Notes under the pieces: generated by a model
Database searches by the model: none
What the model was told of the DNA's origin: nothing
What the model saw: the letters and a program-made list of their open reading frames with translations, nothing else
Program-made: the position numbers and the translations under genes
In this document: positions 1-64,000 of the stretch, one piece after another
How positions within the stretch are numbered: position 1 is the stretch's first letter
Layout: each line of letters starts with the position of its first letter
Assembly: GCA_001789445.1 (NCBI GenBank)
Contig: MFZQ01000003.1
Coordinates: 2,796 to 66,795, forward strand
Direction of reading: 5' to 3'
From: Candidatus Roizmanbacteria bacterium RIFCSPHIGHO2_02_FULL_40_13b
GTDB taxonomy: Bacteria; Patescibacteriota; Microgenomatia; UBA1406; HO2-37-13b
Length of the DNA: 64,000 bases

Positions 1-533
1 TCGGTATGGTTTTTCAAAAACCAAATCCTTTTCCAAAAAGTATTTATGACAATGTCGCATGGGGCCGAAAGATTCATGGAATGAAAGGAGATATGGAAGG
101 AAATGTTGAAAAAGCCCTTCGACAAGCAGCTCTTTGGGACGAAGTAAAAGATAGATTAAATGAGAGTGGTTTATCATTGTCGGGAGGACAGCAACAACGA
201 CTTTGTATCGCTAGAGCTATCGCTGTTGAGCCAAGAGTAATACTTATGGACGAACCAACCTCAGCTCTTGACCCTATAGCAACATATGAAATAGAAGATT
301 TGATTGAAAGTCTCAGAGGATCTTACACAGTGGTTTTGGTTTCACACGATATGCATCAAGCTAGTCGCGTTAGTGAATATGCTGCCTTTATGGCGTCTAG
401 TGAAATTGGTCGTCAAGAACTCGGCGGAACGATTGTAGAATTTGGAACCAAAGATATGTTCTCCCGACCACAAAATCCAAGAACAGAAATGTATCTAAGT
501 GGAAAACGCGAAGCTGTAAAAAAGACTAAGTAG
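1..533 (+). CDS. pstB: Phosphate ABC transporter ATP-binding protein PstB, 5' end outside window
   Basis: ORF 6..533 has [16 protein letters not shown], the ABC signature [16 protein letters not shown] and Walker [12 protein letters not shown]. The frame is open to base 3, so the CDS is truncated. Confidence 0.9.
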
Positions 534-578
534 CTACTCGATTGTTTTTAGAACCCATATTCTGTATAATTCCCCATC

Positions 579-920
579 ATGACAGGTAGAAGTGAGATGG
601 GTCAAACAACCCAAACAGACGAAGAATTCTTTTTAGATCCAGAAGGTGATTTTATACGAATCGGAGCTCGTGCCAATGCCTTCAGAAGATCGAGTATGAG
701 GGTACAAACCGTTGATTCAGTCTATGATGAAGCAATGAGAAAAAGTATCACGGGTGATGTCGCTAATTTTGTACGATTACATGGAGTGGAAGTATTACAA
801 AAGACGTCTGAGGATTTTAGTAGCCGTGGTGGAAGAAAGGCAGAATTGTCCACTGCAGTAGAGCCATACATCGCTCTTGCTCAAGAAAGAATCCGTGCCG
901 CGGCAGAAGCTGGAGAGTGA
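579..920 (+). CDS. Hypothetical protein (113 aa)
   Basis: Intact ORF in the position where phoU would normally follow pstB, but I recognise no family motif. Confidence 0.4.
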   Translation: MTGRSEMGQTTQTDEEFFLDPEGDFIRIGARANAFRRSSMRVQTVDSVYDEAMRKSITGDVANFVRLHGVEVLQKTSEDFSSRGGRKAELSTAVEPYIALAQERIRAAAEAGE

Positions 921-993
921 TCTATGGAATAAAGTTTTAACATTTTGCCGATTGTAAATCGTCTAATTATCGTCTATAAAACGTCTAAAGATT

Positions 994-1881
994 ATGCAAA
1001 AGGAATTCAAGCGCATATTTGCCGTTTTGAAAAATGGCGCAATACCTGAAATAAAAGTAGCAAAACAAGAACTTGAAAAGCTTTTTAAGGGCGATAGAAA
1101 AAAATTCATACAGAATGCCCACTACGCTCTTGAACAATTGGAAGAATTTGATTCAATCCAAAATCCTGTAAACCAAGCGGCATTCGTTTCGAGCTTGAGT
1201 CTATTTTTCTTCGCCCTTTCTGATACGCATTTTAAGGAACTTAAAGATTTTGTATTAAAAGTGATTTGTCACTCTGATGGCCATGTTCGGGAACAAATGC
1301 GCAAAACTGCAGATTGGCTTTACATTTCAGTGTCATCAAGGGTACGTCCTTTCATGTACCCTAAGGGTAAAAAGTTATCAGAAAAGCAAATAGCAGATCG
1401 AGAAAAAGCAAAGAACGAATTTGCTGAATATCTTAATGATATAGAGTATTTGATGGAAAAATATGATGATGGAAGGTATGACGGGTTCGAATATATAGAT
1501 GACATGAAACCTTCTGTGTACAAAAGTTTGCAACTTCTTTGGAGCGATGTTACTCGTGGTGGTCTTCAGAATGATTTACATACTCCACCTCTGACAATAC
1601 TTGCAAAACGAGAAGAAATAGAAAACGAGTTATTAGAGTATATTAGAGAAATGAAAAGCGATATCACTCTTGAAGAAATTCAAGACGTTATCTATGAGGA
1701 AACTGAGGTTGATGACTTAAATGATGTTATCCGAATGTTTGATATGAGATCGCCATATGAGTTACAAAATGTTATCGAAACACTTAACGACGCATGGAAT
1801 TATTTCCCACATAAAATTCTAGACGGTCTTTGCCCAGCAGAAGTTTTTAGCCAAAACCAAAAAGCAAAAATTATTAATTAA
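994..1881 (+). CDS. Hypothetical protein (295 aa)
   Basis: Long non-overlapped ORF with coding-like composition and no recognisable motif. Confidence 0.5.
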   Translation: MQKEFKRIFAVLKNGAIPEIKVAKQELEKLFKGDRKKFIQNAHYALEQLEEFDSIQNPVNQAAFVSSLSLFFFALSDTHFKELKDFVLKVICHSDGHVREQMRKTADWLYISVSSRVRPFMYPKGKKLSEKQIADREKAKNEFAEYLNDIEYLMEKYDDGRYDGFEYIDDMKPSVYKSLQLLWSDVTRGGLQNDLHTPPLTILAKREEIENELLEYIREMKSDITLEEIQDVIYEETEVDDLNDVIRMFDMRSPYELQNVIETLNDAWNYFPHKILDGLCPAEVFSQNQKAKIIN

Positions 1882-1915
1882 CACATGTTCGTATTGGTTC
1901 GAAGTTTATATTTCG

Positions 1916-1933
1916 GCTGGGGAGCAAGGATTC
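1916..1933. repeat. 18/18 direct copy of the tRNA-Gln 3' end (att-like island boundary)
   Basis: gctggggagcaaggattc is identical to 5774-5791, the 3' acceptor/T-arm of the tRNA on the minus strand. It lies 3 nt from the HepT stop codon. Confidence 0.75.
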
Positions 1934-1936
1934 TAT

Positions 1937-2275
1937 TTAGAGTATATTTTCAAACTTTTTTATTTCCACTTCCAACTCAGGTAGACTTTCTGTAATTGTT
2001 TGCCAGACTATTTCCAGATCAACACCAAAATACTCATGAATAAGTTTGTTTCGCATAGCCTGCATAAATTTCCACGGTAAGTTTGGATATTTTTGTTTAA
2101 ATTCTTCTTCAAGTTGTGTTGATGCTTCTCCAATTGTTTCAAGTTGACGAATAACTGCATCATGAGTTTTATCATCTTCTATAAATTGCTCAAATGTAAG
2201 ACCACGTACATACTTTCCAATCTTATTTATAGCCTCTTGAATATGCTCAATGTAGATTTTAGGATCTTTGTCCAT
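1937..2275 (-). CDS. hepT: HepT-like (DUF86) toxin of a type VII HepT/MNT TA pair
   Basis: Translation contains the RNKLIHEYFGVD motif (Rx4HxY). It overlaps the end of the upstream MNT gene. Start moved to the MDKDPK methionine. Confidence 0.8.
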   Translation of the reverse strand: MDKDPKIYIEHIQEAINKIGKYVRGLTFEQFIEDDKTHDAVIRQLETIGEASTQLEEEFKQKYPNLPWKFMQAMRNKLIHEYFGVDLEIVWQTITESLPELEVEIKKFENIL

Positions 2276-2561
2276 AAATAGTCTGCAAATCTTTAATAAC
2301 AAAAGGTTGTATTCGGGGACTAAGTGCTTTTTTTGTGACTAGCTCTACTTTCCTATGTAATTCTTTACCTAGCTCCTCTTCGGCAGAAAGTAGCTTAAAA
2401 TACGTTACAGGATTCTTAAATTCGACTAATAGATCAACATCACTGTCTTTTTTTTCTTGGTGGCGGGCATATGAGCCAAATAAACCCAAAAACCGAATAT
2501 CGTGTCTCTGACAAAAATCAGCCACTGCTTGTGTATCATTTAGAAAAATAAGTGTATCCAT
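2259..2561 (-). CDS. mntA: MNT-type nucleotidyltransferase antitoxin
   Basis: GLFGSYARHQEKKDSDVDLLVEF matches the GSxxR...DxD minimal nucleotidyltransferase motif. It lies immediately upstream of the HepT gene. Confidence 0.85.
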   Translation of the reverse strand: MDTLIFLNDTQAVADFCQRHDIRFLGLFGSYARHQEKKDSDVDLLVEFKNPVTYFKLLSAEEELGKELHRKVELVTKKALSPRIQPFVIKDLQTIYGQRS

Positions 2562-2619
2562 ACTCTAATTATAGTACACATCCAAAAAGTTTCCGAAGAA
2601 GATGGTTTTATGGTTCAGA

Positions 2620-3117
2620 CTAGTTGTTCAATCTTTCAGTATTATCAGTAAATGATGAATACGTTTCAAATTTCCATCTATTCTTTTCGCTCATTTGCCC
2701 ATTTTCATCATCAGATAGCAAGAATGTTTCATTAATACTCATTACTATTGTTGCTTCACATCCTGTTCCGCAATTATAAGTTATTTTGATATTATTATCT
2801 GGCGTCCATTCCCAACCACTAGTTCTAAAATCCCCAGCATAAAATCTTCTCATTTCATTTGTTTTTAAATTCGTGATAAAAAGTTGGTAATAGTTATTCT
2901 TATCATCATAATTACCTCTTAGAGAGTCCATTCGATATAGTTTGCTAGGAGAAATTTCCGCATCCAAACGATAAAGTAGATGTTTTGCGTATTCTATTTC
3001 ATTCGGATTGTTCACATTAACTTGTTGCGTTGACTTAATGGGAATATTTTTTTCTTTCGCAGGGAACAGGCTTACACCAACAAGTAAAAGTAATAATAAA
3101 AGTAAATATTTTCTCAT
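2620..3117 (-). CDS. Secreted hypothetical protein
   Basis: N-terminal MRKYLLLLLLLLVGVSLF signal-like segment. Its start overlaps the stop of the upstream hydrolase gene by 4 nt (operon-like). Confidence 0.5.
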   Translation of the reverse strand: MRKYLLLLLLLLVGVSLFPAKEKNIPIKSTQQVNVNNPNEIEYAKHLLYRLDAEISPSKLYRMDSLRGNYDDKNNYYQLFITNLKTNEMRRFYAGDFRTSGWEWTPDNNIKITYNCGTGCEATIVMSINETFLLSDDENGQMSEKNRWKFETYSSFTDNTERLNN

Positions 3118-4325
3118 AGTTTATAAAATCGGGTATTGCCAATTTCAACGGTAAGCTTCTTTTGATCAACCCAATCGGGGAGATGGTTTAAGTCTTTTGA
3201 AAGGAAGTGATTTGCTCCCATTGTGGGATCTTTTACTTGATCTAGGATTATAGCTAACGCAGATTCGTAGCTATCTTGCCATGCATTATTTTCAAGAGAG
3301 TTATCTAGCGGTGGATTTGTAATCTTTTTGAAAACATCCTTATTTGGATCATTGAAAGGTTCATATTGTAATGGTTCAAGTATGACAGCATGAAATGTTT
3401 TACCCCACCTATTTTTACTATCTACAACTCTATTTCTAATTGCCCAGCCGACCCCAATTTTTGCTTCTTTTGATTCCCCTCCAGCTTCTCCGTAGATTGC
3501 TCTGGCTAAAATTATTACTTCGGTATCATCGTAAAAATTATTCGTCCATTTTGGATTCTCTATAGTTGGAATATCTTTTGGAAATGATAATTCCTTTCCA
3601 AAATCAAGAATAACTTTTTCTAGTGTTGGCATTCTATCTGCATCAACTTCAACGTAGTGCAATCCTTCTGACTGATTTATTGTGAATAATTGAGTTTCGG
3701 TTTTAGTAGGGGTAGATATAGATAAAAGAGATCCTACAAATCTCCAAAGAACGTGTTTTATTGTTGAGATAAGGCTTCCTTGAATTCTGTTATCTATTTT
3801 TATTTTCACGTCATCGCTATCTTTTTTACGTCGAGAGTATGTAAGACTAAGCGCAATAGATTTGAGAGGTAGATTATCTAAAACAAACGTTATCCATGGC
3901 CGACGGTCACCATCTTCTGCTTTTATTTTTGGATCAAATGTCAATCGTTCAACTGGGTTAAGAGTAAAAACTTGTAACCCATCAAAAGTTGCAATTCCAG
4001 GAGTTTTGTCTGTTTCTAAAAGAAGTGTATGGTTTTCGCCCTTCAAAAAAGTGAGAAAATAAACTGTTTTAGATAAATTATGTAACTTTCCTCCACTAAA
4101 AGCTGCTGGGGAATCGATAAGTGCACTTGATTGAAGTTTTGGAAATAATTTACCATCAATTTTTACTGTTAAATCCTCATCATCTGTCGTTTGATCTCCA
4201 AGTTGTTTTTCACTTTTTACTCGCGCTGTGATAATGATTAAATAGTAAGAAGAAAAACTATGAAATTTTATTTTTTCTTTCGTTTTTATTGCTCTGCTGT
4301 GTTCATCCTCAAAAACCAGTCGCAT
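3114..4325 (-). CDS. Protein with C-terminal SleB-type cell wall hydrolase domain
   Basis: The C-terminal block ILARAIYGEAGGESKEAKIGVGWAIRNRV...QYEPF resembles the Hydrolase_2/SleB family. The N-terminal 270 aa are unknown. Confidence 0.65.
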   Translation of the reverse strand: MRLVFEDEHSRAIKTKEKIKFHSFSSYYLIIITARVKSEKQLGDQTTDDEDLTVKIDGKLFPKLQSSALIDSPAAFSGGKLHNLSKTVYFLTFLKGENHTLLLETDKTPGIATFDGLQVFTLNPVERLTFDPKIKAEDGDRRPWITFVLDNLPLKSIALSLTYSRRKKDSDDVKIKIDNRIQGSLISTIKHVLWRFVGSLLSISTPTKTETQLFTINQSEGLHYVEVDADRMPTLEKVILDFGKELSFPKDIPTIENPKWTNNFYDDTEVIILARAIYGEAGGESKEAKIGVGWAIRNRVVDSKNRWGKTFHAVILEPLQYEPFNDPNKDVFKKITNPPLDNSLENNAWQDSYESALAIILDQVKDPTMGANHFLSKDLNHLPDWVDQKKLTVEIGNTRFYKL

Positions 4326-4431
4326 ACCTCAGTTTATCAAGATTCTATAAAAAAATCTAGTCAATATATAAATCGATCTTTGAGGTCGTAAAAGAGTGTA
4401 AAATATTTGTATGAGTTAGTCATTTGCAATT

Positions 4432-4611
4432 GTGAATAATAGACTTGCCGAAATTTATTTTGAAAAAAAGAAAGACGGGCCTGTTTTTATTGGTCATTGT
4501 TATGTAGAAAAATCAGAATATAAAACTAAGTATGAAAATACTTGGATTGAAGAGGACGTCTCAAGATATAAGTTCATTTATAGAAAAGGAGAATATAAAC
4601 TCAAAATTTAA
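4432..4611 (+). CDS. Possible small ORF (59 aa, GTG start)
   Basis: Only open frame in the otherwise empty 4326-4700 gap. No motif and below the ORF-track cutoff. Confidence 0.2.
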   Translation: MNNRLAEIYFEKKKDGPVFIGHCYVEKSEYKTKYENTWIEEDVSRYKFIYRKGEYKLKI

Positions 4612-4638
4612 TTTTAGAGGGAATTCTTCAATATTTTC

Positions 4639-4656
4639 GCTGGGGAGCTAGGATTC
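4639..4656. repeat. 17/18 direct copy of the tRNA-Gln 3' end
   Basis: gctggggagctaggattc differs from gctggggagcaaggattc at one base and has the same orientation. Confidence 0.65.
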
Positions 4657-4700
4657 CCTGCTAGTGACGGGTAAAGGAAGATTGGGAAAATTAGACCACC

Positions 4701-5360
4701 TTAGAATTTATTTGTATTTATAAACTTTTTCACTGTTTCTTCAAGAAACTTTTTTACTTCATCTGGCTCAATATTTCCTTCATTTTGATTAACAGGAATT
4801 ATTTCGAAGTTTGTGATATCACCAAAATAAGTAAGCTGTTCTAAAAATAACTTGGCATTAAAAAGCGATCCGTATGCTTTTTCCGCTTTTTCAATAATAT
4901 CCTCAAATATAATAACCTTCTTGTTTAGTAGACTATACAGATCAAAATAATCTCTATAAGCCCCTCTTCTACCTATAGTATAAGCTTTTTGTATTGCAAT
5001 GCTTTCAGAGAGATAATATGTTAATTTATCCTCATTGCCTGTTTTGAAATATTCACTAAATGGATAATATATAAACGAAATCTTTGCAGTATCGCTTGTA
5101 TATAAAGTAAGCTCATCAGATGTATCAACAGCTATGCTTTGAATAACAAGAATATTGCGTAGTTTTAAAGCAAAGTTCGGGGATATTTCTTCACTTGAAA
5201 AAAAATCAAAATCATATGATTTTCTATGATTTATTTGTAAAGCAAGAGCTGTCCCTCCAGCAAGAACAAAGTTGGAAATGTATGGCGTAAGTTTTGTCAA
5301 TACATCCAATCTTTTGTTATCCAATATATCGAGATGTAGTTTTGAGATATTTTGATGCAT
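4701..5360 (-). CDS. AbiEii/AbiGii-like nucleotidyltransferase toxin
   Basis: LAGGTALALQINHRKSYDFDFF resembles the AbiEii nucleotidyltransferase core. Confidence 0.65.
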   Translation of the reverse strand: MHQNISKLHLDILDNKRLDVLTKLTPYISNFVLAGGTALALQINHRKSYDFDFFSSEEISPNFALKLRNILVIQSIAVDTSDELTLYTSDTAKISFIYYPFSEYFKTGNEDKLTYYLSESIAIQKAYTIGRRGAYRDYFDLYSLLNKKVIIFEDIIEKAEKAYGSLFNAKLFLEQLTYFGDITNFEIIPVNQNEGNIEPDEVKKFLEETVKKFINTNKF

Positions 5361-5586
5361 CTATGGGATGCGGATAATTTAAAATAAATTTTGATATGAA
5401 ATTAAGCGTTGATGGCCGATATATTTTTAATGGTTTTTCTATAAAAATATTGGTAAGAAGCTCTTTCCCAATAGTTTTCTGGAGTTGAAAAATATCGTGA
5501 AGCGTCCCTAATGCAAGCGTGTTATGAACAAGATCTGGTGAGTCATTAGGAACATTTTTGCTATACCAAACATATGGTGATTGCAT
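5317..5586 (-). CDS. Small protein upstream of the AbiEii-like gene, possible cognate antitoxin
   Basis: Call rests on position only (its 3' end overlaps the toxin start). No motif recognised. Confidence 0.3.
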   Translation of the reverse strand: MQSPYVWYSKNVPNDSPDLVHNTLALGTLHDIFQLQKTIGKELLTNIFIEKPLKIYRPSTLNFISKFILNYPHPIDASKYLKTTSRYIG

Positions 5587-5660
5587 TTATATAGTATAAC
5601 ATAGATGCAGTTTGGTTTGCAGGGGTTCCTCCATTTTCAATATTTGTCTTTAATGACTGT

Positions 5661-5678
5661 GCTGAAGAGCTAGGATTC
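5661..5678. repeat. Degenerate (15/18) direct copy of the tRNA-Gln 3' end
   Basis: gctgaagagctaggattc in the same orientation, 96 nt downstream of the tRNA 3' end. Confidence 0.5.
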
Positions 5679-5774
5679 TCCGCCGGAGGCGGATCTCCTC
5701 CAAAGGCGGATCAGTCTCTGGCTGAAGCTTTTGGCTGAGAACCTATTCCTTCATTGCTAATCTTAACAATTGCG

Positions 5775-5847
5775 CTGGGGAGCAAGGATTCGAACCTTGA
5801 GTCGCGCTGCTCCAAAGGCAGGCGTGTTACCGTTACACCACTCCCCA
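5775..5847 (-). tRNA. tRNA-Gln (anticodon UUG)
   Basis: The reverse complement folds by hand. Acceptor TGGGGAG/CTCCCCA, D stem GTGT/ACAC, anticodon loop CTTTGGA, T arm CAAGG-TTCGAAT-CCTTG, discriminator G. U1:A72 with G73 is typical of Gln. One 27:43 mismatch; no encoded CCA. Confidence 0.85.
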
Positions 5848-6044
5848 GCGCAATTGTTAAACTTTACTGTCTAAAAACTTTCTACCTTGACCACTCACCA
5901 TTTTCCACCCCTATTCTACCAAAAATAGCCTGTAATTTGGCCTACAAAAAAGACGGCAAATGCATGCCGCCTATTTTTGCCCCTTTTATAGTAATTGTGC
6001 CCTTACACAATTAGCTCCACTTTACAATTTCTAACTCACCGTTT

Positions 6045-6467
6045 TCAATTTACTATCTTATGTATTCTTTTTTCCATTGATATATCTCGTATATACACCG
6101 CTTTTATTGCTGTCTGTTCATCATTTACCCAATTTCCAACAACATTCACTTTGTCACCCACTGTAATAAGTTCAGATACTGTTGATTGCGCACCAAACCG
6201 GCGCCTAAACATCGTTTCTCGAGTATCAATCTGATAGATTTTGTCGTCAACCATAACTGTAAGATTAGTTCCTAAAACCGTAGTAATAACACCAGTAATC
6301 TTTGCATTCCAATTCATATTTTTAAAGTTTTCCTTCATTGTAGAAATAAAGTCTGTATTCCCATCCCGCTGGCATGACCTCCCCATTGCAAAAGAGTTTT
6401 GGATCACGAGCGGAGAAAGAAAGAGCGCTGATACAAAAAATCCTGAAAAGATATATTTTCTCAACAT
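6045..6467 (-). CDS. Secreted hypothetical protein
   Basis: Signal-like N-terminus MLRKYIFSGFFVSALFLSPLVIQNSFA. Confidence 0.5.
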   Translation of the reverse strand: MLRKYIFSGFFVSALFLSPLVIQNSFAMGRSCQRDGNTDFISTMKENFKNMNWNAKITGVITTVLGTNLTVMVDDKIYQIDTRETMFRRRFGAQSTVSELITVGDKVNVVGNWVNDEQTAIKAVYIRDISMEKRIHKIVN

Positions 6468-6502
6468 ATACTTTTATATATGCGCAGGTTATGAAAAAAG
6501 TT

Positions 6503-6868
6503 TCACTTTTTATTTGTGAGAAAATAATGAATTCCCGATGTTATACGGCGAATAAACTTCTCTCGTTGTTTGTATAGATGAATCCATAGAATAGCAACGA
6601 TGAAAAAAATGAGTAATACAAAAATAATGAGAAGCTTTGGTGTCTCTTCGTAAATTGCCTGAAGAATGTACACGGGGTCTGATGAGATATTCGTAAAGAG
6701 GCCAAATGTTTCTTGTTCGACGAGACGTTCAAGAAGGGCAAGGGAGATAATGAAAAACGTCGTTATACTAATTAAGAAGATAACAATTTTTACTACCACA
6801 TCAAATACCGTCCGGCTTGTTTCATAGACATAAATTTTATTCAAAATTTTTTCTTCAACGTTTTTCAT
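6503..6868 (-). CDS. Membrane protein, possible anti-sigma partner
   Basis: Two hydrophobic spans. Its start overlaps the stop of the sigma-factor gene upstream. Functional call is positional only. Confidence 0.4.
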   Translation of the reverse strand: MKNVEEKILNKIYVYETSRTVFDVVVKIVIFLISITTFFIISLALLERLVEQETFGLFTNISSDPVYILQAIYEETPKLLIIFVLLIFFIVAILWIHLYKQREKFIRRITSGIHYFLTNKK

Positions 6869-7343
6869 TTTTCATTCGTAGACGGCGAATCGTCGTCTTA
6901 ATCGTATTTACCGATGCCTTCATTCGTTTCGCAATTTCTTCATAAGTATACCCCGCGTAGAGGAGTTTGAGGATGTTTTTTGGTTTTGACGGAAGACCCT
7001 CAATAAAGTTCCGTAGGTCAAATGCATCATGTTTATCAACTTTTCCGATAGTTTCTTTAAGTGAAATCACATTCTTTTTAGATCGAAAATACATTTTCAT
7101 TTCATTTTTTGCGATTTCGAGGAGGTAAGGACGAGCTTGCTTTTTCACATCAAAGGTATTGATGGCTTTATAAAATTTTACAAACGTATTTTGTACGATA
7201 TCATCAACAATGAATGAGTCTTTCAATCGAATTTTCACAAACGTTGTGACGCCTTTGATATGCCGATTCATGAGAAGAGAAAAGTCGTCAATATATCCGT
7301 TCTTAACCCGTTCAATAATTTGTGCGTCAGTCATTTTCTCCAT
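6855..7343 (-). CDS. ECF-type RNA polymerase sigma-70 family factor
   Basis: Region-2-like DDIVQNTFVKFYK and region-4 HTH LLYAGYTYEEIAKRMKASVNTIKTTIRR. Confidence 0.8.
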   Translation of the reverse strand: MEKMTDAQIIERVKNGYIDDFSLLMNRHIKGVTTFVKIRLKDSFIVDDIVQNTFVKFYKAINTFDVKKQARPYLLEIAKNEMKMYFRSKKNVISLKETIGKVDKHDAFDLRNFIEGLPSKPKNILKLLYAGYTYEEIAKRMKASVNTIKTTIRRLRMKNEKR

Positions 7344-7366
7344 CTACTTATGATATACTACTTTCT

Positions 7367-8227
7367 ATGAAATCAGGCACAGTTATGTTAATAGGACGCC
7401 CAAATGTGGGTAAGTCGACGCTCGTAAATAATATCATCGGACAAAAAGTAGCAATCACGTCACCCAAGCCCCAAACCACTCGTTTTGCAATCGAGGCTTT
7501 GTATGAAGATCCTCGTGGACAAATTATTTTTGTCGACACACCCGGGATTTTTAATAAAGCGACCGATGCACTTTCAAAAAAAATAAATAGCCAAACGCTT
7601 CAAACGCTTGGCGATAAAATCGACCTCGTCCTTTATATTGTGGATCCAACACGAAAACGAGATTTTGAGGAAGCTAAGGTTTTGGGAATTGTTCGAAAAA
7701 TTGACAAACCTAAAATTTTAGTTGTAAATAAAGAGGACGAGGAGCAAAAGTATTTACCACAGTATAAGTTCTTGGAAAGTGAATTCGACTCTGTTGTTTC
7801 TGTCTCTGCATTAAAGAGGAAAAATATTAAGACACTTCTCGATACTATTTTTGAAAAACTTCCCGAGGGGGAAGCACTCATCGATAAAAAAGATTATATT
7901 TATCCTGCACTCAATATGGACAGTACTGTTTTTATCGCAGAACTTATCCGTGAAAAATTATTTTTACAACTTCGTCGCGAAGTGCCCTATACTGCAACTG
8001 TTGTTGTTGATGAAATAAAAGAAAGAAATGATAGTTTGACATATATTAGAGCGCGAATTTTAACAACAACTGATGTGTATAAGAAAATGATTATTGGAGC
8101 AGGAGGGAAGCGTATAAAAGAGTTTGGAAGTATGGCACGAGTTGAGCTCGAAGGCGCAACGGGACGGAAAATTTATCTTGATATAACAGTTGAGGTGGAT
8201 AAACACTGGATGCAAACAATGGCATAA
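7367..8227 (+). CDS. era: GTPase Era
   Basis: GRPNVGKSTLVNNIIG (G1), DTPG (G3), NKED (G4-like) and a C-terminal KH region. Start moved to the ATG at 7367 (MKSGTVMLIG). Confidence 0.9.
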   Translation: MKSGTVMLIGRPNVGKSTLVNNIIGQKVAITSPKPQTTRFAIEALYEDPRGQIIFVDTPGIFNKATDALSKKINSQTLQTLGDKIDLVLYIVDPTRKRDFEEAKVLGIVRKIDKPKILVVNKEDEEQKYLPQYKFLESEFDSVVSVSALKRKNIKTLLDTIFEKLPEGEALIDKKDYIYPALNMDSTVFIAELIREKLFLQLRREVPYTATVVVDEIKERNDSLTYIRARILTTTDVYKKMIIGAGGKRIKEFGSMARVELEGATGRKIYLDITVEVDKHWMQTMA

Positions 8228-8269
8228 AATCCACTTGCTAATTACTATGCGTTTTGTTAAATTGTCCAC

Positions 8270-9043
8270 ATGAGTGAAAGTGACCGTCGTACCGCTCTTC
8301 TTATTTCAGGTGGAGGATCTACCGCACAAGCAGTTATTGAAGCGTGCCAAAGCGGAGAGCTCAGAGGAATAGTTCCTGTAGCTGTTATTGCTAGTTCGCC
8401 GACAGCTGGTGGCCTAGAAAAAGCGAGAGCTTTAGGAATCGAAACTCATGTTGTTGAAAGAGATCGAGCCTTGCCCAAAGAGGCTTTTGGTGATAAATTA
8501 CTAGAGCTCCTGCAAAAACTTGACGTTGATTTGATTTCACAAAATGGTTGGATGCCACTAACTCCCGATCCCATTGTCGAAGAGTATGCGGGACGTATCA
8601 TCAATCAACATCCTGGCCCGCTTGACCCTGGTAGAGGAATGGATTTTGGTGGTAAAGGTATGTATGGAGCAAGAGTTTTAGCAGCTCGACTAGCGTATGT
8701 TTGGGCTACTGGAACTGATGAGTCTTGGACTGAGGCCACAACTCATTTTGTAACCCCTCGATACGACGAAGGAGATCTTATTCGTGTTGCTCGACTAGAT
8801 ATTCCACAACTTGATAGACCAATGGCTATGGCTAGTATTGGTGTCGGGCTCTGGGGTCATTATACTAGTCTTCAACCACAACTTTTGCCTCTCGAACATG
8901 AAAATGTTATTGCCACACTAAACATGTTTGGATCAGGCGATGTTGAAGGCTACAGACGAGAAACCCCACTTGTACCAGCTGAGCATGAGATGACTTTAAA
9001 TGATGCAAAAGCATTAGCAATACAAATTTTTCCTAATGGATAA
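8270..9043 (+). CDS. Formyltransferase-family protein, PurN-like
   Basis: LISGGGSTAQAVIEA and INQHPGPL resemble GAR transformylase motifs. It is longer than canonical PurN. Confidence 0.6.
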   Translation: MSESDRRTALLISGGGSTAQAVIEACQSGELRGIVPVAVIASSPTAGGLEKARALGIETHVVERDRALPKEAFGDKLLELLQKLDVDLISQNGWMPLTPDPIVEEYAGRIINQHPGPLDPGRGMDFGGKGMYGARVLAARLAYVWATGTDESWTEATTHFVTPRYDEGDLIRVARLDIPQLDRPMAMASIGVGLWGHYTSLQPQLLPLEHENVIATLNMFGSGDVEGYRRETPLVPAEHEMTLNDAKALAIQIFPNG

Positions 9044-9046
9044 TCA

Positions 9047-10327
9047 ATGACATACATCGAAAATATTTTAGTTGTTGGAAAAGGCGGTAGGGAACATGCA
9101 CTTGGCGATAAGCTTGCTAAAGACAATCCTGGTACCAACCTTTTTTTTGCTCCGGGTAACGGCGGAACATCTGACATTGGTACTAATCTTGATATTGGGG
9201 TCGACGATTTTGATTCTATAACAGATTTCGCACGTGACAATGATGCATTTACTGTAGTGGGTCCAGACCAACCTATTGTTGACGGGCTTGGTGATGCATT
9301 ACGAGAAGCTCATGTTCCGGTTTTTGCACCTACGGCAGCTGCTGCACGGCTGGAAGGTAGTAAAGTGTTCGCTGCCGAATTTAATGAACGTCATGGGATT
9401 CAACAACCAAGATTCTTTGTTGCAAGATCACTTTCTCAAGCAATTCAATATGTTCAATCGCATGATGCTTCCTCATACGTCATTAAAGCAGATGGACTAG
9501 CACTCGGAAAAGGGGTACATCTTCCTTCAAGTACTGTAGAAGCAACGAATTCTGTATATGAGATGATGCATAAAAATGATCGAACCGCCCATAAACCACT
9601 TCTTTTCCAGGAACGCCTAACTGGACGAGAAGTATCCATGTTTGCTTTTACCGACGGAACACATATAGTCCCACTTCTTCCATCCCAAGATCATAAACGA
9701 GCATTCGATCATGACATAGGTCCCAATACCGGAGGAATGGGAGCATATGCACCTGCGCCATTTATGTCAGCTGAAGATATCGATACATTTACATCAACAA
9801 TTCTGCAAAAAACTGTTGATGGTATGAGAGAAGACGGGACACCATACAAAGGAGTTTTATATGTTGGCGGAATGATGACCGATCAGGGTCCACAGGTTTT
9901 GGAATATAATGCACGATTTGGAGATCCGGAAGCACAGCCATTACTTACACTCATGAGCTCAGAACTAGCTCCTGTAATGCTTGCGTGTATGGGCAATGGA
10001 CTACGGCGACAACAAGTAAGATTTCGAAATGGTGCGGCAGCGTGTGTTGTCTTAGCATCAGAAGGATATCCTGATACACCAGAAACTGGTCAAGTCATTT
10101 ATGGACTAGATCAAGTTGAAGATCCAAATATAACCGTTTTTCATGCAGGCACATCTAAAGTTGACGGAGATTATGTTGTAAGCGGTGGAAGGGTTTTAGG
10201 AATAAATGCATACGGTAGAACAGTGAAGGAGGCAATTCATCGCGCATATGCTGCTATTGGACCACGCGGAATTCACTTTGACGGAATGTTTTATCGCACA
10301 GACATTGGTCATCAGGTTGTTAGATAA
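9047..10327 (+). CDS. purD: Phosphoribosylamine-glycine ligase
   Basis: ILVVGKGGREHALGDKLA N-terminus, ATP-grasp core, EYNARFGDPE motif. Confidence 0.9.
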   Translation: MTYIENILVVGKGGREHALGDKLAKDNPGTNLFFAPGNGGTSDIGTNLDIGVDDFDSITDFARDNDAFTVVGPDQPIVDGLGDALREAHVPVFAPTAAAARLEGSKVFAAEFNERHGIQQPRFFVARSLSQAIQYVQSHDASSYVIKADGLALGKGVHLPSSTVEATNSVYEMMHKNDRTAHKPLLFQERLTGREVSMFAFTDGTHIVPLLPSQDHKRAFDHDIGPNTGGMGAYAPAPFMSAEDIDTFTSTILQKTVDGMREDGTPYKGVLYVGGMMTDQGPQVLEYNARFGDPEAQPLLTLMSSELAPVMLACMGNGLRRQQVRFRNGAAACVVLASEGYPDTPETGQVIYGLDQVEDPNITVFHAGTSKVDGDYVVSGGRVLGINAYGRTVKEAIHRAYAAIGPRGIHFDGMFYRTDIGHQVVR

Positions 10328-11720
10328 TCATTCTTAATCGGGAGAGGGTTTCTTCTTTCCCTAGAATCTCCATCGACTCATTTAATGGTGGAGAGATTTT
10401 TTTTCCCGTTATCGCTACTCTCATCGCCATAAAGTATTCGCTGTTTTTTATGCCCAGGTCAAGTGCTACTTTTTGCATTACTTCACCTATCTTTTCTGCT
10501 TTCCAATCAGAGACTTCAGTAAGAGCGCTTGATGTCTTCTCAAATAATTCTTTATATTTTGAGATTTCAATTTCGTATTCTTTTGGTGCTTCAAGAAAAA
10601 AATGAGCATATTCATCATATTCTTTTAATGTTTTTATTCGTTCTTGAATAAGCGGAAGTGTTCTCTCAATTAAATCTTCTGGATACTTGTCGCCAAAGAA
10701 TTTATATATTTCCTCTTTCAATTTCCCTTTTTCCATTTTCCGAATATATTCCCCGTTCATCCAAGTTAGCTTTACTACATCAAAAATTGGTGCTGATGGA
10801 TTAATGTCTTTCAAATCAAAAACCTGTATATATTCATCCAACGAGAAAATTTCTTTTTGATCCGGATGACTCCATGCCATAAGGGCCAGATAATTAAGTA
10901 TCGCTTCTTTCAAATACCCTTCCTCTAAATACCACGAAACCCACACAGCTCCTTTTCGTTTAGAAATTTTTCCTTTTTCGGGGGTACGAAGGAGAGGAAC
11001 ATGTGCAAAAACAGGCAGCTCCCACTTAAGAAAATCATACAAAAGTACATGTTTGGGAACCGACGCCATCCATTCTTCCGCACGAATCACGTGCGAGATT
11101 TCCATTAAATGATCATCCACCACAACCCCTAAATGGTACGTTGGAAATCCATCTGATTTTAAAAGTACCTGATCATCAAGTGTTTCATTTTCGATTGTAA
11201 TGGTTCCGCGAATAAGATCGGTATATGAAGTTTTCCCTTCAGGAATATGTAGTCGAATTACATGAGGAATTTTTTTTTCTAATTTCTCTGAAATTTCTTC
11301 TGCAGATAAATGTAAACAGTGTCGATCATATTTGGGCTGTTTTTTTTCTGTAATAGCAATTTGTCGAACTTCCTCCAGTCTCTCTTGTGTACAGAAACAA
11401 TAATACGCATCCCCTTGCGAAACGAGTTGCAGTGCATATTTTTTATACAACTCAAGTCGTTCTGATTGAATATACGGTCCATAGGGACCACCTTTTATCA
11501 TGTCTTCGTCTGGATCAAGTCCAAATGCATGAAGCGTTTTAAGAATCTGCTGCGCAGCTCCTTCTACCAATCTAGCTCTATCGGTATCTTCAATTCGGAC
11601 AATAAATTTTCCGTTATTTTTTTTAGCGTATGCCCAGTTAATAAGCGCCGTATATAAATTGCCAATATGTAGGTCATTTCCCGTTGGTGACGGGGGAATT
11701 CTCGTGCGTACCATAATCAA
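10320..11720 (-). CDS. gltX: Glutamyl-tRNA synthetase
   Basis: RIPPSPTGNDLHIGN (HIGH) with FIVRIEDTDRARL, and KISKRKG (KMSKS-like). Confidence 0.9.
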   Translation of the reverse strand: MIMVRTRIPPSPTGNDLHIGNLYTALINWAYAKKNNGKFIVRIEDTDRARLVEGAAQQILKTLHAFGLDPDEDMIKGGPYGPYIQSERLELYKKYALQLVSQGDAYYCFCTQERLEEVRQIAITEKKQPKYDRHCLHLSAEEISEKLEKKIPHVIRLHIPEGKTSYTDLIRGTITIENETLDDQVLLKSDGFPTYHLGVVVDDHLMEISHVIRAEEWMASVPKHVLLYDFLKWELPVFAHVPLLRTPEKGKISKRKGAVWVSWYLEEGYLKEAILNYLALMAWSHPDQKEIFSLDEYIQVFDLKDINPSAPIFDVVKLTWMNGEYIRKMEKGKLKEEIYKFFGDKYPEDLIERTLPLIQERIKTLKEYDEYAHFFLEAPKEYEIEISKYKELFEKTSSALTEVSDWKAEKIGEVMQKVALDLGIKNSEYFMAMRVAITGKKISPPLNESMEILGKEETLSRLRMII

Positions 11721-11772
11721 GTTGAATTATAACACGATTTTAGCGTAGACTGAAAGACGAAGGAGGAATAGA

Positions 11773-11796
11773 AAATTGCTAAATTGTTAAATTGTT
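11773..11796. repeat. Octamer tandem array (aaattgct aaattgtt aaattgtt)
   Basis: Three 8-nt units ending exactly at the ATG of ORF 11797. An AGGAGG box lies upstream of the array. Confidence 0.7.
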
Positions 11797-12840
11797 ATGA
11801 GTTTGTCACTTCTTTCATATTATTTTCGTAAAGTAGCTCCATTTGTTATTATCGGAGTTCTCATTTTTATTGGTATTTTTGGGATTACACGAGTATTTTT
11901 TTCGGTAAAGAAGACCGTGACGACTCCATCAACAATTAATAAACAGTTTGGTGCACTTGCACCTCCTATCTTCAACCATAAAATTGGGTATCCGGCGGGA
12001 GCTACATTTGCACTCGACAATATTGAGGGTAGGCCAACAACTGCAACAGATGAGGCGAAAGTCTATTTTATTCCCCCCATTGCGACAAAATTTGGATACG
12101 CACAAAAAATATATTCTATGGCTAAAAATGCAGGATTTAATACAAAAAACGTCTCATATTTTCTAGATGGAACACATGCAATATTTGAAGACTCCTTGCA
12201 AAAGATTACGATCGATATTTCTTACTTTAACTTTGAATATAAATATGCGTACGAAAATCACCCCGAACTTTTTTTACGTCCATCAGCAATCGACGAAACA
12301 ACAGTTAAAGAACGAGCCGCTGATTTTTTCCGACTCCTTGGAAAGTATCCAAATCAACTTTCACTGGGAACCCAAAATATCACGTATATGCATTACAACT
12401 CGGAAACAAAAGGACTTGACGTAGTGACAAATCCTAAATTGGCAAATGTTGTGGAAGTTGATTTTTTCCGAGCAGATATTCAAAACGGTGAACAAACGTA
12501 TCCAGTTGTGAGTCCAAAATATTATACATCTGAAAACTATGTGGTGATGACGCTTGACATAGTCTCTCCCAAGATAATAAAAGCACAAATGCATTTCTTT
12601 GAGACTGACGATACAAATACCGGTGTTTATCCGCTTAAAACTGGGGATGAAGCATGGGCGCAGTTTCTAGCCAACAAAGGTACAATTGTGACGCCTGGTG
12701 GAGGAAGCTATCCGATAACAATTAAGAAAATGTTTCTTGCATACTATGAAACCGATGTCTACGAATCATATTTACAACCACTGTATGTCTTTTTAGGAGA
12801 AAATAATTTCGTCGCTTATGTGTCGGCCGTTAAGAATTAA
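11797..12840 (+). CDS. Membrane-anchored hypothetical protein
   Basis: Single N-terminal hydrophobic span followed by a 300-aa soluble region with no motif. Confidence 0.5.
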   Translation: MSLSLLSYYFRKVAPFVIIGVLIFIGIFGITRVFFSVKKTVTTPSTINKQFGALAPPIFNHKIGYPAGATFALDNIEGRPTTATDEAKVYFIPPIATKFGYAQKIYSMAKNAGFNTKNVSYFLDGTHAIFEDSLQKITIDISYFNFEYKYAYENHPELFLRPSAIDETTVKERAADFFRLLGKYPNQLSLGTQNITYMHYNSETKGLDVVTNPKLANVVEVDFFRADIQNGEQTYPVVSPKYYTSENYVVMTLDIVSPKIIKAQMHFFETDDTNTGVYPLKTGDEAWAQFLANKGTIVTPGGGSYPITIKKMFLAYYETDVYESYLQPLYVFLGENNFVAYVSAVKN

Positions 12841-13793
12841 AGAGAGAGATATCCCACCGCCTGCGTAATCCAATTTACAATCATCTCCGTATCTGCAAAT
12901 CTATCAGCGCTTTTCATGATAACGATTAAGAATTCGTGACCATCATGTTTGTAAAAGGTGACGAGGTTTTCCCCCGCTTCTTCTGTATACCCCGTTTTGA
13001 GCCCTCCAATTCCAGCAATTTTACCAAGTAACTTATTTACATTTGTCAGATGATGAAAATGAATAAAGTCGACATCTGAAATCGTGATGTTCGGAGTTGA
13101 GACAATTGTTGAGAGAAGTTCGTTTTGCAAAAGTTTTCGACCAGCAAGTGATAAGTCAAACGGGGTAGTGTACTGGTTATTATTATCAAGCCCTGCTGAA
13201 TTTTCAAAATGTGTGTCTTTCATGCCTATTGCTTGAGCTTTTTCATTCATACGCGCTACAAATGCACTTCTTCCCCCAGAATAATTGTCTGCAATAACAA
13301 ATGCTACATCATTCCCGGAGTGAACAAGAAGTCCATACAAGAGCTCTTGCACACGAATCCGCTCGCCGGGAACAACTCCCACAACTTGGCCTTCCGTAAT
13401 GACATGACTAACCGTCAATACTTGTGTTGGTTTATACACATCAAGCGCAACAAGTGCGGTCATTATTTTTGCAGTTGAAGCCGGGAAAAAACGCACATGT
13501 TCATTCTTACTAAATACCGGAGTAGCTGAATCAGTATCGACGATATAGGCGCCTTGGGCTGTAATAATTGGTTTACTTCCTGCATTTTTTACAAATGGAA
13601 TTGGCGGCATTTTGAGCTTTGCAATTTTTTCTGTTGCGGCAAAAAGGCCTCGATTATAGCTAAAAAAATGAGAATAGTATCCATCTCCCATATAAAAAAA
13701 GAAGAGTGTTGCAAATAGAGCGATTAAGAAGATATGTCTGAAATAAATTTTTGTAGGAGTCTTACTACTTTTTTTCTTTTCTGCTGTGTCCAT
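12837..13793 (-). CDS. Serine-type D-Ala-D-Ala carboxypeptidase (S11 family)
   Basis: SxxK motif ASTAKIM, SxN motif HSGNDVA, KTG motif LKTGYT. Confidence 0.8.
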   Translation of the reverse strand: MDTAEKKKSSKTPTKIYFRHIFLIALFATLFFFYMGDGYYSHFFSYNRGLFAATEKIAKLKMPPIPFVKNAGSKPIITAQGAYIVDTDSATPVFSKNEHVRFFPASTAKIMTALVALDVYKPTQVLTVSHVITEGQVVGVVPGERIRVQELLYGLLVHSGNDVAFVIADNYSGGRSAFVARMNEKAQAIGMKDTHFENSAGLDNNNQYTTPFDLSLAGRKLLQNELLSTIVSTPNITISDVDFIHFHHLTNVNKLLGKIAGIGGLKTGYTEEAGENLVTFYKHDGHEFLIVIMKSADRFADTEMIVNWITQAVGYLSL

Positions 13794-15111
13794 GGTTAAA
13801 TGTCGGTAAATGTACGTCTACCCGTTCCATATCTCGAGGGAAAAGAGAGGCTTCTCGAACATTACTTAAATTGAGTAATTTCATTGTTATTCGTTCAAGC
13901 CCAAAAGAAAATCCACCATGTGGAGGCATTCCATATTTAAATGCTTGTAGATACATATGAAAATCGTCAGGATTCATTCCCTTCTTTTTAAGAATATCGA
14001 CAAGCTCTTGATAATCATCAATTCGTTGACTTCCACTTAGTATTTCTATTCCTCGGAAAAGTAAATCATAACTTAACGAGTATGTAGGATCTTTGGGATT
14101 TGGTTTTGAATAAAATGCTCGCTTTTCTGTAGGAAAGTGCGTAATGGTAACAAGGTCTGAAGCATGCGTCTCAAGTGCCCAAATTGAAATTTCTTTTTCA
14201 TCTTCAGGTTCAAGATCAGGCTCATGACGATTATCACGACCTGTTCGTTTAAAAATAATTTCTTGTGCTTCTCGTAGTGTAAGACGAGGTACTTTCGCAC
14301 TTAGTTTTGGAGGAACAACATTAAACTGTTCAAAGATTTCTGGATGCATTTTGGAAACATGTTCGAGCGTTTTCTTTCCTACTTCTTCAAGCGCATCTAA
14401 AAGTTCATCAAATTCAATAAATCCAAATTCACAATCAAGTTGTGTTGCTTCCGAAAGATGGCGAGTTGTCATTGAGGGTTCTGCTCGATATGCATGAGAA
14501 ATTAGATACACTCGTTCAAAAACAGGGACCATAATTTGTTTGTATAGTTGGGGACTTTGGATAAGAAATGCCTTGTAATCGTAATAATCTACATTAAATA
14601 CTTCAGCTCCACCTTCCGTTGAGGAAAAAGAGATTGTGGGAACAAATACTTCAACGCAACCAAGCTCTTGGGCGGCTTTGCGAAATCCAGCCATAACTGC
14701 TTCTTGGACGAGGAAAATTGAGCGAACTTTTGGATGGCGCAAGGTTAGCGCACGATAATCAAGTAAGACTGGCAACGTTACATCAAGCTCTTCTTTTCCA
14801 AAATCAAACGGAAGCGTTTGGGCTTTCGAGAGAACTTTATATTCGGCGCATTCTATCTCTATTTTTCCTGTTTTCACTTTCTCGTTGATCATATGCGCCG
14901 GTCGCTCTTTGACAACTCCGGTGATACATACAACGTCTTCGGGAGCAAGGGAGGAAAGTGAGGATTCACCAACGATCTGCACAATCCCACTTCGATCTCG
15001 AAGATCGACGAAGACTACTTTTTTATGATCCCGAATTGTATTGACCCAACCACAAACTTGCACCTCATCTCCAACTTTACTTACAATTTCTTCTATAAAA
15101 AGTTTTTTCAT
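13765..15111 (-). CDS. aspS: Aspartyl-tRNA synthetase, archaeal/type-2 form
   Basis: OB-fold N-terminus FVDLRDRSGIVQIV and class II motifs QSPQLYKQ, YRAEPS, GGFSFGLERITM. Confidence 0.9.
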   Translation of the reverse strand: MKKLFIEEIVSKVGDEVQVCGWVNTIRDHKKVVFVDLRDRSGIVQIVGESSLSSLAPEDVVCITGVVKERPAHMINEKVKTGKIEIECAEYKVLSKAQTLPFDFGKEELDVTLPVLLDYRALTLRHPKVRSIFLVQEAVMAGFRKAAQELGCVEVFVPTISFSSTEGGAEVFNVDYYDYKAFLIQSPQLYKQIMVPVFERVYLISHAYRAEPSMTTRHLSEATQLDCEFGFIEFDELLDALEEVGKKTLEHVSKMHPEIFEQFNVVPPKLSAKVPRLTLREAQEIIFKRTGRDNRHEPDLEPEDEKEISIWALETHASDLVTITHFPTEKRAFYSKPNPKDPTYSLSYDLLFRGIEILSGSQRIDDYQELVDILKKKGMNPDDFHMYLQAFKYGMPPHGGFSFGLERITMKLLNLSNVREASLFPRDMERVDVHLPTFNHGHSRKEKK

Positions 15112-15120
15112 GCGCCCTCA

Positions 15121-16788
15121 TTATACCAAAACTTTTCCCATTCCTTTCAGCTTCTCCCTCCCTCCCCACCGATCGATTTCAAGCTTGTACACAACCTCAA
15201 CCATATCTCCTTTTTTGAGATTTTCTTCCCGCGCGCCTTCTCCAAAAAAAACAAATTCTACCGGAAGACTTTTTTCACCGGTTAAATAGAGTTTGAGGTG
15301 ATCCTTGGTTTTTCCTATGCGTTGTACATCGAGTATTTGACCTTGCGTGAAAAAGGTCGGGGCAGGATTTCCAATTCCAAATGGCGCACATTTTTCAATT
15401 TCATGCGCAAGTGCGAGCGTGTTCGATTCGAATGGAATGGCGAGATCGACAATGGTTGTCTTGACAAGTTGTTCATCGGTGAGGAGTTGCGCTCCCCGAT
15501 CTTCGATGAGCGATTGTAGAGTTTTCACATTTTCACTCGGCATACTAAATCCAGCCGCCGCCGCATGTCCTCCAACACTTAAAAGTTGATCGGAGAATTC
15601 GCGCAGAAAAGTGGTGATGTTAAATCCGGAAATCGAGCGAGCAGAAGCTTTAGATTGTCCGTCAGAGATGGTAATGACGATTGCCGGCCGTGCAAACTTT
15701 TCTACCAATTTTGATGCAATAAGCCCAATTATTCCTTCATTCCAACTATGACTAGTTACTACTATAATTTTTTGTTTTGTATTAACAAGCTCTATCGCTT
15801 CCTCAACCGCGCCCTCCACCATTTGCTGACGGGTTCGATTCACCTCCCCAGATTTTTTGGCAAGAGCGGCCGCTCGGAGTTCTTGGGAAGTACATAGAAG
15901 TCGGAGCGCATCGACAGCTTGTTCTAGACGTCCAAATGCATTAATTCGAGGAGCAATTACGAAACCAACTTCATACGGACTGATTTCTTGTCCCGCAATT
16001 CCAGCATCTAGAAGTAAATGAGTGAGTCCAATTCGCTTAGTTTTTGAAAGTGCTTTCAGTCCATGAAAAACAACCGCGCGGGCGGGGCCCATAAGAGGTA
16101 CTAGATCTGCAATAATTCCAATTGTTGCGAATGCTAGATAATCACCGTCAAAATTAGTAGATAGTAGTTGGTAGTTAGTAGTTAGGGGCTTAAGATTCTC
16201 AAAAAGCTCTCGCGCGAAAAAATATGCTACTCCACTTCCGGAAAGCTTATCTGTATGAAAGATTGCAAGTGCGCTTTTTGGATCTTCATCGGCTTTTGAA
16301 TGATGATCAGTGATAATGACTGGAATTCCCAAACTTTTCGCATAGTCAATCTGCGTATGTCCCATAATCCCGTGGTCGACGCTGATAATTAGGCCGGGAT
16401 CATACTTTTCGCGAACAAGGTCGAGCCCAACTTTTGAAAACCCGTACCCTTCAGTACGCCGATCAGGAACGTGGGCTGTGGCATCAAATCCCAAAAGGTG
16501 AAGTGTTTCCCACAGAATTGCGCCACCTGTTATTCCATCAGCATCATAATCGCAATAAACGACGATTTTTTTATTTTGTTTTTTAACTTCTTCAAGTATT
16601 TTGAGTGATGTAGCGAGATTTTTCTTAAACTCACGTCTTTTGAAAAAGGAAGCAAACTCAATTGTTTTTGGATGAGGAGGTGAAAAGAAATCAACATCTG
16701 TATCAAGACCCCGGTCGGCAAGAATATACGAAATAATTTCTTTGGGTGTGAGTTTTTCAGTGATCGTACGCTTAATATCAAGCTTCAT
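15121..16788 (-). CDS. recJ: Single-stranded-DNA-specific exonuclease RecJ
   Basis: DHH-family motifs DYDADGITG and DHH. Start moved to MKLDIKRT because the upstream ATGACA belongs to a TGTCAT palindromic element. Confidence 0.88.
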   Translation of the reverse strand: MKLDIKRTITEKLTPKEIISYILADRGLDTDVDFFSPPHPKTIEFASFFKRREFKKNLATSLKILEEVKKQNKKIVVYCDYDADGITGGAILWETLHLLGFDATAHVPDRRTEGYGFSKVGLDLVREKYDPGLIISVDHGIMGHTQIDYAKSLGIPVIITDHHSKADEDPKSALAIFHTDKLSGSGVAYFFARELFENLKPLTTNYQLLSTNFDGDYLAFATIGIIADLVPLMGPARAVVFHGLKALSKTKRIGLTHLLLDAGIAGQEISPYEVGFVIAPRINAFGRLEQAVDALRLLCTSQELRAAALAKKSGEVNRTRQQMVEGAVEEAIELVNTKQKIIVVTSHSWNEGIIGLIASKLVEKFARPAIVITISDGQSKASARSISGFNITTFLREFSDQLLSVGGHAAAAGFSMPSENVKTLQSLIEDRGAQLLTDEQLVKTTIVDLAIPFESNTLALAHEIEKCAPFGIGNPAPTFFTQGQILDVQRIGKTKDHLKLYLTGEKSLPVEFVFFGEGAREENLKKGDMVEVVYKLEIDRWGGREKLKGMGKVLV

Positions 16789-16797
16789 ATTATTTAT

Positions 16798-16822
16798 TGT
16801 CATTCTCGCGAATGCGGGAATC
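16798..16822. repeat. Short TGTCAT-type palindromic element
   Basis: tgtcattctcgcgaatgcgggaatc forms the hairpin ttctcgc/gcgggaa. It shares termini with the elements at 37718 and 55751. Confidence 0.55.
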
Positions 16823-16843
16823 TATTATAGTACAATAATCCGT

Positions 16844-18181
16844 ATGAAATCACCACTTGTCTTACCAAAGATTGTTCAGGATTTTATTGAAACCTTTGAA
16901 AAAAACGGGTTCGAGGTGTACGTGGTTGGCGGGGCTGTACGAGATCTTATTTTAGGAAAAGAAATAACAAACTGGGATTTTACGACCAGTGCGGGCGTGG
17001 AAGAAATTCAAAAATTATTCCCTGATCATTTTTATAACAATGATTATGGAACAGTAACAGTAAAAAAAGAGAGTTTTCTTTTTGAAATTACACCTTATCG
17101 AAAAGAAAGCGATTATGCTGACCTTCGCCATCCGGGAAAAATTGAATGGGCAAAAACGATTGAGGAGGATCTGGCTCGGCGTGATTTTACGATCAATGCT
17201 ATTGCCTACGATAGGAAAAAAGTCATCGATCCATATGATGGACAGGGAGACATTGAGAAAAAGATTGTAAAAGCGGTCGGTGACGCTGATAAGCGATTTA
17301 ACGAAGATGCGCTTCGGCTCCTTCGCGCAGTCCGTATTGCTACTCAACTTGGATTTACTATTGAGGACGCGACAATGACTTCGATCAAAAAAAATGCTGA
17401 ACTAATACTTAAAATCTCGCAAGAACGAATTCGGGACGAACTTTTTAAAATTATTGCATCAACCCGCGGGTCAGACGGAATTTTTCTTTTGAGAGATACT
17501 GGACTCCTCAAACACGTCCTCCCCGAAGTTGAAGCATGTTTTGGTGTTGATCAGGTCAGCCCGGGCAGACATCATACCGTTGACGTTGGTACACATTTGG
17601 TGGAAGCGCTTCGACTTTGTCCATCAAGCGATACAATAACTCGTTTTGCAACACTTCTGCATGATATTGGAAAAACTCCCACATTTCGAAAAGATGAAAC
17701 AACTCAAATGATTACTTTTTACAATCATGAAATCGTTGGTGCAAAAATGGCGCGCGAAATCGCAGATCGTCTGCGTCTTTCCAAAAAAGATCGGGAAAAA
17801 TTAGTTACGCTTGTTCGGTTCCATATGTTCACGGTTTCTGAAAATCAAACAGATAGCGCGATTCGCCGGTTTATTCGAAATGTTGGAAAAGAATATATGT
17901 ACGACGCGCTTGATTTGCGCGTTGCAGACCGGTTGGGAAGCGGGGCAAAGTTAACGTCGTGGAGAACCGAGCTTTTCAAAAAACGACTTGAAGAGGTGCA
18001 ACACGAACCATTTTCGGTAAAAGACCTCAAAATTGACGGAAACGATGTGATGAAAACGCTCGGTCTCAAACCTAGCCCGAAAATCGGCGAAATTCTCCAG
18101 AAACTGTTTGATGAGGTTGTGGGTGAAGAGGTAAAGAATGAGAAAAAGGAACTTTTACAAAAGCTTTCCGAACTTAAATAA
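16844..18181 (+). CDS. cca: CCA-adding tRNA nucleotidyltransferase with HD domain
   Basis: VYVVGGAVRDLILGK, RDFTINA and an HD region HDIGK. Start moved to the ATG at 16844. Confidence 0.85.
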   Translation: MKSPLVLPKIVQDFIETFEKNGFEVYVVGGAVRDLILGKEITNWDFTTSAGVEEIQKLFPDHFYNNDYGTVTVKKESFLFEITPYRKESDYADLRHPGKIEWAKTIEEDLARRDFTINAIAYDRKKVIDPYDGQGDIEKKIVKAVGDADKRFNEDALRLLRAVRIATQLGFTIEDATMTSIKKNAELILKISQERIRDELFKIIASTRGSDGIFLLRDTGLLKHVLPEVEACFGVDQVSPGRHHTVDVGTHLVEALRLCPSSDTITRFATLLHDIGKTPTFRKDETTQMITFYNHEIVGAKMAREIADRLRLSKKDREKLVTLVRFHMFTVSENQTDSAIRRFIRNVGKEYMYDALDLRVADRLGSGAKLTSWRTELFKKRLEEVQHEPFSVKDLKIDGNDVMKTLGLKPSPKIGEILQKLFDEVVGEEVKNEKKELLQKLSELK

Positions 18182-18590
18182 CATCTCCTGGCTCTTTTCG
18201 GATGATTTTCAACTTATCAAATTCCTTATCGTACGAAATAATTGCCCATTCTTTTTTCTGAACCTGGGGAATTGAGGCAAGTAAGCAATCTACAAATTTG
18301 ATATTGTTGGTATTGTATAAATCTAAGGCCTCTATAGTTCCATAACCATCGATAACCTTAAGTCCATTAGTTGTTACCATGTCTCGAACAACTGTAACAA
18401 CTTCACTTTTATTGACTCTGTAAAATGACTCTAAAGTCCAAACAACTTCTGCAACAACCATTGTTGTTGTTATTGCATCAACTATTCCTGATTTTATTGC
18501 TTCTATTAGTTCTACACATTCCTTAAATGATTTTTCATTGTCTCTAGTTAGGATCCTTAGAAAGATATTGGTATCAATAAGATATTTCAT
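18174..18590 (-). CDS. vapC: PIN-domain toxin VapC
   Basis: MKYLIDTNIFLR PIN N-terminus. Its start overlaps the stop of the upstream AbrB-type gene by 4 nt. Confidence 0.8.
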   Translation of the reverse strand: MKYLIDTNIFLRILTRDNEKSFKECVELIEAIKSGIVDAITTTMVVAEVVWTLESFYRVNKSEVVTVVRDMVTTNGLKVIDGYGTIEALDLYNTNNIKFVDCLLASIPQVQKKEWAIISYDKEFDKLKIIRKEPGDVI

Positions 18591-18820
18591 ACCCGTTTAT
18601 ACCTTTTTTCGAATGCTTCACGAGCTTCTAGTACTGACTTACCTCTTGTTATGGGAAATTTACCAGCATATGAGAGAAAGTCTCCAACAGGACTAACCTT
18701 TAAATGATCCTTTTTTAAATCAAATTTAACCTTCCCATATTTTTTAATTCCTAATTTGTCTCTCAACGCTTGTGGTAGAGTTATCTGTCCTTTTTGAGTT
18801 ACTGTTGCTTGATATTGCAT
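18587..18820 (-). CDS. vapB: AbrB/SpoVT-type antitoxin VapB
   Basis: VTQKGQITLPQALRDKLGI swapped-hairpin motif. Confidence 0.75.
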   Translation of the reverse strand: MQYQATVTQKGQITLPQALRDKLGIKKYGKVKFDLKKDHLKVSPVGDFLSYAGKFPITRGKSVLEAREAFEKRYKRV

Positions 18821-18878
18821 ACGTATTATTTATTTGAAATTGGTAATACTTTCATTATAAGTATTACTTTTTCATTTG

Positions 18879-19826
18879 TCAATACCCTACTTTTTCCACC
18901 AACATCCAGTCAATCAAATTTTTCATACTTGTATCATTGTGCTTTGTAACCAATCCTCGATAGCTTCCACTGTTTTCCAAATTAAGATACGTTAGTATTC
19001 TTTTCCGTAGCCGTTTTTGCAATCTCCGCATATTCGGATATATATCACAGCCTAAAAAATGTAACCCACTTGCTACTGGAATAATCAAGCTATTTTTATT
19101 ATTTATCGTAAGTTTCAAAATATTATTGATAAAAAAAGTTATCAGAATCTCATATTCTTTAGCAATTTGACTATTCTCTGCCACCACTAAAAAATCGTCC
19201 CCATATCGAAGGTACCCTAAAGGTTTTACCGTATGTTCAACAAATCGATCTAGTTCGTTAAGATAAATATTGGCAAAAATCTGGCTGGTAAGATTACCGA
19301 TTGGCATCCCGGTACCTTTTTCCTTGACATAGTAACTATCAACAATCCTGTCTATTATTTTTAATGCACCGCGATCAAATACCTTTCTTCTTACTGTATT
19401 TTTCAGTATTTTATGATCTACTGTATCAAAAAATTTAGTTATATCAGACCTCCAAACATACCCGTATCGATATTTTCCTAATAAATATTGTGTTCGTTCA
19501 ATTGCTCTCAAAAGTCCTTTTCCTTTGCGACATGACCACACATCGTAGATAAAAGATTTATCAAAAAGAGCGGTCAAGTATTCGTTTACTAATCTATGAA
19601 CAATCCTGTCCAGAATTGGAGCTACTGAAATGGTTCTTTTTTTCTTATCAGTAACTTGAAATGTTCGATATAATCCATGTTTGTAGGTGCCTGTTACTAA
19701 ATCATGGTGTACTTGTGAAAGATTTTCCTCAAGATTATAAGTAAAAATATCCATTTCCGTAGTTCTTTTTTTCCCACGTTGAAATGCCTGCCAGGAAAGC
19801 CAAATCTGTGATAAACTTACGTCCAT
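18879..19826 (-). CDS. DGR-1 reverse transcriptase
   Basis: Carries the RT motifs, including MPIGNLTSQIFANIY (the [IL]GxxxSQ signature of DGR RTs) and the catalytic YGDDFLVV. It is adjacent to a TR/VR pair. Confidence 0.9.
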   Translation of the reverse strand: MDVSLSQIWLSWQAFQRGKKRTTEMDIFTYNLEENLSQVHHDLVTGTYKHGLYRTFQVTDKKKRTISVAPILDRIVHRLVNEYLTALFDKSFIYDVWSCRKGKGLLRAIERTQYLLGKYRYGYVWRSDITKFFDTVDHKILKNTVRRKVFDRGALKIIDRIVDSYYVKEKGTGMPIGNLTSQIFANIYLNELDRFVEHTVKPLGYLRYGDDFLVVAENSQIAKEYEILITFFINNILKLTINNKNSLIIPVASGLHFLGCDIYPNMRRLQKRLRKRILTYLNLENSGSYRGLVTKHNDTSMKNLIDWMLVEKVGY

Positions 19827-20175
19827 GGATGCAACAACTCTTCCAGTTATAATGCTGTTATTTGATGTCTATAAACAAGTTACTACAATCAGTGTAAAAT
19901 TACCTAAAAGATGGAATTATGGTCTGGGAATTAGTATTGAGAAAAGTGTTCTTGAATGTCTTGAATATCTCGTTATGGCTAAAAACGCCCCGAAGCAGTT
20001 AAAATCAGCGTATCTTATTAAAGCAAGTGCTCATTTGGAAATGATACGGTTCAAACTGCGCTTAATTCTCGAAAATAAACTTGCCAACGAAACCATAATT
20101 TTTCAAACACAGGCAAACATTGCCGAAGCTGGACGAATGCTTGGCGGGTGGCTCAAATCGACACAAAGTACCTAA
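19825..20175 (+). CDS. avd: DGR-1 Avd-like four-helix-bundle protein, opposite strand to the RT
   Basis: KLPKRWNYGLG...EAGRMLGGWLKS matches the four-helix-bundle (23S rRNA IVS / Avd) family pattern. Its ATG overlaps the RT ATG in a CATG palindrome. Confidence 0.75.
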   Translation: MDATTLPVIMLLFDVYKQVTTISVKLPKRWNYGLGISIEKSVLECLEYLVMAKNAPKQLKSAYLIKASAHLEMIRFKLRLILENKLANETIIFQTQANIAEAGRMLGGWLKSTQST

Positions 20176-20178
20176 ACC

Positions 20179-20289
20179 TCTCACCGTGGGGGCAGTACCC
20201 CAATTACCATTCTGGTTATCAGGATTGTCTGCATTCAACTTCAACTGCCTATTGTCACGATTCCAGTTACCATTCGGCACGTTGCCCGT
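20179..20289 (-). repeat. DGR-1 template repeat (TR1)
   Basis: 111-bp copy of 20519-20629. All 17 differences are A in this copy on the minus strand. AAY-rich. Confidence 0.9.
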
Positions 20290-20503
20290 AGTATGACCCA
20301 ATGCAATCTTTGTACATAAAAGGTCGCAACCTTTTCGACATGATCCCGCTTTGCGGGAAGGAAACACTGGGCTCATCGGTGAGAGGTTCTAGGATTTTGA
20401 CCTAAAGAACCATACGGTAGCCCTGCCAAAGGCAGAGATGCTATTCACCGTGGTATAAAGTATAGAAAAAAAACAAAGATAAAAAAAGAAGAAAAGAAAA
20501 AGA

Positions 20504-21568
20504 TCAAACACCAATGAGTCTCACCGTGGGGGCAGTACCCCAAAGACCAAACTGGCTACCAGGAGTGCCTGCATTCAACTCCAACTGCCTAATGCCACGA
20601 AACCAGTAACCATCCGGCACGAAGCCCGTTTGTGGATCAACATTACCTATAAGCCATACTGCGCTTTGCTGATTCCACTCATATGAGACTTGTCCTGTTT
20701 CATGAAGGTGAACAGCAAAATCGGTGAGAAAATCTTCGATTGTTCTGCCTGTTTCGCCTGCATACATCGGACCACTAAGTGTTGTGAGATAATCGCGTGG
20801 AGTTGCATTGGTTGCCAGTTGTGTTCTTCCTCCAACCGTTTGTGCTTGATGTGGTTGAGGTAATATAACTGTTGGTTCATCAAATCGAATACTCCAGCCA
20901 GGAACAGCACAAATTCTTGGATCAGTTAGTATTGTTTTTCTGGTTCGTCCACCATGATCGTCAGTAAAACGTTCGGGGAAATATCTCAAACCTTGCTTAG
21001 TAAGAACCCCACGAATTCCATCCCATATCCAGATAGGGTCGGTCGTGTTGACCGCGGCAGGGTGGTCGGCTTCATTTTCATCTCGTTTGGAGAGAAGTAG
21101 GGTGTTTGCCTTTGATCGTGCTATTATAACAATAGCTTCAGTCTTTTTGAGGAGATGTGTGGTTGGAGCGGCAAATGGGGTTAGATCAAGTCTTGAGAAT
21201 CCTTGAGCAGTTTTTCGTTCTGCTAACTCTTGATTTTGCTCGCTACGAAGTATGTTGACAAATTGCTCTCGGGTTGGAATTGGGTATCTTTTTACAAAAC
21301 TATGTTCAGTAATTCCAGTTTCTGCAAGAGATGCAACTCGGGTTTCAAATTGATGCACCAGCGCTTCTTCGCGTTGTTCGGGAGACAAGACAGGTTCTGT
21401 AGTTGAAACATACACAACCTGTTCTTCCCATGGAAGGTCTTTCACAAGACCCCCTTCTTTGGCAGCTAGAAAGGTTTTGAGCGTACCTTCAAGAAATTGT
21501 GCACCGATTTCATTACCATCCTCTCTATGCGCCTCAATCGCCCGCATATGTTCACGTTCCATTGCCAT
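20504..21568 (-). CDS. DGR-1 variable target protein (354 aa)
   Basis: The C-terminal 37 codons are VR1. No signal peptide. GC richer than the flanks. Confidence 0.85.
   Translation of the reverse strand: MAMEREHMRAIEAHREDGNEIGAQFLEGTLKTFLAAKEGGLVKDLPWEEQVVYVSTTEPVLSPEQREEALVHQFETRVASLAETGITEHSFVKRYPIPTREQFVNILRSEQNQELAERKTAQGFSRLDLTPFAAPTTHLLKKTEAIVIIARSKANTLLLSKRDENEADHPAAVNTTDPIWIWDGIRGVLTKQGLRYFPERFTDDHGGRTRKTILTDPRICAVPGWSIRFDEPTVILPQPHQAQTVGGRTQLATNATPRDYLTTLSGPMYAGETGRTIEDFLTDFAVHLHETGQVSYEWNQQSAVWLIGNVDPQTGFVPDGYWFRGIRQLELNAGTPGSQFGLWGTAPTVRLIGV
20519..20629 (-). repeat. DGR-1 variable repeat (VR1)
   Basis: See TR1. It ends 15 nt before the target stop codon. Confidence 0.9.
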
Positions 21569-21577
21569 ATTCTTCCT

Positions 21578-21605
21578 ATTATAACAGTCTTTTTTGGGTT
21601 GTCAA
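21578..21605 (-). promoter_or_regulatory. Consensus sigma70-like promoter of the DGR-1 target
   Basis: Minus strand reads TTGACA-N16-TATAAT, then AGGAAGAAT, then ATG. The promoter is embedded in the last codons of the upstream MBL-fold gene. Confidence 0.6.
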
Positions 21606-22211
21606 CTTAATTTTCCGCTCCTCCCCAATCATCGTCTCCGAACCATGTCCTGGATAGACTATTGTATCTTGCGGAAGTTTGAAAAGTGTTTGAAGTGATT
21701 GGAAAAGAAAATCTTTATCGCTGTACGAGTGATCGTATGCACCGATTCCATCTTTAAAGAGAGTATCTCCAGTAAAAACCGCGTTTTCTTCTGGAAAATA
21801 AAATGAGCAGGAGCCGGGGGTGTGGCCGGGAGTGGGGATCACACGTAACTCGAAACATGTAACATGTAACACGCCAGGATTTAGAAAGGAGATATTCTCT
21901 GGAGGAACAATTGGTGGAGTAAATCCCAGAAAATGTTTTGCTGTTTCACCCATTCTTTTAACCAAGAAAAGATCGTCTTTGTGCATCATGAGAGGAAGGT
22001 TGAAAGAAAGAGAAAGCTCACCTGCGGCCATAATGTGATCGAAGTGTCCATGTGTGGCTAGTATTCCAACTGGAGTGAGCGCTTCTCGAAGAATTATTTC
22101 AGAGATAAATTCTACACTATCTGCCGGATCAATGATCAGACATTCTTTGTCTTCAATTAAAAGATAACAATTTGTCTGCAACTCCCCGAGCGAATATCTC
22201 CGTATTTGCAT
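21579..22211 (-). CDS. MBL-fold metallo-hydrolase
   Basis: HGHFDH zinc motif with downstream TPGHTPGS and PGHG. Confidence 0.85.
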   Translation of the reverse strand: MQIRRYSLGELQTNCYLLIEDKECLIIDPADSVEFISEIILREALTPVGILATHGHFDHIMAAGELSLSFNLPLMMHKDDLFLVKRMGETAKHFLGFTPPIVPPENISFLNPGVLHVTCFELRVIPTPGHTPGSCSFYFPEENAVFTGDTLFKDGIGAYDHSYSDKDFLFQSLQTLFKLPQDTIVYPGHGSETMIGEERKIKLTTQKRLL

Positions 22212-22256
22212 CCTTTCATTCTATCATTCTCTCCCCATCTACTCCTCCCCTCCTCC

Positions 22257-22293
22257 CGCTCTCCCTATCCCCCCATCACCTCCTCTTCTCCTC
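22257..22293. repeat. 37-nt pyrimidine-rich repeat, copy 1
   Basis: cgctctccctatccccccatcacctcctcttctcctc matches 39568-39604 at 36/37 positions. Confidence 0.7.
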
Positions 22294-22366
22294 TCTATTT
22301 CGCCCCTTGCTTTCCCACAAAAGTAGTATCATAAAAGTATCTTAAGTATGAAGGGAGGTGATATAT

Positions 22367-22771
22367 ATGTATAATGTAAATTATCTTCATATCCTTGTAG
22401 CCGCAGTTGTCGCAATGATCGCTGGATATTTATGGTACTCTCCATACTTATTTGGGAACCAATGGGCAAAGCTTTCTGGTATGAAAATGGACGGCGGCTC
22501 AAAGCAAGATATGCAAAAGACGTATGGGATATCATATCTTTTAGCCGTTGTGACAGCATATATGATGAGCTACTTTATCGGCTATTTACAGGTAACGACA
22601 TTTATGGGGGCAGTACAGCTGGCATTTATGCTATGGCTTGGATTTGCAATGCCGCCTATGGCGACCAATTATCTATTTAAGAAAACTTCACAACAGTTGT
22701 TTTTTTTGGAAACCGGGCACGTTTTATTCGCAATGGTAGCAATCGCAGTAACGCTCGTTTTGTGGGTCTAG
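22367..22771 (+). CDS. DUF1761-like membrane protein
   Basis: AGYLWYSPYLFGNQW motif. GGGAGG lies 8 nt upstream of the ATG at 22367. Confidence 0.6.
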   Translation: MYNVNYLHILVAAVVAMIAGYLWYSPYLFGNQWAKLSGMKMDGGSKQDMQKTYGISYLLAVVTAYMMSYFIGYLQVTTFMGAVQLAFMLWLGFAMPPMATNYLFKKTSQQLFFLETGHVLFAMVAIAVTLVLWV

Positions 22772-22776
22772 AAGAT

Positions 22777-23433
22777 TTATTTCTCCACAATCTCGACCGT
22801 AGTAACAACGGTTGGGGTTGTTGGTGTTGATCCTTCCCCGTTTGGTCCGGCTTCAACTTTGGAATTCGCAATCTTATCTACAACAGCAAGTCCCGCAGAA
22901 ACTTTTCCGAAGATGACATAATTTTTTTGAATTTGATTTTTCTGATGCATGATGAAAAATTGACTTCCGTTTGTGTTTGGCCCTGCATTTGCCATCGCAA
23001 CCGTTCCTCGATCATACTCCCCATCAAACTTTTCATCGTCAAATTTGTATCCTGGTCCACCAGTGCCATCTCCTTTTGGATCCCCACCCTGAATCATAAA
23101 TCCTTTAATGACACGGTGAAAAATGGTTTTGTTATAGAATTTTTTGTTTGCAAGCGTGACAAAGTTATTAACAGTAATGGGAGTTTTGTCAGTAAACAGG
23201 TCAATAGTAATGGTTCCTGCTGATGTTTTCAGGATTGCCTGATATGTTTTTGTTTTGTCAATTGTCATAATTGGCGTTGGTTGTGATTCTAAAGGATTTG
23301 TTACCTCTCGTGTACTAGTTGGGCTTGTTATTCCAGATTGTTTCGTAGATGTTCCCGCTTTGGACAAAAACAGGTATCCTACGATAAAAATGATAATAAT
23401 TACCCCTATGATAACGGTTGATTCTTTCTGCAT
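22777..23433 (-). CDS. ppiB: Cyclophilin-type peptidyl-prolyl isomerase with N-terminal membrane anchor
   Basis: FHRVIKGFMIQGGDP and GTVAMANAGPNTNGSQFFI. Start is uncertain (23433 or 23490). Confidence 0.88.
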   Translation of the reverse strand: MQKESTVIIGVIIIIFIVGYLFLSKAGTSTKQSGITSPTSTREVTNPLESQPTPIMTIDKTKTYQAILKTSAGTITIDLFTDKTPITVNNFVTLANKKFYNKTIFHRVIKGFMIQGGDPKGDGTGGPGYKFDDEKFDGEYDRGTVAMANAGPNTNGSQFFIMHQKNQIQKNYVIFGKVSAGLAVVDKIANSKVEAGPNGEGSTPTTPTVVTTVEIVEK

Positions 23434-23521
23434 ATTCGTGCCTAACAAACGATATTTTATCACAAAATGATGCATATATGCACTAGACATTATTCAACGA
23501 GCTCTTTATAATGACCTGCAT

Positions 23522-23998
23522 ATGGAAAATTCAACACCGTGTCCCAAATGCGGGTCACCACTTTCGGAGGTTATTGAAACAAAAAGCGGCAAACAGCTAC
23601 GTCGCTGTACTGCAGGCTCGTGGAATGCGCAGACCAAAATGGTCGATGGGTGCGATTATGTTCTCTGGATTACCCCAGAACCCAAAGAACTAGATGAGAA
23701 ATGCCCTAAATGTGGGTCTCCACTTATATTAATGGTTACTCGATTCGGAAAAAAGATGAAAAAATGCTCGACAAACACGTGGGATCCCCAGACAAAAACG
23801 GCGTCAGGGTGCGACTATGTCGAATTCTTGGGAACGAAAGTTGAGGAACTTGATGAAGATTGCCCAGAATGTGGAGAGAAGCTCTTGCTTAAAACAGTTG
23901 CATCGGGCAAACAAATGAAAGTTTGTTCAACGAGTAAATGGGATCCAAAGACTAAAGAAACAAGTGGATGCACTTATATCGAATGGCAACCGAATTAG
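23522..23998 (+). CDS. Protein of three tandem topoisomerase-type C4 zinc ribbons
   Basis: Three ~50-aa repeats, each CP(K/E)CG...C(T/S)...W...GC(D/T)Y. Confidence 0.7.
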   Translation: MENSTPCPKCGSPLSEVIETKSGKQLRRCTAGSWNAQTKMVDGCDYVLWITPEPKELDEKCPKCGSPLILMVTRFGKKMKKCSTNTWDPQTKTASGCDYVEFLGTKVEELDEDCPECGEKLLLKTVASGKQMKVCSTSKWDPKTKETSGCTYIEWQPN

Positions 23999-25128
23999 AG
24001 AATTGAGCTCTGCTCATCCTCATCAGAGCTTTCCCCTGATTCAAGGGATAAGCTTTTGAGTTCGGGAAGCGAGGCTCCAACAATTCCTTGTAAATCGCCA
24101 TACATCCCGTGTGTGTGATCAAGTACTTTTCGTATCTCTTTTTCTTGTCTGCCCCATTTGGCCGCAAACCATCGCTTTTCTCGTTCCATTTCAGCCTGTA
24201 AATTGCTAAATGCTTCAACGATCGCCTCAACCCGGTGTTTAAATTCCGTTCCAATTAAATACTCATAGACAACCTCCATTTTCCCACTTTTTCCTTCTTT
24301 GGTTTGTTTTTCATGATGTAAACTAATCAAATTAAAACGCAATGCAAATGCAAGCGGAACTACAAACTGCCAACTTGTCACCCACACTCCTTCCCGATAC
24401 GTAAATGAGTCGAGCCATTCGGGTTTATTGATCGTCACAAGAACCGCAAGTTCAGACTTTGCCGTCCGTTGATCCCCTTTCAACTTGGAAATCCATCCTT
24501 GTTGCCACTGTGCATTTTTTGATTCCCACAAAATTACTCCACAACTACGTCCGAGTTTATCGATAATTTCGTGTGTCGTGTCAGCCCCCCGTTCTCCTTT
24601 TTTAACTTCATAAATTTTGTCACTTGGAAACTCATTTTTTAAAATCCGCTCAAGCTCAAGTTCCAGAACCTCTCCTTGTGTTTGTTGGGAGCCTTGTTGC
24701 ATTTTATTCTTTAATTCTTCTATTTGAATAAGCGCATCGGAAAGTTTTTTATTTTTTTCTAAATCTTTCAGTTCATGTTCTGCCTCTGTTTTTTTTCGAA
24801 TTTCAACCCGAATTTTTTCTTCCTCATTGAGCAATCTCTGCTTCATCTCAATTTCACGCTCTTCATCCTTTCTTCGAAGCGCGCGCATTTCTTCAAGAAG
24901 TTTGTCAAGTTTTTCTGTCAGACTCTTATTTCTTTCTTTTTCTTCAGCAATTTCAGCAGACAAACTCTTTGTTTGGGTTTCAAATTGGGCAGAAGCTTTC
25001 TTTTGCGCTTCCTCAAGTAGTGCGCTTCGAGTTTCCGAAACAATCTCTTCGCGCATTTGATGAGAAAGCGCTTCAGAAAGCTCTATTTCATGCTTGCAAT
25101 GTGGACAGGTGATGGTATTAGTGGACAT
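23995..25128 (-). CDS. DUF2130-like coiled-coil protein
   Basis: N-terminal CPHCKHEIEL zinc knuckle, a long charged coiled coil and a conserved C-terminal domain. Confidence 0.6.
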   Translation of the reverse strand: MSTNTITCPHCKHEIELSEALSHQMREEIVSETRSALLEEAQKKASAQFETQTKSLSAEIAEEKERNKSLTEKLDKLLEEMRALRRKDEEREIEMKQRLLNEEEKIRVEIRKKTEAEHELKDLEKNKKLSDALIQIEELKNKMQQGSQQTQGEVLELELERILKNEFPSDKIYEVKKGERGADTTHEIIDKLGRSCGVILWESKNAQWQQGWISKLKGDQRTAKSELAVLVTINKPEWLDSFTYREGVWVTSWQFVVPLAFALRFNLISLHHEKQTKEGKSGKMEVVYEYLIGTEFKHRVEAIVEAFSNLQAEMEREKRWFAAKWGRQEKEIRKVLDHTHGMYGDLQGIVGASLPELKSLSLESGESSDEDEQSSIL

Positions 25129-25245
25129 GAGTGGGATTATTATATAATACCAGTATGTCAGATGGAGACGAAGAACAATCTACACGTACATTTAGAGTCG
25201 ATGGCGACCATAGCAACCGCAAAACAAAATGATGGTTTTATGACT

Positions 25246-25305
25246 CGTCATGCTGAACTTGTTTCAGCATCCCAACAGTGAGATCTCGAAATAAATTTGG
25301 GATGA
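25246..25305. repeat. Inverted pair of 25-nt hairpin elements (type A family)
   Basis: gtcatgctgaacttgtttcagcatc (25246-25270) and gatctcgaaataaatttgggatgac (25281-25305). Same family as four copies inside ORF 62593..63912. Confidence 0.7.
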
Positions 25306-25441
25306 CAAATAAAACAATTTGAATTGCGCTAGCTATAGGTGCTAGTTAGAGTACGGGAAAACGGCCCAGACAGCCGTGTTTATTCGCCTAACTGTTGGTT
25401 AGACGCATGACCAGAATGTTATCAGATTGCATAGAAGAAAG

Positions 25442-25771
25442 TCAAGGAGTTTGCAATGCCACCTCCACGATACGAAGGGCAACCATTAGCGAGGGACCAA
25501 ACACAACAAGCGCAATGGCCAGCCACACCTGCATCAACGGATAGCGGCGCTTGACCAGACGGACAGCGATAGCTGATGCGACTAGATATGGTATGACGAA
25601 GCCCGCGAAGCATCCCGCATACCCCTTAATGCAGTCAGCTCGGAAGAAGTAGTAATAGACTCCGATAAGATATGATACCGGCAAAATAACGAGCTCCATC
25701 AAAAGTATAAATGCGTAAGGTAGAAGCCTTTGCAGACGACCGATGGGTAGTACTTGTGGGGGCTCGGTCAT
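25442..25771 (-). CDS. Small membrane protein in a GC-richer patch
   Basis: Three hydrophobic spans. Local GC is visibly higher than the neighbours. Confidence 0.4.
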   Translation of the reverse strand: MTEPPQVLPIGRLQRLLPYAFILLMELVILPVSYLIGVYYYFFRADCIKGYAGCFAGFVIPYLVASAIAVRLVKRRYPLMQVWLAIALVVFGPSLMVALRIVEVALQTP

Positions 25772-25878
25772 GCATTAGAGTGTACTCCTGGCAAGATTCG
25801 CTTGTCAACACAATTTTACACAGAGAATTTGTCTCTGTCGCATCTCAACCAATTACTACTCCAACTCCTTAAATAGTA

Positions 25879-25908
25879 ACACTTCGATTATTCGAATAAT
25901 CGAAGTGT
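25879..25908. terminator. Perfect 14-bp-stem hairpin directly after the hicA stop
   Basis: acacttcgattatt-cg-aataatcgaagtgt, with T-rich runs on both strands. Likely a bidirectional terminator. Confidence 0.55.
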
Positions 25909-25909
25909 C

Positions 25910-26152
25910 TTATTTTGCATTTACAAACTCACTCTCGTCGATTCCGGCTTGTTTAATGATATTTCGTAGTGTACCAGCTTTTACTTCTTTATGATGGGGA
26001 ACCACACATGTTTTTCTTGTTTGTTCGTTCCACCATATTTCATGACTTCCTCCGGTTGCCCTTCTGAATGCAAATCCAAGTTTACGAAGTTTTTTAATAA
26101 CGATCCGATACGGTAATGGTTTAACCGATGGCATATTGGTCAGAAGACACAA
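25910..26152 (-). CDS. hicA: HicA mRNA-interferase toxin
   Basis: LRKLGFAFRRATGGSHEIW...HHKEVKAGTLRNIIKQAGI. Confidence 0.85.
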   Translation of the reverse strand: MCLLTNMPSVKPLPYRIVIKKLRKLGFAFRRATGGSHEIWWNEQTRKTCVVPHHKEVKAGTLRNIIKQAGIDESEFVNAK

Positions 26153-26420
26153 TTAAGGGGAAGGTTAGTTTCAAGGCACGAGCTGATTTTTGAGAAGTCT
26201 TTTTTAACTTTAAAGGTATTTTCATTCCTTCTTCTTCATATAACTCTATGAGCGAAGATGCTACATATGAAACCTCATTTATTACTTCTTCTATCATATC
26301 TCCTTGGGCGTAGCAATCCTTCCATTGAGAACAATAGGCAGTAAAACCCCCGCCAGTCTCTTTCTGTATTACGATTGGAAGTTCATATTCTTTAATGGTG
26401 AGTGTTTTATTATTATTCAT
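26121..26420 (-). CDS. hicB: HicB antitoxin
   Basis: GGFTAYCSQWKDCYAQGDMIEEVINEV is a HicB-like N-domain. It is upstream of and overlapping hicA. Confidence 0.8.
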   Translation of the reverse strand: MNNNKTLTIKEYELPIVIQKETGGGFTAYCSQWKDCYAQGDMIEEVINEVSYVASSLIELYEEEGMKIPLKLKKTSQKSARALKLTFPLIVSSDQYAIG

Positions 26421-26431
26421 ATACGGGGAAA

Positions 26432-27166
26432 TTATACACCATTTTTTAATACTTCAATCTGTGTTTTTGTAAGGATACAATATTTTCCAGGCATGATGTG
26501 TAGTTCATCAAGCGAAAGCCCACCAATTTTGTGACGAATAAGTCGAATAACGGTAATTCCTACTTTTTGGAGAGTGCGACGAATTTGGCGCCGTTTTCCT
26601 TCAGAGATACCAATATGAAGTACCACTCGCCCTGGAGAAAAACTTAAAATCTTAATTTGCGCTTCTTGAGTTCTTCCTTCAGGTAGAAGAATCCCTTCTC
26701 GAACCCGGTCAAGTTTGTGTTCAAGTTGATACTTTTCTATAGTTCGTGCACATTCACCAATCACTTCGTATTCCTTCATGACGTGCGTTTTGGGATGGGT
26801 AAGTGAGTAGGCAAGGTCGCCATCGTTGGTGAGTAGTAATAACCCTTCAGAATCGGCGTCAAGGCGTCCAACGGGAAATACTCGAGGAGTAGGAGGAACA
26901 AGCGTGGTAACTACTTTTTTTGAGGTTGGGTCGGCGGCTGAAGAAATGTATCCTGCTGGCTTATTCAACGCATAAACAATTGTTTCTGTTGGCGTACTAA
27001 TTTTCTGCCATTTCCCATCATTAACTTCAACACTATCGGAGTTTGTGACCGTGTCACCAAGTTTCCCTGTTTTTCCATTTACTTTTACCTTTCCAGCAGT
27101 AATGAGCAAATCGGCGGCCCGGCGCGAGCAAATTCCACAAAGGGCTATGTATCGGTTCAAACGCAT
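26432..27166 (-). CDS. RsuA/RluB-family pseudouridine synthase
   Basis: S4 domain MRLNRYIALCGICSRRAADLLI and catalytic GRLDADSEGLLLLTNDG. Confidence 0.85.
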   Translation of the reverse strand: MRLNRYIALCGICSRRAADLLITAGKVKVNGKTGKLGDTVTNSDSVEVNDGKWQKISTPTETIVYALNKPAGYISSAADPTSKKVVTTLVPPTPRVFPVGRLDADSEGLLLLTNDGDLAYSLTHPKTHVMKEYEVIGECARTIEKYQLEHKLDRVREGILLPEGRTQEAQIKILSFSPGRVVLHIGISEGKRRQIRRTLQKVGITVIRLIRHKIGGLSLDELHIMPGKYCILTKTQIEVLKNGV

Positions 27167-27185
27167 GAGTTCAAGTATACCATTT

Positions 27186-28055
27186 TTACTTCACTTTTCG
27201 CCTCGATTCCAAAAACACTAAGAAAGGAGTTGCAACAAATGGGGATGAATACATGCCAGTTATGGTACCAATGAGGAGCGCTACCGCAAAAAAACGTATT
27301 GATGAACCTCCAAAGATCATAAGGGGAACGAGCATCAAAATGATGGTGAGCGAATTATTGACTGATCGCACTACCGTTTCAGTAAATGCCTTATTTGCCA
27401 TTATTGTAAGCGGAAGAGAGGAATATTTCTCATGTTCACGAATTTTGTCAAAAACGACAATGGTGTCATGCACCGAGAATGATAGTGTAGTAAGGAGGGC
27501 TGTAACAAAAAGCGTATCCATTTCCGCACCAAAAAAGTGGGAAATGATCGAATAACATCCCACAACAACCAAAAAGTCGTGAAACATTGCCACAACTGCC
27601 GCAACTCCATAATTCATTCGTTTGAAAGCAAATGTTAAATAAAGGAGAATACCAATAATCGCAACAAATGATGCGGCAAGCGTTTTGCGCATCACCTCTA
27701 CTCCCAAAGTCGGTCCAACCGTTTCAAAGCGCAGTAATTTGATCTTTACTCCCAATTTTTTTTCGAGATCTTTTCGAACTAAGGCTTCTTTTTCGTCGCT
27801 GATTAACTTTGTCCTAATGAGAATTCTCGTAGGTGACTGACGAGACTCATCAACAATTGACAATGAATTTTTCACTAATATATTTACTACTTCACCTTCC
27901 GAAACTGGTTTATTAAATGAATAGTCAAGGATTGCGCCTCCAGTAAAATCAATAGAAAGTTTAGGTCCATACATAAAAAGGGACGTCATACCCACAGAAA
28001 TAACTAGTATGGAAATGAATGCGTATAGTTTGGTGTATTTTAAAAAGTTAATCAT
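27186..28055 (-). CDS. secF: Protein translocase subunit SecF
   Basis: SecF-like topology and motifs (DFTGG, HDTIVVFDKIRE), downstream of secD. Confidence 0.9.
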   Translation of the reverse strand: MINFLKYTKLYAFISILVISVGMTSLFMYGPKLSIDFTGGAILDYSFNKPVSEGEVVNILVKNSLSIVDESRQSPTRILIRTKLISDEKEALVRKDLEKKLGVKIKLLRFETVGPTLGVEVMRKTLAASFVAIIGILLYLTFAFKRMNYGVAAVVAMFHDFLVVVGCYSIISHFFGAEMDTLFVTALLTTLSFSVHDTIVVFDKIREHEKYSSLPLTIMANKAFTETVVRSVNNSLTIILMLVPLMIFGGSSIRFFAVALLIGTITGMYSSPFVATPFLVFLESRRKVK

Positions 28056-28057
28056 AG

Positions 28058-29410
28058 TTATTTTCCTCTATAAAACATATCAATAAGCCGGCGGGTTATA
28101 AAAACTCCGGTAAACAAACTTGTCAATACTCCGATTCCAAGGGTCAATGCAAATCCACGGATAAGTCCAAATTGGGGAAAAAAGCTCCAATTCAACGGAT
28201 TGAATAATACAAATGCTACTAAAAGTGTAGTGAAATTTGCATCTTTTATGGCATGAATTGCCCGACCAAATCCCACATTTATTGCACTTTTCAGATCATT
28301 TCCTTTGCGTCGTTCTTCCTTTATGCGTTCAAAAATTAAGATATTTGAGTCGACAGCCATCCCAATGGAAAGGATAAATCCGGCAATTCCTGGAAGCGTT
28401 AAGGTAACTGGGATTGTACGGAACAAAGCAAAATTGATGAGTCCATAGATAATAAGTGCACAAACAGCAATAATTCCAAGTCGACCATAATAAAGAACCA
28501 TAAAGGCAACTACACCCAAAAGACCAATAATACCGGCAATCATACTTTTACGTATATGCTCTGCCCCCAGCGTGGGTCCTATATTTCGCTGTTCAATTAA
28601 ATTGATTGAGACAGGAAGCGCGCCAGAATTTATTGCAACTGAAAGTTTTTTAGCTTCATCAATAGTAAATTGTCCTGTTATTATTCCTTGTCCATCAAGA
28701 ATAGGCGTTTCAACAACTGGTGGACTTGTTATTGGATATCCATCTATGAAAATACCAATCTTATGTCCAACACTGCGCTGTGTTAAAGCCGCAAAAAGCT
28801 TTGTCCCTTCTGTATTAAATTCAAGCCCCACTGCTGGCTTCCCCGTATCATCATATTGAATAGTTGAACGCTTTATATGTTTTCCCGTAAGTCCAGTTTT
28901 TTTAGTAACTTTCATGAAATCTGGTGTTCCTGTCGCAAACTTTGTATCCGGTGGAAGTTCTTCGGTAAACTCAAGTCGTGCCGTTTGTCCAATAAGCGCA
29001 ATTGCTTGAGAAATATCCTCATTTCCAGGCAAATCAACAATTATGCGATAGTTATTTTCAGACTTTAGTGTTTGGACGCTTGGTTCAGAAACACCAAAAA
29101 AATTGACTCGTCGGTCGATAATATCGCGCGCTGATTCAAGTGCATCATTTCGATCAGCTTTTTTAATATCAGCCATATCTGCCTCAAAAACCAGATGACT
29201 CCCTCCCTTTAAATCAAGTCCCAAATGTGTCTTAAAGTCTTTGTTTATTGCTATCTTTCCAAGTGAAAAATGGATACTAAGTGGATTAATATGTGTAGTA
29301 ACTTTAATCGGACCATAGTTTATTTTAAGTGGCACATTTTCCGGGAGATCAATAGCGATTACAAGCGCCAACAAGAAAAACAGTAGGATGATAAAACGGA
29401 GATTTTTCAT
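28058..29410 (-). CDS. secD: Protein translocase subunit SecD
   Basis: LGLDLKGGSHLVFEA and GMAVDSNILIFERIKEE. Confidence 0.9.
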   Translation of the reverse strand: MKNLRFIILLFFLLALVIAIDLPENVPLKINYGPIKVTTHINPLSIHFSLGKIAINKDFKTHLGLDLKGGSHLVFEADMADIKKADRNDALESARDIIDRRVNFFGVSEPSVQTLKSENNYRIIVDLPGNEDISQAIALIGQTARLEFTEELPPDTKFATGTPDFMKVTKKTGLTGKHIKRSTIQYDDTGKPAVGLEFNTEGTKLFAALTQRSVGHKIGIFIDGYPITSPPVVETPILDGQGIITGQFTIDEAKKLSVAINSGALPVSINLIEQRNIGPTLGAEHIRKSMIAGIIGLLGVVAFMVLYYGRLGIIAVCALIIYGLINFALFRTIPVTLTLPGIAGFILSIGMAVDSNILIFERIKEERRKGNDLKSAINVGFGRAIHAIKDANFTTLLVAFVLFNPLNWSFFPQFGLIRGFALTLGIGVLTSLFTGVFITRRLIDMFYRGK

Positions 29411-29982
29411 ACGACAAGATCTGATTCATTTCCAATTAACATGATTTTTGGCTCTTTTAAGAATTGCCAAATAAATGGATCATTATTCTTTTTACGAAAT
29501 TTAAATTCCTCTTCTGTCATTGTTGAATAATTAATTTCAAAGCCTAACTCCTTTTCCTGAAAGGATATTATAGCATTAAGTTCGGCAACTACAACTATTC
29601 CGACCAGTAATAAATAAATTTCTCCTTCTTTCGGGGATATTCTGTGAGCAAATTTAGCTGAAAGTACGCAAAATTTAACCCTGCCAAGTTTCGAAACATT
29701 TTTTACAATTTCCTTTGCCAAACTTCCTTCTTTCGCGAAAATTCGCAGGAATTCATCGTAAAAAAGATATTTTGGATTGAGTGTATACATCACTTTATTT
29801 ACTCGTTTTTCTCTTTCTAAAACTCCTGCTTTTTCAAGAATATCAAGTTCCCGTTTAACTGCATTCACCTCCTCACCAACCTCTCGTCCAACTCGCCGTA
29901 AATGATATGTTTCTTGAGGTTTTTGAAAAAAAAGCGCAAGTATCTTGCGACGGGTTTGTGAAGGGATAATATATCGTAACAT
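29407..29982 (-). CDS. Possible winged-helix regulator
   Basis: The N-terminal 80 aa resemble an ArsR/MarR-like wHTH (RRVGREVGEEVNAVKRELDILEKAGVL). Weak call. Confidence 0.35.
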   Translation of the reverse strand: MLRYIIPSQTRRKILALFFQKPQETYHLRRVGREVGEEVNAVKRELDILEKAGVLEREKRVNKVMYTLNPKYLFYDEFLRIFAKEGSLAKEIVKNVSKLGRVKFCVLSAKFAHRISPKEGEIYLLLVGIVVVAELNAIISFQEKELGFEINYSTMTEEEFKFRKKNNDPFIWQFLKEPKIMLIGNESDLVV

Positions 29983-31133
29983 CAGTAGTGCACAGTGTTA
30001 CCCTGTGGAACAATTTCAACAAATATTTGACCACGATTAAACTTTATTTCGCTTCCTGATTTGTCAACAAAGCGTAACGTATCGGTGCGTTTTGCCTTTT
30101 CCCATTGTCCTTCAATTGCATTTCCGTCCATAAATACGATAGCTTTTCCTGCTCCGGTGGTTTTATACAGCAAATGTCCACCTTCATACCCATCATTTGC
30201 AGGCGACTCTTTCATGAATGCGATAGCTACATTACGAGATGTTAATTCTTTTTTTGTATTATTATCAAGGTGTGGTGCTCCGGCATTAAACCGTTTGTAA
30301 CTGTTTGTAGCTGTGTCATAGGCCCATTTTACCTCGTAGTTCCTACCACCATCCCAAAATCCGAACGAGATTGTTGCCACAGCTCCTTTTGAAGAACCGT
30401 CTTCTTTGAATTTCCATGGCTTGAATCCTTGTTCCCACGAGGTTCCTGATTTGTCTTTACCCGTTAAGCCTCTTTTGGAACTGGCAAACCCCCACAGTTT
30501 TTGAGTAGAAGAATACATTGTATGTTCAGTTGCAACATTTGGAAGTAGTTCGTAATCGCGATAGTAAACCGGGAATGGTACCGCAAATTGATTTAAATCG
30601 TTATATCCATCCCAACCAAGTGTGCTTATAGCTCCCAGTGCATCTGCAGGCCCATCTGTATTGGCCCCACCCACATGTGAGTAAAGTGGATAGCTTCCGT
30701 GTCCAGAAAGTAAATCAATAAAATATATTCTGGCGGATCGAACAGGTCCTACGCGAGGTGCATCTTCACAATAAAAAATTCCTAAAAATCGAGTTATTCC
30801 ACCTTCAGCAACCGCTTCATACACAACATCAGCGTTTGAAAGCCCCGATTGAGGACGAGAATCAATGTGATTTTCAATTGCAATTCCCAAAGGACGACGG
30901 TTTTCCCAAGCATTTTTATGAGATTTCGTCAGCATTTTTCCATTAATTGGGCAGCTTTCAGTTTTTGGTTCTTCACTACTTATGTCTAAAGTTGAGGTTT
31001 GATTTGAATTTGTTGTTCCGCTATAGTTACTTCCAGGACCACCAACACGAGCTGAGCTAAAATATGCGTATGAGAAATAGATTGATAAAATAAACAACAA
31101 AGCTCCTGTGGCGATAATTATTCTATTATTCAT
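29982..31133 (-). CDS. DUF3048-like secreted protein
   Basis: RRPLGIAIENHIDSRPQSGLSNADVVYEAVAEGGITRFLGIFY. Confidence 0.7.
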   Translation of the reverse strand: MNNRIIIATGALLFILSIYFSYAYFSSARVGGPGSNYSGTTNSNQTSTLDISSEEPKTESCPINGKMLTKSHKNAWENRRPLGIAIENHIDSRPQSGLSNADVVYEAVAEGGITRFLGIFYCEDAPRVGPVRSARIYFIDLLSGHGSYPLYSHVGGANTDGPADALGAISTLGWDGYNDLNQFAVPFPVYYRDYELLPNVATEHTMYSSTQKLWGFASSKRGLTGKDKSGTSWEQGFKPWKFKEDGSSKGAVATISFGFWDGGRNYEVKWAYDTATNSYKRFNAGAPHLDNNTKKELTSRNVAIAFMKESPANDGYEGGHLLYKTTGAGKAIVFMDGNAIEGQWEKAKRTDTLRFVDKSGSEIKFNRGQIFVEIVPQGNTVHY

Positions 31134-31155
31134 ATGTTATGATGCAATCTTTTTT

Positions 31156-31605
31156 TTACTGCGCTTTATTAATTGCCTCTTTTTCTTCTTTTGATAACTC
31201 GTGTCCATCAGCCTCCCCTTTCTTTATTTGTTTCAAATAAACTCGTACACCTTCTTTAGTATATAAAAAATTTAGAACAATTCCATCATTATTCCCGTCA
31301 AGAAGTGAAAGTATAAAACTTTGTTCTCCTCCCATCCGCTCAAATGGATTAAATCGTACATACCCAACCTTTTGATAATATGTTGTAGCTTTTGTAGTCA
31401 GCTGCAAAACATCCTGTCGCAGTGCTGAAATCTCTGTGGCGAACTGTTTATCTTGGGCAACAATTGAGTCAAGTATACCATCTAATGTTTTTTTTCTAGT
31501 AGATCCAATCAGTCCTCGGTAGTGTTTCTGCATCTTAATAAATAGCAGGCTCAATATAATAAGCCACACAAAACAAAACCCAATGAGTCCGGTCGTCAAG
31601 GTCAT
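31156..31605 (-). CDS. DUF4446-like membrane-anchored protein
   Basis: N-terminal TM span plus VGYVRFNPFERMGGEQSFILSLLD. Confidence 0.6.
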   Translation of the reverse strand: MTLTTGLIGFCFVWLIILSLLFIKMQKHYRGLIGSTRKKTLDGILDSIVAQDKQFATEISALRQDVLQLTTKATTYYQKVGYVRFNPFERMGGEQSFILSLLDGNNDGIVLNFLYTKEGVRVYLKQIKKGEADGHELSKEEKEAINKAQ

Positions 31606-31675
31606 TAAGCCATTTTAATGGCTTTACAAATAGGTGTCAATATGATAAAAACTATAGTTGAAAGTTTAACCACAT

Positions 31676-31885
31676 ATGGCAAGAAGCAGAAGAAGACGGA
31701 GCCGCATCTATACACAGGTGGCAGTGCCCACTCAAAAAACAACTATTATTGAGAAAAATCAGTACGATGAGTTACTGCGCCAAGACACGGTTTCAGACCT
31801 TCGCAAGACCATTGTTTTAATTTCATTGTTATTTGCGCTTGAATTCCTGGTTTTTTATGCTAATCTTATGGGTGTTAGTGCGTAA
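31676..31885 (+). CDS. Hypothetical small protein
   Basis: Arg-rich N-terminus and a C-terminal TM span. No motif. Confidence 0.3.
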   Translation: MARSRRRRSRIYTQVAVPTQKTTIIEKNQYDELLRQDTVSDLRKTIVLISLLFALEFLVFYANLMGVSA

Positions 31886-31905
31886 ATGGGGGGAGGTGAA
31901 ATCGT

Positions 31906-32052
31906 ATGACAATGATGTATTGTGTAAAATGTCGCGAAAAGCGAGAAGCAGAAAATGCTGAAAAAGTCACCATGAAAAATGGTCGACCAGCTATGAAAGG
32001 AAAGTGCCCAGTTTGCGGAACCGGAATGTATAAAATTGGAGCATCTGAATAA
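31906..32052 (+). CDS. Small zinc-ribbon protein (48 aa, DUF5679-like), absent from the ORF track
   Basis: GGGAGGTGA lies 6 nt upstream of the ATG. Translation is MTMMYCVKCREKREAENAEKVTMKNGRPAMKGKCPVCGTGMYKIGASE, with CxxC...CxxC. Confidence 0.6.
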   Translation: MTMMYCVKCREKREAENAEKVTMKNGRPAMKGKCPVCGTGMYKIGASE

Positions 32053-32085
32053 AAAAATATGATTGCGTACTAAGCAGGCGCCTGC

Positions 32086-32538
32086 TTATTCTTTGAGATA
32101 ACGTATTGCATTGGTAGATGATTTGTGTGTGATGCGTATTTTTGATGATATTATCTTGCCTCCGACAGCTTCTATTTGCGCTTTCTTCTGGCTAAAGTAT
32201 GGCTCATCGGTGCCAACGACTACAGTAGTTGGATTAATTGCTTCAAACATTTTCGGATATGTATCATACTTTTCTGGCAAAAGAACAACTACGTCCACAT
32301 ATCGTAATTCTTCCAAAATTTGTGCCCGTTCCAGCTGAGTATGAAATGGCTCTCTTTTTTTAACCTGTCTTATAAAGTCATCTCCCTCAAGTGCGATAAT
32401 TAACGTGTTTCCATAGTTTGATGCATCTTTTAAGAATGCAATATGCCCAATATGAAGCACATCAAAACATCCGCTCACCAAAACCTTTTTTTTTATCGAA
32501 GAAAGCCTCACACGGGCCTCCTCAAGCATTACTATCAT
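32086..32538 (-). CDS. Cytidylyltransferase-like nucleotidyltransferase
   Basis: VLVSGCFDVLHIGHIAFLKDA carries the HxGH motif. Start is uncertain (32538 or 32529). Confidence 0.7.
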   Translation of the reverse strand: MIVMLEEARVRLSSIKKKVLVSGCFDVLHIGHIAFLKDASNYGNTLIIALEGDDFIRQVKKREPFHTQLERAQILEELRYVDVVVLLPEKYDTYPKMFEAINPTTVVVGTDEPYFSQKKAQIEAVGGKIISSKIRITHKSSTNAIRYLKE

Positions 32539-32570
32539 ACCTACATAATACACTATAATTAGTTCTACGT

Positions 32571-34835
32571 ATGAGATACTATTCGCAGGAACTTGAACAA
32601 AATCAAAAGGCACTTTTTATTTTTAAAAAGAGAACTCCTATCGTTGATGAACTACTTGAGTCGTTACGCTCAAAATCATTAGAGATATTTGCCGCCCAAA
32701 AAGTCCCTACAAATTATCAACACTACTCGTACATTTTTTTCTTTGAGACTATCCCTTCCCAGGAATTTCTGAATAAAAAAGCATCAATACCTGTAGTGAT
32801 TTTATGGCAGCGGAAATTACCGGGAAGCGTTGAGCGTTTGCTGGAAAAAAATAGTGGGAACTTTAAAGTTATTTTGACTGGAATACACCTCAACGACCAA
32901 GATATAGAAGCAATACTCTGGTTCACTGTTTCAAATTCGAAAGAATCGTTTCTGAATATTTCTTCTTCTTTGAAGAAGCGAGTTCAGGACGATGAGGTAT
33001 CTAAGAAAGCTTTTCAAAACAGAAAACCGTTATCAAAAAAACAATTCTTTATACGAGGAATTATGCTTTTGGTTATTTTTGAAATTCTTTTTTTATTTCC
33101 ACTATTTGGCTCACTCTTCTTTATGTACCGAGGTATTTCCTACTTTAAAAAGGCAGATTTTGTACGAGCAGAAAAAAATCTCATATATTCCAAACCTTTC
33201 CTCAATTCGGCAAATGGCTTATATACAATGTCACGACCGATACTTTCTTTTTTTTCACTCGCCCTTCTGCCAGATACCATCATTTCACTTTCAACTGATA
33301 CATATAAATCAAGTCAAATAATAATCGATATCCATAAACGATTAAACCGAGATCTTTCATACATAGTTGGGACAGATTCGTCAACAACTATGAAATCACA
33401 AATAAAAACAGATCTTGCAATGATAAATAGGGATCTTGTTCTATTGAAAGCCACAACAACCACGATTGACAGGAATTTAGAAAGTCTTCCGTTTGATCTG
33501 CCCACACACATTACTTCACAAATTGATAACGCGCAAACGCTCCTTGCCCAAATACAAAAAATGTCGATTCACTTAGATACAATTCTAGGTGGGAAGGAGT
33601 TTAAGCGCTACGTCGTCTTTTTTTATAACAACATGGAAATTCGCCCCGGAGGAGGGTTTATTGGCTCATTTGCAACCATTGAGTTTAAAGACTATCGCAT
33701 GAGAAATCTTCAAGTGTATGACGTATATGATGCGGATGGACAACTGAAAGTCCATATCGAACCTCCAACTGCTATACGAGATTATTTGGGGCAACCAGAT
33801 TGGTTTTTGCGTGATTCCAATTTTGCGCCCGACTTTCCTGAAAATGTAAAAACAGCAGAGTCATTTCTAAAAAGAGAGATGGGATTTGAAAATTTTGATG
33901 GTGCAGTTGGAATCACTACTACCGCAATCGAGTCAATTCTTTCACAGTTTGGGACACTGTATCTCCCCGATTATAAAGAAAACATTGATAAAAATAATTT
34001 TTATATCAAAACACAAATTCATGCTGAACGGGATTTTTTTCCCGGATCAACCAAAAAGAAAAACTTCCTTTCAACACTTCTAAATACCATGCTTTTGCGA
34101 ATTGAGAATGTAAATAAAATCGGTCTTCTTAGGAATATTTCGGACCAATTTGATAGTCGACAAATCGTTGCATACTTTGTCGATAAATCAATCGAAAAAA
34201 CAATTGAAGAAGCGCAGTGGGATGGTCGAATGCTTGTTCCTGAATGCATTAATAAAAAAAATCACTGCATAGTCAATTCGCTGTTCCCCGTTGAGGCAAA
34301 TCTCGGTGTTAATAAAGCTAATTTTTTTGTAAGTCGTACTATGGAGATTCAAACGACTATTAATGAAGATGGCACGATTAACAATATATTTACAGTAAAT
34401 CTTAAAAATGATTCACCAAGTAACTCTTTTCCCGGAGGCATGTATAAGAACTTCTTCAGGCTGTACCTGCCAAGAAACAGCACTATAAAACACGTTATTT
34501 ATAACGGACGTGAGCAAACAAATTTTCAAGAACTGGGAACCAGCCATTTTAAGATTGTTGCATTTCTTATGGAAACTGGACTTCAAACAAAAGACACGTT
34601 TTCAGTTGCGTATGAATTAAATACTAAAATTAAACTCGGGCAAAATACATTACAGCTCACGCTTCAAAAACAAATTGGGTCTTCTGATCCCGATATACAT
34701 GTGCAGTTTGTTGTACCAAAAAATATTTCTGTTTTACATAAAAATTTTCCTGCGGTTGCAAATAGCGGCACAATATCATACAATACAACCTTGTCAGGAA
34801 ACAAAATCTTTATTATTAATCTTTTCAAGAAATAA
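32571..34835 (+). CDS. DUF4012-like large membrane-anchored protein
   Basis: YVVFFYNNMEIRPGGGFIGSFATIEF block. Confidence 0.65.
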   Translation: MRYYSQELEQNQKALFIFKKRTPIVDELLESLRSKSLEIFAAQKVPTNYQHYSYIFFFETIPSQEFLNKKASIPVVILWQRKLPGSVERLLEKNSGNFKVILTGIHLNDQDIEAILWFTVSNSKESFLNISSSLKKRVQDDEVSKKAFQNRKPLSKKQFFIRGIMLLVIFEILFLFPLFGSLFFMYRGISYFKKADFVRAEKNLIYSKPFLNSANGLYTMSRPILSFFSLALLPDTIISLSTDTYKSSQIIIDIHKRLNRDLSYIVGTDSSTTMKSQIKTDLAMINRDLVLLKATTTTIDRNLESLPFDLPTHITSQIDNAQTLLAQIQKMSIHLDTILGGKEFKRYVVFFYNNMEIRPGGGFIGSFATIEFKDYRMRNLQVYDVYDADGQLKVHIEPPTAIRDYLGQPDWFLRDSNFAPDFPENVKTAESFLKREMGFENFDGAVGITTTAIESILSQFGTLYLPDYKENIDKNNFYIKTQIHAERDFFPGSTKKKNFLSTLLNTMLLRIENVNKIGLLRNISDQFDSRQIVAYFVDKSIEKTIEEAQWDGRMLVPECINKKNHCIVNSLFPVEANLGVNKANFFVSRTMEIQTTINEDGTINNIFTVNLKNDSPSNSFPGGMYKNFFRLYLPRNSTIKHVIYNGREQTNFQELGTSHFKIVAFLMETGLQTKDTFSVAYELNTKIKLGQNTLQLTLQKQIGSSDPDIHVQFVVPKNISVLHKNFPAVANSGTISYNTTLSGNKIFIINLFKK

Positions 34836-34836
34836 T

Positions 34837-35577
34837 ATGCCAAAAACGACAAAACCAGAAAAATTTGAGCTTGCTGTTGAAAAACGCGACATTATTGGAA
34901 AAAAAGTTAAAAAATTGCGCCGTGAAGGTAAAACTCCTGGAAACATTTATGGAGAAGATTTCAAATCGCAAGCAGTATCTGTCGAAACTATACCATTCAC
35001 GAAGGTTTTTAAACACGCACATGAAACACATGTTATTAATCTTATGTATGATGGTAAAAACATCCCCGTACTCATTCAAAACACTCAAAAACATCCTCTT
35101 ACTGGCATGATTCTCCATATTGATTTTAGAAAAGTCAATTTGAGTAAAAAGATTGAAACTGCAGTTCCATTGCAGTTTACTGGAGAATCGGAAGCTGTTG
35201 CTAAAAAAGGTGGCGATCTTATCACGCAACTTAATGAACTAACGGTAGAAGCACTTCCAGATGCACTTCCAGATCACATCGAGATTGATCTTACTAAACT
35301 TGTAGAGATTGGTGATGAAATCAAAGTATCTGATCTTGTAAAATCTGAAAGATTCGAGATCAAAGATGAGCCTGAAAAAGTCATCGTTCGAGTCAATGAA
35401 CATAAAGAAGAATCGGTAGAACCTGAACTTGAATCTGCTACGCCAGAACAAATTGGTGAAGAAGGCGAAACAGCAGAGGGTGAAGAGGCTCCAGCAGAAG
35501 GTGGCGAGGCGCCGGAAGCTCCAGCCGATGGCGCAGAAACTCCCCAAACAACTCCTGAAGAGAATAAAGAAGGATAA
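34837..35577 (+). CDS. rplY: Ribosomal protein L25/Ctc with acidic C-terminal tail
   Basis: KVKKLRREGKTPGNIYG. Start moved to the ATG at 34837. Confidence 0.85.
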   Translation: MPKTTKPEKFELAVEKRDIIGKKVKKLRREGKTPGNIYGEDFKSQAVSVETIPFTKVFKHAHETHVINLMYDGKNIPVLIQNTQKHPLTGMILHIDFRKVNLSKKIETAVPLQFTGESEAVAKKGGDLITQLNELTVEALPDALPDHIEIDLTKLVEIGDEIKVSDLVKSERFEIKDEPEKVIVRVNEHKEESVEPELESATPEQIGEEGETAEGEEAPAEGGEAPEAPADGAETPQTTPEENKEG

Positions 35578-35612
35578 TTGCTTTTTCTTCAATCTTTTTG
35601 TACTCTTAATTC

Positions 35613-36632
35613 ATGCGTAAGATTGCAGTTGGGTTAAATGGATTTGGGAGAATTGGAAGAGCGTTTACACGAATTGCACTGAACAATCCCGATATTGAAA
35701 TTCGAGCGATTAATACTGCGCATTCAAACACAGAGATCCTCGCCCATCTCCTTAAGTATGACTCTATCTACCGAACATTTGATAAGGATGTTAGTGCAAA
35801 AGGAGATAAGATTATCGTTGGATCCCGCGAGATTGTCTGTTATAACCACAAAAACCCTGAAGAGATTCCATGGGACCACCATAATATTGATGTCGTCATT
35901 GACTGTACCGGCGCATTTAAGACACGTGATGATTTGAGCAAGCATCTACGCGCTACCGTGCAGAAAGTTATCGTCACCGCACCTGTTTCAGATGAAACAA
36001 TTCCTCATATTGTTTTGGGGTCAAATAGTGATGGGTTTGATTTTAAAGCTAAAAATGCCGATATTATCTCGAATGCATCATGTACCACCAACTGTGCATC
36101 AATTATGACAAAAGTTCTCGATGATAATTTCAAAATAAAATCAGCATTTTTAACAACCGTACATGCATATACCAGTAGTCAAGAACTTCTTGACAACGCA
36201 TCTAAAAATGAAACACGTTCTCGTGGGGCGCCACTTTCGATTATTCCGACAACCACTGGGGCTGCGGATGCAGTATGCAAAACAACCGCGTGTGAAGCTG
36301 GAAGCTTAGGAGCTATCGCATTTCGGGTTCCCGTACCCGTCGGATCAATCTCTGATATGACGTGTCTCCTCGAAAAATCAACAACGGTTGAAGAAATTAA
36401 TGAGGTATTTAGAAAAGAGTCGGAAGGAAAACTTAAGGGAATTTTAGGATATGAAAAAACCCCGCTTGTTTCTTCTGACTATATCGGCTCGCCATTTTCC
36501 TGTACATTTGATCCTAATTACACGCAGGTTTTGAATGGAAACTTCGTCAAAATCTTCGGGTGGTACGATAATGAGTGGGGATACTCAAACCGCCTGGTTG
36601 ATTTGATAGAAAAATTATCGAAATATATTTAA
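35613..36632 (+). CDS. gap: Glyceraldehyde-3-phosphate dehydrogenase
   Basis: GLNGFGRIGR, the active site ASCTTNC, and WYDNEWGYS. Confidence 0.92.
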   Translation: MRKIAVGLNGFGRIGRAFTRIALNNPDIEIRAINTAHSNTEILAHLLKYDSIYRTFDKDVSAKGDKIIVGSREIVCYNHKNPEEIPWDHHNIDVVIDCTGAFKTRDDLSKHLRATVQKVIVTAPVSDETIPHIVLGSNSDGFDFKAKNADIISNASCTTNCASIMTKVLDDNFKIKSAFLTTVHAYTSSQELLDNASKNETRSRGAPLSIIPTTTGAADAVCKTTACEAGSLGAIAFRVPVPVGSISDMTCLLEKSTTVEEINEVFRKESEGKLKGILGYEKTPLVSSDYIGSPFSCTFDPNYTQVLNGNFVKIFGWYDNEWGYSNRLVDLIEKLSKYI

Positions 36633-37708
36633 CTCCAAAACCATACATTGTTTTGCAATTCTTTTGATAAACGGTATGTATTCGCATGGCTCAAATATCC
36701 AATATACGACTGGAGCGACTGATCGAATGTTTTTGTATCAATTTTCTCTTTTAACTTAGAAAATACTCTTCTCTTTGTCTTTGTCCGCGGCAGGCGATAG
36801 TGAGGTAAAACAATGTATCCCAAAAAATCTATTCCCCATTCAAGTCTCCGGATAATTATTTTATTTTCATGAAGTGAAAGTTTTAGGTGATTACTTAGAA
36901 AATCTCTTATTTGTTCAATTACTTGAGATATCCGGCTTTGATTTTTGAATAATATAACAAAATCGTCAGCATACCGAATATAGTGGTGGATCTTCAACCC
37001 ATGTTTGACATACTGATCAAGTTCGTTCATGTAAATATTAGCAAACACTTGGCTTGTGAGATTACCAAGAGGGATACCACGTGGAGATTCTATCGTCCCG
37101 CCTGCGACGGGACTCCAGAATGACACATTTCTTGTCATCCTGGACCGGAGGCCGAAGGCCGTAGGGATAGGATCCCAATTCACCTCAAAACTATCAATAA
37201 CCTCTGAAAGAAGTCGAATACTATTTTCATCTTGTATCTTCTTTGCAAGTAACTTTTTAAGAATCTCATGATCAACACTGGCAAAGAATTTATTGATGTC
37301 TAAATGAAGCGCCCAGCAATCTTGCGTATAGTTCTTGGAAACTTTACGGGTAAAAACTTCCAGTCGAGAAACTGCTTTATGAGTTCCTTTATTTAATCTG
37401 CATGAATAAGAGTCTGTGATAAATATTTTGTCAAAAAGTTGGTACAAATATGTGTACAACAAATGATGTACTACCCGATCCTGGACACTCGCTTTATGGA
37501 TATGTCTGCGCTTTGGATCATTAACATAGAATGATTCATATGAACCGTGTCTATATTTTTTAGTAACAAGATCTTGATATAGAGCAAAAAGATTGTCTTC
37601 AAGGTACCGCTCAAAAAGCTGGACATCTTTTTTACCACCCTTTCCCTTCCTAAATTCACCCCATGCACGAAAAACACTGTCCAGACTGACTAATGTGTTA
37701 TAATCCAT
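36629..37708 (-). CDS. DGR-2 reverse transcriptase carrying a ~28-codon repeat-element insertion
   Basis: IPLGNLTSQVFANIY and RYADDFVILF. It aligns with RT1 except for the extra NWDPIPTAFGLRSRMTRNVSFWSPVAGGTIESP. Start moved to MDYNTL because the upstream ATGACA is an element terminus. Confidence 0.85.
   Translation of the reverse strand: MDYNTLVSLDSVFRAWGEFRKGKGGKKDVQLFERYLEDNLFALYQDLVTKKYRHGSYESFYVNDPKRRHIHKASVQDRVVHHLLYTYLYQLFDKIFITDSYSCRLNKGTHKAVSRLEVFTRKVSKNYTQDCWALHLDINKFFASVDHEILKKLLAKKIQDENSIRLLSEVIDSFEVNWDPIPTAFGLRSRMTRNVSFWSPVAGGTIESPRGIPLGNLTSQVFANIYMNELDQYVKHGLKIHHYIRYADDFVILFKNQSRISQVIEQIRDFLSNHLKLSLHENKIIIRRLEWGIDFLGYIVLPHYRLPRTKTKRRVFSKLKEKIDTKTFDQSLQSYIGYLSHANTYRLSKELQNNVWFWS
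37100..37176. mobile_element. Palindromic repeat-element insertion inside RT2
   Basis: tccagaatgaca/tgtcatcctgga 12-bp inverted repeat plus a ggccgaaggcc core shared with the elements at 37718 and 55751. Absent from RT1 at the aligned position. Confidence 0.65.
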
Positions 37709-37717
37709 ATCTAAATT

Positions 37718-37763
37718 TGTCATTCCCGCGAAGGCCGAAGGTCCTCGTAAGGGGACGGGAATC
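37718..37763. mobile_element. TGTCAT/GGCCGAAGG MITE-like element between RT2 and avd2
   Basis: tgtcattcccgcgaaggccgaaggtcctcgtaaggggacgggaatc. Same termini and core as 55751-55826. Confidence 0.65.
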
Positions 37764-37795
37764 TATATAACATATGTCGAACAGTAACGAAGGTT

Positions 37796-37820
37796 CACAC
37801 ACACACACACACACACACAC
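37796..37820. repeat. (CA)12 dinucleotide microsatellite
   Basis: A 25-nt run of cacac...c read directly, between an ATG (37774) and the avd2 reading frame. Confidence 0.95.
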
Positions 37821-38179
37821 TGCGTGAGTTTGGCTTAGATATTCCCATATTCGGTGTATTATACGAGTTTTATAAATTGTTGTATCAATATACCAAGTTT
37901 TTCCCAAAAAAAGATCGGTACTCTCTCGGAAAAAAGATTGATACACTCGCACTTAGCCTAATTGAATTAGTCATTTTCGCAGGTAGCACGTCAAAAGAAA
38001 AGAAGCTTCCATATATCCAAAAGGCCATAGTTTCAGTTGACCTTATAAAAATTTTGCTTCGAGTTGCCAAAGATATTGATGCTCTTGAAGGCAAAAAATA
38101 CATCGTTCTTCAGCAAAACCTGCAGGAAATAGGAAGGCAGCTGGGAGGATGGAAAAAATCCATCCCCCCGCTTCTATAA
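37820..38179 (+). CDS. avd: DGR-2 Avd-like four-helix-bundle protein, start unresolved
   Basis: FFPKKDRYSLG...EIGRQLGGWKKS. Gap-free alignment with Avd1 extends 13 codons upstream of the first canonical start (TTG 37877), as far as the codons just downstream of the CA tract. The 37820 start (CTG) is nominal. Confidence 0.65.
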   Translation: MREFGLDIPIFGVLYEFYKLLYQYTKFFPKKDRYSLGKKIDTLALSLIELVIFAGSTSKEKKLPYIQKAIVSVDLIKILLRVAKDIDALEGKKYIVLQQNLQEIGRQLGGWKKSIPPLL

Positions 38180-38192
38180 AACAAGAAACTAT

Positions 38193-38313
38193 CTCGGAAC
38201 GACCACCTACATTCGGATTGTGATTGCCAGGATTCCAATTCGTATTGACATTCAGGTTACCGTCGGTATTGCGATTCGCATTCACGACGCGGTCCTCATT
38301 TCGCGAACCAGGC
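38193..38313 (-). repeat. DGR-2 template repeat (TR2)
   Basis: 121-bp copy of 38629-38749 encoding the Asn-rich RVVNANRNTDGNLNVNTNWNPGNHNPNVGGRSE. 26 of 34 mismatches fall at TR adenines. Confidence 0.85.
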
Positions 38314-38616
38314 GCCCATTCCAGTACCAAACGCCGTAGACACTCACCATCCTTCGATTGCTCCCCGGATTGTATTTTATTTGTCCCCCACCAGCTGGCG
38401 GGGAATCAAGCATCTGGCACGGAGTGTCTTGTTTTTCTCGTGTACGCTCAGGTACCGTCTGGTACCTAACTCTGACACGTTGTTTGAAAAACAACAATTT
38501 CGGTGTCCCTCCACCCACGGGCAGATGGAACCATTGACCTACTTTCAAAAGGTATTTTAACAGAAAAAAGGAAGTTCAAAGGAGAAAAGAAGCACAAAGG
38601 GAACCAAGTTATAAGC

Positions 38617-39399
38617 TCATTTTACTCCCTCGGAACGACCACCCATCGTCGGATAGCGATCGGCAGGCGCCCAAGCCGCATCGACGCACAGGCGACCGCC
38701 AGTAAGGCGACGCGCATCCACGACACGACCCCCACCCCGCGAACCAGGCAGACGGCTCCAGGTATTTATGTCAGGGTATACTCCTGTACGATCATGAAGT
38801 TCTTCACCAAAAACAATATATGTGTCTACTGTCATGCCATGCACACCCTGTTCTTGAATAGCCTGTATAAGTTGTGCTTCAGTAGTATCAAGATGTGGGG
38901 AATCAGCGCTGTCTTTTACCACTAGCCAACCAGTGCGTTCTTGTTCATTTTTGAGCGTATTACCGGGTTCCACCGTCCAGCTTTGCAAGTGTGGGTGAAT
39001 GACACCAAGATGTTCCCGTGTGACACCCTCTGGACGATAGATAAGCGCCCATCCGTCCTCGTGTAGTTGTTGTAGCTCTTCTTGGGAATAGTTACAAGGA
39101 GCAATCTCTACTGTAAGCTCGGCTCGGGGAGCAAGAATATTCCATCGGTTTGTCCAGTATGCTGTATACCTTTCAGGGGTTTTGACTCCTTCAGCACTGA
39201 ATTCTGTAGCAAGTGCAACGAGAGGATCAACTACAACTGCTTCTGGCGTCACATCTGATCGAGATAGTTCCTCAATTTGTCGGGCAAGAGCATTATGAGC
39301 TTGGGCTATATGAAGAAGTCCTTCAACAGCCAAGCGTTGACTATCGTTTTCAGGTAGCTCCGCAAGATTTTGTAATAGGTCCTGTTCTGCACGAAACAT
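38617..39399 (-). CDS. DGR-2 variable target protein (260 aa)
   Basis: The C-terminal ~40 codons are VR2. No signal peptide. GC-rich relative to the flanks. Confidence 0.8.
   Translation of the reverse strand: MFRAEQDLLQNLAELPENDSQRLAVEGLLHIAQAHNALARQIEELSRSDVTPEAVVVDPLVALATEFSAEGVKTPERYTAYWTNRWNILAPRAELTVEIAPCNYSQEELQQLHEDGWALIYRPEGVTREHLGVIHPHLQSWTVEPGNTLKNEQERTGWLVVKDSADSPHLDTTEAQLIQAIQEQGVHGMTVDTYIVFGEELHDRTGVYPDINTWSRLPGSRGGGRVVDARRLTGGRLCVDAAWAPADRYPTMGGRSEGVK
38629..38749 (-). repeat. DGR-2 variable repeat (VR2)
   Basis: See TR2. It ends 9 nt before the TGA stop. Confidence 0.85.
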
Positions 39400-39408
39400 A
39401 TTCTTCCT

Positions 39409-39436
39409 ATTATAACAGCCTTTTTCGACTTGTCAA
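39409..39436 (-). promoter_or_regulatory. Consensus sigma70-like promoter of the DGR-2 target
   Basis: Minus strand reads TTGACA-N16-TATAAT-AGGAAGAAT-ATG. The -10 box, leader and start are identical to those of the DGR-1 target. Confidence 0.6.
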
Positions 39437-39567
39437 ATACAGTATTTCTTATTGGAGGCGAGGAGGAGGAGATAGGGAGATGGGGTGGGGCGGAGGAGAT
39501 GAGGAGTAGAGATATACAGAGAGGAAGACTTTCTGCTTATCTCCCATCCTCTATTCTCCACTCCTCT

Positions 39568-39604
39568 CGCTCTCCCTATCCCCCTATCACCTCCTCTTCT
39601 CCTC
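39568..39604. repeat. 37-nt pyrimidine-rich repeat, copy 2
   Basis: cgctctccctatccccctatcacctcctcttctcctc. An imperfect purine-rich inverted partner lies at about 39455-39515. Confidence 0.7.
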
Positions 39605-39613
39605 CCAGTCAGG

Positions 39614-39619
39614 TATAAT
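39614..39619 (+). promoter_or_regulatory. TATAAT box 7 nt upstream of the glmS ATG
   Basis: The sequence is aggTATAATattctccATG. No SD sequence or recognisable -35 box. Confidence 0.35.
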
Positions 39620-39626
39620 ATTCTCC

Positions 39627-41387
39627 ATGTGCGGAATTTACGGTATTGCAGATAAAAATAAATTTGGGGCGCAGGATATTGTTAATGGGCTAAAACAGCT
39701 TGAGTATCGAGGATATGATAGTTGGGGAATTGCAGTGACGACCGACTCGCTTGTTAAGATTGATAAGCATACTGGAAAAATAGGAGAGGCCCGAAGTATC
39801 TTGCCAGATTCAACAACCGCAATCGGACATACTCGGTGGGCAACGCATGGTGGTGTAACTGACGAAAACGCCCATCCGCATACGGATTGCAAAAAAGATT
39901 TAGCAATAGTTCACAATGGAATTGTTGAAAACTATGAAGATCTTCGCCAAACACTCTTAAAAAAGAATCACGCTTTTACTTCTCAAACTGATACCGAGGT
40001 AGTTGTGCATTTAATTGAAGAGTATATGAAGAGCGAAAGCTTTGAGTTAGCTTGTCAAAAAGCCTTTAATGAACTCATCGGCTCAAATGCAATAGTGGTG
40101 ATGGATAATGGCTCAAAAAGCATCTTTGCCGCACGTTTGGGCTCTCCACTCGTTATCGGAAAAGGCACAGATAAATACTTTATTGCTTCTGATATAACCC
40201 CATTTTTGGACCAGACTCGAACCATATATTTTCTCGACGAGGGAGAAGCTGTGTTGATCAAAAACGACAAGTGCATTTTCTATAAAACTAAAACAGGAAA
40301 AATATTTACCCCTTTATTTGCTCAAACAACGATTACAAAAGATGCCGTCAGTAAAGGAGAATTTCCCCATTTTTTTATCAAAGAAATTTATGAACAAGTC
40401 ACTACAATTCCAAAAACAACTAAAATCGATAGAAAAGATCTTGAGAGTGTAGTTTCTGAAATAAAAAAAGCAAAAAAAATAATACTGTTAGGCTGTGGAA
40501 CTGCGTATTATTGTGCAGTCGGATCCAAATATTATTTTGCTAAGTATGGAGTTGATGTGTCGGCATACCAGGCTTCTGAATTCACCCCATTTTTAGAGAC
40601 AATAGACGAAAATTCACTCGTAATCGCTATTTCTCAAAGTGGAGAGACAGCAGAAACGCTTGAGACAGTGAAGTATTCACTTGAAAAAGGAGCTACTGTC
40701 ATTGGAGTTGTTAACGCACGAGGGTCAAGCTTAGAGCGAATCGCAACGATGGTTATTCCCGTAGGTTCTGGCCCGGAAATTGCCGTTGTTTCAACGAAAG
40801 CATTTAGCGCCCAACTCGCCGTTTTGTACCAAATCGCACGCGCATGTAACGGAGAGCTTGAGAACGGTCGGAAAGATATTGAAGAGTACGGAAAAAAACT
40901 AGGGGCGTGGCTCAATGAGCGTACTTTGGATTCGATTAAAGAGCTTGCACAGAAATTAATAAAAACTCCGCATGTATTTGTAATTGGACGTGGAGTCGAA
41001 TACCCATTTTGTTTGGAGTTTGCACTAAAAATAAAAGAAGCGTCCTATATTCATGCAGAAGGATTTGCGGCAGGAGAACTCAAACATGGAGTAATTGCGC
41101 TTATTGAAAAAGGAACTCCATGTATTGTGCTTTGTTCTCACGATGAGGAATATCCACCAATCTTATCAACTGCGGCGGAGTTGAAAAGCCGGGGAGCGTG
41201 GATTATTGGAGTTGGACCGAAAAAAGCAAAAGAATTTGATACTTATATACAAACATTTGGCGCAGGTTCTTTAACTGGACTCACTGCAGTTGTTGCGGGG
41301 CAACTTTTGGGCTATTATATGGCACTCTTTCAAGATCTTGATCCCGATAAACCACGAAATTTAGCAAAATCAGTGACGGTAAAATAA
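39627..41387 (+). CDS. glmS: Glutamine-fructose-6-phosphate aminotransferase
   Basis: MCGIYGI N-terminal nucleophile, two SIS domains, C-terminal KPRNLAKSVTVK. Confidence 0.95.
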   Translation: MCGIYGIADKNKFGAQDIVNGLKQLEYRGYDSWGIAVTTDSLVKIDKHTGKIGEARSILPDSTTAIGHTRWATHGGVTDENAHPHTDCKKDLAIVHNGIVENYEDLRQTLLKKNHAFTSQTDTEVVVHLIEEYMKSESFELACQKAFNELIGSNAIVVMDNGSKSIFAARLGSPLVIGKGTDKYFIASDITPFLDQTRTIYFLDEGEAVLIKNDKCIFYKTKTGKIFTPLFAQTTITKDAVSKGEFPHFFIKEIYEQVTTIPKTTKIDRKDLESVVSEIKKAKKIILLGCGTAYYCAVGSKYYFAKYGVDVSAYQASEFTPFLETIDENSLVIAISQSGETAETLETVKYSLEKGATVIGVVNARGSSLERIATMVIPVGSGPEIAVVSTKAFSAQLAVLYQIARACNGELENGRKDIEEYGKKLGAWLNERTLDSIKELAQKLIKTPHVFVIGRGVEYPFCLEFALKIKEASYIHAEGFAAGELKHGVIALIEKGTPCIVLCSHDEEYPPILSTAAELKSRGAWIIGVGPKKAKEFDTYIQTFGAGSLTGLTAVVAGQLLGYYMALFQDLDPDKPRNLAKSVTVK

Positions 41388-41391
41388 TATA

Positions 41392-43137
41392 TTAAAGACC
41401 AACCGAATAGAGTTTATTTCCAGAAAGTAGAATTATCTTATTCTCAAACACTACGAAATTCGTCGCTTTAACAAAAATTTGTGATTCGATTTGTTTTTCA
41501 TACGTTCCGTCTTTTGAAACTACAATTATTTTTCCATGTCTTGAATCAAGTAGATACACCCTGTCAACTTTATCATTCGTAAAAAATCGAGTAAATGAAA
41601 CATCGGCGCTATCGGGTAACGTTATACGGAAATCTGTTTTTTCACCCGATGTATATTTCAAAACAGAATCGCTTTGTAAAATATACACTGATGAATCGAT
41701 TGCAATTCCAAGCGCGCCTTTTATGAGCCCTCCTTGGCCCGACCCAAAATAGCTCGTCTTTTTTGAATATCCATCTTCGGCAACTAAATATTTATGTACA
41801 TCGCCCGCCCCACTATCTAAAACATAGATGTTTCCATTGAAAATTGTGTAATCACGCGGATTATTCCATCCTTCTTTATCAATAACTTTTTTCACTTTTC
41901 CTTCAGAATCAACGGTAATAATTCCCTTTGAAGGAATAAGCGCAGAATATACATCGTTGTAAAATGAGCCTGCAGTTGCTCCAACTAGATCAGATTTTTT
42001 TAATACTTCATTTGATTTTTTTGGAAGTGAAAGAGTGTATATTTTACCGGATTTACTATTTATTAAGACTAAATTGTCATCAATAAGCGCCATATTTTGG
42101 GCTTGTCCATTTTTTTCAATAAGAGAGAGATCATAAAACTCTTCATATTTTTTATCTTGCCGATTTGTTATTTTATTCTGTACAGTACTTATTTTTGTAG
42201 AAAGTGCGTCAGTTTCACTTTTATGTGAGTCTCCCAATTCTTTTTTCAAGGCATCAAGTGTTTCTTTTGCTTCTCCGGCGAGAATCGTTGCACGCGACAA
42301 ATTAAGTGGTGCTACATTTTGTGCTTCGTCGATCTTGGCACTTATTGTCTCTGAAGCAATCTGAATCTTTTTTTTCGCCGCTTCATCATTTCTTCTTTTC
42401 ACTCCAAAACCAACACTCCAAATAAGAACCAGGGATAAAATGAAGACAACCACAAACGTCAATTTCTTCTTGCTTGAATAGTTTTCTCCCCGTATTTTTA
42501 TCTTCTCAATAAAAGATGGGCCCGTTACAACCGTACGAGAGACTTCTTCGGTCATGGGTAAAGACTGCACAACTGCTTCCTCTTGTCCGTGTAAGAAAAG
42601 TGTAAATAATCCGACTGCACCAGCACTTTTTTCTTCGTTAAGCTTTTCATGCAATTCATCCACAGAAGAGATTGCCTGTTCACTCCCAATATAGGTCGTC
42701 AGATCAATCTCTTTGGAAATCTCTAAGAAGTTTTTTGAAAGAAATAGAAATGTATCGTGTGGATGAATTTTCCCAGAAGCCGTAGTATTCCCTTCAATAA
42801 TCGGTCCAACTACTCCATCACGACCTGCCATTACTTTTCCTCCCCCAGAAACAACAAGATATAAAATTTCTCCGACAACAAGTCCTGCGGCATATGAGAT
42901 ATCATCGTCTGACCCAAGAGATGATAACTCACGATCCAAAAGCTGTTTGAAATCAATCAACGTTTTTGGAGGGGTCACCTTGAAAAGTTCTTTGAAAGAT
43001 TCTACTGCAGTATTTACTTTCTCCTTAGAGATACCACTGGCATCAAGTGCAATCATTATATCGGTATCGCTCACGAGGGCAGATGAGACTGTTTCTGAAT
43101 CGCTTCCGCGAAATACACCAAATTCTACTTTAAACAT
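41392..43137 (-). CDS. Large hypothetical membrane protein
   Basis: One mid-protein TM span (LTFVVVFILSLVLIWSVGF). The C-terminal half looks beta-rich and repeat-like. No firm family. Confidence 0.5.
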   Translation of the reverse strand: MFKVEFGVFRGSDSETVSSALVSDTDIMIALDASGISKEKVNTAVESFKELFKVTPPKTLIDFKQLLDRELSSLGSDDDISYAAGLVVGEILYLVVSGGGKVMAGRDGVVGPIIEGNTTASGKIHPHDTFLFLSKNFLEISKEIDLTTYIGSEQAISSVDELHEKLNEEKSAGAVGLFTLFLHGQEEAVVQSLPMTEEVSRTVVTGPSFIEKIKIRGENYSSKKKLTFVVVFILSLVLIWSVGFGVKRRNDEAAKKKIQIASETISAKIDEAQNVAPLNLSRATILAGEAKETLDALKKELGDSHKSETDALSTKISTVQNKITNRQDKKYEEFYDLSLIEKNGQAQNMALIDDNLVLINSKSGKIYTLSLPKKSNEVLKKSDLVGATAGSFYNDVYSALIPSKGIITVDSEGKVKKVIDKEGWNNPRDYTIFNGNIYVLDSGAGDVHKYLVAEDGYSKKTSYFGSGQGGLIKGALGIAIDSSVYILQSDSVLKYTSGEKTDFRITLPDSADVSFTRFFTNDKVDRVYLLDSRHGKIIVVSKDGTYEKQIESQIFVKATNFVVFENKIILLSGNKLYSVGL

Positions 43138-43139
43138 AG

Positions 43140-43376
43140 TTATAAAATAATGATACTGTAGATGAAAAGAATTATGGCGAATATAAGTTGTATTTTCCCC
43201 AAAAGATCAAGAAGACCATTGTCATGTACCTCTATACTCACTCGTAGTTGTGAAATTTGTCTTATTATGACGAGACTAAATAAAATATAAAGCATGCTAA
43301 GCGTAATACCAAATAGCTTAATAAATACACTTAACAGATTTGGATAATGTAAATATGCAAGAATAAAACCTATCAT
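43140..43376 (-). CDS. Small integral membrane protein
   Basis: Two hydrophobic spans. Its start overlaps the stop of the upstream gene by 4 nt. Confidence 0.4.
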   Translation of the reverse strand: MIGFILAYLHYPNLLSVFIKLFGITLSMLYILFSLVIIRQISQLRVSIEVHDNGLLDLLGKIQLIFAIILFIYSIIIL

Positions 43377-43972
43377 ATGATTCTATCCTCCATTAATTGA
43401 TTAACAATCGCAACTACCTCTGATGGTCGTGGGGTTTGAAGAAATTCAATGTTTTGGTTTGTTCCAGGAGTTTGTATATTTACGTCTCCGTAATTGAATA
43501 TTGATGGGAGAAATCCAGATGACGAACCGGTGACATCAACGATTTCCTGCATCGTTGTTGCCGCTACTTCACGACTAATAATAATATTGTAATTAATATC
43601 TATTACTCTACGATTTGTGATAATTCCCACATTAAACGTCCAATCAATTATGTTTAGCAGTACATAGGAAAAAATGGATGCATACCAAAAAAAGTTGACG
43701 AATAAAGATTCTGAAATTTGTAAAAGTGGTGCCGTAAAAAGATTAACAAATAGAGGGACAAAAAGAAGAAGGACTGCAGTTACCACCCATGAGATTTGGG
43801 TTACTGGATGAGCCCGAAGTACAAGAATAACATCTTCTCCAACCTGTTGTTCTTCAAAACGAACCTTAGGCCGGTAACAAAAAGAGTGAAGCGCTTTGTG
43901 CTTCTGTGCAGTTTTGGCATCAAATACCGTTGGCATGGAACTTAGTATATACAAAAAAAGCCCTGGCGACAA
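43373..43972 (-). CDS. bPH_2/YdbS-like membrane protein
   Basis: Two TM spans followed by ITNRRVIDINYN, a PH-like segment. Confidence 0.5.
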   Translation of the reverse strand: MSPGLFLYILSSMPTVFDAKTAQKHKALHSFCYRPKVRFEEQQVGEDVILVLRAHPVTQISWVVTAVLLLFVPLFVNLFTAPLLQISESLFVNFFWYASIFSYVLLNIIDWTFNVGIITNRRVIDINYNIIISREVAATTMQEIVDVTGSSSGFLPSIFNYGDVNIQTPGTNQNIEFLQTPRPSEVVAIVNQLMEDRII

Positions 43973-44135
43973 CCCATTTTCCCTTCAGCATAAAGCTGTA
44001 AGTATCGTAGGTGCATTTCTGTTTCATGACTCTGTTCGAGATGGGAAGAGATGGTTCCAAAAATGCCAGGAATCACCAAGGCAATACGTATTATACAAAA
44101 GAGGCGCCGTTTTGTCTAGCGTAAAAAGAGAGTTG

Positions 44136-45278
44136 TTAGCGGTATACAATAGGCTTTTCGTGGGGAAGGAGGATGAGGCTCATGCGGCGTTGGGCAACAT
44201 CTGTTTTTTCAACATATACTTTGATTTTTTCACCAATTGGAAGTTCTGCTCCATCACCAATTTTTGAGATATGAATGAGCCCCTCAATTCCTGGTTCAAG
44301 TCGCACAATGTACCCATATTTTTCTCGGCGAATAAGTTCTCCGGTAAATTCTTTGTCTTTTGGATACTTTTCCCCAACTTCACTCCATGGATCTTTAGAA
44401 AGTCGTTTAATGGAGAGGTTAAGTTTGGAGTTTTCAAGATTTTTCTCGACAACGACAACATCAATTTCATCCCCTTCTTTCAAAGAAGCTCGTGGATCGC
44501 TAATTTTTCTCCACGAGATTTCTGAAATATGAATAAGTCCTTCAATGTTTCCAACCTCACAAAACACCCCAAATTCGGTAAAACCGATAATTCGAGCTTT
44601 GTATGTTTTCCCTACCTCAATATTATCAAATTCTTTGCGAATATCTTTGTATGAGATGCCCAGTGCTGATGCTTTTTGAGAAACAACAAGCCTATTTTTG
44701 GTTCGATCAACTTCCAAAACCTTAACCTTTATTTTTTGGTTGCGAAGTTTATCGGGCGTATTGATGAAATCTTTAGAAAGTTGTATTTTTGGAATAACTC
44801 CCCGAATACCCATGAAGTCGATAAATATGCCACCTTTTCCATAATCGCCACAGAGAACGTCAATCTCTTCTTCATTTTTTTGCTTATTTTCCAAAATGTC
44901 CCATTTACCTTTTTCAAAGAATTTACGCATTGAAACCACTGGATAGCCCTCTTTGGATTCTTCAACGACAATTCGAACTTTAACCGTGTCTCCTTCTTTG
45001 AAAAATGGAAGATAGGTGGACAAATCAGCTGCTTCAAGTTGCCCCAAAACCGCATATGATTTCCATCCAACATCAAAAAGAATTCCTTTTTTGGTAATAG
45101 CGATGATTTTTGCATCAACTTCCCGTCCTTTTTTGGGAGGAGTAAACGAATTATTTTTCAAAAGATCAGCCATAGAACCAGCCGCTTGTGGTGCACTTTT
45201 TTTGGGGGAAGCGGTTACTTTTTGAGCTGTAGCTGTGGGTTTGATTGTTTTTTTAGCAAGTGCTTTCTTTGTCGCCAT
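44136..45278 (-). CDS. rpsA: S1 RNA-binding repeat protein (ribosomal protein S1-like)
   Basis: Four S1 repeats, e.g. GFTEFGVFCEVGNIEGLIHISEIS and KYGYIVRLEPGIEGLIHISKI. Confidence 0.85.
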   Translation of the reverse strand: MATKKALAKKTIKPTATAQKVTASPKKSAPQAAGSMADLLKNNSFTPPKKGREVDAKIIAITKKGILFDVGWKSYAVLGQLEAADLSTYLPFFKEGDTVKVRIVVEESKEGYPVVSMRKFFEKGKWDILENKQKNEEEIDVLCGDYGKGGIFIDFMGIRGVIPKIQLSKDFINTPDKLRNQKIKVKVLEVDRTKNRLVVSQKASALGISYKDIRKEFDNIEVGKTYKARIIGFTEFGVFCEVGNIEGLIHISEISWRKISDPRASLKEGDEIDVVVVEKNLENSKLNLSIKRLSKDPWSEVGEKYPKDKEFTGELIRREKYGYIVRLEPGIEGLIHISKIGDGAELPIGEKIKVYVEKTDVAQRRMSLILLPHEKPIVYR

Positions 45279-45462
45279 CTGGTAGTAATTCCTCCTTGAT
45301 CACCGTTGATCAACGTGTAGTATAGCAAAAAGGTTGCAAAAAAACAACCCAACTTGTAATTGTGCCTAAAACGTGCTATACTATGGGTTAGGTTTTATGC
45401 GAAAAGTCGGAGTTTTGTCGTTTGCATGACAAAAACAAACGATTTTTCACGCACTTTTAAAT

Positions 45463-45475
45463 ATTGGTTTTAGGA
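45463..45475. repeat. Left arm of the 13-bp inverted repeat flanking the high-GC cassette
   Basis: attggttttagga is the exact reverse complement of 46561-46573. Confidence 0.6.
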
Positions 45476-45581
45476 ACTGTATATCCGGGACTGATTATTT
45501 GTCATCTCGATATGATGAATAGCCAGTCCTGGATATGCACACTCGGTGCAGATCTATATAAACGGACAGAAAGGTTACACC

Positions 45582-46538
45582 ATGAACGTGCGCTTTTTTC
45601 GCGCGATCTCGGTCGTTGTCCTTGCCGGGTTTCTTGCGCTTGTCGCAACTGGCTTTGGTACCGCTACCGCGTACGCGCAGTCCTCCCCACAGTGCCCGCG
45701 CGTCGAGCATCGATCCGACCCGTTCAGCCCGCTAAAAACAACTAGCGGATGCACTATCGTCGGCGTACTCAATTCGATCTCAGCGCATAGCGTGTACCAT
45801 CCACCGGACCGTGCAACGCACCTTGTCGTTCAAGAACACTCAGGTATTTGGAGATTGCTTGCTCCCGTGCATCTACGCACGGTCGACTTCTCTCGAGGGT
45901 TTCTGAACTGGGGAGACAAAGGAGTCGAGGTTCTAGCGCTCAACTGTGCAACTGGTCCACAATTCGACCGCGATTTTACCTTACGTTTTGTGGGCAGCAG
46001 CGACCTTTGGGTCGATGCAGAGCAGGAGCCACACGGCTTAAATCGTAATACCGGTCCTGCCAACGGGAATATAGTCGTAAGTCCCAACTGCGTCAGCGTA
46101 GGAGATGCGGTGTCGCCCAATTTGACGCCCGTACCTACCCCCACGCCACCGGACCTCGACCACTTCAAAGGCGAACTGCTACTTATTTACAGCCCCGCCT
46201 GCGTAATGTGCAGATGTCCTGTACAAGTGGCTGTCGTCAGGAATCCGCCGATTGCACTCCGGTTCGGCTCGAACATTGAGATCCACGGTGGATACACTTG
46301 TCCGGATAGTGTACTAGCGGAAGCAGCCTGGCTCGTTCGGAATGGCGCCTACCCGGTTGCTCCGGAGATGTTGGTGAGGTTCTTGCCAACCTACACACCC
46401 GCTCCTAGCACCACGACGACCGCAACAAGTACACGAACACCAACTCGGGCGCCAACCCAAACGTCCACCAGAACATCAACACCGGCGCCGACAACGCAGC
46501 TGTTAAAGCACATCTTCCTACCACAGCTAGACGACTAG
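45582..46538 (+). CDS. High-GC secreted protein with Thr/Pro-rich tail
   Basis: Signal peptide MNVRFFRAISVVVLAGFLALVATGFGTATAYA. About 58 % GC in a counted 60-nt sample versus about 38 % in the flanks. C-terminal TTTTATSTRTPTRAPTQTSTRTSTPAPT. Confidence 0.6.
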   Translation: MNVRFFRAISVVVLAGFLALVATGFGTATAYAQSSPQCPRVEHRSDPFSPLKTTSGCTIVGVLNSISAHSVYHPPDRATHLVVQEHSGIWRLLAPVHLRTVDFSRGFLNWGDKGVEVLALNCATGPQFDRDFTLRFVGSSDLWVDAEQEPHGLNRNTGPANGNIVVSPNCVSVGDAVSPNLTPVPTPTPPDLDHFKGELLLIYSPACVMCRCPVQVAVVRNPPIALRFGSNIEIHGGYTCPDSVLAEAAWLVRNGAYPVAPEMLVRFLPTYTPAPSTTTTATSTRTPTRAPTQTSTRTSTPAPTTQLLKHIFLPQLDD

Positions 46539-46560
46539 CACCTGCCGCCGAGCGCACCAA

Positions 46561-46573
46561 TCCTAAAACCAAT
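46561..46573. repeat. Right arm of the 13-bp inverted repeat flanking the high-GC cassette
   Basis: tcctaaaaccaat. Confidence 0.6.
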
Positions 46574-46598
46574 CAAAACCCCGAGACCGGGATACAAT

Positions 46599-46644
46599 GG
46601 CTGAAGAAGGTCTCGATCGAACCCATCGATCAAATTCTTCAGCC
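46599..46644. terminator. 10-bp-stem hairpin between convergent genes
   Basis: ggctgaagaa ... ttcttcagcc with a 26-nt loop, between ORF 45582..46538 (+) and 46658..46972 (-). Confidence 0.4.
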
Positions 46645-46657
46645 GCAGTACCTATTC

Positions 46658-46972
46658 TTATGAATTCTTTACAAAGCGAATTTGGAGTGTAGTATCAAGT
46701 GCTTGCGCAAACTTTTTCAAAAAATTAAGAGAAGGATTTGCATTACCTGACTCTAGACGCGAAATTACAGACTGTTTTGTCCCAATCTTTTCAGCAAGAT
46801 TTTTTTGGGTAATTTTCTTTTTAGAACGAGCCTCAATCATTGCTTGGATTACTGCAAATTCAGGTTGTTGTCTGTCAAACTCTGCTTTGAAAGCTGGGTT
46901 TTTAAGCTTCTCTTTTAAATATTCATCAAAGTCAAGATGATGCCTATCTTTTGGTAAAATATATTTATTCAT
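46658..46972 (-). CDS. higA: XRE-family HTH antitoxin (HigA-like)
   Basis: ITQKNLAEKIGTKQSVISRLESGNANPSL HTH, downstream of a RelE/Gp49-like gene. Confidence 0.8.
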   Translation of the reverse strand: MNKYILPKDRHHLDFDEYLKEKLKNPAFKAEFDRQQPEFAVIQAMIEARSKKKITQKNLAEKIGTKQSVISRLESGNANPSLNFLKKFAQALDTTLQIRFVKNS

Positions 46973-46984
46973 ATAACATATATG

Positions 46985-47317
46985 TTATATAATTTGTTTT
47001 AATCTTTCAAGCCCTATTTTTATTTCTTTTAGGGGAGTTTTCTGAGTTTTCTTCTTGAAGGCATGAATTACATAAAACGTATTTGCTACGTTAGTGTAGA
47101 AAACTCTGACGGACTCCTTTCCGAGAACACGGAGTTCAAATATATTTGATGTTATTTTCTTTGCATAAGGCATCCGAAGATATGGACCCCTTACTTTTAG
47201 AGCTGTAATTAGATGAAGGATTTTGGAAGTTGTTTTCATATTTTGTTTGTCAATAAAATCTTGTACTGGATAATCTCCCCTTTTATTTTGAAAAAATTTA
47301 ATAGGATAGTAATCCAT
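46985..47317 (-). CDS. higB: RelE/HigB (Gp49-like) toxin
   Basis: IFELRVLGKESVRVFYTNVANTFYVIHAFKKKTQKTP. Start moved to MDYYPIKF. Confidence 0.75.
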   Translation of the reverse strand: MDYYPIKFFQNKRGDYPVQDFIDKQNMKTTSKILHLITALKVRGPYLRMPYAKKITSNIFELRVLGKESVRVFYTNVANTFYVIHAFKKKTQKTPLKEIKIGLERLKQII

Positions 47318-47318
47318 A

Positions 47319-48839
47319 CTATTCTTCTTTCGCCCTGTATTGGAGCGCTTCAGAAACATGCGCAACACTTACGGAGTTACTTTTTTCCAAATCCGCAATC
47401 GTTTGTGAAATTTTGATGATTTTGAAGTATGATCGGGCAGAGAGGGAGAGGCGCGAGATCGCTTGTTTGAGGAGTGCCTGTGCATCAGGATCTATCATAC
47501 AAAACTCCCTAATTTGGGAAGCTGTCATTTCACTATTTGTTCTAATTTTTGCTTCACTAAATCTCTCCTCTTGGCGCGCACGCGCTTCATGTACTTTGAT
47601 TCGAATAGACTCGCTCGTTTCTGCATTTGCAGCATTTGTAAGTGCCTCTTCATCAACCGGGTCAACGGTAACATGAATATCGATTCTGTCAAGAATTGGC
47701 CCAGACACTTTTTTCTTATACAGAGAAATTTGCGCATAACTACAATGGCACGCCCGTTTCGGATGACCTAGGTATCCGCATGGGCACGGGTTTGATGCGG
47801 CAAGAAGTAAGAATCTGGACGGAAAAATAATTGATCCAGAAACCCGGGCAACAGAGATAATTCCATCCTCCAGAGGTTGCCGAAGCGCCTCAATTACATG
47901 GCGGGGAAATTCTGGAAATTCATCTAGAAAGAGAGCTCCGCGGTGGGCAAGGGATATTTCACCTGGAGTAAGCTTGGTTCCACCCCCGATGAGAGCGGCT
48001 CTTGAAATAGTGTGATGCGGGGCTCGAAATGGTCGCGTCAAACAAACTCCAGCGCTTGTCGTAATCCCAGCAATAGAATATATTTTTGAAACTTCAATAA
48101 TTTCTTCTGTATCCATTGACGGTAATATTGAAGGAAATGCCCGAGCAAGGAGCGTTTTCCCCGCACCTGGTGGACCTTTGAGATGGACATTGTGGAAACC
48201 TGCGGCCGCAATGAGAAGGGCCCGTTTTGCATAGTCTTGCCCGTATACGGTACTAAAATCAAAATCATATATGATGTCTGGAACTAGTTTTTCTACTGAA
48301 ATATGAGAAAGTGGTTCAATCGATTTGACTTGATTTATATGTAAAATTAAGTCAGTCAACTTTTCAACAGGATATACCGTAACTCCTAAAACCATCGCCG
48401 CTTCTTGCGCATTTTTAGTTGGAACGAAAATATTCTTTACTTTTTGGTTTCTGGCAAGAATTGTAATAGGGAGAATCCCCGGCACTGGTTGGATTTTACC
48501 ATCAAGCGAAAGTTCGCCAACAAATAAACTGTTTTCAACAAACGTATTGTCAATTATTTTAGATGAGGCAAGAATTCCAACCGCAATAGGTAAGTCAAAA
48601 AGAGAACCTTCTTTTGGAATATCAGCTGGCGCCAGGTTTACAACTATCCGAGATTCTGGCATATCGTATCCAGAGTTATGAATTGCAGTTTTTACTCGCT
48701 CTTTTGACTCGTCAATTGCTTTACTTGGAAGGCCAACAATATTAAATGTTGGAAGTCCCCTCGAGGCCACATCAACCTCAACTTTTATACACACCCCATC
48801 GAGTCCAACCGTTGTTGCTGATAGTATGGTGGTTAACAT
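47319..48839 (-). CDS. comM: YifB/ComM Mg-chelatase-like AAA ATPase
   Basis: Lon-like N-domain, Walker A GPPGAGKT, and the C-terminal ChlI region. Confidence 0.9.
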   Translation of the reverse strand: MLTTILSATTVGLDGVCIKVEVDVASRGLPTFNIVGLPSKAIDESKERVKTAIHNSGYDMPESRIVVNLAPADIPKEGSLFDLPIAVGILASSKIIDNTFVENSLFVGELSLDGKIQPVPGILPITILARNQKVKNIFVPTKNAQEAAMVLGVTVYPVEKLTDLILHINQVKSIEPLSHISVEKLVPDIIYDFDFSTVYGQDYAKRALLIAAAGFHNVHLKGPPGAGKTLLARAFPSILPSMDTEEIIEVSKIYSIAGITTSAGVCLTRPFRAPHHTISRAALIGGGTKLTPGEISLAHRGALFLDEFPEFPRHVIEALRQPLEDGIISVARVSGSIIFPSRFLLLAASNPCPCGYLGHPKRACHCSYAQISLYKKKVSGPILDRIDIHVTVDPVDEEALTNAANAETSESIRIKVHEARARQEERFSEAKIRTNSEMTASQIREFCMIDPDAQALLKQAISRLSLSARSYFKIIKISQTIADLEKSNSVSVAHVSEALQYRAKEE

Positions 48840-48840
48840 C

Positions 48841-51018
48841 TTAATTGGTATGTTTGGATCGAGGAATCATTCTGATTGAATCACTGCCCTCAAAACTCAT
48901 GCCATCTTTCATTTTTCCTGTTAATGTTCCTTTATTAGAGGAACACTGGAGCCGAATATCTTTCATTAGAAAAAAGAAGACAGCATCTGACTTGCCGTCT
49001 TTATTCACGTCTTGTGTTAGATGGTATGGCTGTTTTGTTAGTGGGTTTCTCAAAAATGTTTTACCTCCCTCAAATAAAACCGTTGTATCATTAACCTGTG
49101 TTGCGTCAAATGTAATTGATGAAAGTAGTGCCACAGGCACCATTGATATTTGACTCTTACAAAAACCAATATTTAGATTTGCATATGGATCTATATCTAC
49201 ATGTGCTCCAATCTTTAGCTGGTCAACAGATGGATTTGGATCATAGATAAATGAATAACTAGTCGTTATTTTTTTTTGGTTTTTATTCTGTGTTTCATAC
49301 AATTTAAACTTAAGACCACCTTCTTTATTTGATGCATACACCGCAAATGGAATTGCAGAATTCGAGGATGTAATTGTAACTTTATATGTACCGCTCATTG
49401 GGGTTCCAACGGTAATCTTGTTAGAGCCAGTAGGAGTCTGTGCATTTGATACATATGCATTGGGAATTTCATCTGTTTTTCTACCAATTGGATCGATAAT
49501 AGTTATGGTACTTGGAGATTTTGTTACAAACTCTAGAAGACTGAAGTCACTTGAGGTTTTCTTAAACCGGCGTACAGCATAGGACACATTGGTATAAGGA
49601 GGCGTGTTAAGTCTATCGATATTTAGTAAAGGATCATTAATTACAAATGTATCCTGGTCGGTACCTGTGGCGATAGCCCAATGTTCATTCTGTTTAACTT
49701 TGAGAATGACTGGATTATTATTCTTAATATCATCTGTTACCTCCTCGGGACTCCATTGAGTATCTTGTGCAGAGTTAAGTGACACTATTTTTTGTGTCCC
49801 AAAAACTCTATTTACTTCAGCTGAATATCGATCAGCGGCTGACCATACCACATCACCGAAAGAATATCCCTGACTAATACAACCTGATGAGACGCATTGT
49901 GTATTTTTATTGAAGTAATTATTTAATGTTGCTGGGGATGTTGCGTTGCCTTCTGGATCTTTTGTTATTCCATGATAATTGAGCATCATGGCAAGTGATG
50001 TTACTGCACATCCACATTCTCCAATTGTTTTGCCACATGCCAGTTGTTGACTTTTGGCATGGTCATATTCAGTATTCGCCCACCTCACATCAGTTTGTTT
50101 TAAAAGTGGGACATGTAGTGTAAAAGGTGGCGGAATATCCGGTTTAAAAACCACAATACGGTTATTGCGTGTGTCGGCTACATATACTGATCCGTCTAAG
50201 CTTACCCCTGTTCCGTGCGGAGTATTAAGGATTCCTTCTCCGAATGTTGTAATTAATTGTCCATCTTTGGTATATTTTTCAACACGCCCCTTGTTTGTAT
50301 TCGTAACAAAAACATCATCTCGGTGATCAATAAATATATCCTGGGCCCAAGTAAATTCTCCCCATTGGGCAACTCGAACGCCTTGTGGGGAGAATTTAAC
50401 AACGTGGTCATCCGCAATTACATAGATGTATCCTGCCGAGTCAACCCGAACCGCTTCAAGTGTTCCTCCTATATTAAGTATTCCGTTATCCCCCCATGCT
50501 ATAACTGGTCTACCATCAGGATAGAATTTGTATAAATTATTTACTGCATGCACTGCATATACAAAATTATCGGGACCAACCGCAATTCCAATACCACGAG
50601 GCAGTAATGAGTTATCCCCCCAAGAAGTGATAAATTCTCCGTCTTTAGTAAGTTTTACAATCCTAAATTTATTTGTATCTGCAATATAGATATTATTGAA
50701 ACTATCTTGTGCAATTTTTTCGGGGGCAGTAAATCCACCCCATGTGGCCAAATGAACTCCTTGTTTTGTAAATACTTGGATTCTATTGTTCACGTTTTCT
50801 GCAACCAAAACTCTTCCTAGGTGATCAACGAATGCATCAACCGGGTAGTTCAATTGTCCGTCAGCATCTCCAAGCGTTCCCCAGGAATCTGTCATTGAAT
50901 AGGAGGTATACGATGCGGCAAGTACTCGGCCTGAGTTTACAAAGATAAAAAGAGCAAATAACACGGAAATAATTGTTATGGAAACATTAAATAATCTATT
51001 CATGGGGGCATGATACAT
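48841..51018 (-). CDS. Secreted NHL-repeat protein with papain/C39-like Cys domain
   Basis: Signal peptide, repeated NNRI/NKFRIVK NHL-like blades, and CGCAVTSLAMMLNYHG. Confidence 0.6.
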   Translation of the reverse strand: MYHAPMNRLFNVSITIISVLFALFIFVNSGRVLAASYTSYSMTDSWGTLGDADGQLNYPVDAFVDHLGRVLVAENVNNRIQVFTKQGVHLATWGGFTAPEKIAQDSFNNIYIADTNKFRIVKLTKDGEFITSWGDNSLLPRGIGIAVGPDNFVYAVHAVNNLYKFYPDGRPVIAWGDNGILNIGGTLEAVRVDSAGYIYVIADDHVVKFSPQGVRVAQWGEFTWAQDIFIDHRDDVFVTNTNKGRVEKYTKDGQLITTFGEGILNTPHGTGVSLDGSVYVADTRNNRIVVFKPDIPPPFTLHVPLLKQTDVRWANTEYDHAKSQQLACGKTIGECGCAVTSLAMMLNYHGITKDPEGNATSPATLNNYFNKNTQCVSSGCISQGYSFGDVVWSAADRYSAEVNRVFGTQKIVSLNSAQDTQWSPEEVTDDIKNNNPVILKVKQNEHWAIATGTDQDTFVINDPLLNIDRLNTPPYTNVSYAVRRFKKTSSDFSLLEFVTKSPSTITIIDPIGRKTDEIPNAYVSNAQTPTGSNKITVGTPMSGTYKVTITSSNSAIPFAVYASNKEGGLKFKLYETQNKNQKKITTSYSFIYDPNPSVDQLKIGAHVDIDPYANLNIGFCKSQISMVPVALLSSITFDATQVNDTTVLFEGGKTFLRNPLTKQPYHLTQDVNKDGKSDAVFFFLMKDIRLQCSSNKGTLTGKMKDGMSFEGSDSIRMIPRSKHTN

Positions 51019-51084
51019 CCCCCATTTAGTTTCGTACAGGGTATATAGTCAACAGAAGACCTCTTTTAGACTATCATAACAGCA

Positions 51085-51330
51085 TTATTTCTTTCTTGTC
51101 TTAGTTATTTTTCTAGCCTTTGTTTTTCTACCAGTTTTTTTTGTTTTTGATGCCTTCATCATTTTTTTCTCCATCGCAACTGCTTGCTTTTTCATTCTTG
51201 AAACTGCTCGAATAGTTTTTGTACGATTAGATTTTTTACTGAAAAATGATGCCGTTATAACCGCGGCGGTTCCCGCAAGTGTTGCCATAACAATTCCTAA
51301 AAGTCCACCTTTTTTTGACGCCATAATCAC
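51085..51330 (-). CDS. Small basic membrane-anchored protein
   Basis: One TM span plus a Lys/Arg-rich tail. Confidence 0.4.
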   Translation of the reverse strand: MIMASKKGGLLGIVMATLAGTAAVITASFFSKKSNRTKTIRAVSRMKKQAVAMEKKMMKASKTKKTGRKTKARKITKTRKK

Positions 51331-51352
51331 TTACACCTCCTTTTATGTAACT

Positions 51353-51406
51353 TTAAATTGCTAAATTGCTTTTCAACAATTTAATAATTTAACAGTTTAA
51401 CAATTG
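51353..51406. repeat. Octamer array, two forward and four inverted units
   Basis: ttaaattg ctaaattg cttttc aacaattt aataattt aacagttt aacaattg. Confidence 0.7.
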
Positions 51407-51422
51407 GTCCTCTATAATTATC

Positions 51423-52148
51423 TTACACATAAACCCTCGCAATAGTCAATGCACAAACTTTTTTTGCACCATTTTGTTTTAACAAGAGAGTTATTTCTTT
51501 TATTGTCGATCCCGTTGTCCATACATCATCACAAATAATAAAACTGCGATCTTTCACATTCTCCGATATTTCAAACGCGCCTTTTACATTTTCCATTCGC
51601 GCACGCGGAGATTTCATATGAGCCTGTGGATCGGTATGTTTCGTTCTCATAACAAGATTATTTTTTATTTCGATGCCGAGTTTTTGTGCGATTATCGAAA
51701 AAATATATTCTGATTGATTAAAACCACGCATTGCTTTTCTTTTTTCATGAAGTGGAACAGGAATCAAAATTACTCCTGGAAAAAGATTGCAAAAATCTGT
51801 TATTTTTTTGAATGATTCTATATTTATTGTTGCCACAAGATCGTCAATCGATTCTGAAACTAATTGATATTTTATTTTAGTAATTATTTTCTTTGCAAGT
51901 CCTTCATATACAAAAAAACTTTTCAGTCCGTCAATGGAATACCTTTTTTTACAATTGTTATGGGTAAGTCCGAAGTAACTTGCTTTTTCACAAATTGCAC
52001 AAATGTCGCGGTCAATTATCTGAAGTTTACTCGTACATTCAGGACACAAGTATGTTCCAACGCGACCACATCCAAAACAGAATTTTGGGAAAAAAACATT
52101 CTTTAAGAATTCAGTAAAATTTACTTTCTTACTTTTATTAGTCGCCAT
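51423..52148 (-). CDS. comF: ComF-family phosphoribosyltransferase protein
   Basis: N-terminal CxxC...CxxC zinc finger and the C-terminal PRTase motif FIICDDVWTTGST. Confidence 0.8.
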   Translation of the reverse strand: MATNKSKKVNFTEFLKNVFFPKFCFGCGRVGTYLCPECTSKLQIIDRDICAICEKASYFGLTHNNCKKRYSIDGLKSFFVYEGLAKKIITKIKYQLVSESIDDLVATINIESFKKITDFCNLFPGVILIPVPLHEKRKAMRGFNQSEYIFSIIAQKLGIEIKNNLVMRTKHTDPQAHMKSPRARMENVKGAFEISENVKDRSFIICDDVWTTGSTIKEITLLLKQNGAKKVCALTIARVYV

Positions 52149-53548
52149 ATACCGTAGAATGCAAAAAGTGTGGGAAGAGACAAAACAGCCGCATATTTTA
52201 TGCCATCACGACCACTGTCTGAAAGCTGTTTGAGCGGATGTACTACGAGTTCACGAGTTCGAATTCCAGAAAGTGCGCCACCCAGTGCATATTCATTAAT
52301 CACATTAATTAAAAAATTAACATTATTACTATTTTTTGTAATAAATTGTTCTCGTACAAAACGAGATGTTGGAATTACCATGATTTTTGTGCCATTTGTA
52401 AATTGTTTTTCTACAATTAATGTTTGAGCTTCTTGTTCACTTTTTTTGGGAATTGGAATTTCATTTGGCGCTAAAAAAAACGTGTCTTTTTGAATCCATG
52501 ACGAATCTTGTGATTGGACAAGTACTTCTCCACCTTCTGTTGAGGATGCCCACGGAAAAACAAGTGATCCAATAGTAGCAAAGAGTGGGTCTTTTTTATT
52601 AAAATTTGTTGTTTTTACCCAGAGAGGATACGGGGCAAAAAATGACGTTGCGTTTGTAGAAAAATTTGCAACATCAGAAACAGTCGATACGACTAAATCT
52701 TTATGTAGCGTTATTCCATATTTTGAAAGTAAGTCGAAAAGGCCGTGGCGTGCGCCTGTAGAGCTTAATTTTTCTCCGATATCCACCCCATCAATCATAA
52801 AAATAATTGACTTCCCGGCAAGCAAATAATTTTCTATTGTTTCTTTTGTCCGATCAGAAACCTTGGCAGTATTCCCAAAAAAAATGAGAGTGTTAATATT
52901 ATTTCGAATAAGATCTGGAGCACCAACCTCATTCATATTTGGATATGCTATGTCTGTTTGTTTGGAAAGTGTCGACCGGATAGAATACACATCATCTGCG
53001 CGTGGATCGACTTTTGCATCAACTCCAATAAATGCAATTTTGCCAGCATCTTTTTGAGTTAGTTTATATATTGAGGAGGTAAGATCATACTCAAGACTTG
53101 CAATTGTGGTTGCTTGGGGAAGTACTTGTTTTTTTCCTCCCGATTCAACTTCTATTCCAAAATATGCGCCGCTTAGGGCATACTTATCCTTCTCAACTTG
53201 TTGAAATTGAAGTTCTGGAATTCCCGCGGTTTGTGCTTTCTTTTTAGACTTCGCATCTTTTTTTGGGTCCAAAAATTCTACTTTTATTTTTCGTCCACTA
53301 ATCCCTCGATATTCATTAACTAAATCCTTCACGTCATTTTTGAGCGGAATGAGCCGCGGTGGAATGTCTGAAGAAATAAAAACAGAAATTATTACTTTTG
53401 TATCAATTTGCTTAATAATTTTTTTACTCGCACTCGATAACGTTTGTGATTGATTTGGGGAAAGGTCAAGTCGAATTGGAAAAAACCACAAGATGAAAGC
53501 GGCGAGAATAAGAGCATGTTTAATTGTAATCTTGTTAAATTGTTTCAT
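52121..53548 (-). CDS. GldG-like auxiliary component of an ABC-2 transporter
   Basis: N- and C-terminal TM anchors. Last gene of an ABC ATPase/permease operon. Confidence 0.6.
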   Translation of the reverse strand: MKQFNKITIKHALILAAFILWFFPIRLDLSPNQSQTLSSASKKIIKQIDTKVIISVFISSDIPPRLIPLKNDVKDLVNEYRGISGRKIKVEFLDPKKDAKSKKKAQTAGIPELQFQQVEKDKYALSGAYFGIEVESGGKKQVLPQATTIASLEYDLTSSIYKLTQKDAGKIAFIGVDAKVDPRADDVYSIRSTLSKQTDIAYPNMNEVGAPDLIRNNINTLIFFGNTAKVSDRTKETIENYLLAGKSIIFMIDGVDIGEKLSSTGARHGLFDLLSKYGITLHKDLVVSTVSDVANFSTNATSFFAPYPLWVKTTNFNKKDPLFATIGSLVFPWASSTEGGEVLVQSQDSSWIQKDTFFLAPNEIPIPKKSEQEAQTLIVEKQFTNGTKIMVIPTSRFVREQFITKNSNNVNFLINVINEYALGGALSGIRTRELVVHPLKQLSDSGRDGIKYAAVLSLPTLFAFYGIWRLIKVRK

Positions 53549-54222
53549 AGTCTCTTTAACTTTTTAATTGCAGCCACTTGTAAAAGAGTTGTAAGAACAG
53601 TGAAGTATATCAATGCTCGAGTATCTAGGAGCCCCCGTTGAAATTGTTCATAATAGTAAATGGGGGAAATAATAAATAAGGAATCGTTAAGAATAGTTGG
53701 AATAAATAATAAAAAAATAACAACTACTGAAATTAAAAAAACGACAACTTGATTTTTGCTAAAAAGGGAAAAAAATTGGGTAATAGATAAAAATAGTATC
53801 GTTAAGAAAAAGGCGCCGAGATACTGACAAAGTAACAGACCAACGGTTACTTTCCCTAAAAAGAATAGACTTATTGGAACAGAGAGTGTTAATAAAAATG
53901 CAATCGTAAAACAAATTGAAACTGCAATAAATTTTGCTAAAACGATGATTTCTTCTTTTACTGGCAAACTTAAAAGCGTTTCGAGCGTTCCTGCTTTTTG
54001 TTCTTCAGAAAACACTCGCATCGCAAGTGCTGGCACAAAAAATAACAGTAGAAAAGGAATCATATCAAAAAAAGGTCGCATAGATGTATCATCGCGTAAA
54101 AAAACATCTTTCATAAAAAGAAAGTTTGCGATGATTGCAAACAAACATACGACTATATATCCGAGCGGGTTTTTAAAATAAAACGAGAGTTCTTTTTTTA
54201 TTAAATTGTTAAGTTGGTTCAT
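53545..54222 (-). CDS. ABC-2 type permease
   Basis: Six hydrophobic spans with SEEQKAGTLETLLSLP. Confidence 0.7.
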   Translation of the reverse strand: MNQLNNLIKKELSFYFKNPLGYIVVCLFAIIANFLFMKDVFLRDDTSMRPFFDMIPFLLLFFVPALAMRVFSEEQKAGTLETLLSLPVKEEIIVLAKFIAVSICFTIAFLLTLSVPISLFFLGKVTVGLLLCQYLGAFFLTILFLSITQFFSLFSKNQVVVFLISVVVIFLLFIPTILNDSLFIISPIYYYEQFQRGLLDTRALIYFTVLTTLLQVAAIKKLKRL

Positions 54223-54250
54223 TGTTAAATTGTTAAATTGTTAAATTGCT
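54221..54250. repeat. Octamer array in the 18-nt gap between the ABC ATPase and permease genes
   Basis: attgttaaattgttaaattgttaaattgct spans the ATPase stop codon and the permease start codon. Confidence 0.7.
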
Positions 54251-54921
54251 ATATGTTTCTTAAATAGTGCTTCGACCGCGCCTTTTTCCTTGGGTGTTTT
54301 TCCGTCGTAGACGAGCTTTCCGTGATCTATCATGAGAAGTCTCGTCGAAATATGTTCTACTTCAGAAAGGATATGTGTTGAGAGAAGAATGGTTGTATTA
54401 TGCGCTCGATTAAGAATTAGTTGTTGAATTTTTTCTTGTTCGATAGGATCAAGTCCACTTGTTGGTTCATCAAGAATAAGTAGTTTTGGATTACCGATAA
54501 GTGCGGCCGCAAGTCCTACTCGTTGTTTTATTCCGCGTGAGAGTTCTTCAATTCGAGTGTTTAAAACAGATTCGATGTTTACTTGTGAAAATAAGTCAGG
54601 GGGTAGATCTGCATTTTTCATACACGATACAAATTGTAAATACTCGAGCACTCTCATTTCTGGATACAGCGGATTATTTTCAGCCAAATAGCCAATTTGT
54701 GAAAGAGTTTCAATCCTGTCGGTTTTTGGATTTTTATAAAAAATAGAAACAGTTCCAGAAGTTGGAGATAGGTGACCAATCAAGAGACGCATTGTTGTTG
54801 TCTTTCCGGCACCATTTGGTCCGAGTAATCCAATAACTCCGTTTTCTTTTATCGAGAATGTAAGATCATCGACGGCACGTTTTGCGCCAAATTGAATAGT
54901 TACGTGATCGCATGTAATCAT
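54241..54921 (-). CDS. ABC transporter ATP-binding protein
   Basis: Walker A GPNGAGKTT, signature LSRGIKQRVGLA, Walker B LILDEPTSGLD. Confidence 0.9.
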   Translation of the reverse strand: MITCDHVTIQFGAKRAVDDLTFSIKENGVIGLLGPNGAGKTTTMRLLIGHLSPTSGTVSIFYKNPKTDRIETLSQIGYLAENNPLYPEMRVLEYLQFVSCMKNADLPPDLFSQVNIESVLNTRIEELSRGIKQRVGLAAALIGNPKLLILDEPTSGLDPIEQEKIQQLILNRAHNTTILLSTHILSEVEHISTRLLMIDHGKLVYDGKTPKEKGAVEALFKKHIAI

Positions 54922-54941
54922 GACCAGATACTATACACCAA

Positions 54942-55694
54942 TTAGACCGTATTGACAAGTAGATCGGGGCGGCGCGCTTTGGTTATTTCAAACGCTTTGG
55001 TAATTCTCCAGGCACGAATTTGTGCATGGTTCCCCGAAAGAAGTATTTCTGGAACCTTTTTTCCATCAAATTCTTCTGGCCGAGTGAAATGTGGATACTC
55101 AAGAAGTTGAACGGAGACTGTCCCTTCATTTTTTAAGCGAACAAGTTCTTCGTCGTTAGGAACTGCGTTCATGAGCTCATCGAGTTGGACTTCAAAAAAA
55201 CTTTCTTCTTCTGTCGCTTCTTCTTTTTTCAGAACGTTTGGGATAAGTCGAACTACCGAGTCGATGATTGCACACGCGGCAATTTCCCCACCCGTCATCA
55301 CAAAATCTCCAATCGAGATTTCTTCATCGATGTAATCCAGAACCCGTTCATCAACTCCTTCATAATGCCCAGCAATTATCGTGAGTGATGGGAGCTGTGA
55401 GAATTCAACTGCTTTTTTTTGAGAATATATTGCCCCTTTAGCAGAAGTTAGTAAAATTTTACCGGGTAAAGGAATACTTTTTATTGCATCGGTGAGGCAA
55501 TCGACCCGAAGTACCATTCCCGCTCCTCCTCCGTATGGTCGATCATCAACGGAGCCATACTCATTATTTGAAAAGTCACGAAGATTGACTACTTCGAGCT
55601 CTATTTGCTTATTTTTCACTGCACGAGCAATGATACTTTCGCCAAGAAGCGCGTTGATCATATCTGGAAAGAGCGTTATGACGGTGATTTTCAT
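54942..55694 (-). CDS. trmD: tRNA (guanine37-N1)-methyltransferase
   Basis: DDRPYGGGAGMVL and GHYEGVDERV. Confidence 0.9.
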   Translation of the reverse strand: MKITVITLFPDMINALLGESIIARAVKNKQIELEVVNLRDFSNNEYGSVDDRPYGGGAGMVLRVDCLTDAIKSIPLPGKILLTSAKGAIYSQKKAVEFSQLPSLTIIAGHYEGVDERVLDYIDEEISIGDFVMTGGEIAACAIIDSVVRLIPNVLKKEEATEEESFFEVQLDELMNAVPNDEELVRLKNEGTVSVQLLEYPHFTRPEEFDGKKVPEILLSGNHAQIRAWRITKAFEITKARRPDLLVNTV

Positions 55695-55710
55695 GATAGT
55701 ATTATAATGG

Positions 55711-55740
55711 TTAAATTGTTAAATTGCTAAATTGTTAAAT
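55711..55740. repeat. Octamer array upstream of trmD
   Basis: ttaaattg ttaaattg ctaaattg ttaaat, abutting the MITE-like element at 55751. Confidence 0.7.
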
Positions 55741-55750
55741 AATATATACT

Positions 55751-55826
55751 TGTCATCCCCGACTCGATCGGGAATCCATGGATTCCCGCCCCCTGAAGGG
55801 GACCTTCGGCCTTCGCGGGAATGACA
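55751..55826. mobile_element. 76-nt MITE-like element with TGTCATYCCCG terminal inverted repeats
   Basis: tgtcatccccga...tcgcgggaatgaca. The internal ccttcggcc core is the reverse of the ggccgaagg seen at 37148 and 37733. Confidence 0.7.
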
Positions 55827-55838
55827 ATTTTAAGCAAT

Positions 55839-56072
55839 ATGAAAAAACCTGTCTTATTTGCAATAAAAGTCTATCAACGATTTCATATTTTCGATAATCC
55901 GATCTCTCGAATGTTTTTTGGTGCAAATGTCTGTCGCTTTACTCCAAAATGTTCTGATTACTCGTATCAAGCGATTGAGAAATATGGAGTAATCAAAGGA
56001 GGAAAAATTGCACTGATTCGAATTGCGAGATGCAATCCTAGATCTCCCGGAGGCCCCGACCCTGTGATATAA
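55839..56072 (+). CDS. yidD: Membrane protein insertion efficiency factor YidD
   Basis: [19 protein letters not shown] and RCNP. Start moved to MKKPV because the upstream ATGACA is an element terminus. Confidence 0.8.
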
Positions 56073-56088
56073 TATTCATTCAATTCGT

Positions 56089-57147
56089 ATGTTGAAAGAT
56101 ATAGAAAGAGTAGATCGTATAGTTGGTACAACAGTTGTTAAAAGAATGGCCACACCGCCAAATACATTACTTGGATTAGCAGTTCCATTTTCACAAGACG
56201 CTACCTTGGCTGACTTGACAGTTACTTATTTTAATGACGAAACTAATCGCCCAATTATCATCCCTTCCTTAAGAGAGGGACTTGGAGATAGGATTATACA
56301 ATTGCGACATACTGCAGGACTTGCTCGGCATTTTCCACATAAGACGTTTGTGTTTTGGCAAGATGAGTTACGCGGGATAGAAAATTCACCCTACTTTAGT
56401 CTGCCTGAAAATGTACATCCTGAACCAGCATCAAGTGGAGGATCAATTACGCTGCACTTATACTCGCCTGACATTGCACTACAACCATTTCTCTCTTCTT
56501 ACAATTCGAGACTAAAAAATCGTCCATACAATTCACGAGACGTAGATGTGCTGATCAAAATTGCTAGAAATGAAGGTAGGATCAATTATAATCTTTTTTA
56601 TGAACCCATATTTAAAATATCCCCAGATCAAGTAGAAAACCACCCAGTACAATCAGATGTCCTTTGTTTACCAGATGCAATAGCTCTACCGGGTCAAAAA
56701 AGATCAAGAAAGTCTCTTTCACCAGAAACATGGGGAAAGGTTTTTTCACAAATGGACCCCTCCCAAAGACTCGCAATTGTAATTGGAACTGCAAATCCAG
56801 CATATTGCCATGAAGTAGTTCGTGTAGCTCACGAGGTAGGAATGGAGCATGTTGATGAGATTGAAGGCGATATTCATGTTGTCATTGATGCAATTCTTTC
56901 AACGAGAAAGTTTGTTGGAATGGATAGTGGGACCACGCATCTTGCTGCCGAAGTAATTAAAGCAGCAAGAGCAGCAGGGAGAACTATTAACTTTAGAGAA
57001 TTGTTTTTAGATAGTGTTTTTCCATTTACAGACTATGGAATTCCAGATGTTGATGGTTTATTCAAAACACTCGTGCATTACTCAGGTCCATCCGGAGATC
57101 TAGACAGAATCGATCCAGTCGCTGTTGCAGCATTTATCAGCTCATAA
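56089..57147 (+). CDS. Hypothetical protein with GT9-like C-terminal motif
   Basis: The only hint is GMDSGTTHLAAE, which resembles the heptosyltransferase DSGxxHLAA motif. Confidence 0.4.
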   Translation: MLKDIERVDRIVGTTVVKRMATPPNTLLGLAVPFSQDATLADLTVTYFNDETNRPIIIPSLREGLGDRIIQLRHTAGLARHFPHKTFVFWQDELRGIENSPYFSLPENVHPEPASSGGSITLHLYSPDIALQPFLSSYNSRLKNRPYNSRDVDVLIKIARNEGRINYNLFYEPIFKISPDQVENHPVQSDVLCLPDAIALPGQKRSRKSLSPETWGKVFSQMDPSQRLAIVIGTANPAYCHEVVRVAHEVGMEHVDEIEGDIHVVIDAILSTRKFVGMDSGTTHLAAEVIKAARAAGRTINFRELFLDSVFPFTDYGIPDVDGLFKTLVHYSGPSGDLDRIDPVAVAAFISS

Positions 57148-57168
57148 AATAGGAGTATACTAATTCGT

Positions 57169-57675
57169 ATGGAAGCAATTTTGATTGTAGTTATCCGCTC
57201 TGTAATTGTATATTTATTTATCATTGGCGCGATTCGGCTTTTTGGAAAAAAGGAACTTTCGCAACTTTCAGTTATTGACCTCGTATTTGTACTTTTAATC
57301 TCAAACTCCGTTCAAAATGCGATGGTTGGGCCAGACACAACGCTTCTAGGAGGACTCATTGCCGCACTTACACTCTTTCTCGTAAATGCATTTTTAAAGG
57401 ACCTTGTTTTCAAGAATAAAAAATTTGGAGCTTTACTACAAGGCGACCCATTGATGCTTGTGTATAAAGGGAAAATATTTGAAAACCATCTGAAAAAAGC
57501 GAAAATTACAGACGACGAACTTAAAGCAGCAGTTCGAGAGCATGGAGTCAAATCAACAAAAGACGTTGATTTGGCAATTTTGGAGGTTGATGGAAATATA
57601 AGCGTTCTTTCGCATGATTTCACGAAGAAGACGAGAAAAAGGAGAGTCCACAAATCACTTTCGTTTGGGAATTAA
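57169..57675 (+). CDS. DUF421/YetF-like membrane protein
   Basis: RLFGKKELSQLSVIDLVFVLLISN block. Confidence 0.7.
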   Translation: MEAILIVVIRSVIVYLFIIGAIRLFGKKELSQLSVIDLVFVLLISNSVQNAMVGPDTTLLGGLIAALTLFLVNAFLKDLVFKNKKFGALLQGDPLMLVYKGKIFENHLKKAKITDDELKAAVREHGVKSTKDVDLAILEVDGNISVLSHDFTKKTRKRRVHKSLSFGN

Positions 57676-57677
57676 AT

Positions 57678-57917
57678 CTATCTGTTTTTATATGCTATTC
57701 CGAGCTTTGGAGCAAAGATCGACTTAATGACTTTTTTAGGAACTTGGGCAAATATTTGAGGTAAAAATTTCGAGGCATCAAGTATTTCAATTAGAACCAT
57801 TTCTCTTTCTGGTGAAAAATGAACGATAAGACCACCCGTCTGTTCGGCATAATCGATTTTTTTATCATTCAAATCTATCATCAAAACGTCGTCTTCACTG
57901 TTGTAGTTAACTTTCAT
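57678..57917 (-). CDS. DUF2283-like small protein (putative antitoxin)
   Basis: YNSEDDVLMIDL...IEILDAS pattern. Separated by 1 nt from the upstream DUF4258-like gene. Confidence 0.65.
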   Translation of the reverse strand: MKVNYNSEDDVLMIDLNDKKIDYAEQTGGLIVHFSPEREMVLIEILDASKFLPQIFAQVPKKVIKSIFAPKLGIAYKNR

Positions 57918-57918
57918 A

Positions 57919-58176
57919 TTAATAATATCTTCCTTTTTCTGCAGGATATATTGTAATAACTTTTATTATATCACCTTCGAATTTGTATACAACACGTAAA
58001 ACATGGTTTTTATCGAGTTTTTTTGACACGATAATATTAGGCAAATCCGAAATTGAATCAATATGGTCCGGATTTCCAATTATTCTTTTGATCCGTTGTT
58101 CAGAAATTATGATTCCTATCTCTCGTAGTCTAGGAATCTTTTTATCGATAACATGTTTCGTGAATACAAATTTCAT
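57919..58176 (-). CDS. DUF4258-like small protein (putative toxin)
   Basis: FTKHVIDKKIPRLREIGI...LRVVYKFEGDIIKVITIY. Start moved to MKFVF. Confidence 0.6.
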   Translation of the reverse strand: MKFVFTKHVIDKKIPRLREIGIIISEQRIKRIIGNPDHIDSISDLPNIIVSKKLDKNHVLRVVYKFEGDIIKVITIYPAEKGRYY

Positions 58177-58358
58177 ACGGGCCCCCATTCGTCGCAGAAA
58201 ATGTATCAGACAAGTATTGAACTGTCCACGGACTATATGCCGCAAAAAGGTGGTTTTAGATTGATAGAAGAGCTTATTTACTCTGTTATGGCAAACAGTG
58301 GTCATGACGACTAATTTATTTCTAATTGCCTATTACCAGGCTCTGTTATAATAACATC

Positions 58359-59000
58359 GTGAAACCAATAAAGTTATTTATAAGTTATTCTTCAGAAGAT
58401 AACGAAGTAGCAGGCTTAATCAAACAATATGCCGAGTGTTATTTCGGCTTCATTGTTTTTATAGCTCATTCAGATATCAGTGGGTCAATGGAATAGGAAG
58501 GTGAAATAAGAAAAAACCTCGAAGACTCCGATTTTTTTATCCCATTGTTGTCAGATCATTTTCGCTTATCTTTATTCACAGATCAAGAAACTGGAATCGC
58601 AATTGCTTTGAACAAAAAAATTATTCCGATTAAAATAAGTATGAATCCGTATGGATTTATCCACAAACTCCAAGCACTGAAGTGTAGAGGAAAAGAGACT
58701 AGTGATATCTTACATACAATAACATCTATTTTTTACTTATCTATAAATGAAAGCGACTTCATCCAATATCAAAGAAGGGCTATAAATAGTGTTATTTCAG
58801 CATTACAAAAGAGTGGTTCATTTAAGAACACTCGTATCATAGTAAGAACTGTTATGAATATTAAAAACCTTAGTTTAGAAAACTTGGAGAGCATTAAATT
58901 TGCCGTTGAAAAGAATTCTCAGGTTAGAAATGAAGTTTACGCCATCCCAGATTTATTAAAATTCCTTTCTGAGGAATATGCTTATAAAATTACAATTTGA
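58359..59000 (+). pseudogene. TIR-like domain protein interrupted by an in-frame TAG at 58494
   Basis: The frame from GTG 58359 reads KLFISYSSEDNEVAGLIKQY...HSDISGSME-stop-EGEIRKNLEDSDFFIPLLSDHF...TDQETGIAIAL and runs straight into ORF 58545..59000. Confidence 0.6.
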
Positions 59001-59279
59001 AATAGTTAATAATAATGTGTAAACTATGTTTATGAAACATAAGAATAAAACTAGCCATAGTGAAGAGCAAGAATACAAAGAAATAATTAAGTTAATAGAT
59101 GGAGCTTATGAAGATGTAAGAAAATATATTAAATATAATTCTCATAAGGAATCTTCGTATAAAAAGTATACCCAACTTTAATAAACGCACCCGTAGAAAT
59201 GCTTTTTTGTGTGTTAGCCTTTCAAACGAAGAATCATTACTTCCACAAGAACTAAGTCATTGATATAATAAATCTATTC

Positions 59280-59486
59280 ATGAAGAAAGATTTTGATCGG
59301 GCGCTTGCGGATGTTGGAAATATTAATGAAGTAGAGATCGCTGTACTCACACTTCTTGGCAATACGAGAAATCATAAGGGACAGACCAAAGTTTTTTGCA
59401 TTTTGGAAAAAAGTCGTAGAATGTGGCCACATAACCGATATCTTTATGATGCCGCGATGGGAAAAGTCAGAAGGGGCTACGTTTGA
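59280..59486 (+). CDS. Hypothetical small protein
   Basis: ORF only; no motif. Confidence 0.3.
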   Translation: MKKDFDRALADVGNINEVEIAVLTLLGNTRNHKGQTKVFCILEKSRRMWPHNRYLYDAAMGKVRRGYV

Positions 59487-59583
59487 GCATGATAATGCGA
59501 AAAAACGAGGGATGGGTGTGCATTTTATTGAAATAGATGAGGAGATTTCTCGGTTATAAGGACCCCAGAGATTCTATCGCTCG

Positions 59584-59605
59584 CTTCACTCGCTCCAGAA
59601 TGACA
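59584..59605. repeat. CTTCRCTCG...CCAGAATGACA short repeat
   Basis: cttcactcgctccagaatgaca resembles 63267-63289, and its 3' end matches 37113-37125. Confidence 0.5.
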
Positions 59606-59640
59606 CCCTTATTCTTTGATACAATATGCTCATAATTCAT

Positions 59641-60087
59641 ATGAGAATTTACAATAAAAAAGCAACGCGGGATTATACAGTAATCGAAACCTATGAAGCG
59701 GGTATTGCGTTGCATGGGGCAGAAGTGAAGGCTGTGCGTGCGGGAAATATGAAACTTGAGGGTGCACATGTACGATTTATCGATAATGAGCTGTTTCTCG
59801 TAAATTCCGAAGTCTCGATCTACAAATTTGCTCGTCCTGAAGATTACAATCCTACACGCACAAGAAAACTACTCTTACACAAGGGGGAGATTTTACGCTT
59901 GAGAACAAAAATGAAGACGGCAAACAATTTGACTGTTATACCTATAGCATGTTATAATAAGAAGAGCTTATTAAAGCTTGAAATCGCGCTTGTTAAGAGT
60001 AAAAAGAATTGGGAAAAGAAGCGAGTAGAACAGCGTAAAGATGAAGAAAGAAAGATTGAGAAAGAAATGAAGGAATATAGGGGATGA
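59641..60087 (+). CDS. smpB: SsrA-binding protein SmpB
   Basis: NKKATRDYTVIETYEAGIALHGAEVKAVRAG and the basic C-terminal tail. Confidence 0.9.
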   Translation: MRIYNKKATRDYTVIETYEAGIALHGAEVKAVRAGNMKLEGAHVRFIDNELFLVNSEVSIYKFARPEDYNPTRTRKLLLHKGEILRLRTKMKTANNLTVIPIACYNKKSLLKLEIALVKSKKNWEKKRVEQRKDEERKIEKEMKEYRG

Positions 60088-60470
60088 ATGGTATCGACGT
60101 AGAGATCAGCACATTAAAAAATCGCCAGGCCGGACCTATCCGTTAAATAGAAAACTCTAAATGCAGAAGATAATTCTGTAGGTTACGGCTACCAATATGC
60201 ACTTGCTGCATAATCAGTAGTTAGTAACCCGTTTTCTTCACCGTTTTACTCTGTGTTCAACACGAAGAAAGCGAAAACCAATACAGAGTGCGTAGTTTCT
60301 GGATTTTATAGCTAGTTTGCCAGATTCTGCAAAGGCCCCTCGGGGTATACAAACAATTGCTTCCACCGAAAATTGATGATTATATCGGCGGAATACTAAA
60401 TCATCTATGCCTGGCTACACGATTTGCAATGTGCCTTTACGGACCCGGGTTCAACTCCCGGCATCTCCAC
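60080..60470 (+). ncRNA. ssrA: tmRNA (SsrA)
   Basis: 5' GGGGATGAATGGTATCGACG. Tag reading frame 60163-60213 is GCA GAA ... = AEDNSVGYGYQYALAA-stop. 3' T arm CGGGTTCAACTCCCG, and acceptor CATCTCC pairing with the 5' end. Confidence 0.85.
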
Positions 60471-60598
60471 ACTTCGCCCCGTCGGATTGGCGGGGCTTCG
60501 CGTGGCAAGCCACCATTTAAGAAAAAGTTGGGGTCGAGAATAATGGCGAAGTGTGTCCCGCGTAGCTCGAGCGTACGCGAGAAGCGAAGTGGGATTAT

Positions 60599-60835
60599 AT
60601 GTATTACGTATATATTCTTAAACTTTCAGACGATTCATACTATATTGGTTATTCTACTGATCTCAAAAGTCGAATTAAAACTCACAATGGCGGAAGTGTC
60701 CCTTCTACAAAAAACTTTCGACCAATCAAATTAATTTATTATTCAGCGTTCCTTATCCAAAAAAAGGCAACAGATTTTGAAAAATATTTGAAGTCCTCCT
60801 CTGGTTTTGCATTTAGAAATAAACGACTAGTCTAG
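60599..60835 (+). CDS. GIY-YIG nuclease-family small protein
   Basis: MYYVYILKLSDDSYYIGYSTDLKSRIKTHN. Confidence 0.8.
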   Translation: MYYVYILKLSDDSYYIGYSTDLKSRIKTHNGGSVPSTKNFRPIKLIYYSAFLIQKKATDFEKYLKSSSGFAFRNKRLV

Positions 60836-61714
60836 GATTTTATTCATTCCATAGGCGCTGAAAATGATAAGCGCTCCACCCATTAATTCTTTGAGAGTTG
60901 GTAATTCCTTATAAAACAAGAGTCCAAGAGTAATTGCAAATAAAGGAGAGATTATAAGTAAGTTATTTGCAAGTACTGCCTCTATCTTCTGAAAGCCGTA
61001 ATTTGATAGGAATAAGTACGCAACATTAGCGATACCTGCCCCTATAACCGTAGTAATAATGAGAGTTGACCAGGTTGTGATCGATGGTAGCTCTTCATGC
61101 AACATAAATGACGTTGCTATGAGTAATGTGGTACTGATAAAAAACATAAGAGTCGACATTTCATAATTATTAAGAAGATTACCGTGCTTTCTGCGGAGTA
61201 CAAAGCCAAGCGATAAGAAAATACTCGATATAAGTGCCAGTATTTCTCCTGTGCCCCAACTAAAAATGTTTGAATAATCCTGTACAGATATAAGAAGTAC
61301 TCCAGCAAGCCCGACAATGAGATAAATGAGTTTTTGAGCTGTTAGTTTTTCCTTCAGTATGAGAACTCCAAGCAATGCAACGATTGGAAGCGCTCCAATA
61401 AATGAAATCGTACTAATTTTTGCCATACCCACTGATATTGAAAACAGGGTGACACCTAGAAGATATGTTGCAGCAGATCTAACTACAAGTAAAGCCCATT
61501 CATTCATTGAAACTCTCTTTAGTTTCCCAAAATCAAGATTCTTATAAAATAAAACTATACTTAAAATAAAAGCCGCGCCAATTCTAAGATATACCTGTTG
61601 AAGTGGAGTAAACTTCGTGCCAAGGACTCGAGCAAAAAGTCCCATTGAAGCTATAACAGCAGAAAGCACTATTACTGCGATAATCCCTTTCTCTCTTTCG
61701 GATTTTCCTTGCAT
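60827..61714 (-). CDS. EamA/DMT-family transporter
   Basis: Ten hydrophobic spans arranged as two EamA-like halves. Confidence 0.75.
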   Translation of the reverse strand: MQGKSEREKGIIAVIVLSAVIASMGLFARVLGTKFTPLQQVYLRIGAAFILSIVLFYKNLDFGKLKRVSMNEWALLVVRSAATYLLGVTLFSISVGMAKISTISFIGALPIVALLGVLILKEKLTAQKLIYLIVGLAGVLLISVQDYSNIFSWGTGEILALISSIFLSLGFVLRRKHGNLLNNYEMSTLMFFISTTLLIATSFMLHEELPSITTWSTLIITTVIGAGIANVAYLFLSNYGFQKIEAVLANNLLIISPLFAITLGLLFYKELPTLKELMGGALIIFSAYGMNKILD

Positions 61715-61882
61715 ATGGTTGATTATATCACCAGTTCACATCCCTCCATGTGATAAGAGAGAGGAGGTTTATATCGTGCCTACCTGCACATATTGCAATC
61801 GATTACTCCAGTGTATAATGTAGTCGTAAACCTGGTTCCAATTATTTGATACAATGTCCACACCAATAATAAAATCTTGAAC

Positions 61883-62272
61883 CTATTTGACCAATTTTAA
61901 GACATTCTTGTCAAATGTAGCGAAATAGTTGAGTTTATACTGATTAAAAAAAGCAATATTATACGAATCTTCCAAATCAAGCGAGGATTTTCCGAAAATA
62001 GTACATGCCTCTTGTAAAATTTCTCTATTTTCAACATCAAGAAAATTCATCTTCAGAATATTTTGTAAATGATGTACGCACGAAGATTTATTCCTTTTAT
62101 AAAAACTTGATAAAACCCAGTATATTTCAAAAAATACTATTACCGATGTGTATATTTTTACCTGTTCGTTAATTGCTTGCTCGAATAATGTGTATACTTT
62201 TTGGAATTGCGCTTCATTATCTTTTAATAGTAACCGCAGAAAATAATTGGTGTCAATAAAATAAGACTTCAT
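61883..62272 (-). CDS. vapC: PIN-domain toxin VapC (second copy)
   Basis: MKSYFIDTNYFLRLLLKDN. Its start overlaps the stop of the upstream AbrB-type gene by 4 nt. Confidence 0.75.
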   Translation of the reverse strand: MKSYFIDTNYFLRLLLKDNEAQFQKVYTLFEQAINEQVKIYTSVIVFFEIYWVLSSFYKRNKSSCVHHLQNILKMNFLDVENREILQEACTIFGKSSLDLEDSYNIAFFNQYKLNYFATFDKNVLKLVK

Positions 62273-62520
62273 ACTGTACCTTGAAAATATACTTGTTTTG
62301 ACTTTTTAATAATATAATTGAGGGATTTTTTTTTATACTTTCTAGGAAGTTGTACTGATCCAGCAACCGTATCCAGTAATAGTTGCGCCTTACTTAGTGT
62401 AAGTGTATTATTTTTTACCTCAACAACTAGTTTGTCTCCTTGCGACAATCCTAGTAATGAATAAACGGCCGCCGGAATAGTGACTTGGCGTTTACTTGAT
62501 ATCCTTACACTAGTATACAT
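62269..62520 (-). CDS. vapB: AbrB/SpoVT-type antitoxin VapB (second copy)
   Basis: RISSKRQVTIPAAVYSLLGLSQGDKLVVEV. Start moved to MYTSVRI. Confidence 0.7.
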   Translation of the reverse strand: MYTSVRISSKRQVTIPAAVYSLLGLSQGDKLVVEVKNNTLTLSKAQLLLDTVAGSVQLPRKYKKKSLNYIIKKSKQVYFQGTV

Positions 62521-62592
62521 CGTAAGGAAAATATAGCATGGTAAGGAGACGATGTCAAGGGGTATTTTATAAGTTCTTGGTACAATAATCAC

Positions 62593-63912
62593 ATGGCTTC
62601 TCGCATAAATAGTATTCTGGTCTTCCTACTTCTTCTTTTCCTCCCAACCCAACTCGGAAAACACTTCTTCATGGATTTTTCGTTCATAAACGGAGTACGC
62701 ATCGATTATCTTGCTCCAACGTTCTATTTGGTAGACATACTCGCTCTTTTACTCATCGCTTTTAACTGGAAAGTAATATGGAGGAAAATTGTTAAATTGT
62801 TAAATTGTTATATTGCTACATCGTTAAATTGTTTGATTGGTCTTCTGTTACTGGTTGGGATAAATGTGATAGGTGCAAAGGAACCCATGATGGGGCTATA
62901 TGTGGTGGGGAGGTTGGTGGAGATGTATGCGTTGTTTGTGGTGTTTAGTGGGAGATCCCGAAACGAGTTCGGGATGACGAAGGGGTCGTTTGGGATGACA
63001 GTTTTAGTGCCACTCTTTATTGGATCAGTCGTTGAGCTCTTTTTATCGCTTTCCCAGCTTATCACCCAGCATTCTTTGCAAGGAATCTTCTATTTTTTGG
63101 GAGAACGAGCGTTTAGTGTGAGTACTCCGGGAATTGCGACAATATCTATGTTTGGAAACCAGGTTTTGCGGGCATATGGCACATTTTCGCATCCGAATAG
63201 TATGGGAGGATTCTATTTGCTCCTCTACGTATTTGTGTTGTTCACACCGAGATTCTTCTCCCTCGACTTCGCTCGGGATCAGAATGACAAGGAGGTGGGA
63301 TCCCGAAACAAGTTTGGGATGACGACTTTACTTCGTTTTGGAATATTGGTGATATCGAGCTGTCTTATTCTGATTTCTTTTTCCAAGGTCGCGATTGTGT
63401 GTTTTGTACTCGTTAATGCGTATTCTTCACTGAAAGAGCTGAAGCTTGACTGCCGGTTTTGTAAGTTTGCGAGGGTATTTATTTTAGGAGTAGTTTCTCT
63501 CATATTCTTAAGTGGACAATCTGACATTTTGTCATGGGATAAACGAGTATTGTTGATAAAACAATCATTTGAATTAATAGCACAACATCCTTTATTTGGT
63601 GTAGGTCTGGGAAATTCCCTATATTACCAATCGGGGCTTTTGAGCAAGCTTCCGTACTCATTTATACAACCAGTCCACAATATTTTCCTTCTTTTTGTAA
63701 CAGAAGTTGGAATAGTTATTACCGGAGCAATCGTTTATCGGATGTGGAGATCCCGAAACAAGTTCGGGATGACTAGTATGAGAATAGTATTGCTCGTTAT
63801 CGTCATAACGGGATTTTTCGACCATTACTGGCTAACACTCATTCAAAACCAGATACTGATAGGAGTTATTCTCGGAATGTGTATGAGGTATCCCGAAACA
63901 AGTTCGGGATGA
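62593..63912 (+). CDS. O-antigen ligase (Wzy_C)-like polytopic membrane protein riddled with repeat elements
   Basis: Many TM spans, GTFSHPNSMGG and QPVHNIFLLFVTEVG ligase-like motifs. The frame stays open across three type A hairpin elements, one CAGAATGACA element and an octamer array. A fourth type A copy supplies the TGA stop codon. Confidence 0.65.
   Translation: MASRINSILVFLLLLFLPTQLGKHFFMDFSFINGVRIDYLAPTFYLVDILALLLIAFNWKVIWRKIVKLLNCYIATSLNCLIGLLLLVGINVIGAKEPMMGLYVVGRLVEMYALFVVFSGRSRNEFGMTKGSFGMTVLVPLFIGSVVELFLSLSQLITQHSLQGIFYFLGERAFSVSTPGIATISMFGNQVLRAYGTFSHPNSMGGFYLLLYVFVLFTPRFFSLDFARDQNDKEVGSRNKFGMTTLLRFGILVISSCLILISFSKVAIVCFVLVNAYSSLKELKLDCRFCKFARVFILGVVSLIFLSGQSDILSWDKRVLLIKQSFELIAQHPLFGVGLGNSLYYQSGLLSKLPYSFIQPVHNIFLLFVTEVGIVITGAIVYRMWRSRNKFGMTSMRIVLLVIVITGFFDHYWLTLIQNQILIGVILGMCMRYPETSSG
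62787..62840. repeat. Octamer array inside the ligase-like ORF
   Basis: aaaattgt taaattgt taaattgt tatattgc tacatcgt taaattgt ttgattgg, translated as KIVKLLNCYIATSLNCLIG. Confidence 0.7.
62954..62999 (+). mobile_element. Type A hairpin element plus a half copy, in frame
   Basis: gatcccgaaacgagttcgggatgac followed by gaaggggtcgtttgggatgac, translated as RSRNEFGMTKGSFGMT. Confidence 0.7.
63267..63323 (+). mobile_element. CAGAATGACA-type repeat followed by a type A hairpin element, in frame
   Basis: cttcgctcgggatcagaatgaca, then gatcccgaaacaagtttgggatgac, translated as GSRNKFGMT. Confidence 0.7.
63749..63773 (+). mobile_element. Type A hairpin element, in frame
   Basis: gatcccgaaacaagttcgggatgac, translated as RSRNKFGMT. 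Confidence 0.7.
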
Positions 63913-63913
63913 C
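63889..63913 (+). mobile_element. Type A hairpin element supplying the stop codon
   Basis: tatcccgaaacaagttcgggatgac is read in a different frame (YPETSSG-stop). The TGA at 63910 lies inside the element. Confidence 0.7.
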
Positions 63914-64000
63914 GTAAGAAGTAGTCGCGACGATAGATGACACAAATAGGGTGGAGATTACCACCCCATTGTGAAATCAGCTTCAAAACTTACTTGATCA

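Follow-up and report, generated by a model that had tools for sequence, protein, structure and literature searches.

An integrase-free tandem array at the 3' end of tRNA-Gln in a Candidatus Roizmanbacteria genome, probably fixed after repeated site-specific recombination

In Candidatus Roizmanbacteria bacterium RIFCSPHIGHO2_02_FULL_40_13b, an uncultured bacterium from groundwater, the 3' side of a tRNA-Gln gene is occupied by short gene-bearing segments separated by copies of the tRNA's own last bases, which raises the question of how these segments arrived and whether they can still move. An earlier note on the 64,000-nt stretch of DNA analysed here (the window) had described a tandem island loaded with toxin-antitoxin and cell-wall hydrolase genes, lacking an integrase and either fossilised or mobilised in trans. 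The features of the locus are given in Table 1.

Table 1. Features of the tRNA-Gln locus, in window coordinates except for the last row.
Feature	Position	Strand	Remarks
Native flank, stop codon of the 295-aa gene to copy 1	1882-1915	.	Sequence listing after the stop codon, 11 loci
Copy 1, apparent displaced tRNA-Gln 3' end	1916-1933	+	18/18; tRNA positions 57-73 plus 1 nt; "A variant"; outer array boundary
Islet A, 2705 bp	1934-4638	-	GC 0.328 (window 0.387); all well-supported genes on the minus strand
HepT-family RNase toxin, type VII toxin-antitoxin (predicted)	1937-2302	-	Pfam PF01934 1.8e-30, profile 1-119 of 120
MntA-type nucleotidyltransferase antitoxin, overlapping hepT (predicted)	2259-2561	-	Pfam Polbeta and NTP_transf_2; MNT/MntA 9e-14
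165-aa protein, N-terminal signal-like hydrophobic segment	2620-3117	-	Operon partner of the hydrolase
403-aa protein, C-terminal SleB-like cell-wall hydrolase domain (Hydrolase_2)	3114-4325	-	Pfam PF07486 2.2e-11, residues 283-401
59-aa ORF, doubtful gene	4432-4611	+	Gene in the calls of two public contigs; no family match
Copy 2, apparent displaced tRNA-Gln 3' end	4639-4656	+	17/18; "T variant" (A64 in tRNA numbering)
Islet B, 1004 bp	4657-5660	-	GC 0.312; bounded by copies 2 and 3
AbiEii-like nucleotidyltransferase, 219 aa	4701-5360	-	Pfam PF08843 7.2e-11, 42.9 bits (cut-off 22.5)
89-aa ORF upstream, overlapping the AbiEii-like gene	5317-5586	-	No family match
Polymorphic patch	5587-5666	.	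Contains 8 of 9 differences found against strain contig L001 in a 9-kb comparison; ends inside copy 3
Copy 3 with extension, apparent decayed 3' half of tRNA-Gln, anticodon loop to 3' end	5661-5707	-	15/18 here, 17/18 in L001
Spacer without genes, part of "segment C" (5679-5773, GC 0.505)	5708-5773	.	Final 11 nt base-pair with the leader 5' of the tRNA
Inverted repeat, perfect, 20 bp	5763-5782 (left arm), 5841-5860 (right arm)	.	Repeat search
Copy 4	5774-5791	+	3' end of the intact tRNA-Gln
tRNA-Gln, anticodon UUG, intact	5775-5847 (start 5774/5775)	-	ARAGORN; Rfam RF00005 59.1 bits
Displaced tRNA-Gln ends with the same boundary, other CPR contigs	L011 6184-6201; L014 7441-7458, 8839-8856; L015 ~10993-11010; L130/L142; L143		

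The repeat GCTGGGGAGCAAGGATTC corresponds to the final 18 nt of the tRNA-Gln(UUG) gene. It recurs on the plus strand with no mismatch in copies 1 and 4, one in copy 2 and three in copy 3, all in direct orientation and within 3.9 kb 3' of the tRNA, as the earlier note had reported. No further match with up to three mismatches was found in the whole 64 kb, so the scattering over many unrelated loci that the note had regarded as fatal to its proposal is not seen in the window. Shuffles gave a chance expectation of 0.03 matches, and a composition model expects 2.9e-5 at up to one mismatch and 0.016 at up to three. The family is weakly prolonged into ~11 nt of the tRNA trailer, forming a 29-nt family with 69-83% identity.

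The copies are of unequal kinds. Copies 1 and 2 have a clean edge in the T-loop, exactly between C56 and G57, with the fragment beginning at G57. The flank of copy 1 contains no additional tRNA similarity (its score was reached by 757 of 2000 shuffles), and none was detected for copy 2 in the shuffle-tested alignment. The flank of copy 3 aligns to the tRNA anticodon loop in the correct register (GCCTTTGGAG), with a score reached by 9 of 2000 shuffles, although ~19 unrelated bases break the likeness, and the copy differs between strains, with GCTGGGGAGCTAGGATTC in contig L001. Copy 3 is thus more than a clean 18-nt fragment, and the 113-nt "third segment" is a decayed tRNA-Gln piece plus trailer rather than an island. 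Along the four copies, tRNA position 64 reads A,T,T,A, suggesting that the inner copies were derived from another tRNA-Gln allele, one present on contig L096. With a crossover on the T-loop side, the T variant would leave this tRNA with an A50-A64 mismatch, which fits poorly with a fixed array. No common motif was found in the DNA just inside each displaced end, whereas elements using one recombinase, if they built such an array, would be expected to have an arm sequence in common.

The intact tRNA gene does not encode CCA. Its inverted repeat lengthens the acceptor stem through a 13-bp leader-trailer pairing, and the minimum-free-energy fold (-53 kcal/mol) is a cloverleaf atop a long stem; this perfect pairing of the trailer with the chromosomal 5' leader is not predicted, on the fixed-array view, if the trailer came with the last element. 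The 5' side of the tRNA holds housekeeping genes (era, purN and purD among others), and no mobility gene was found there. At the outer end, a hairpin motif (GGTTCGAAG...TTTCG), kept after the 295-aa gene in relatives, starts within the native flank, and at the 11 loci conservation with relatives stops at the start of copy 1. Synteny between the window and contig L015 covers the 295-aa gene, tRNA-Gln, gltX, Peptidase_S11, a class II aminoacyl-tRNA synthetase gene (tRNA-synt_2), recJ and cca.

Islet A begins with a probable type VII toxin-antitoxin pair. The two genes overlap and the Pfam domains of both proteins score above cut-offs, but the assignment is at domain level only, since the NCBIfam equivalog scores (47.3 bits for HepT_toxin, 57.5 bits for MntA) lie under the 60-bit cut-offs; the MntA candidate also matches PADLOC PDC-S09 at 5e-23. 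The public gene call for hepT is shorter (112 aa, 1937-2275). The gene is complete, and only 3 nt separate its stop codon from copy 1, indicating a precise boundary with no deletion scar. The remaining well-supported genes encode the hydrolase and its partner. There are 304 homologues of the hydrolase at an E of 1e-5 or better; among the 120 listed, identity is 46-68% and nearly all are full length, the named ones belonging to Microgenomates and other CPR, and they occupy unrelated, non-mobile contexts. The 165-aa protein is 45% identical to the product of the gene downstream of a hydrolase homologue in Collierbacteria contig L107. The pair forms a conserved operon across Microgenomates and is atypical as accessory cargo. 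By its listed homologues this operon is as conserved as the "core" 295-aa gene, an oddity for cargo in a fixed array.

Islet B overlaps the lowest-GC 1-kb stretch of the window (4251-5250), and the GC content of the islets is 1.5-2 SD under the window mean. The AbiEii-like protein carries the AbiEii domain and matches PADLOC AbiEii models, down to 5e-9. The overlapping 89-aa product matched no AbiEi model or other family in Pfam, PADLOC or NCBIfam, and is a candidate antitoxin by gene position only. The HepT/MNT, SleB-like hydrolase and AbiEii-like identifications of the earlier note thus stand by Pfam, with the hydrolase and secreted-protein pair corrected to a conserved operon.

The reported absence of an integrase holds for the islets and extends to all window ORFs of at least 150 aa. 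Pfam revealed no recombinase domain in the ORFs of 1934-5773, no tyrosine or serine recombinase was present among ORFs of at least 150 aa in the 64 kb, and tblastn of the window with four serine recombinases gave no match. Moreover, the tRNA has no neighbouring recombinase in the window, nor does it in ten other CPR lineages with the same tRNA body and a readable downstream flank. Among the relatives, L014, L104 and L016 do have large serine recombinases at the hotspot, as does L096 beside tRNA-Gln. No other type of recombinase was seen at the hotspot in relatives, which gives no reason to presume a tyrosine integrase at the tRNA-Gln site, and the link between a serine recombinase and the T-loop is itself putative: the L016/L104 element is located within the spacer, not in the tRNA, and no tRNA is found near eight related viral recombinases.

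The homologous position in relatives (63-70% protein identity), from the 295-aa gene to tRNA-Gln upstream of gltX, is occupied by different cargo: a Phd/PIN cassette in L015, PemK and ParE/Phd in L012/13, and serine-recombinase elements in L014, L104 and L016, while in L011 it is almost empty. This is the variation that the earlier note had proposed to look for, and the gene order is not common to relatives, let alone retained without repeats in all of them. Six other CPR contigs, representing five loci, have displaced tRNA-Gln ends with this T-loop boundary. L142 and L129, from a second CPR lineage, have 94% identical flanks around wholly different DNA, with 100% identical tRNAs. Across seven CPR genomes (including the window, L015, L014, L011, L142 and L143), every segment flanked by tRNA-Gln fragments is 0.08-2.7 kb long and contains one to four genes and no recombinase. 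The varied cargo and the uniform T-loop edge in relatives support the claimed footprint of successive integrations into the tRNA 3' end.

Within the species, the array is identically arranged in every strain contig examined (23 read per look-up, having the 295-aa or MNT protein and reaching the array; ten aligned at 99.9-100%). No empty site, alternative occupancy, or circular or excision junction was found for the species in assemblies, so insertion is read from the relatives only. Because all strain contigs examined have the identical array, fossilisation is favoured over mobilisation in trans, the two outcomes between which the earlier note had left the choice.

The best reading of 1916-5791, with a probability of roughly 0.65, is a fixed array produced by repeated site-specific recombination into the tRNA-Gln(UUG) 3' end, comprising two islets without an integrase: A, with HepT/MntA and the hydrolase operon, and B, with the AbiEii-like pair. 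Each recombination event would have rebuilt the tRNA from the incoming copy and displaced the earlier 3' end outward, so that copies 1 and 2 would be displaced ends delimiting islets A and B. Copy 3 would stem from an earlier event, or one of another type, after which a longer tRNA-Gln piece (anticodon loop through 3' end) stayed behind and later decayed. The toxin-antitoxin genes and a useful cell-wall operon would have been kept, and mobility genes lost or never there. Directly observed are the repeats and their uniform edge, the cargo, the lack of a recombinase in the ORFs tested, the varied occupancy in relatives and the constancy within the strain; we infer this order of events, the recombinase class and the array's immobility today. 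Since the ORFs tested in the array and the rest of the 64 kb include no recombinase, and the array is constant among the strain contigs sampled, a grounded remnant is the most probable state, a fossil rather than an active element.

The displaced-fragment principle and attachment sites in the T-stem region are standard in the Islander collection of tRNA and tmRNA islands, where T-loop/T-stem-region attachment is a common class (1836 of 3919 islands) and tandem arrays number 125 with two or more islands and 4 with three or more (PMC4383910). As in those islands, an intact tRNA-Gln is accompanied downstream by direct-orientation 3' fragments and the crossover lies at a canonical sublocation, copies 1 and 2 starting at T-loop G57 and copy 3 reaching the anticodon loop. 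In contrast, Islander requires one integrase per island and none is present in any segment here, the segments measure just 1.0 and 2.7 kb, and the host is a CPR bacterium. Closest among known systems are the tandem ssrA islands of Dehalococcoides (McMurdie et al. 2011, PMC3146451), which also lie downstream of a tRNA-like gene, with ~20-bp direct repeats of its 3' end, a T-loop insertion point and one conserved position at which the repeats differ from the intact gene. An integration module is absent from fifteen islands, which were read as cis-mobilisable or fixed. However, the target there is tmRNA rather than tRNA-Gln, and no counterpart was found here to the islands with a CcrB-family serine recombinase module or to the conserved 15-bp motif by each repeat; no CcrB-like large serine recombinase adjacent to an att repeat, as in ssrA-GI and SCC elements, was found in the window.

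A different, rather unlikely history would make 5661-5860 a tRNA gene replacement, in which an incoming complete tRNA-Gln with paired leader and trailer disrupted the resident gene, leaving copy 3 as the resident 3' half and only copies 1 and 2 as classical displaced ends. The in-register match of copy 3 to the anticodon loop and the enclosure of the intact tRNA by a perfect inverted repeat are consistent with it. The same layout occurs in L011, where a complete tRNA-Gln of quite different sequence is found 80 nt away from an 18-nt end derived from one tRNA-Gln allele, and L100 has a tRNA-Gln 5' half, an HNH gene and a full tRNA-Gln. Some actinobacteriophages are known to disrupt a tRNA gene of the host and to provide a replacement themselves ("tRNA-dependent lysogeny", PMC10865867), leaving a remnant beside a complete tRNA of the same isotype; with no prophage or integrase here, the match is one of layout only. 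Against replacement, no second tRNA-Gln 5' half exists anywhere in the window, the 5' side carries housekeeping rather than mobility genes, and unrelated bases interrupt the likeness between copy 3 and the tRNA.

Still less probable is that the islets remain mobile, as cassettes mobilisable in cis or in trans by a recombinase from elsewhere in the genome or from a phage acting at the tRNA-Gln T-loop. The small, recombinase-free segments of all seven CPR genomes, the complete hepT at its precise boundary and the concentration of polymorphism at copy 3 could be expected of such cassettes, as could a 115-190-nt unit ending in the 18-mer that is repeated between the cassettes of L014 and L015; the Dehalococcoides islands without an integration module offer a precedent for cis-mobilisation. 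But all strain contigs examined show one arrangement, no recombinase stands beside the tRNA in the window and ten other CPR lineages, and the window copies share neither a conserved arm nor an attC-like structure; a profile of the spacers in relatives finds no match in the window. Nor was an identical cassette found in a second context, or any cargo homologue in viral contigs. Cis-mobilisable elements (CIMEs), which arise through tandem accretion with ICEs or IMEs (review, PMC5704250; catalogue, PMC6323972), are likewise flanked by att-like repeats and devoid of genes for recombination or transfer, but here there is no adjacent partner element with an integrase and excision is putative.

A broader and more doubtful proposal takes the CPR tRNA-Gln 3' end as a landing site for short integrase-less cassettes (toxin-antitoxin pairs, single envelope or methyltransferase genes) carrying an 18-nt tRNA mimic, plus the trailer in some lineages, that are stacked and swapped by a recombinase encoded elsewhere, possibly a large serine one. 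If true, the cassette system would functionally be an integron with the tRNA T-loop as attI. The short, co-oriented, toxin-antitoxin-rich cassettes stacked at one site and the repeated unit in relatives resemble integron arrays, whereas there is no intI by the site, the repeat is a copy of the tRNA 3' end (18-29 nt) and attC-type imperfect palindromes are missing.

That the 18-mer copies are chance occurrences, or work as RNA signals, for instance by punctuating processing or termination, can practically be dismissed: the islet genes are all co-oriented with the tRNA and a read-through transcript is conceivable, but the shuffles and the composition model exclude chance, Rfam finds nothing at the copies, and the fragments can form no tRNA-like minihelix because the 5' acceptor and T-stem partner strands are missing.

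The array at tRNA-Gln is thus real but fairly ordinary: showing no sign of current movement, it would be the usual scar of foreign DNA in a tRNA gene.

The only tRNA found in the region by ARAGORN and Rfam was a tRNA-Gln(UUG) gene on the minus strand (5775-5847, with the ARAGORN call reaching 5774), which does not encode CCA; Rfam detected no other RNA family there. On the plus strand its 3' end reads GCTGGGGAGCAAGGATTC (5774-5791), covering tRNA G57 to G73 plus one base. An earlier note had reported displaced repeats of this 18-mer, and these were borne out: three copies lie on the 3' side of the gene, all in direct orientation (copies 1 to 3, the tRNA end itself being copy 4). Such matches are expected by chance only 0.03 times according to shuffles, while a composition model expects 2.9e-5 matches at ≤1 mismatch and 0.016 at ≤3. 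The same note had named the occurrence of the 18-mer at many unrelated loci as a ground for refutation; at ≤3 mismatches, no match other than the four copies was found in the 64 kb. The repeat runs on weakly for ~11 nt into the trailer. The copies delimit two segments, islet A (1934-4638) and islet B (4657-5660), which together form the array.

Features of the tRNA-Gln array, of the corresponding site in relatives (L-numbered contigs) and of other loci; coordinates without a contig label refer to the window
Feature	Location	Description
Copy 1	1916-1933	direct; 18/18
Copy 2	4639-4656	direct; 17/18
Copy 3	5661-5678	direct; 15/18
HepT toxin	islet A	complete; stop codon 3 nt from copy 1
MntA-type nucleotidyltransferase	islet A	overlaps HepT gene
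165-aa protein	islet A	signal-like N-terminus
403-aa protein	islet A	C-terminal Hydrolase_2 (SleB-like) domain
AbiEii-like nucleotidyltransferase	islet B	
89-aa upstream ORF	islet B	overlaps AbiEii-like gene; no family match
Predicted empty-site junction		...GTTTATATTTCG + GCTGGGGAGCAAGGATTC + GAACCTTGAGTCGCG
Predicted islet A circle junction		...CTTCAATATTTTC + GCTGGGGAGC[A/T]AGGATTC + TATTTAGAGTATATT
Predicted islet B circle junction		...TTTAATGACTGT + GCTGGGGAGCTAGGATTC + CCTGCTAGTGACGG
Reverse-transcriptase (RVT_1) genes	18879-19826 (-), 36629-37723 (-)	two in the window
smpB, then directly tmRNA gene	59626-60470	tag AEDNSVGYGYQYALAA
Same site, L015		Phd/PIN cassette between two ~88%-identical copies of a ~115-nt unit ending in the tRNA 3' end
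Same site, L011		460-nt spacer only; 18-nt end of L015-type tRNA, with a very different tRNA-Gln 80 nt away
Same site, L012 and L013		PemK, ParE/Phd
Same site, L014		contig SRR22388346_778730; three diverged copies of a 190-nt spacer-plus-18-mer unit separating small gene blocks; beyond these, an element of >10 kb encoding a serine recombinase and restriction functions
Same site, L104		large serine recombinase
Same site, L016		truncated remnant of the L104 recombinase, 89% identical
Same site, L100	4834-5301	tRNA-Gln(CUG) 5' half, then HNH endonuclease ORF, then complete tRNA-Gln(CUG)
Repeat unit, L014	7263-7459, 8663-8857, 10890-11083	
Repeat unit, L015	10883-11011, 11957-12142	
Repeat unit, L016	9304-9439	
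Islet, L142 (oriented copy)	3214-4215	bounded by 18-nt tRNA-Gln 3' fragment
Islet, L143 (oriented copy)	2462-3315	bounded by 18-nt tRNA-Gln 3' fragment

Copies 1 and 2 are clean-ended, the 60 nt on their tRNA-body side being no more tRNA-like than shuffled sequence. In the flank of copy 3 lies GCCTTTGGAG, which corresponds to the anticodon loop with part of its stem, at most 1 nt off the correct register, with a score reached by only 9/2000 shuffles when the register constraint is left out. Because of this match, copy 3 was regarded as the end of a decayed tRNA-Gln 3' half (~5661-5707). A second tRNA-Gln 5' half was sought within the window and none was found. The proposal that the repeats are footprints of successive integrations into the tRNA is accepted for copies 1 and 2, which share a clean boundary; copy 3 is set apart from them.

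Two alleles are distinguished at tRNA position 64: copies 1 and 4 carry the one that pairs with A50 of this tRNA, and the other is found in copy 2 and in copy 3 of L001, a contig of the same strain that has GCTGGGGAGCTAGGATTC at this polymorphic copy. Over 9 kb, 8/9 differences between L001 and the window fall within 5590-5666, in an 80-nt intergenic patch (5587-5666) ending inside copy 3. Here a change of GG to AA in copy 3 gives a match to the nearby GCTGAAG (5722-5728), suggesting a short tract of conversion or a mutation copied from a template. Mutagenesis of the patch by a diversity-generating retroelement (DGR) was rejected, as the changes show no specificity for adenine and lie between genes.

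The cargo named in the earlier note (HepT/MNT, a secreted protein with a SleB-like hydrolase, and an AbiEii-like pair) was identified in the two islets. The hydrolase and its 165-aa partner form an operon that occurs throughout Microgenomates, with homologues of 46-68% identity among the 120 listed, nearly all of them full-length, in neighbourhoods that are unrelated and apparently non-mobile; this operon is not typical accessory cargo. No close relatives of the cargo proteins (hydrolase, AbiEii) were found on viral contigs. Islets A and B have GC contents of 0.328 and 0.312, respectively, with a window mean of 0.387 (SD 0.039), and the lowest-GC 1-kb stretch of the window is 4251-5250. Contigs of at least five independent assemblies break within hepT/mnt (~2150-2437) and not at the repeats, a hint that paralogues of the pair may be present at other places in the genome or in the community.

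Exact look-ups of the MNT protein and of a 295-aa protein, encoded by a conserved flank gene outside copy 1, covered 23 contigs each (ENA, JGI, Logan, NCBI). Gene content and order were the same in every examined contig reaching the array, ten aligned same-strain contigs showed 99.9-100% identity, and none of the same-strain contigs examined had an empty site, other cargo or the array in a second context. An exact left-junction scan of JGI metagenome contigs, aimed at empty or alternative sites, gave no match, this collection evidently being without samples that hold the strain; samples in which it is present include SRR3989344 and the runs underlying ERZ4903070 and ERZ27254754. Scanning viral contigs for the 18-mer produced four matches, two of which are genuine tRNA-Gln genes; those in L097 and L099 fall within what appears to be coding sequence, where no tRNA is present, and chance is their simplest explanation.

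The site was located in relatives by homologues of the 295-aa protein (63-70% identity). Both in the window and in L015, the tRNA-Gln is followed by gltX, Peptidase_S11, a class II aminoacyl-tRNA synthetase gene (tRNA-synt_2), recJ and cca. The content between the 295-aa gene and the tRNA-Gln was different in every lineage compared, so the comparison with related genomes that had been proposed revealed the same site with different cargo in each. The displaced ends in L011, L014 and L015 share the T-loop stop of copies 1 and 2, with the exception of one 13-nt copy in L014. A conserved 115-190-nt unit, in which the tRNA-Gln(CUG) trailer is joined to the final 18 nt of the tRNA, occurs repeatedly between small blocks of genes and had no Rfam match; in L014 two copies of it enclose even the Fic and 295-aa genes. 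That the window repeats represent the 190-nt spacer unit was rejected, as a profile from the relatives had no match in the window. The L100 structure is on the opposite strand to the other relatives and is also present in L102; in L100 a bAvd and RT pair, typical of a DGR, adjoins the same tRNA-Gln hotspot. In the window, the stop codon of the 295-aa gene is immediately followed by a hairpin with a T-arm-like sequence, GTTCGAATCC...TTTCGAGG (1882-1915), which copy 1 truncates; an equivalent hairpin after this gene is conserved in L011, L014, L104 and L100.

Beyond these relatives, a scan for the body of this tRNA detected 18 contigs from ~11 other lineages of the candidate phyla radiation (CPR). 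Two such lineages (L142 and L143) have an 18-nt 3' fragment with the same boundary 0.8-1.0 kb downstream, and the resulting islets contain a single gene, one an FkbM-type methyltransferase and the other a 221-aa secreted protein, and no integrase. Between L142 and L129, another CPR contig, the flanks are 94% identical and the tRNA 100%, while the intervening DNA is entirely different. No description of tRNA-anchored islands in CPR was found in the literature searched.

The absence of an integrase from the array was confirmed, as none of its ORFs has a recombinase domain; nor do the 44 ORFs of ≥150 aa elsewhere in the window, and tblastn with four large serine recombinases from relatives found no remnant in the window. 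At the hotspot in the relatives examined, all recombinases seen are of the large serine type. A T-loop crossover is typical of tyrosine integrases, and in 2014 serine integrases were stated not to be known to target tRNA genes (PMC4383910). L096 (IMGVR_UViG_3300025000_003383, 50-1539), a phage-like contig with terminase and methyltransferase genes, carries a tRNA-Gln(UUG) with a 3' end identical to copy 2. The gene for a 440-aa large serine recombinase terminates 98 nt from this tRNA end, and the far end of the element is off the contig. This recombinase is at most a candidate for the cognate integrase of the array: on viral contigs, neither a tRNA nor a fragment of one lies close to any of eight related recombinases, and the L016/L104 element, with a related recombinase, is located inside the spacer and not in the tRNA. 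Were the enzyme a large serine recombinase, it would contradict the 2014 statement (PMC4383910).

Site-specific integration with rebuilding of the target is conventionally recognised by an intact tRNA accompanied by direct displaced 3' fragments; crossover sites in the T-stem region are a common class, and tandem arrays are on record (PMC4383910). The boundary between C56 and G57 recurs uniformly across independent events, genomes and tRNA-Gln alleles, which points to a recombinase acting with precision and speaks against deletion or duplication. No common motif was found in the DNA just inside the displaced ends, and a CTAG near the position of the T-stem 5' strand is kept only in copy 2 and the L014/L015 copies. 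Since the array is invariant in the examined assemblies and no recombinase was detected among the tested ORFs, we favour a grounded remnant over an active element. The array is probably an ordinary, immobile island remnant; as an integrase-less, tandem, tRNA-anchored remnant in a CPR genome, the locus is of a kind already known. Its closest known analogue is the ssrA islands of Dehalococcoides, for which a T-loop crossover by a CcrB-family serine recombinase was inferred, and which show tandem arrays, 20-bp repeats and 15 islands that lack an integration module (PMC3146451).

A perfect 20-bp inverted repeat (5763-5782 / 5841-5860) encloses the tRNA-Gln, adding 13 bp of leader-trailer pairing to the acceptor stem. 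Such pairing is unusual for a bacterial tRNA precursor, and may be a processing stem or a sign of the tRNA moving together with its flanks. It is not predicted if the trailer arrived with the last element. It would be explicable if the incoming DNA came with its own copy of the native trailer, which is the case in L014 and L015, or, alternatively, if the whole tRNA was brought in with both flanks. Import of the whole tRNA, as an explanation of the proximal 200 nt, fits the L011 layout and the known 'tRNA-dependent lysogeny' arrangement (PMC10865867), and we consider it unlikely. The least ordinary aspect emerges from the comparison: all segments that tRNA-Gln fragments bound in the seven examined CPR genomes are short cassettes without a recombinase, which leaves a slight chance of a cassette-exchange system landing at the tRNA-Gln T-loop.

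Where a small genome is prone to deletions, the genes expected to persist would be toxin-antitoxin modules and an envelope operon of use to the cell. In several CPR lineages, genes have turned over repeatedly at the 3' flank of tRNA-Gln, with a precise T-loop crossover and cargo consisting mostly of toxin-antitoxin modules. The mobile DNA of CPR is poorly charted, and the precise T-loop att sequence provides a handle for seeking the responsible recombinase.

Follow-up and report, generated by a model that had tools for sequence, protein, structure and literature searches.

Two DGR loci with the layout typical of CPR bacteria

The window, by which we mean the whole 64-kb stretch of DNA that was analysed, comes from Candidatus Roizmanbacteria, a CPR organism, and contains two diversity-generating retroelements (DGRs), DGR-1 and DGR-2. 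In both, the target gene, the template repeat (TR) and the reverse transcriptase (RT) gene are found on the minus strand, whilst avd, situated between the last two of these, is on the plus strand, giving the order target/variable repeat (VR) - TR - (avd, opposite strand) - RT. This is the geometry proposed by an earlier, sequence-only reading of the window. The components of DGR-1 are:

20504-21568, minus strand: target gene, 354 aa, its C-terminus carrying VR1
20519-20629, minus strand: VR1, 85% identity to TR1
20179-20289, minus strand: TR1, 34 adenines, delimited by TR/VR comparison
19825-20175, plus strand: avd1, 116 aa, assigned from Avd profile matches and a conserved start
18879-19826, minus strand: RT1, 315 aa, Pfam RVT_1 (E=7.9e-17), motifs IGNLTSQ and YGDD

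The corresponding components of DGR-2 are:

38617-39399, minus strand: target gene, 260 aa, bearing VR2
38624-38749, minus strand: VR2, recognised by homology to TR2
38188-38313, minus strand: TR2, delimited by TR/VR comparison
37877-38179, plus strand: avd2 as called, 100 aa, TTG start, N-terminally truncated
36629-37723, minus strand: RT2, 364 aa, RVT_1 (E=2.1e-22), motifs LGNLTSQ and YADD

The [ILV]GxxxSQ motif is a hallmark of DGR reverse transcriptases, and GNLTSQ is invariant across 44 homologues. Read on the minus strand, every VR1-TR1 mismatch (17/17) is at a TR adenine, and the template strand of DGR-1 is thereby fixed. VR1 ends 15 nt before the stop codon of the target gene, for which no Pfam or NCBIfam match was found, and shares with TR a GC-rich end, GGGGUACUGCCCCCACGGUGAGA, that is putatively an IMH. 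A second natural VR1 allele shows 18 A-site differences; the two alleles occur in nature with identical TR, leader and Avd1, and every variable position is at a TR adenine. VR2 differs from TR2 by 36 mismatches, 27 at A sites and 9 elsewhere. Three natural VR2 alleles accompany an identical RT2, with 27/31 variable positions at TR adenines, and at 11 positions all VR2 alleles agree with one another and differ from TR2. Mismatches restricted to TR adenines were also seen in ~50 related loci. DGR-1 and DGR-2 are active DGRs of the B3 layout typical of CPR bacteria.

The plus-strand ORFs, previously suggested to be Avd-like, both match profiles of that family. Avd1 scores 39.8 bits (E=6.8e-10) against Pfam bAvd, 0.2 bits under the cutoff of 40, and 52.4 bits (E=5e-14) against NCBIfam DivGenRetAVD, for which the cutoff is 80. 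The values for Avd2 are 64.1 bits (E=1.9e-17) and 66.4 bits (E=2e-18), respectively, and both NCBIfam matches are nearly full length. Judged by these profiles, Avd1 and Avd2 are divergent members of the Avd family. TR abuts the avd stop codon in both loci, as had been noticed: the TR1-VR1 homology stops 3 nt short of the avd1 stop, and TR2 ends 8 nt from that of avd2.

The sequence-only reading regarded this layout as unusual and suggested a survey of published catalogues. There the order is already named: it is architecture B3, TR-(avd)-RT, to which 90% of CPR DGRs belong (Wu et al. 2018, NAR, PMC5758913). Both loci conform to the B3 definition, in which avd is reversed between TR and RT with no further accessory gene. 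Gene order and strands are identical to those of other B3 CPR DGRs, with the target upstream on the RT strand in both, and the RT, Avd, TR/VR and A-mutagenesis signatures all agree, leaving no architectural difference. CPR B3 DGRs are reportedly also covered by Paul et al. 2017 (Nat Microbiol). The architecture of the two loci is thus already published and ordinary for CPR bacteria, and by itself is nothing new. The leader, the duplex bracketing TR, the avd/RT start overlap and the repeat tract described below are absent from the accessible papers, Wu et al. 2018 among them.

We compared ~160 related loci, 80 from genomes and 80 from metagenomes. In every related locus possessing avd, the gene is opposite to the RT strand, including 68+58 loci with avd upstream of the RT start. 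An Avd-like ORF occupies the same place in 75/82 loci, with family E-values down to 1e-57, and in most relatives the end of TR lies between -11 and +25 nt from the avd stop. The strand layout bears out the expectation that any transcript reading through from TR to RT is antisense to avd. Two relatives (L050 and L062) carry the leader+TR module and RT on opposite strands, with the avd/RT overlap unchanged; co-transcription of TR and RT is therefore not required. Promoter and terminator predictions across 18800-20700 occurred at chance level. A terminator-like hairpin at 20112-20124 on the minus strand was dismissed because it is not conserved in relatives.

The avd/RT junction and its repeat tract

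In DGR-1 the two genes flanking the junction share the following element:

19824-19827, either strand: CATG with both start codons (RT1 and avd1), the smallest form of the family overlap

The bases are C (19824), A (19825), T (19826) and G (19827), the RT ATG being the complement of 19824-19826 and the avd ATG 19825-19827. The shared palindrome read from the sequence therefore holds base by base, as does the remark that no intergenic space is left for a promoter. The GenBank annotation gives the same 2-nt overlap; accessions for these loci are OGK19829/OGK19830, MGAZ01000045 and MGAP01000006. The norm for the DGR-1 family is a head-to-head avd/RT overlap of 17-26 nt, which has shrunk to CATG in this genome because the RT start has shifted 8 codons downstream. 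From residue 3 onwards RT1 aligns with the conserved N-terminus of its homologues, and no other in-frame ATG, GTG or TTG was found upstream of its start.

The arrangement could be a chance or annotation artefact, with spurious plus-strand ORFs or misassigned starts. The Avd scores lend this a little support, Avd1 falling just under the Pfam cutoff and both proteins under that of NCBIfam; moreover, an alternative avd1 ATG lies 27 nt downstream and some gene callers start RT1 further downstream, giving a 291-aa product. Against this, the avd ATG is conserved at the homologous site in 56/68 related loci and the RT residues ahead of the 291-aa start are conserved. Together with the Avd-like ORFs of the relatives and the A-site diversification of VR seen in nature for both DGRs, these observations refute an artefact, to which we attach a negligible probability. 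The head-to-head avd/RT pair, its 5' ends overlapping in the DGR-1 family, would constitute one of two modules of these loci.

In the DGR-2 family, a simple-sequence repeat at the avd/RT junction takes the place of the overlap. The features concerned are:

37774-37876, plus strand: upstream part of avd2, comprising an ATG (37774-37776), (CA)12 and the N-terminal helix codons LREFGLDIPIFGVLYEFYK
37796-37819: (CA)12 tract, between avd2 as called and RT2, in the 5' coding part of avd2

The tract is the sole dinucleotide repeat of at least 6 units in the window. The avd2 frame and the conserved N-terminal helix run upstream past the TTG at 37877 and through (CA)12, and the TTG is therefore a truncated start. 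The ATG at 37774 is out of frame at 12 units and in frame at 10 or 13. Ten contigs encode an identical RT2 with identical flanks, and among these the tract has 12, 11 and 10 units in 7, 2 and 1 contigs, respectively. One natural (TG)10 contig encodes a full-length Avd of 133 aa, as had been predicted beforehand. The tract is thus polymorphic, and its length determines whether the full-length Avd frame is intact; part of the differences in dinucleotide tract length between assemblies could be assembly error. A tract was found at the homologous site in 38/43 close relatives of RT2, with differing motifs: (GT)6-14, G9-13, (CCTGT)7 and (CTGT)9.

We infer from these sequences that variation in tract length may switch Avd2 on and off, i.e. 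phase-variable control of the DGR. The ratio of ON to OFF loci is near 1:2, which is also the neutral-drift expectation. An initial observation that 17/19 OFF loci are one unit from ON was dropped as evidence, being largely what arithmetic predicts. A literature search for repeat-controlled DGRs found no relevant report. Contingency loci in which simple sequence repeats (SSRs) drive phase variation by slipped-strand mutation are described in Haemophilus, Neisseria and Campylobacter (PMC3546556, PMC3315296). As in those loci, a long tract of short units lies in the 5' coding region, its copy number varies among otherwise identical natural sequences, and the frame is restored at certain lengths. 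Here, however, the host is a CPR bacterium, the switched gene would be the accessory protein of a hypermutation system, and the tract sits in a head-to-head gene junction, where, on the RT strand, it additionally provides GTG codons. Judging by the length-variable repeat, slipped-strand mutation may turn some DGRs on and off, which, if true, would place a targeted hypermutation system under a stochastic switch. Such a switch could explain why DGR-2 shows signs of less recent activity.

A structured leader upstream of TR and its duplex with the TR end

The interval between VR and TR, 165-230 nt long, is a covarying multi-helix leader. Its features in the window are as follows:

20290-20453, minus strand: DGR-1 leader RNA, fold z-score -3.90
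20414-20451, minus strand: leader helix P1
20385-20411, minus strand: leader helix P2
20364-20374 paired with 20295-20304, minus strand: leader helix P3
20345-20357, minus strand: leader helix P4
20318-20334, minus strand: leader helix P5, with a UGCG tetraloop
20459-20464, minus strand: -10-like hexamer TATACT, ending 5 nt ahead of P1, candidate promoter of the DGR RNA
38314-38545, minus strand: DGR-2 leader RNA, fold z-score -3.29

In a MAFFT alignment of 33 loci, 91.0% of cells in the leader helices are paired, against 71.1% in shuffled alignments (0/500, relatedness uncorrected). Pairing in the same loci falls to 35-47% when the partner columns are slid, a control biased somewhat in favour of the helices, which had been drawn manually on these sequences and were tested afterwards. 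Compensatory changes on both sides are seen for 35/39 leader pairs across the 33 loci. P3 is 97% paired, with all of its pairs covarying (10/10). A covariance model, R1, matches DGR-1 at 20290-20398 (52.2 bits, E=1.7e-8) and locates the leader domain directly 5' of TR in 48/80 loci. Sixteen of these were outside the seed, and in them 93% of cells are paired and 22/22 pairs covary. For the DGR-2 family leader, RNAalifold on 21 loci gave 34 pairs, 31 of which have compensatory changes. The fold z-scores counted as evidence for the leader are -3.90, -3.53 and -3.29. R1 detects neither the DGR-2 leader nor Saccharibacteria-type leaders; we regard the leaders of DGR-1 and DGR-2 as analogous, homology not being demonstrable with R1.

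RNAalifold on the raw alignment of 125 nt upstream from 49 loci, which aligned poorly, recovered P3 alone, and this was overcome by narrowing the alignment to the main family. A 41-nt "deletion" in the leader of one relative (L173) proved to be a scaffold gap of Ns. No Rfam family was found for the leader, either with gathering thresholds across the whole window or by E-value over 20100-20520; the single match was to a miRNA and was judged to be chance.

A -10 hexamer matching at least 5/6 positions and ending 2-16 nt before P1 is found in 17/33 loci, compared with 5.8% of random positions. TATACT was not called by the consensus promoter scan because it has no -35 match. The terminators of the target genes precede the -10-like element. 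The other module would be a self-contained DGR RNA unit downstream of the target gene, with the predicted order -10-like element, leader of 165-230 nt (P1-P5), TR and a tail of ~12-16 nt.

The leader also pairs with the far side of TR. The tail and the last 7-10 nt of TR form a duplex with a leader strand ~100 nt upstream of TR, made up as follows:

20377-20388, minus strand: 5' strand of the DGR-1 duplex, AACCUCUCACCG, putative analogue of a primer strand
20175-20186, minus strand: 3' strand of the DGR-1 duplex, CGGUGAGAGGUU, comprising the last 8 nt of TR, a gap of 3 nt and one base (the first) of the avd1 stop
38427-38435, minus strand: 5' strand of the DGR-2 duplex, AAAACAAGA, within the DGR-2 leader
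38178-38186, minus strand: 3' strand of the DGR-2 duplex, UCUUGUUUU, overlapping the avd2 stop codon

If one bulge is allowed, pairing in DGR-1 reaches ~20171. The sequences of the duplex differ between clades, and in every case it is the locus's own TR end that is complemented. The first scores (Smith-Waterman with G-U pairs, and RNAduplex over 200 nt) were significant but weak against a high background, energy-based duplex scores being noisy on AU-rich backgrounds, and were replaced by the longest perfect helix and column-based pair counts. The longest perfect helix formed with a locus's own tail is longer than those formed with other tails, with shuffled tails or with downstream sequence (in family 1, p from 1e-10 to 8e-14; in family 2, from 4e-4 to 2e-5), the effect being modest in size (mean longest helix of 8.0 nt against 6.0-6.2 nt). 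The position of the duplex relative to TR is tight, at -102 and -113, and it is present in the minimum-energy fold of the full RNA. The nucleotide after the duplex strand varies, being A in DGR-1 and L001 and G/U elsewhere. In DGR-1, P2 and the duplex have overlapping strands, 3' in P2 and 5' in the duplex, and the two pairings therefore compete.

A proposed leader-first DGR RNA and its alternatives

In the accessible literature, the region downstream of TR is taken as the structured part of the DGR RNA, and a literature search for an upstream or permuted DGR RNA found no relevant report. The Bordetella RNP contains two adjacent duplexes, a stem-loop with adenosines after it, and a UNCG loop (bioRxiv 10.1101/2023.10.23.563531), and the elements described here come in the same order. 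A duplex at the TR 3' end is found in both RNAs, as is a neighbouring duplex whose partner strand is just 5' of TR, followed by a hairpin with adenosines and a UNCG-capped hairpin. In our loci this Bordetella-type pairing is present and covaries, but it is provided by the 5' leader. Like the BPP-1 DGR (mtd-avd-TR-brt; Handa et al. 2018, PMC6182149), DGR-1 and DGR-2 combine Avd with an RT and transfer TR to VR adenine-specifically. They differ in that avd lies on the other strand, downstream of TR, that antisense avd in the DGR-1 family is without a structured region, and that the accessory RNA would be 5' of TR rather than 3', i.e. permuted.

The resulting topology is akin to that of a retron. 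In retron msr-msd RNA, the 3' end of the template region (a2) is base-paired to a 5' strand (a1), structured RT-binding hairpins separating the two; reading of the template begins at its 3' end, next to the a1/a2 stem, and the primer is a 2'-OH of a nucleotide beside the 5' strand. The duplex between the leader strand and the TR end resembles the a1/a2 stem. In contrast to retrons, the RT belongs to the DGR-type clade with [ILV]GxxxSQ, Avd is required, and the template is a protein-coding repeat that is mutagenised at A and homed into VR.

By this analogy, we infer that the DGR RNA is leader-first: it would be the Bordetella RNA in circularly permuted form, its topology like that of a retron. 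The leader would be the functional equivalent of the Bordetella spacer (Sp) RNA, placed 5' of TR. Its primer-like strand, paired with the TR 3' end, would serve in priming; the hairpin just ahead of this strand would bind Avd, and P3, which adjoins TR, would be comparable to the cPRT-stop duplex. The remainder of the leader would supply a hairpin, an adenosine run and then the UNCG-capped hairpin. Analogy likewise underlies the provisional placing of the two RNA ends and of the priming nucleotide, and the part given to each helix. Such an RNA would share with avd merely the stop codon and last few codons, which would explain how avd can lie directly 3' of TR on the opposite strand. Taken as a whole, the two-module explanation, with its leader-first RNA and its repeat-bearing DGR-2 junction, is in our judgement probable.

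It is conceivable, if unlikely, that the leader is a genuine structured RNA on TR without being equivalent to Sp. Its role might then be in stability or processing of the TR RNA, in recruitment of RT/Avd with no primer supplied, or in control of transcription, with priming from, for example, nicked target DNA or a downstream nucleotide. The support for the leader, namely structure and covariation, is compatible with this, as are the different leaders of the two families and the lack of conservation past the duplex strand. However, the order and spacing of the elements match the Bordetella RNP point by point (a primer-like strand, a linker of 1-4 nt, a duplex whose partner abuts TR, and a hairpin with an A-run), and the duplex in every case involves the TR 3' end, the necessary starting point of cDNA synthesis.

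The sequence-only reading proposed a Bordetella-like arrangement (TR-Sp-brt), in which TR, a spacer antisense to the avd 3' region and RT form one minus-strand transcript, and raised the possibility that the avd sequence is used twice and that avd expression is coupled to TR-RT transcription through antisense. The layout invites such a model, with TR and RT sharing a strand around avd and TR abutting the avd stop, meaning that any 3' extension of the RNA is antisense avd. Moreover, the authors of the Bordetella RNP work reported putative stem-loops directly 3' of TR in many Avd-type DGRs including those of CPR (bioRxiv 10.1101/2023.10.23.563531), a survey that used 100 nt downstream of TR as the putative Sp. 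The fold suggested by that reading nevertheless revealed no structured spacer in the DGR-1 family: the predicted fold of antisense avd1 does not outdo that of shuffled sequence (z=+0.64), DGR-1 has nothing resembling the ~140-nt structured RNA found immediately 3' of TR in Bordetella, and RNAalifold on antisense avd returned 0 consensus pairs in 33 DGR-1-family loci and likewise 0 in 32 DGR-2-family loci. The conserved Avd LGGW codons change freely at their third positions, the covarying structure sits upstream of TR, and in one subgroup of relatives (L136-L155) a perfect terminator-like hairpin separates TR from the avd stop. The two relatives with leader+TR opposite RT also argue against a single transcript. 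We consider this combined model improbable, and antisense avd as a spacer RNA is mostly not supported; antisense coupling of avd and RT expression, taken by itself, may exist. Dual use survives to a limited extent, in that the stop codon and last 1-4 codons of avd do lie in the 3' strand of the duplex; the structured antisense spacer, in the DGR-1 family, does not.

A point in favour of a downstream spacer is found in DGR-2:

38139-38172, minus strand: antisense avd2 hairpin, GGGGGGAUGGA paired with UCCAUCCUCCC, at the Avd2 codons GGWKKSIPP

This hairpin lies 16 nt after TR (z=-3.68). Similar hairpins occur in 8 relatives, which RNAalifold fails to recover. Given its stability in DGR-2 and these relatives, there may be a downstream contribution in the DGR-2 family.

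B3 DGRs make up most DGR diversity in CPR bacteria. Extending the leader-first reading to all of them is a more general claim, on which we judge the chances to be even: B3 DGRs would use a circularly permuted, retron-like RNA with the whole spacer, including the priming strand, 5' of TR and clamped to the TR 3' end by a duplex at the avd stop, permitting an inverted avd directly behind TR. If true, RNA models and designs that take 100-140 nt downstream of TR as the spacer are misplaced for B3 DGRs, and the RNA for cDNA synthesis in this very large class of DGRs would appear to lie upstream of the template. The leader-TR unit is compact, at ~290 nt, plus RT and Avd.

Organisation and occurrence of the cassettes

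Gene calls and the comparison of template repeats (TR) with variable repeats (VR) bore out the coordinates and strands given for both loci by the sequence-only reading, and the gene order is the same in DGR-2 as in DGR-1.

Features of the two DGR cassettes
18879-19826, - strand: RT1, DGR-1
19825-20175, + strand: avd1, DGR-1
20179-20289, template strand -: TR1
20504-21568, - strand: DGR-1 target
20519-20629, template strand -: VR1
36629-37723, - strand: RT2, DGR-2
37877-38179, + strand: avd2 as called, TTG start
38188-38313: TR2, DGR-2
38617-39399, - strand: DGR-2 target
38624-38749: VR2, DGR-2

Read on the minus strand, 17/17 mismatches between TR1 and VR1 fall at TR adenines, and the template strand is therefore that of the target and RT. 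TR2 and VR2 differ at 27 A sites and 9 others. The antisense avd stop codon lies 3 nt (DGR-1) and 8 nt (DGR-2) beyond the end of the TR-VR homology. As proposed, the + strand ORFs are Avd-like: Pfam bAvd scores 39.8 (avd1) and 64.1 bits (avd2), and NCBIfam DivGenRetAVD (E=5e-14 and 2e-18) covers nearly the full length of both, yet scores under the model's strict cutoff. The GenBank record of the host, Candidatus Roizmanbacteria, annotates RT1 and Avd1 as hypothetical and gives them an identical 2-nt overlap. Identity is 34% between the RTs of the two cassettes and also 34% between their Avds, which makes the cassettes old paralogues or independent acquisitions and rules out a recent duplication. 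Directly downstream of RT1 (18174-18820, - strand) come genes for a 138-aa PIN-domain toxin and a 77-aa MazE/AbrB-like antitoxin, the stop codon of one overlapping the start codon of the other.

The inverted avd had been thought unusual. This was not upheld, because the layout is the published norm for CPR DGRs, architecture B3 or 'TR-(avd)-RT', where parentheses denote the reverse strand (Wu et al. 2018, PMC5758913), and our survey of relatives agrees. At E<1e-20 there are 2158 homologues of RT1, and those with names come mostly from CPR/Patescibacteria lineages. When 80 genome loci gathered via RT alignment were added to the two window cassettes, an Avd-like ORF was found in 75/82 loci and on the RT strand in 0, lying head-to-head with the RT start in 68 of these loci. 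Loci L055, L063, L070 and L071 have a different cassette order, in which avd is found ~1.1 kb downstream of RT and is again encoded opposite to it. The distance from avd stop to TR in the genome loci is mostly -11 to +24 nt, and ~50 of them show A-only TR/VR mismatches. Among 80 RT2-related metagenome loci avd is upstream in 58, on the opposite strand in 58/58, with TR 2-50 nt from the avd stop in most. The architecture of DGR-1 and DGR-2 is thus already known; the parts deserving experiments are an RNA whose structured leader would precede TR and a probable control of Avd by a repeat tract.

The CATG said to be shared by RT1 and avd1 was confirmed: the sequence reads C19824 A19825 T19826 G19827 and so holds both start codons. 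An avd-strand ATG is present at the homologous site in 56/68 loci. In most of these the RT starts 15-24 nt further upstream (consensus MxGxxSIDLSL), giving a head-to-head overlap of 17-26 nt between the ORFs. The window has ATA where the ancestral RT ATG stood and ATG in place of a conserved Ile codon, which reduces the overlap to the palindrome; CATG is found at the homologous site in four other loci. The overlap is thus a real and conserved one, of which the window version is the minimal form. The promoter of each gene must lie within the other gene, and a consensus promoter scan at DGR-1 returned candidates at chance level only. Many RT2 relatives (L082-L105, region just upstream of RT, e.g. 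L090:1489-1515) encode an RT N-terminus ...C-M-H-I-D-Y... as TGT ATG CAT; the ATGCAT palindrome is an ATG on both strands, making a second family with divergent starts that share a palindrome.

In nature DGR-1 is functional: two VR1 alleles are found on contigs whose Avd1, TR and leader are identical. Both differ from TR at adenines only (at 17 and at 18 sites), and 9 sites distinguish one allele from the other. Contigs with identical RT2 carry three VR2 alleles with 31 variable positions, 27 of them TR adenines. At eleven positions the three natural VR2 alleles (L161-L169) agree mutually and differ from TR2 (38188-38313), where TR has 4 A, 3 C, 2 T and 2 G; the seven non-A sites are not accounted for by copying from the present TR2.

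A structured leader upstream of TR

It had been suggested that antisense avd RNA just 3' of TR serves as a structured spacer (Sp). In DGR-1 the 189 nt after TR fold at -39.4 kcal/mol vs a shuffled mean of -42.0 (z=+0.64). Across 33 DGR-1-family loci RNAalifold predicted zero pairs in the 175 nt after TR, and the conserved Avd LGGW codons are free to vary at their third positions; 0 pairs were likewise predicted on the antisense-avd side of the DGR-2 family. The 198-nt stretch that follows TR2 does fold well (z=-3.68), owing to one 11-bp GC-rich hairpin at 38139-38172(-), 16 nt after TR2, in the Avd2 C-terminal codons GGWKKSIPP. Eight relatives (L081, L089, L090, L096, L102, L113, L119, L128) have comparable ones, with GCUUGGUGG as 5' strand and the antisense of LGGW as 3' strand; RNAalifold fails to recover this hairpin downstream of TR in the DGR-2 family, and the DGR-1 family has none (mean z-score -0.2). 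The DGR-2 hairpin could be a 3'-end/terminator structure or a protein-binding hairpin. Support for an antisense-avd spacer is largely absent, and the conserved accessory RNA is the leader upstream of TR.

Strong structure marks the non-coding segment that separates VR from TR (229 nt in DGR-1, about 270-320 nt in relatives). The DGR-1 leader, 167 nt long, folds with z=-3.90, and the full DGR-1 RNA, from P1 through 14 nt past TR, with z=-3.53.

Recurring elements of the DGR-1-family leader, 5' to 3'
P1: ACGGUGAAUAG ... hairpin ... GCUACCGU
P2: long variable hairpin, after P1
After P2: strand complementary to the TR 3' end
UGAG, then helix P3; its 3' strand stops a few nt short of TR
P4: hairpin within P3, then GAAAAA(A), often with motif GCAAACCAAUGC
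P5: hairpin within P3, UGCG cap

Helices were placed by hand on a MAFFT alignment of 33 loci built without fitting to any structure. Standard pairs filled 91.0% of 1226 cells vs 71.1% after shuffling (0/500 shuffles reached 91.0%), and 35-47% when partner columns were slid. Changes on both sides were seen at 35/39 pairs, with 275 compensatory cells vs 85 after shuffling; P3 is 97% paired and 10/10 of its pairs covary. R1, a covariance model of the 3' half of this leader, matches the window at 20290-20398(-) (52.2 bits, E=1.7e-8) and 48/80 genome loci, 16 of them outside the seed; its alignment has 93.3% of cells paired and 22/22 pairs covarying. All but two (46/48) of the genome matches are on the RT strand and immediately precede TR; the exceptions are L050 and L062. 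No Rfam family matches the window leader. The DGR-2 family leader has motifs of its own (GUAGGUUAAUG, CACCGAAAU, GUCAGAG, AAGACACUCC, AUAAAAUACAG); the window copy folds with z=-3.29, and RNAalifold on 21 loci gives 34 pairs, 31 with compensatory changes.

In both families a leader strand located ~100 nt ahead of TR is complementary to the final 7-10 nt of TR and to some 10-12 nt past its end, an extension that takes in the avd stop codon and the last 1-4 avd codons. The duplex sequence varies among clades yet always fits the TR end of its own locus.

Strands of the long-range duplex
Window DGR-1 and L001: CUCUCACCG with CGGUGAGAG
Seven loci: UAGACCCUUA with UAAGGGUCUA
Other loci: AAAGCACAUAA with UUAUGUGCUUU
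DGR-2: AAAACAAGA with UCUUGUUUU
L114: AAAAUAAAACACUUC with its complement

The seven core pairs are 85% paired in the 33-locus alignment and five covary. The longest perfect Watson-Crick helix between each leader and its own tail (the short RNA 3' of TR) was compared with those formed with other loci's tails, shuffled tails and 200 nt of antisense avd; the own-tail helix was longer than all controls (p 3e-9 to 8e-14 in the DGR-1 family, 2e-3 to 2e-5 in the DGR-2 family). The position of the duplex relative to TR is fixed (medians -102 and -113 nt, respectively), and the minimum-energy fold predicted for the full DGR-1 RNA includes it. Through this duplex the leader holds the 3' end of TR, with just the extreme end of avd in common. 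Since the duplex reaches the avd stop and last codons, the suggested dual use of avd sequence is real, but in DGR-1 it amounts to only ~12-16 nt. In the window (20411-20453 and 20175-20192, - strand) the P1 5' strand (CACGGUGAAUAG) resembles the TR 3' end (CACGGUGAGAGG) and the P2 3' strand overlaps the duplex 5' strand, so alternative pairings are possible.

A -10 hexamer (at least 5/6 match) ends 2-16 nt before P1 in 17/33 loci vs 5.8% at random positions; the DGR-1 candidate is TATACT at 20459-20464 (- strand). Terminator-like hairpins of the target gene stand ahead of the hexamer in many loci. In L050 (5024-5116, - strand) and L062 (3715-3806, - strand) the complete unit (P1, P5, TR and tail, with an intact duplex) is found on the strand opposite RT and downstream of it, together with the target gene; the avd/RT overlap is unchanged and TR abuts the RT stop codon, not the avd stop. 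A DGR-2 subgroup (L136-L155) has a perfect hairpin between TR and the avd stop. The hexamer, the units of L050 and L062 and this hairpin argue that the DGR RNA may be its own transcription unit, which need not run through avd into RT.

Comparison with the Bordetella RNA

In the cryo-EM structure of the Bordetella particle, Sp is base-paired in two duplexes that lie side by side: the TR 3' end takes part in the template:primer duplex, where priming starts from Sp A56, and the segment immediately ahead of TR on its 5' side takes part in the other, the cPRT stop; next come a small stem-loop with adenosines, a single-stranded 'thumb ring' and an RT-binding stem-loop, and an Avd-binding stem-loop lies directly ahead of the primer strand (bioRxiv 10.1101/2023.10.23.563531). 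The CPR leader has the same order of elements but is placed before TR. Its proposed course would run from hairpin(s) P1/P2 to the strand pairing with the TR 3' end, a 1-4 nt linker, the P3 5' strand, P4 with its A-run, a single-stranded motif, P5 (UNCG-type loop), the P3 3' strand and TR. The CPR RNA would then be a circular permutation, as if the Bordetella RNA were cut between TR and the Avd-binding hairpin and its ends rejoined. The retron msr-msd RNA includes an a1/a2 stem, comparable to the long-range duplex, and would share its topology with the CPR leader-TR RNA. A leader-first RNA would explain why avd can sit directly behind TR on the other strand. By this analogy, we consider functional equivalence of the CPR leader and Bordetella Sp slightly more probable than its absence. 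A survey of RNA elements in all Avd-type DGRs took 40 nt upstream and 100 nt downstream of TR (bioRxiv 10.1101/2023.10.23.563531), and a 2022 review gives a 'trailing' RNA as the structured part of the DGR RNA. No description of an upstream accessory RNA in DGRs was found in the literature searched, that survey and review included and Paul et al. 2017 outside its scope.

A repeat tract at the avd2/RT2 junction

The window has a single dinucleotide repeat of at least 6 units, (CA)12 at 37796-37819, flanked by the antisense of the Avd N-terminal 'LDIP' helix on one side and the RT N-terminus on the other. Of 43 close RT2 relatives, 38 have a tract at the homologous position, as (GT)6-14, G9-13, (CCTGT)7 or (CTGT)9; the comparison covers L081-L122 and L161-L170. 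The avd2 frame is open upstream through the tract and codes for a conserved helix, LREFGLDIPIFGVLYEFYK, so the called TTG start truncates Avd2. With 12 units the ATG at 37774-37776 falls out of frame, whereas lengths of 10 or 13 bring it into frame. Tract length was compared in ten contigs, from different samples, that have identical RT2 and flanks: seven have 12 units, two have 11 and one has 10, and the 10-unit contig encodes a 133-aa Avd, matching the prediction. These data fit slipped-strand phase variation of Avd, with the tract probably acting as a switch for the DGR, and assembly error at such tracts may contribute; the window copy of avd2 would be in an OFF or truncated state. No paper joining DGRs with phase variation was found in a literature search. 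An inverted repeat, ATTCCCG...CGGGAAT (37727-37765, + strand), lies between the RT2 start and (CA)12.

Nine DGR-1-family loci also have dinucleotide tracts, (AC)n, (TC)n or (GA)n with 6-19 units, within their RT reading frames: L033:4361-4386, L035:2035-2066, L039:4506-4517, L040:1526-1543, L042:2902-2915, L044:4359-4380, L047:1143-1160, L048:1253-1278 and L064:2804-2841. Some CPR DGRs may have an RT that is itself phase-variable; that of L048 is broken into two ORFs on either side of its tract.

What the first reader, a model, noticed from the sequence alone, without database searches (positions are those of the whole stretch)
20504..21568. DGR targets appear to be a cytoplasmic, GC-rich family without the classic FGE/C-lectin VR signature
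Neither target (354 aa; 260 aa at 38617..39399) has a signal peptide or TM span. Their N-termini are MAMEREHMRAIEAHRE and MFRAEQDLLQNLAEL. Both are visibly GC-richer than neighbouring genes. By eye the regions preceding the VRs show loose collinearity (TIEDFLTDFAVHLHETGQVSYEWNQQSAVWLIGN versus TVDTYIVFGEELHDRTGVYPDINTWSRLPGS). The VRs end in WGTAPTVR and VGGRSE rather than the familiar GFR(C/L) endings I associate with FGE-type VRs. They may represent a poorly characterised variable-protein scaffold. I cannot verify homology without profile searches.
Basis: inference. Interest (0 to 1): 0.6.

Follow-up and report, generated by a model that had tools for sequence, protein, structure and literature searches.

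The report
Soluble DGR targets of unassigned fold
Two hypermutation cassettes in a Candidatus Roizmanbacteria genome each rewrite the tail of a soluble protein with no export signal and no known domain, which adds detail to a published open question rather than revealing a new system.

Summary
Both ORFs are genuine, active targets of diversity-generating retroelements (DGRs). In T1, 17 of 17 TR/VR mismatches fall at template adenines; in T2, 27 of 36 do. Database variants differ almost only at those codons. Neither protein has a hydrophobic segment, and neither hits Pfam, NCBIfam, PADLOC, PHROGs or PDB sequences.

Several points need correcting:
- GC is raised (0.455 and 0.494 against 0.387), but GC3 is not. 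This reflects amino-acid composition, not foreign origin.
- The two proteins are not one family. Profile comparison gives only a marginal link (E 2-5e-4), and the signal sits in the variable regions. The pre-VR collinearity seen by eye is not significant on its own (8/80 shuffles).
- Relatives do end in GFRSEGVK and G[VFA]RS.VR[VIL], so a GFR-like ending is present.

New points:
- The T1 module belongs to a large family (812 clusters) found in Bacteria and Archaea. In 72 of 76 complete loci it has no template repeat nearby, and its tail is conserved.
- Some relatives carry an N-terminal AAA_5 ATPase.
- T1's first 52 residues match the N-terminus of a T2-family protein.

The fold is unresolved because both AlphaFold models were poor. 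Wu 2018 and Roux 2021 already describe unclassifiable, domain-less CPR (Candidate Phyla Radiation) targets.

The parts
20504..21568 (-). T1, the variable protein of DGR1 (354 aa). It is soluble and acidic (pI 5.55).
   Evidence: ORF; no library hit; hydropathy.
21413..21568 (-). T1 residues 1-52, an N-terminal helical leader shared with a T2-family protein from another metagenome (L083).
   Evidence: phmmer E 8e-9, 29 bits, about 46% identity; tblastn E 7e-7. This is the most confident part of the AF2 model (pLDDT 65-73, two helices).
20507..21292 (-). T1 residues 93-354, a conserved module of about 260 aa. It belongs to a large uncharacterised family.
   Evidence: Exhaustive profile search found 812 cluster representatives at E<=1e-3 and 290 at <=1e-30. 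There are 80 loci in GTDB genomes of Bacteria and Archaea.
20519..20629 (-). VR1, covering T1 residues 314-350.
   Evidence: 85% identical to TR1, and all 17 mismatches fall at TR adenines. All 7 positions that vary among database variants lie in TR-A codons.
20179..20289 (-). TR1, the template repeat. It has 34 adenines and 22 codons containing A.
   Evidence: It has only one VR partner in the window.
19825..20175 (+). bAvd accessory gene of DGR1, on the strand opposite to the target, TR and RT. Its start codon overlaps the RT1 start head-to-head.
   Evidence: Pfam bAvd E 6.8e-10; coordinates.
18879..19826 (-). Reverse transcriptase of DGR1.
   Evidence: Pfam RVT_1 E 7.9e-17. The translation contains IGNLTSQ and YGDD.
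38617..39399 (-). T2, the variable protein of DGR2 (260 aa). It is soluble and acidic (pI 4.94).
   Evidence: The family is small and DGR-linked.
38624..38749 (-). VR2, covering T2 residues 217-259.
   Evidence: 71% identical to TR2; 27 of 36 mismatches fall at TR adenines. Of 23 positions that vary among 8 database variants, 17 lie in TR-A codons.
38188..38313 (-). TR2, the template repeat.
37877..38179 (+). bAvd accessory gene of DGR2, on the opposite strand.
   Evidence: Pfam bAvd E 1.9e-17.
36629..37723 (-). Reverse transcriptase of DGR2.
   Evidence: Pfam RVT_1 E 2.1e-22. The translation contains LGNLTSQ and YADD.

Best explanation
The window comes from a Candidatus Roizmanbacteria (CPR) genome and carries two complete, active diversity-generating retroelements. 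Both have the CPR-typical layout: target gene, then TR, then an inverted avd, then RT.

Mechanism. This is the established DGR mechanism and is inferred here, not shown. RT together with Avd copies the TR RNA into cDNA, misincorporating opposite adenines. The cDNA then replaces the last 110-126 nt of the target gene. In each target 22 codons can vary, giving about 10^19 possible proteins.

The targets. Both are soluble, acidic proteins without a signal peptide or membrane span, so they most likely work inside the cell. They belong to two separate, uncharacterised families.

T1 is a chimera. It joins a 52-residue leader, also found on a T2-family protein, to a module of about 260 residues. That module is widespread in Bacteria and Archaea as a stand-alone, non-diversified gene with a conserved tail. 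In some relatives it is fused behind an AAA_5 (MoxR/midasin-type) ATPase.

Proposed function. I infer that the C-terminal segment of this module is a ligand-contact surface and that CPR DGRs have captured it to generate new binding specificities. The most probable structure of the variable segment is a divergent C-type-lectin/FGE-like C-terminal sheet, as in every solved DGR variable protein. This could not be shown here.
For: DGR identity and activity:
- TR/VR pairs are present.
- Mismatches are adenine-specific: 17/17 in DGR1 and 27/36 in DGR2.
- RT and bAvd have Pfam hits, and both RTs carry the [IL]GNLTSQ motif.
- Variants in public data differ at 7/7 (T1) and 17/23 (T2) positions lying in TR-A codons.

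Soluble proteins:
- Hydropathy is low compared with in-window membrane controls.
- Only 2 of 155 T1-family proteins have a 19-residue window with hydropathy of 1.8 or more, and 0 of 16 T2-family proteins do.
- P0048, P0068 and P0112 carry N-terminal AAA_5 domains.

Breadth of the T1 family:
- One search found 812 cluster representatives.
- One search found 80 loci, 18 of them archaeal.
- 72 of 76 complete loci have no TR-like repeat, and only 3 of 80 have an RT or Avd nearby.
- In the 69 aligned non-DGR loci the VR-equivalent tail is as conserved as the rest of the module, at 0.61 against 0.65 pairwise identity.

T2 family and leader sharing:
- All 6 loci with enough flanking sequence have an A-specific TR, all 6 also have an Avd, and 5 of the 6 also have an RT; in the sixth the contig ends within the avd gene.
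- Leader sharing is shown.

CLec-like hints:
- Family endings are GFRSEGVK and G[VFA]RS.VR.
- The T2 VR aligns in register with the C-terminal GGS...GFR segment of FGE-type proteins. The score is 15.6 against a null of 9.9 +/- 2.1, with 1 of 100 shuffles reaching it.
- As precedent, AvpA was unclassifiable by sequence yet proved to have a CLec fold (PMC5006420).
Against: - The fold is not established. The AF2 models have mean pLDDT 47.5 and 47.0, with about 30 in the VRs. Foldseek hits are noise, with E>1.6.
- There is no Pfam or PDB sequence or profile match.
- hhalign of the T1 VR against FGE is not above shuffles (12/100).
- Absence of a recognisable signal peptide does not prove a cytoplasmic location. 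Export signals in CPR bacteria are poorly studied, and classical DGR targets are surface proteins.
- Nothing indicates what ligand is bound. Non-DGR homologues have no conserved neighbours.
- DGR2 shows 9 non-adenine mismatches.
- The DGR status of the AAA_5-fused relatives could not be checked, because no DNA context was available for them.
Confidence: 0.6

Rival explanations
1. T1 and T2 are ordinary divergent CLec/FGE-type DGR adhesins. They reach the cell surface by an unrecognised route and mediate attachment of the episymbiotic CPR cell to its host. On this view nothing about them is unusual except sequence divergence.
For: - All solved DGR variable proteins have a CLec fold, including the sequence-unclassifiable AvpA (PMC5006420).
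- Family-level GFR-type endings are present.
- There is a weak in-register match of the T2 VR to the FGE C-terminus.
- The CPR literature favours attachment roles (PMC10221324).
Against: - No hydrophobic N-terminus or TM segment is found in T1 or T2, and essentially none in 171 family members.
- Some relatives are fused to AAA_5 ATPases, which are cytoplasmic machines.
- Most T1-family members are non-diversified housekeeping-like genes in free-living Chloroflexi, Actinomycetota, methanogens and Asgard archaea.
- No HMM or profile link to FGE or DUF1566 was found.
Confidence: 0.25
2. The variable segment sits on a scaffold that is neither a CLec nor an Ig fold. This would be a new DGR-compatible fold defined by the T1-type module of about 260 residues, with T2 as a shorter relative.
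For: - There is no detectable relation to CLec, FGE, DUF1566 or Ig families by HMM, profile or profile-profile search.
- The 260-residue module is inherited as one unit, whereas a CLec domain typically recombines as a separate 110-residue unit (nearly all hits span profile positions ~9-303).
- Wu 2018 left such CPR VR classes (UVR1-6) unassigned.
Against: - My profile-profile test lacks power. FGE against DUF1566, both CLec folds, reached only probability 2.4%. The negatives therefore say little.
- The motif pattern W..R...P....G[FV]RS.V resembles the FGE-type VR.
- Earlier 'unclassifiable' variable proteins turned out to have a CLec fold.
Confidence: 0.2
3. T1 and T2 are homologous members of one variable-protein family.
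For:
- 0 of 120 shuffles reach the real score.
- The VR-only comparison exceeds within-VR shuffles, with 0 of 80 reaching it.
- The N-terminal leader is shared.
Against: - hhalign probability is only 32-46%.
- The signal disappears without the VR columns (17.4 against a null of 18.2 +/- 3.3) and against non-DGR T1 relatives (score 16.6).
- Hypervariable columns produced by the same adenine-mutagenesis chemistry can resemble each other without common descent.
- BLASTP finds nothing.
- The leader match involves one T2-family protein only, which points to domain swapping rather than shared ancestry of the whole protein.
Confidence: 0.35
4. The raised GC content marks the target genes as recently acquired foreign DNA.
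For: GC is 0.455 and 0.494 against a window mean of 0.387.
Against: - GC3 is 0.31 and 0.34, indistinguishable from neighbouring housekeeping genes at 0.26-0.36.
- The excess lies in codon positions 1 and 2, and in the VR and TR (GC 0.50-0.63).
- The same genes occur in several Roizmanbacteria genomes.
Confidence: 0.05

Closest known systems
CLec-fold DGR variable proteins (Mtd of Bordetella phage BPP-1, TvpA of Treponema denticola, archaeal AvpA, TaqVP of Thermus aquaticus)
   Same: - The VR occupies the last 37-43 residues, and TR adenines sit mainly in codon positions 1 and 2.
- About 10^19 variants are possible.
- Invariant W, R, P and G-x-R positions are interspersed with variable ones.
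- Relatives end in GFRS or G[VF]RS.V.
   Different: - No sequence, HMM or profile similarity was detected.
- Mtd is a phage tail-fibre protein and TvpA, from my own knowledge of the literature, a lipoprotein; neither T1 nor T2 has a signal peptide, lipobox or phage context.
- The T1 module is about 260 residues long and is conserved as one unit.
- The fold was not determined here.
Unclassified CPR target classes 'UVR1-6' of Wu et al. 2018 (NAR 46:11), including UVR4 targets with a midasin/AAA P-loop domain
   Same: - They come from CPR groundwater genomes and share the B3 cassette architecture with a reoriented avd.
- The targets have no assignable fold.
- A subset carries an N-terminal AAA ATPase, as T1-family relatives P0048, P0068 and P0112 do with AAA_5.
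   Different: I could not check whether T1 or T2 fall in a named UVR class, because the supplement is not held. That paper did not report the large non-DGR family behind the T1 module, or the leader swap.
CPR clade-2 DGR targets of Roux et al. 2021 (Nat Commun 12:3076)
   Same: They are described as typically lacking any recognisable transmembrane or other conserved domain. The question of whether they are genuine non-membrane-bound targets is left open.
   Different: The present work adds hydropathy at family level, AAA_5 fusions and non-DGR homologues. These favour the non-membrane reading but do not prove it.
Multidomain regulatory DGR targets of cyanobacteria (Vallota-Eastman et al. 2020, BMC Genomics 21:664)
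   Same: These are DGR targets proposed to act in intracellular signalling rather than surface attachment.
   Different: Those proteins have recognisable kinase, peptidase or repeat domains. T1 and T2 have no recognisable domain at all.

Membership tests
DGR variable (target) protein | A VR at the 3' end of the ORF, with a near-identical TR close by. | tested here: met
   VR1/TR1 are 111 nt and 85% identical. VR2/TR2 are 126 nt and 71% identical.
DGR variable (target) protein | TR/VR differences fall at TR adenines. | tested here: met
   17/17 in DGR1 and 27/36 in DGR2.
DGR variable (target) protein | An adjacent DGR-type RT (with the [IL]GxxxSQ motif) and an Avd accessory protein. | tested here: met
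   RVT_1 and bAvd Pfam hits. IGNLTSQ and LGNLTSQ appear in the translations.
DGR variable (target) protein | Natural variants differ specifically in the VR. | tested here: met
   For T1, 7/7 variable positions lie in TR-A codons. For T2, 17/23 do.
FGE-sulfatase / CLec-fold target (Pfam PF03781 type) | A match to the family HMM or to solved members. | tested here: not met
   No Pfam hit for T1, T2, 120 T1 relatives, 14 T2 relatives or C-terminal fragments at E up to 10. No PDB hit with single sequences or with profiles.
FGE-sulfatase / CLec-fold target (Pfam PF03781 type) | Profile-profile similarity of the VR-bearing domain. | tested here: inconclusive
   T2 VR against six real FGE-type proteins scores 15.6, E 0.036, with 1/100 shuffles reaching it. 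The T1 VR is not above shuffles. The control FGE against DUF1566 reached only probability 2.4%, so the test has little power.
FGE-sulfatase / CLec-fold target (Pfam PF03781 type) | A CLec three-dimensional fold with variable residues on one exposed face. | tested here: inconclusive
FGE-sulfatase / CLec-fold target (Pfam PF03781 type) | A C-terminal GFR[C/S/L]-type ending to the VR. | tested here: inconclusive
   T1 (WGTAPTVRL) and T2 (MGGRSEGVK) lack it. Relatives have GFRSEGVK and GFRSAVG or GVRSAVRV.
DUF1566 (Lcl C-terminal, CLec-type) target | An HMM or profile match. | tested here: not met
   No Pfam hit. hhalign against six real DUF1566 proteins is at noise level.
Ig-like DGR target | An Ig-type domain carrying the VR. 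| tested here: not met
   No Ig-family Pfam hit in any member. The fold itself was not determined.
One common T1+T2 family | Significant homology outside the hypervariable columns. | tested here: not met
   With VR columns removed the score is 17.4 against a null of 18.2 +/- 3.3. The pre-VR stretch alone is reached by 8/80 shuffles. With the VR included, E is 2-5e-4.
Wu 2018 UVR classes (e.g. UVR4 with midasin AAA) | The VR aligns with a named UVR logo. | not testable with these tools
   The supplementary alignments are not held.

The most novel reading that the evidence does not exclude
The T1-type module of about 260 residues is a previously undescribed intracellular recognition domain, found across Bacteria and Archaea. 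It is not a CLec fold. Its conserved C-terminal tail binds a cellular or invader-derived ligand. CPR bacteria have placed that tail under DGR control, sometimes behind an AAA_5 ATPase, to produce a cytoplasmic repertoire of binding specificities for defence or regulation. The swapped 52-residue leader would dock both T1- and T2-type proteins to a common partner.
Probability: 0.15. Interest if true: 0.7.

Novelty: new member of a known kind. Interest (0 to 1): 0.38.

Why it matters
DGR targets are usually surface or phage receptor-binding proteins. Whether the abundant CPR DGRs instead diversify intracellular proteins is an explicit open question (Roux 2021).

This window offers two clean, active examples and three concrete leads:
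- a large non-diversified parent family for T1, which supplies the sequences needed for a deep-alignment structure prediction or for crystallisation
- AAA_5 fusions pointing to a cytoplasmic role
- a leader shared between the two target types

None of this changes what a DGR is. It narrows where to look for the function of CPR variable proteins.

Tried and rejected
1. I spent the third homologous-protein search on an alignment of T1+T2 chimeras, hoping to serve both families at once. The candidate cap meant only 3 known proteins came back, so the search was wasted.
2. AlphaFold2 on the shallow alignments A3 (8 sequences) and A4 (6 sequences) gave pLDDT 47.5 and 47.0.
4. Profile searches of the PDB with 138-sequence and 14-sequence alignments found nothing.
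5. Pfam scans of 120 and 14 members, and of C-terminal fragments at E<=10, found nothing recurrent. NCBIfam, PADLOC and PHROGs hit only the AAA part of fused relatives.
6. I ran hhalign against alignments built from real FGE-type proteins (phage records) and real DUF1566 proteins (plasmid records). Results were negative or marginal, and the FGE-against-DUF1566 control showed the test is too weak to exclude a CLec fold.
7. Neighbour analysis of 80 T1-family loci found no conserved partner gene.
8. A viral-contig scan with AAA-type relatives found none.
9. The closest T1 homologue, P0002 (64% identity), has no TR or RT on its 2.6-kb contig.
10. The foreign-DNA reading of the high GC was rejected, because GC3 is normal.
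11. Paul et al. 2017 (PMC5436926), the primary CPR DGR paper, is not held. The Wu 2018 supplements are not held either.

Full report
**What is there**

The window is from a Candidatus Roizmanbacteria (CPR) genome. The two proteins are identical or 98% identical to GenBank entries from the RIFCSP groundwater genomes.

It holds two complete DGR cassettes on the minus strand.
- DGR1: T1 at 20504-21568, VR1 at 20519-20629, TR1 at 20179-20289, bAvd at 19825-20175 on the plus strand, and RT at 18879-19826.
- DGR2: T2 at 38617-39399, VR2 at 38624-38749, TR2 at 38188-38313, bAvd at 37877-38179 on the plus strand, and RT at 36629-37723.

The evidence for these assignments is as follows.
- Repeats are shown.
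- RVT_1 and bAvd domains are shown.
- Both RTs carry the [IL]GNLTSQ motif.
- All 17 TR1/VR1 mismatches, and 27 of 36 TR2/VR2 mismatches, fall at TR adenines.
- Each TR has a single VR partner in the window.

**The elements are active**

The 90%-identity cluster of T1 has five members. They differ at 7 positions, all within residues 316-335 and all in codons whose TR counterpart contains A.

The T2 cluster has eight members differing at 23 positions. Of these, 17 lie in TR-A codons. Each TR has 22 A-containing codons, which allows about 10^19 protein variants.

- *No export signal: confirmed.* The most hydrophobic 19-residue window scores 0.90 (T1) and 1.29 (T2). SecD, SecF and two exported proteins of the same window score 2.1-2.8. 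At family level, only 2 of 155 T1 relatives barely reach 1.8, and none of 16 T2 relatives does.
- *GC-richness: confirmed, but the implication is not.* GC is 0.455 and 0.494 against 0.387, but GC3 is 0.31 and 0.34, like the neighbours. The excess reflects amino-acid composition and the GC-rich VR and TR. It does not indicate foreign origin.
- *VR endings: true only for these two sequences.* T2 relatives end in MGFRSEGVK or VGFRSEGVK. T1 relatives end in GFRSAVG, GVRSAVRV or GARSTVRL. A GFR-like ending is therefore present in both families.

**Are the two targets related?**

- BLASTP finds nothing, and shallow profiles give probability 1.25%.
- With deeper alignments (120 T1 relatives, 14-16 T2 relatives), hhalign aligns T2 residues 100-256 with T1 residues 204-347, collinearly. 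The scores are 36.4 (E 2.1e-4, probability 46%) and 33.6 (E 4.9e-4, probability 32%).
- None of 120 column or block shuffles reaches the real score (maximum 28.9).
- With the VR columns removed the score falls to 17.4, against a null of 18.2 +/- 3.3.
- Against the non-DGR T1 relatives alone, the score is 16.6.
- The pre-VR stretch alone is matched by 8 of 80 shuffles.
- The VR-only comparison beats all 80 within-VR shuffles.

The two VRs therefore share an ordered pattern of fixed and variable positions. Homology of the rest of the proteins is unproven, and columns shaped by the same mutagenesis chemistry may inflate the score.

Separately, T1 residues 1-52 are about 46% identical to the N-terminus of a T2-family protein in metagenome locus L083 (phmmer E 8e-9). 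A leader has been exchanged between the two target types.

**What the families are**

T2 belongs to a small family: 6 proteins among 5.8 billion and 12 metagenome loci. All six loci with enough flanking sequence carry an adenine-specific TR and an inverted Avd, and five of the six also carry an RT2-like RT; in the sixth the contig ends within the avd gene. T2 is a dedicated CPR DGR target.

T1 is different.
- An exhaustive profile search found 812 cluster representatives (290 at E<=1e-30). The module of about 300 residues is almost always at the C-terminus.
- A scan of GTDB species genomes returned 80 loci. Eighteen are archaeal, including Asgard, Bathyarchaeota, methanogens and DPANN. The rest include many Chloroflexota, Actinomycetota, Caldisericota and others.
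- Only 3 of these loci have an RT and Avd nearby.
- 72 of 76 complete genes have no TR-like repeat, and 59 of those have at least 2 kb of downstream sequence.
- In the 69 aligned non-DGR loci, the VR-equivalent tail (consensus LVPTGRWHRDVGRARLDAHRTGNRLCTRSWGGSSTVRL) is as conserved as the rest of the module, at 0.61 against 0.65 pairwise identity.
- These genes have no conserved neighbours.

The scan patterns favoured the branch closest to T1, so the proportion for the whole family is unknown. A second, more divergent branch has tails with a DGR-like pattern of variation. It includes proteins with N-terminal AAA_5 ATPase domains: P0048, P0068 and P0112. I could not obtain DNA context for that branch.

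**Fold**

The fold is unresolved. No Pfam, NCBIfam, PADLOC, PHROG or PDB match was found for either family at any threshold tried. The AF2 models were poor, and Foldseek results on them were noise.

Against alignments of real FGE-type and DUF1566 proteins fetched from phage and plasmid records, results were as follows.
- Only the T2 VR shows a weak, in-register match to the FGE C-terminus (1 of 100 shuffles reach it).
- The control comparison of FGE against DUF1566 itself reached only probability 2.4%. These negatives therefore cannot exclude a CLec fold.
- As precedent, AvpA was unclassifiable by sequence and proved to have a CLec fold (PMC5006420).

**Relation to the literature**

- Wu et al. 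2018 grouped 126 CPR DGRs. They found the B3 architecture in 90% of them.
- They left six VR classes (UVR1-6) and 45 further VRs unassigned to any fold.
- They linked UVR4 targets to a midasin-type AAA domain.
- Roux et al. 2021 state that CPR clade-2 targets typically lack TM or other conserved domains. They leave open whether these are genuine non-membrane targets.

What may be new is the large non-DGR parent family of T1, the conserved tail in that family, the leader swap, and the limits on T1-T2 homology.

**Verdict**

These are real, active DGR targets of unassigned fold. They are probably cytoplasmic, and they are ordinary for CPR. The interest is moderate and lies in the leads for structure and function.

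Noticed in passing
window 45546-46538 (+), probable start at 45583: This ORF has GC 0.558 in a 0.387 window. It has a textbook signal peptide (MNVRFFRAISVVVLAGFLALVATGFGTATAYA/Q) and a Pro/Thr-rich tail, and no Pfam hit. It is the GC-richest long ORF of the window and may be foreign. A Gp49/HigB-like toxin gene lies next to it at 46985-47368(-).
   Followed up: partly
window 19825-20175 (+) and 37877-38179 (+): Both avd genes are on the strand opposite to the target, TR and RT. The avd1 and RT1 start codons overlap head-to-head by 2 nt, so a TR-RT transcript must run antisense through avd. The same order is seen in related loci L004, L017 and L085-L094. It matches the CPR-typical 'B3' architecture of Wu 2018.
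   Followed up: partly
window 21413-21568 (-) and L083:675-830: The 52-residue N-terminal leader of T1 recurs at about 46% identity on a T2-family protein from another metagenome. This implies domain shuffling between DGR target families.
   Followed up: yes
L004:3839-5768: A Patescibacteria genome carries two tandem T1-family genes in front of one DGR. Their tails are 88% identical to each other.
   Followed up: partly
L017 and L018: These contigs are binned as Pseudomonadales and Gammaproteobacteria MAGs. Yet they carry a T1-type target, an A-specific TR, an Avd, and an RT with E 3e-114 to RT1. They are probably CPR contigs that were mis-binned.
   Followed up: no
window 43961-44080 (-): The 5S rRNA gene stands alone, and no 23S rRNA is detected within about 5 kb. 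A tmRNA lies at 60080-60472(+) and a tRNA at 5775-5847(-).
   Followed up: partly
window 38624-38749 vs 38188-38313: DGR2 has 9 non-adenine TR/VR mismatches (3 C, 4 T, 2 G) alongside 27 adenine ones. DGR1 has none. T2 variants in public data still vary mainly at TR-A codons.
   Followed up: partly
window 18174-18820 (-): Two small ORFs sit directly downstream of RT1, in the arrangement of a toxin-antitoxin pair. By eye the translations look like a PIN/VapC-type toxin (138 aa) and a small AbrB/VapB-like antitoxin (77 aa). This was not checked with any library.
   Followed up: no
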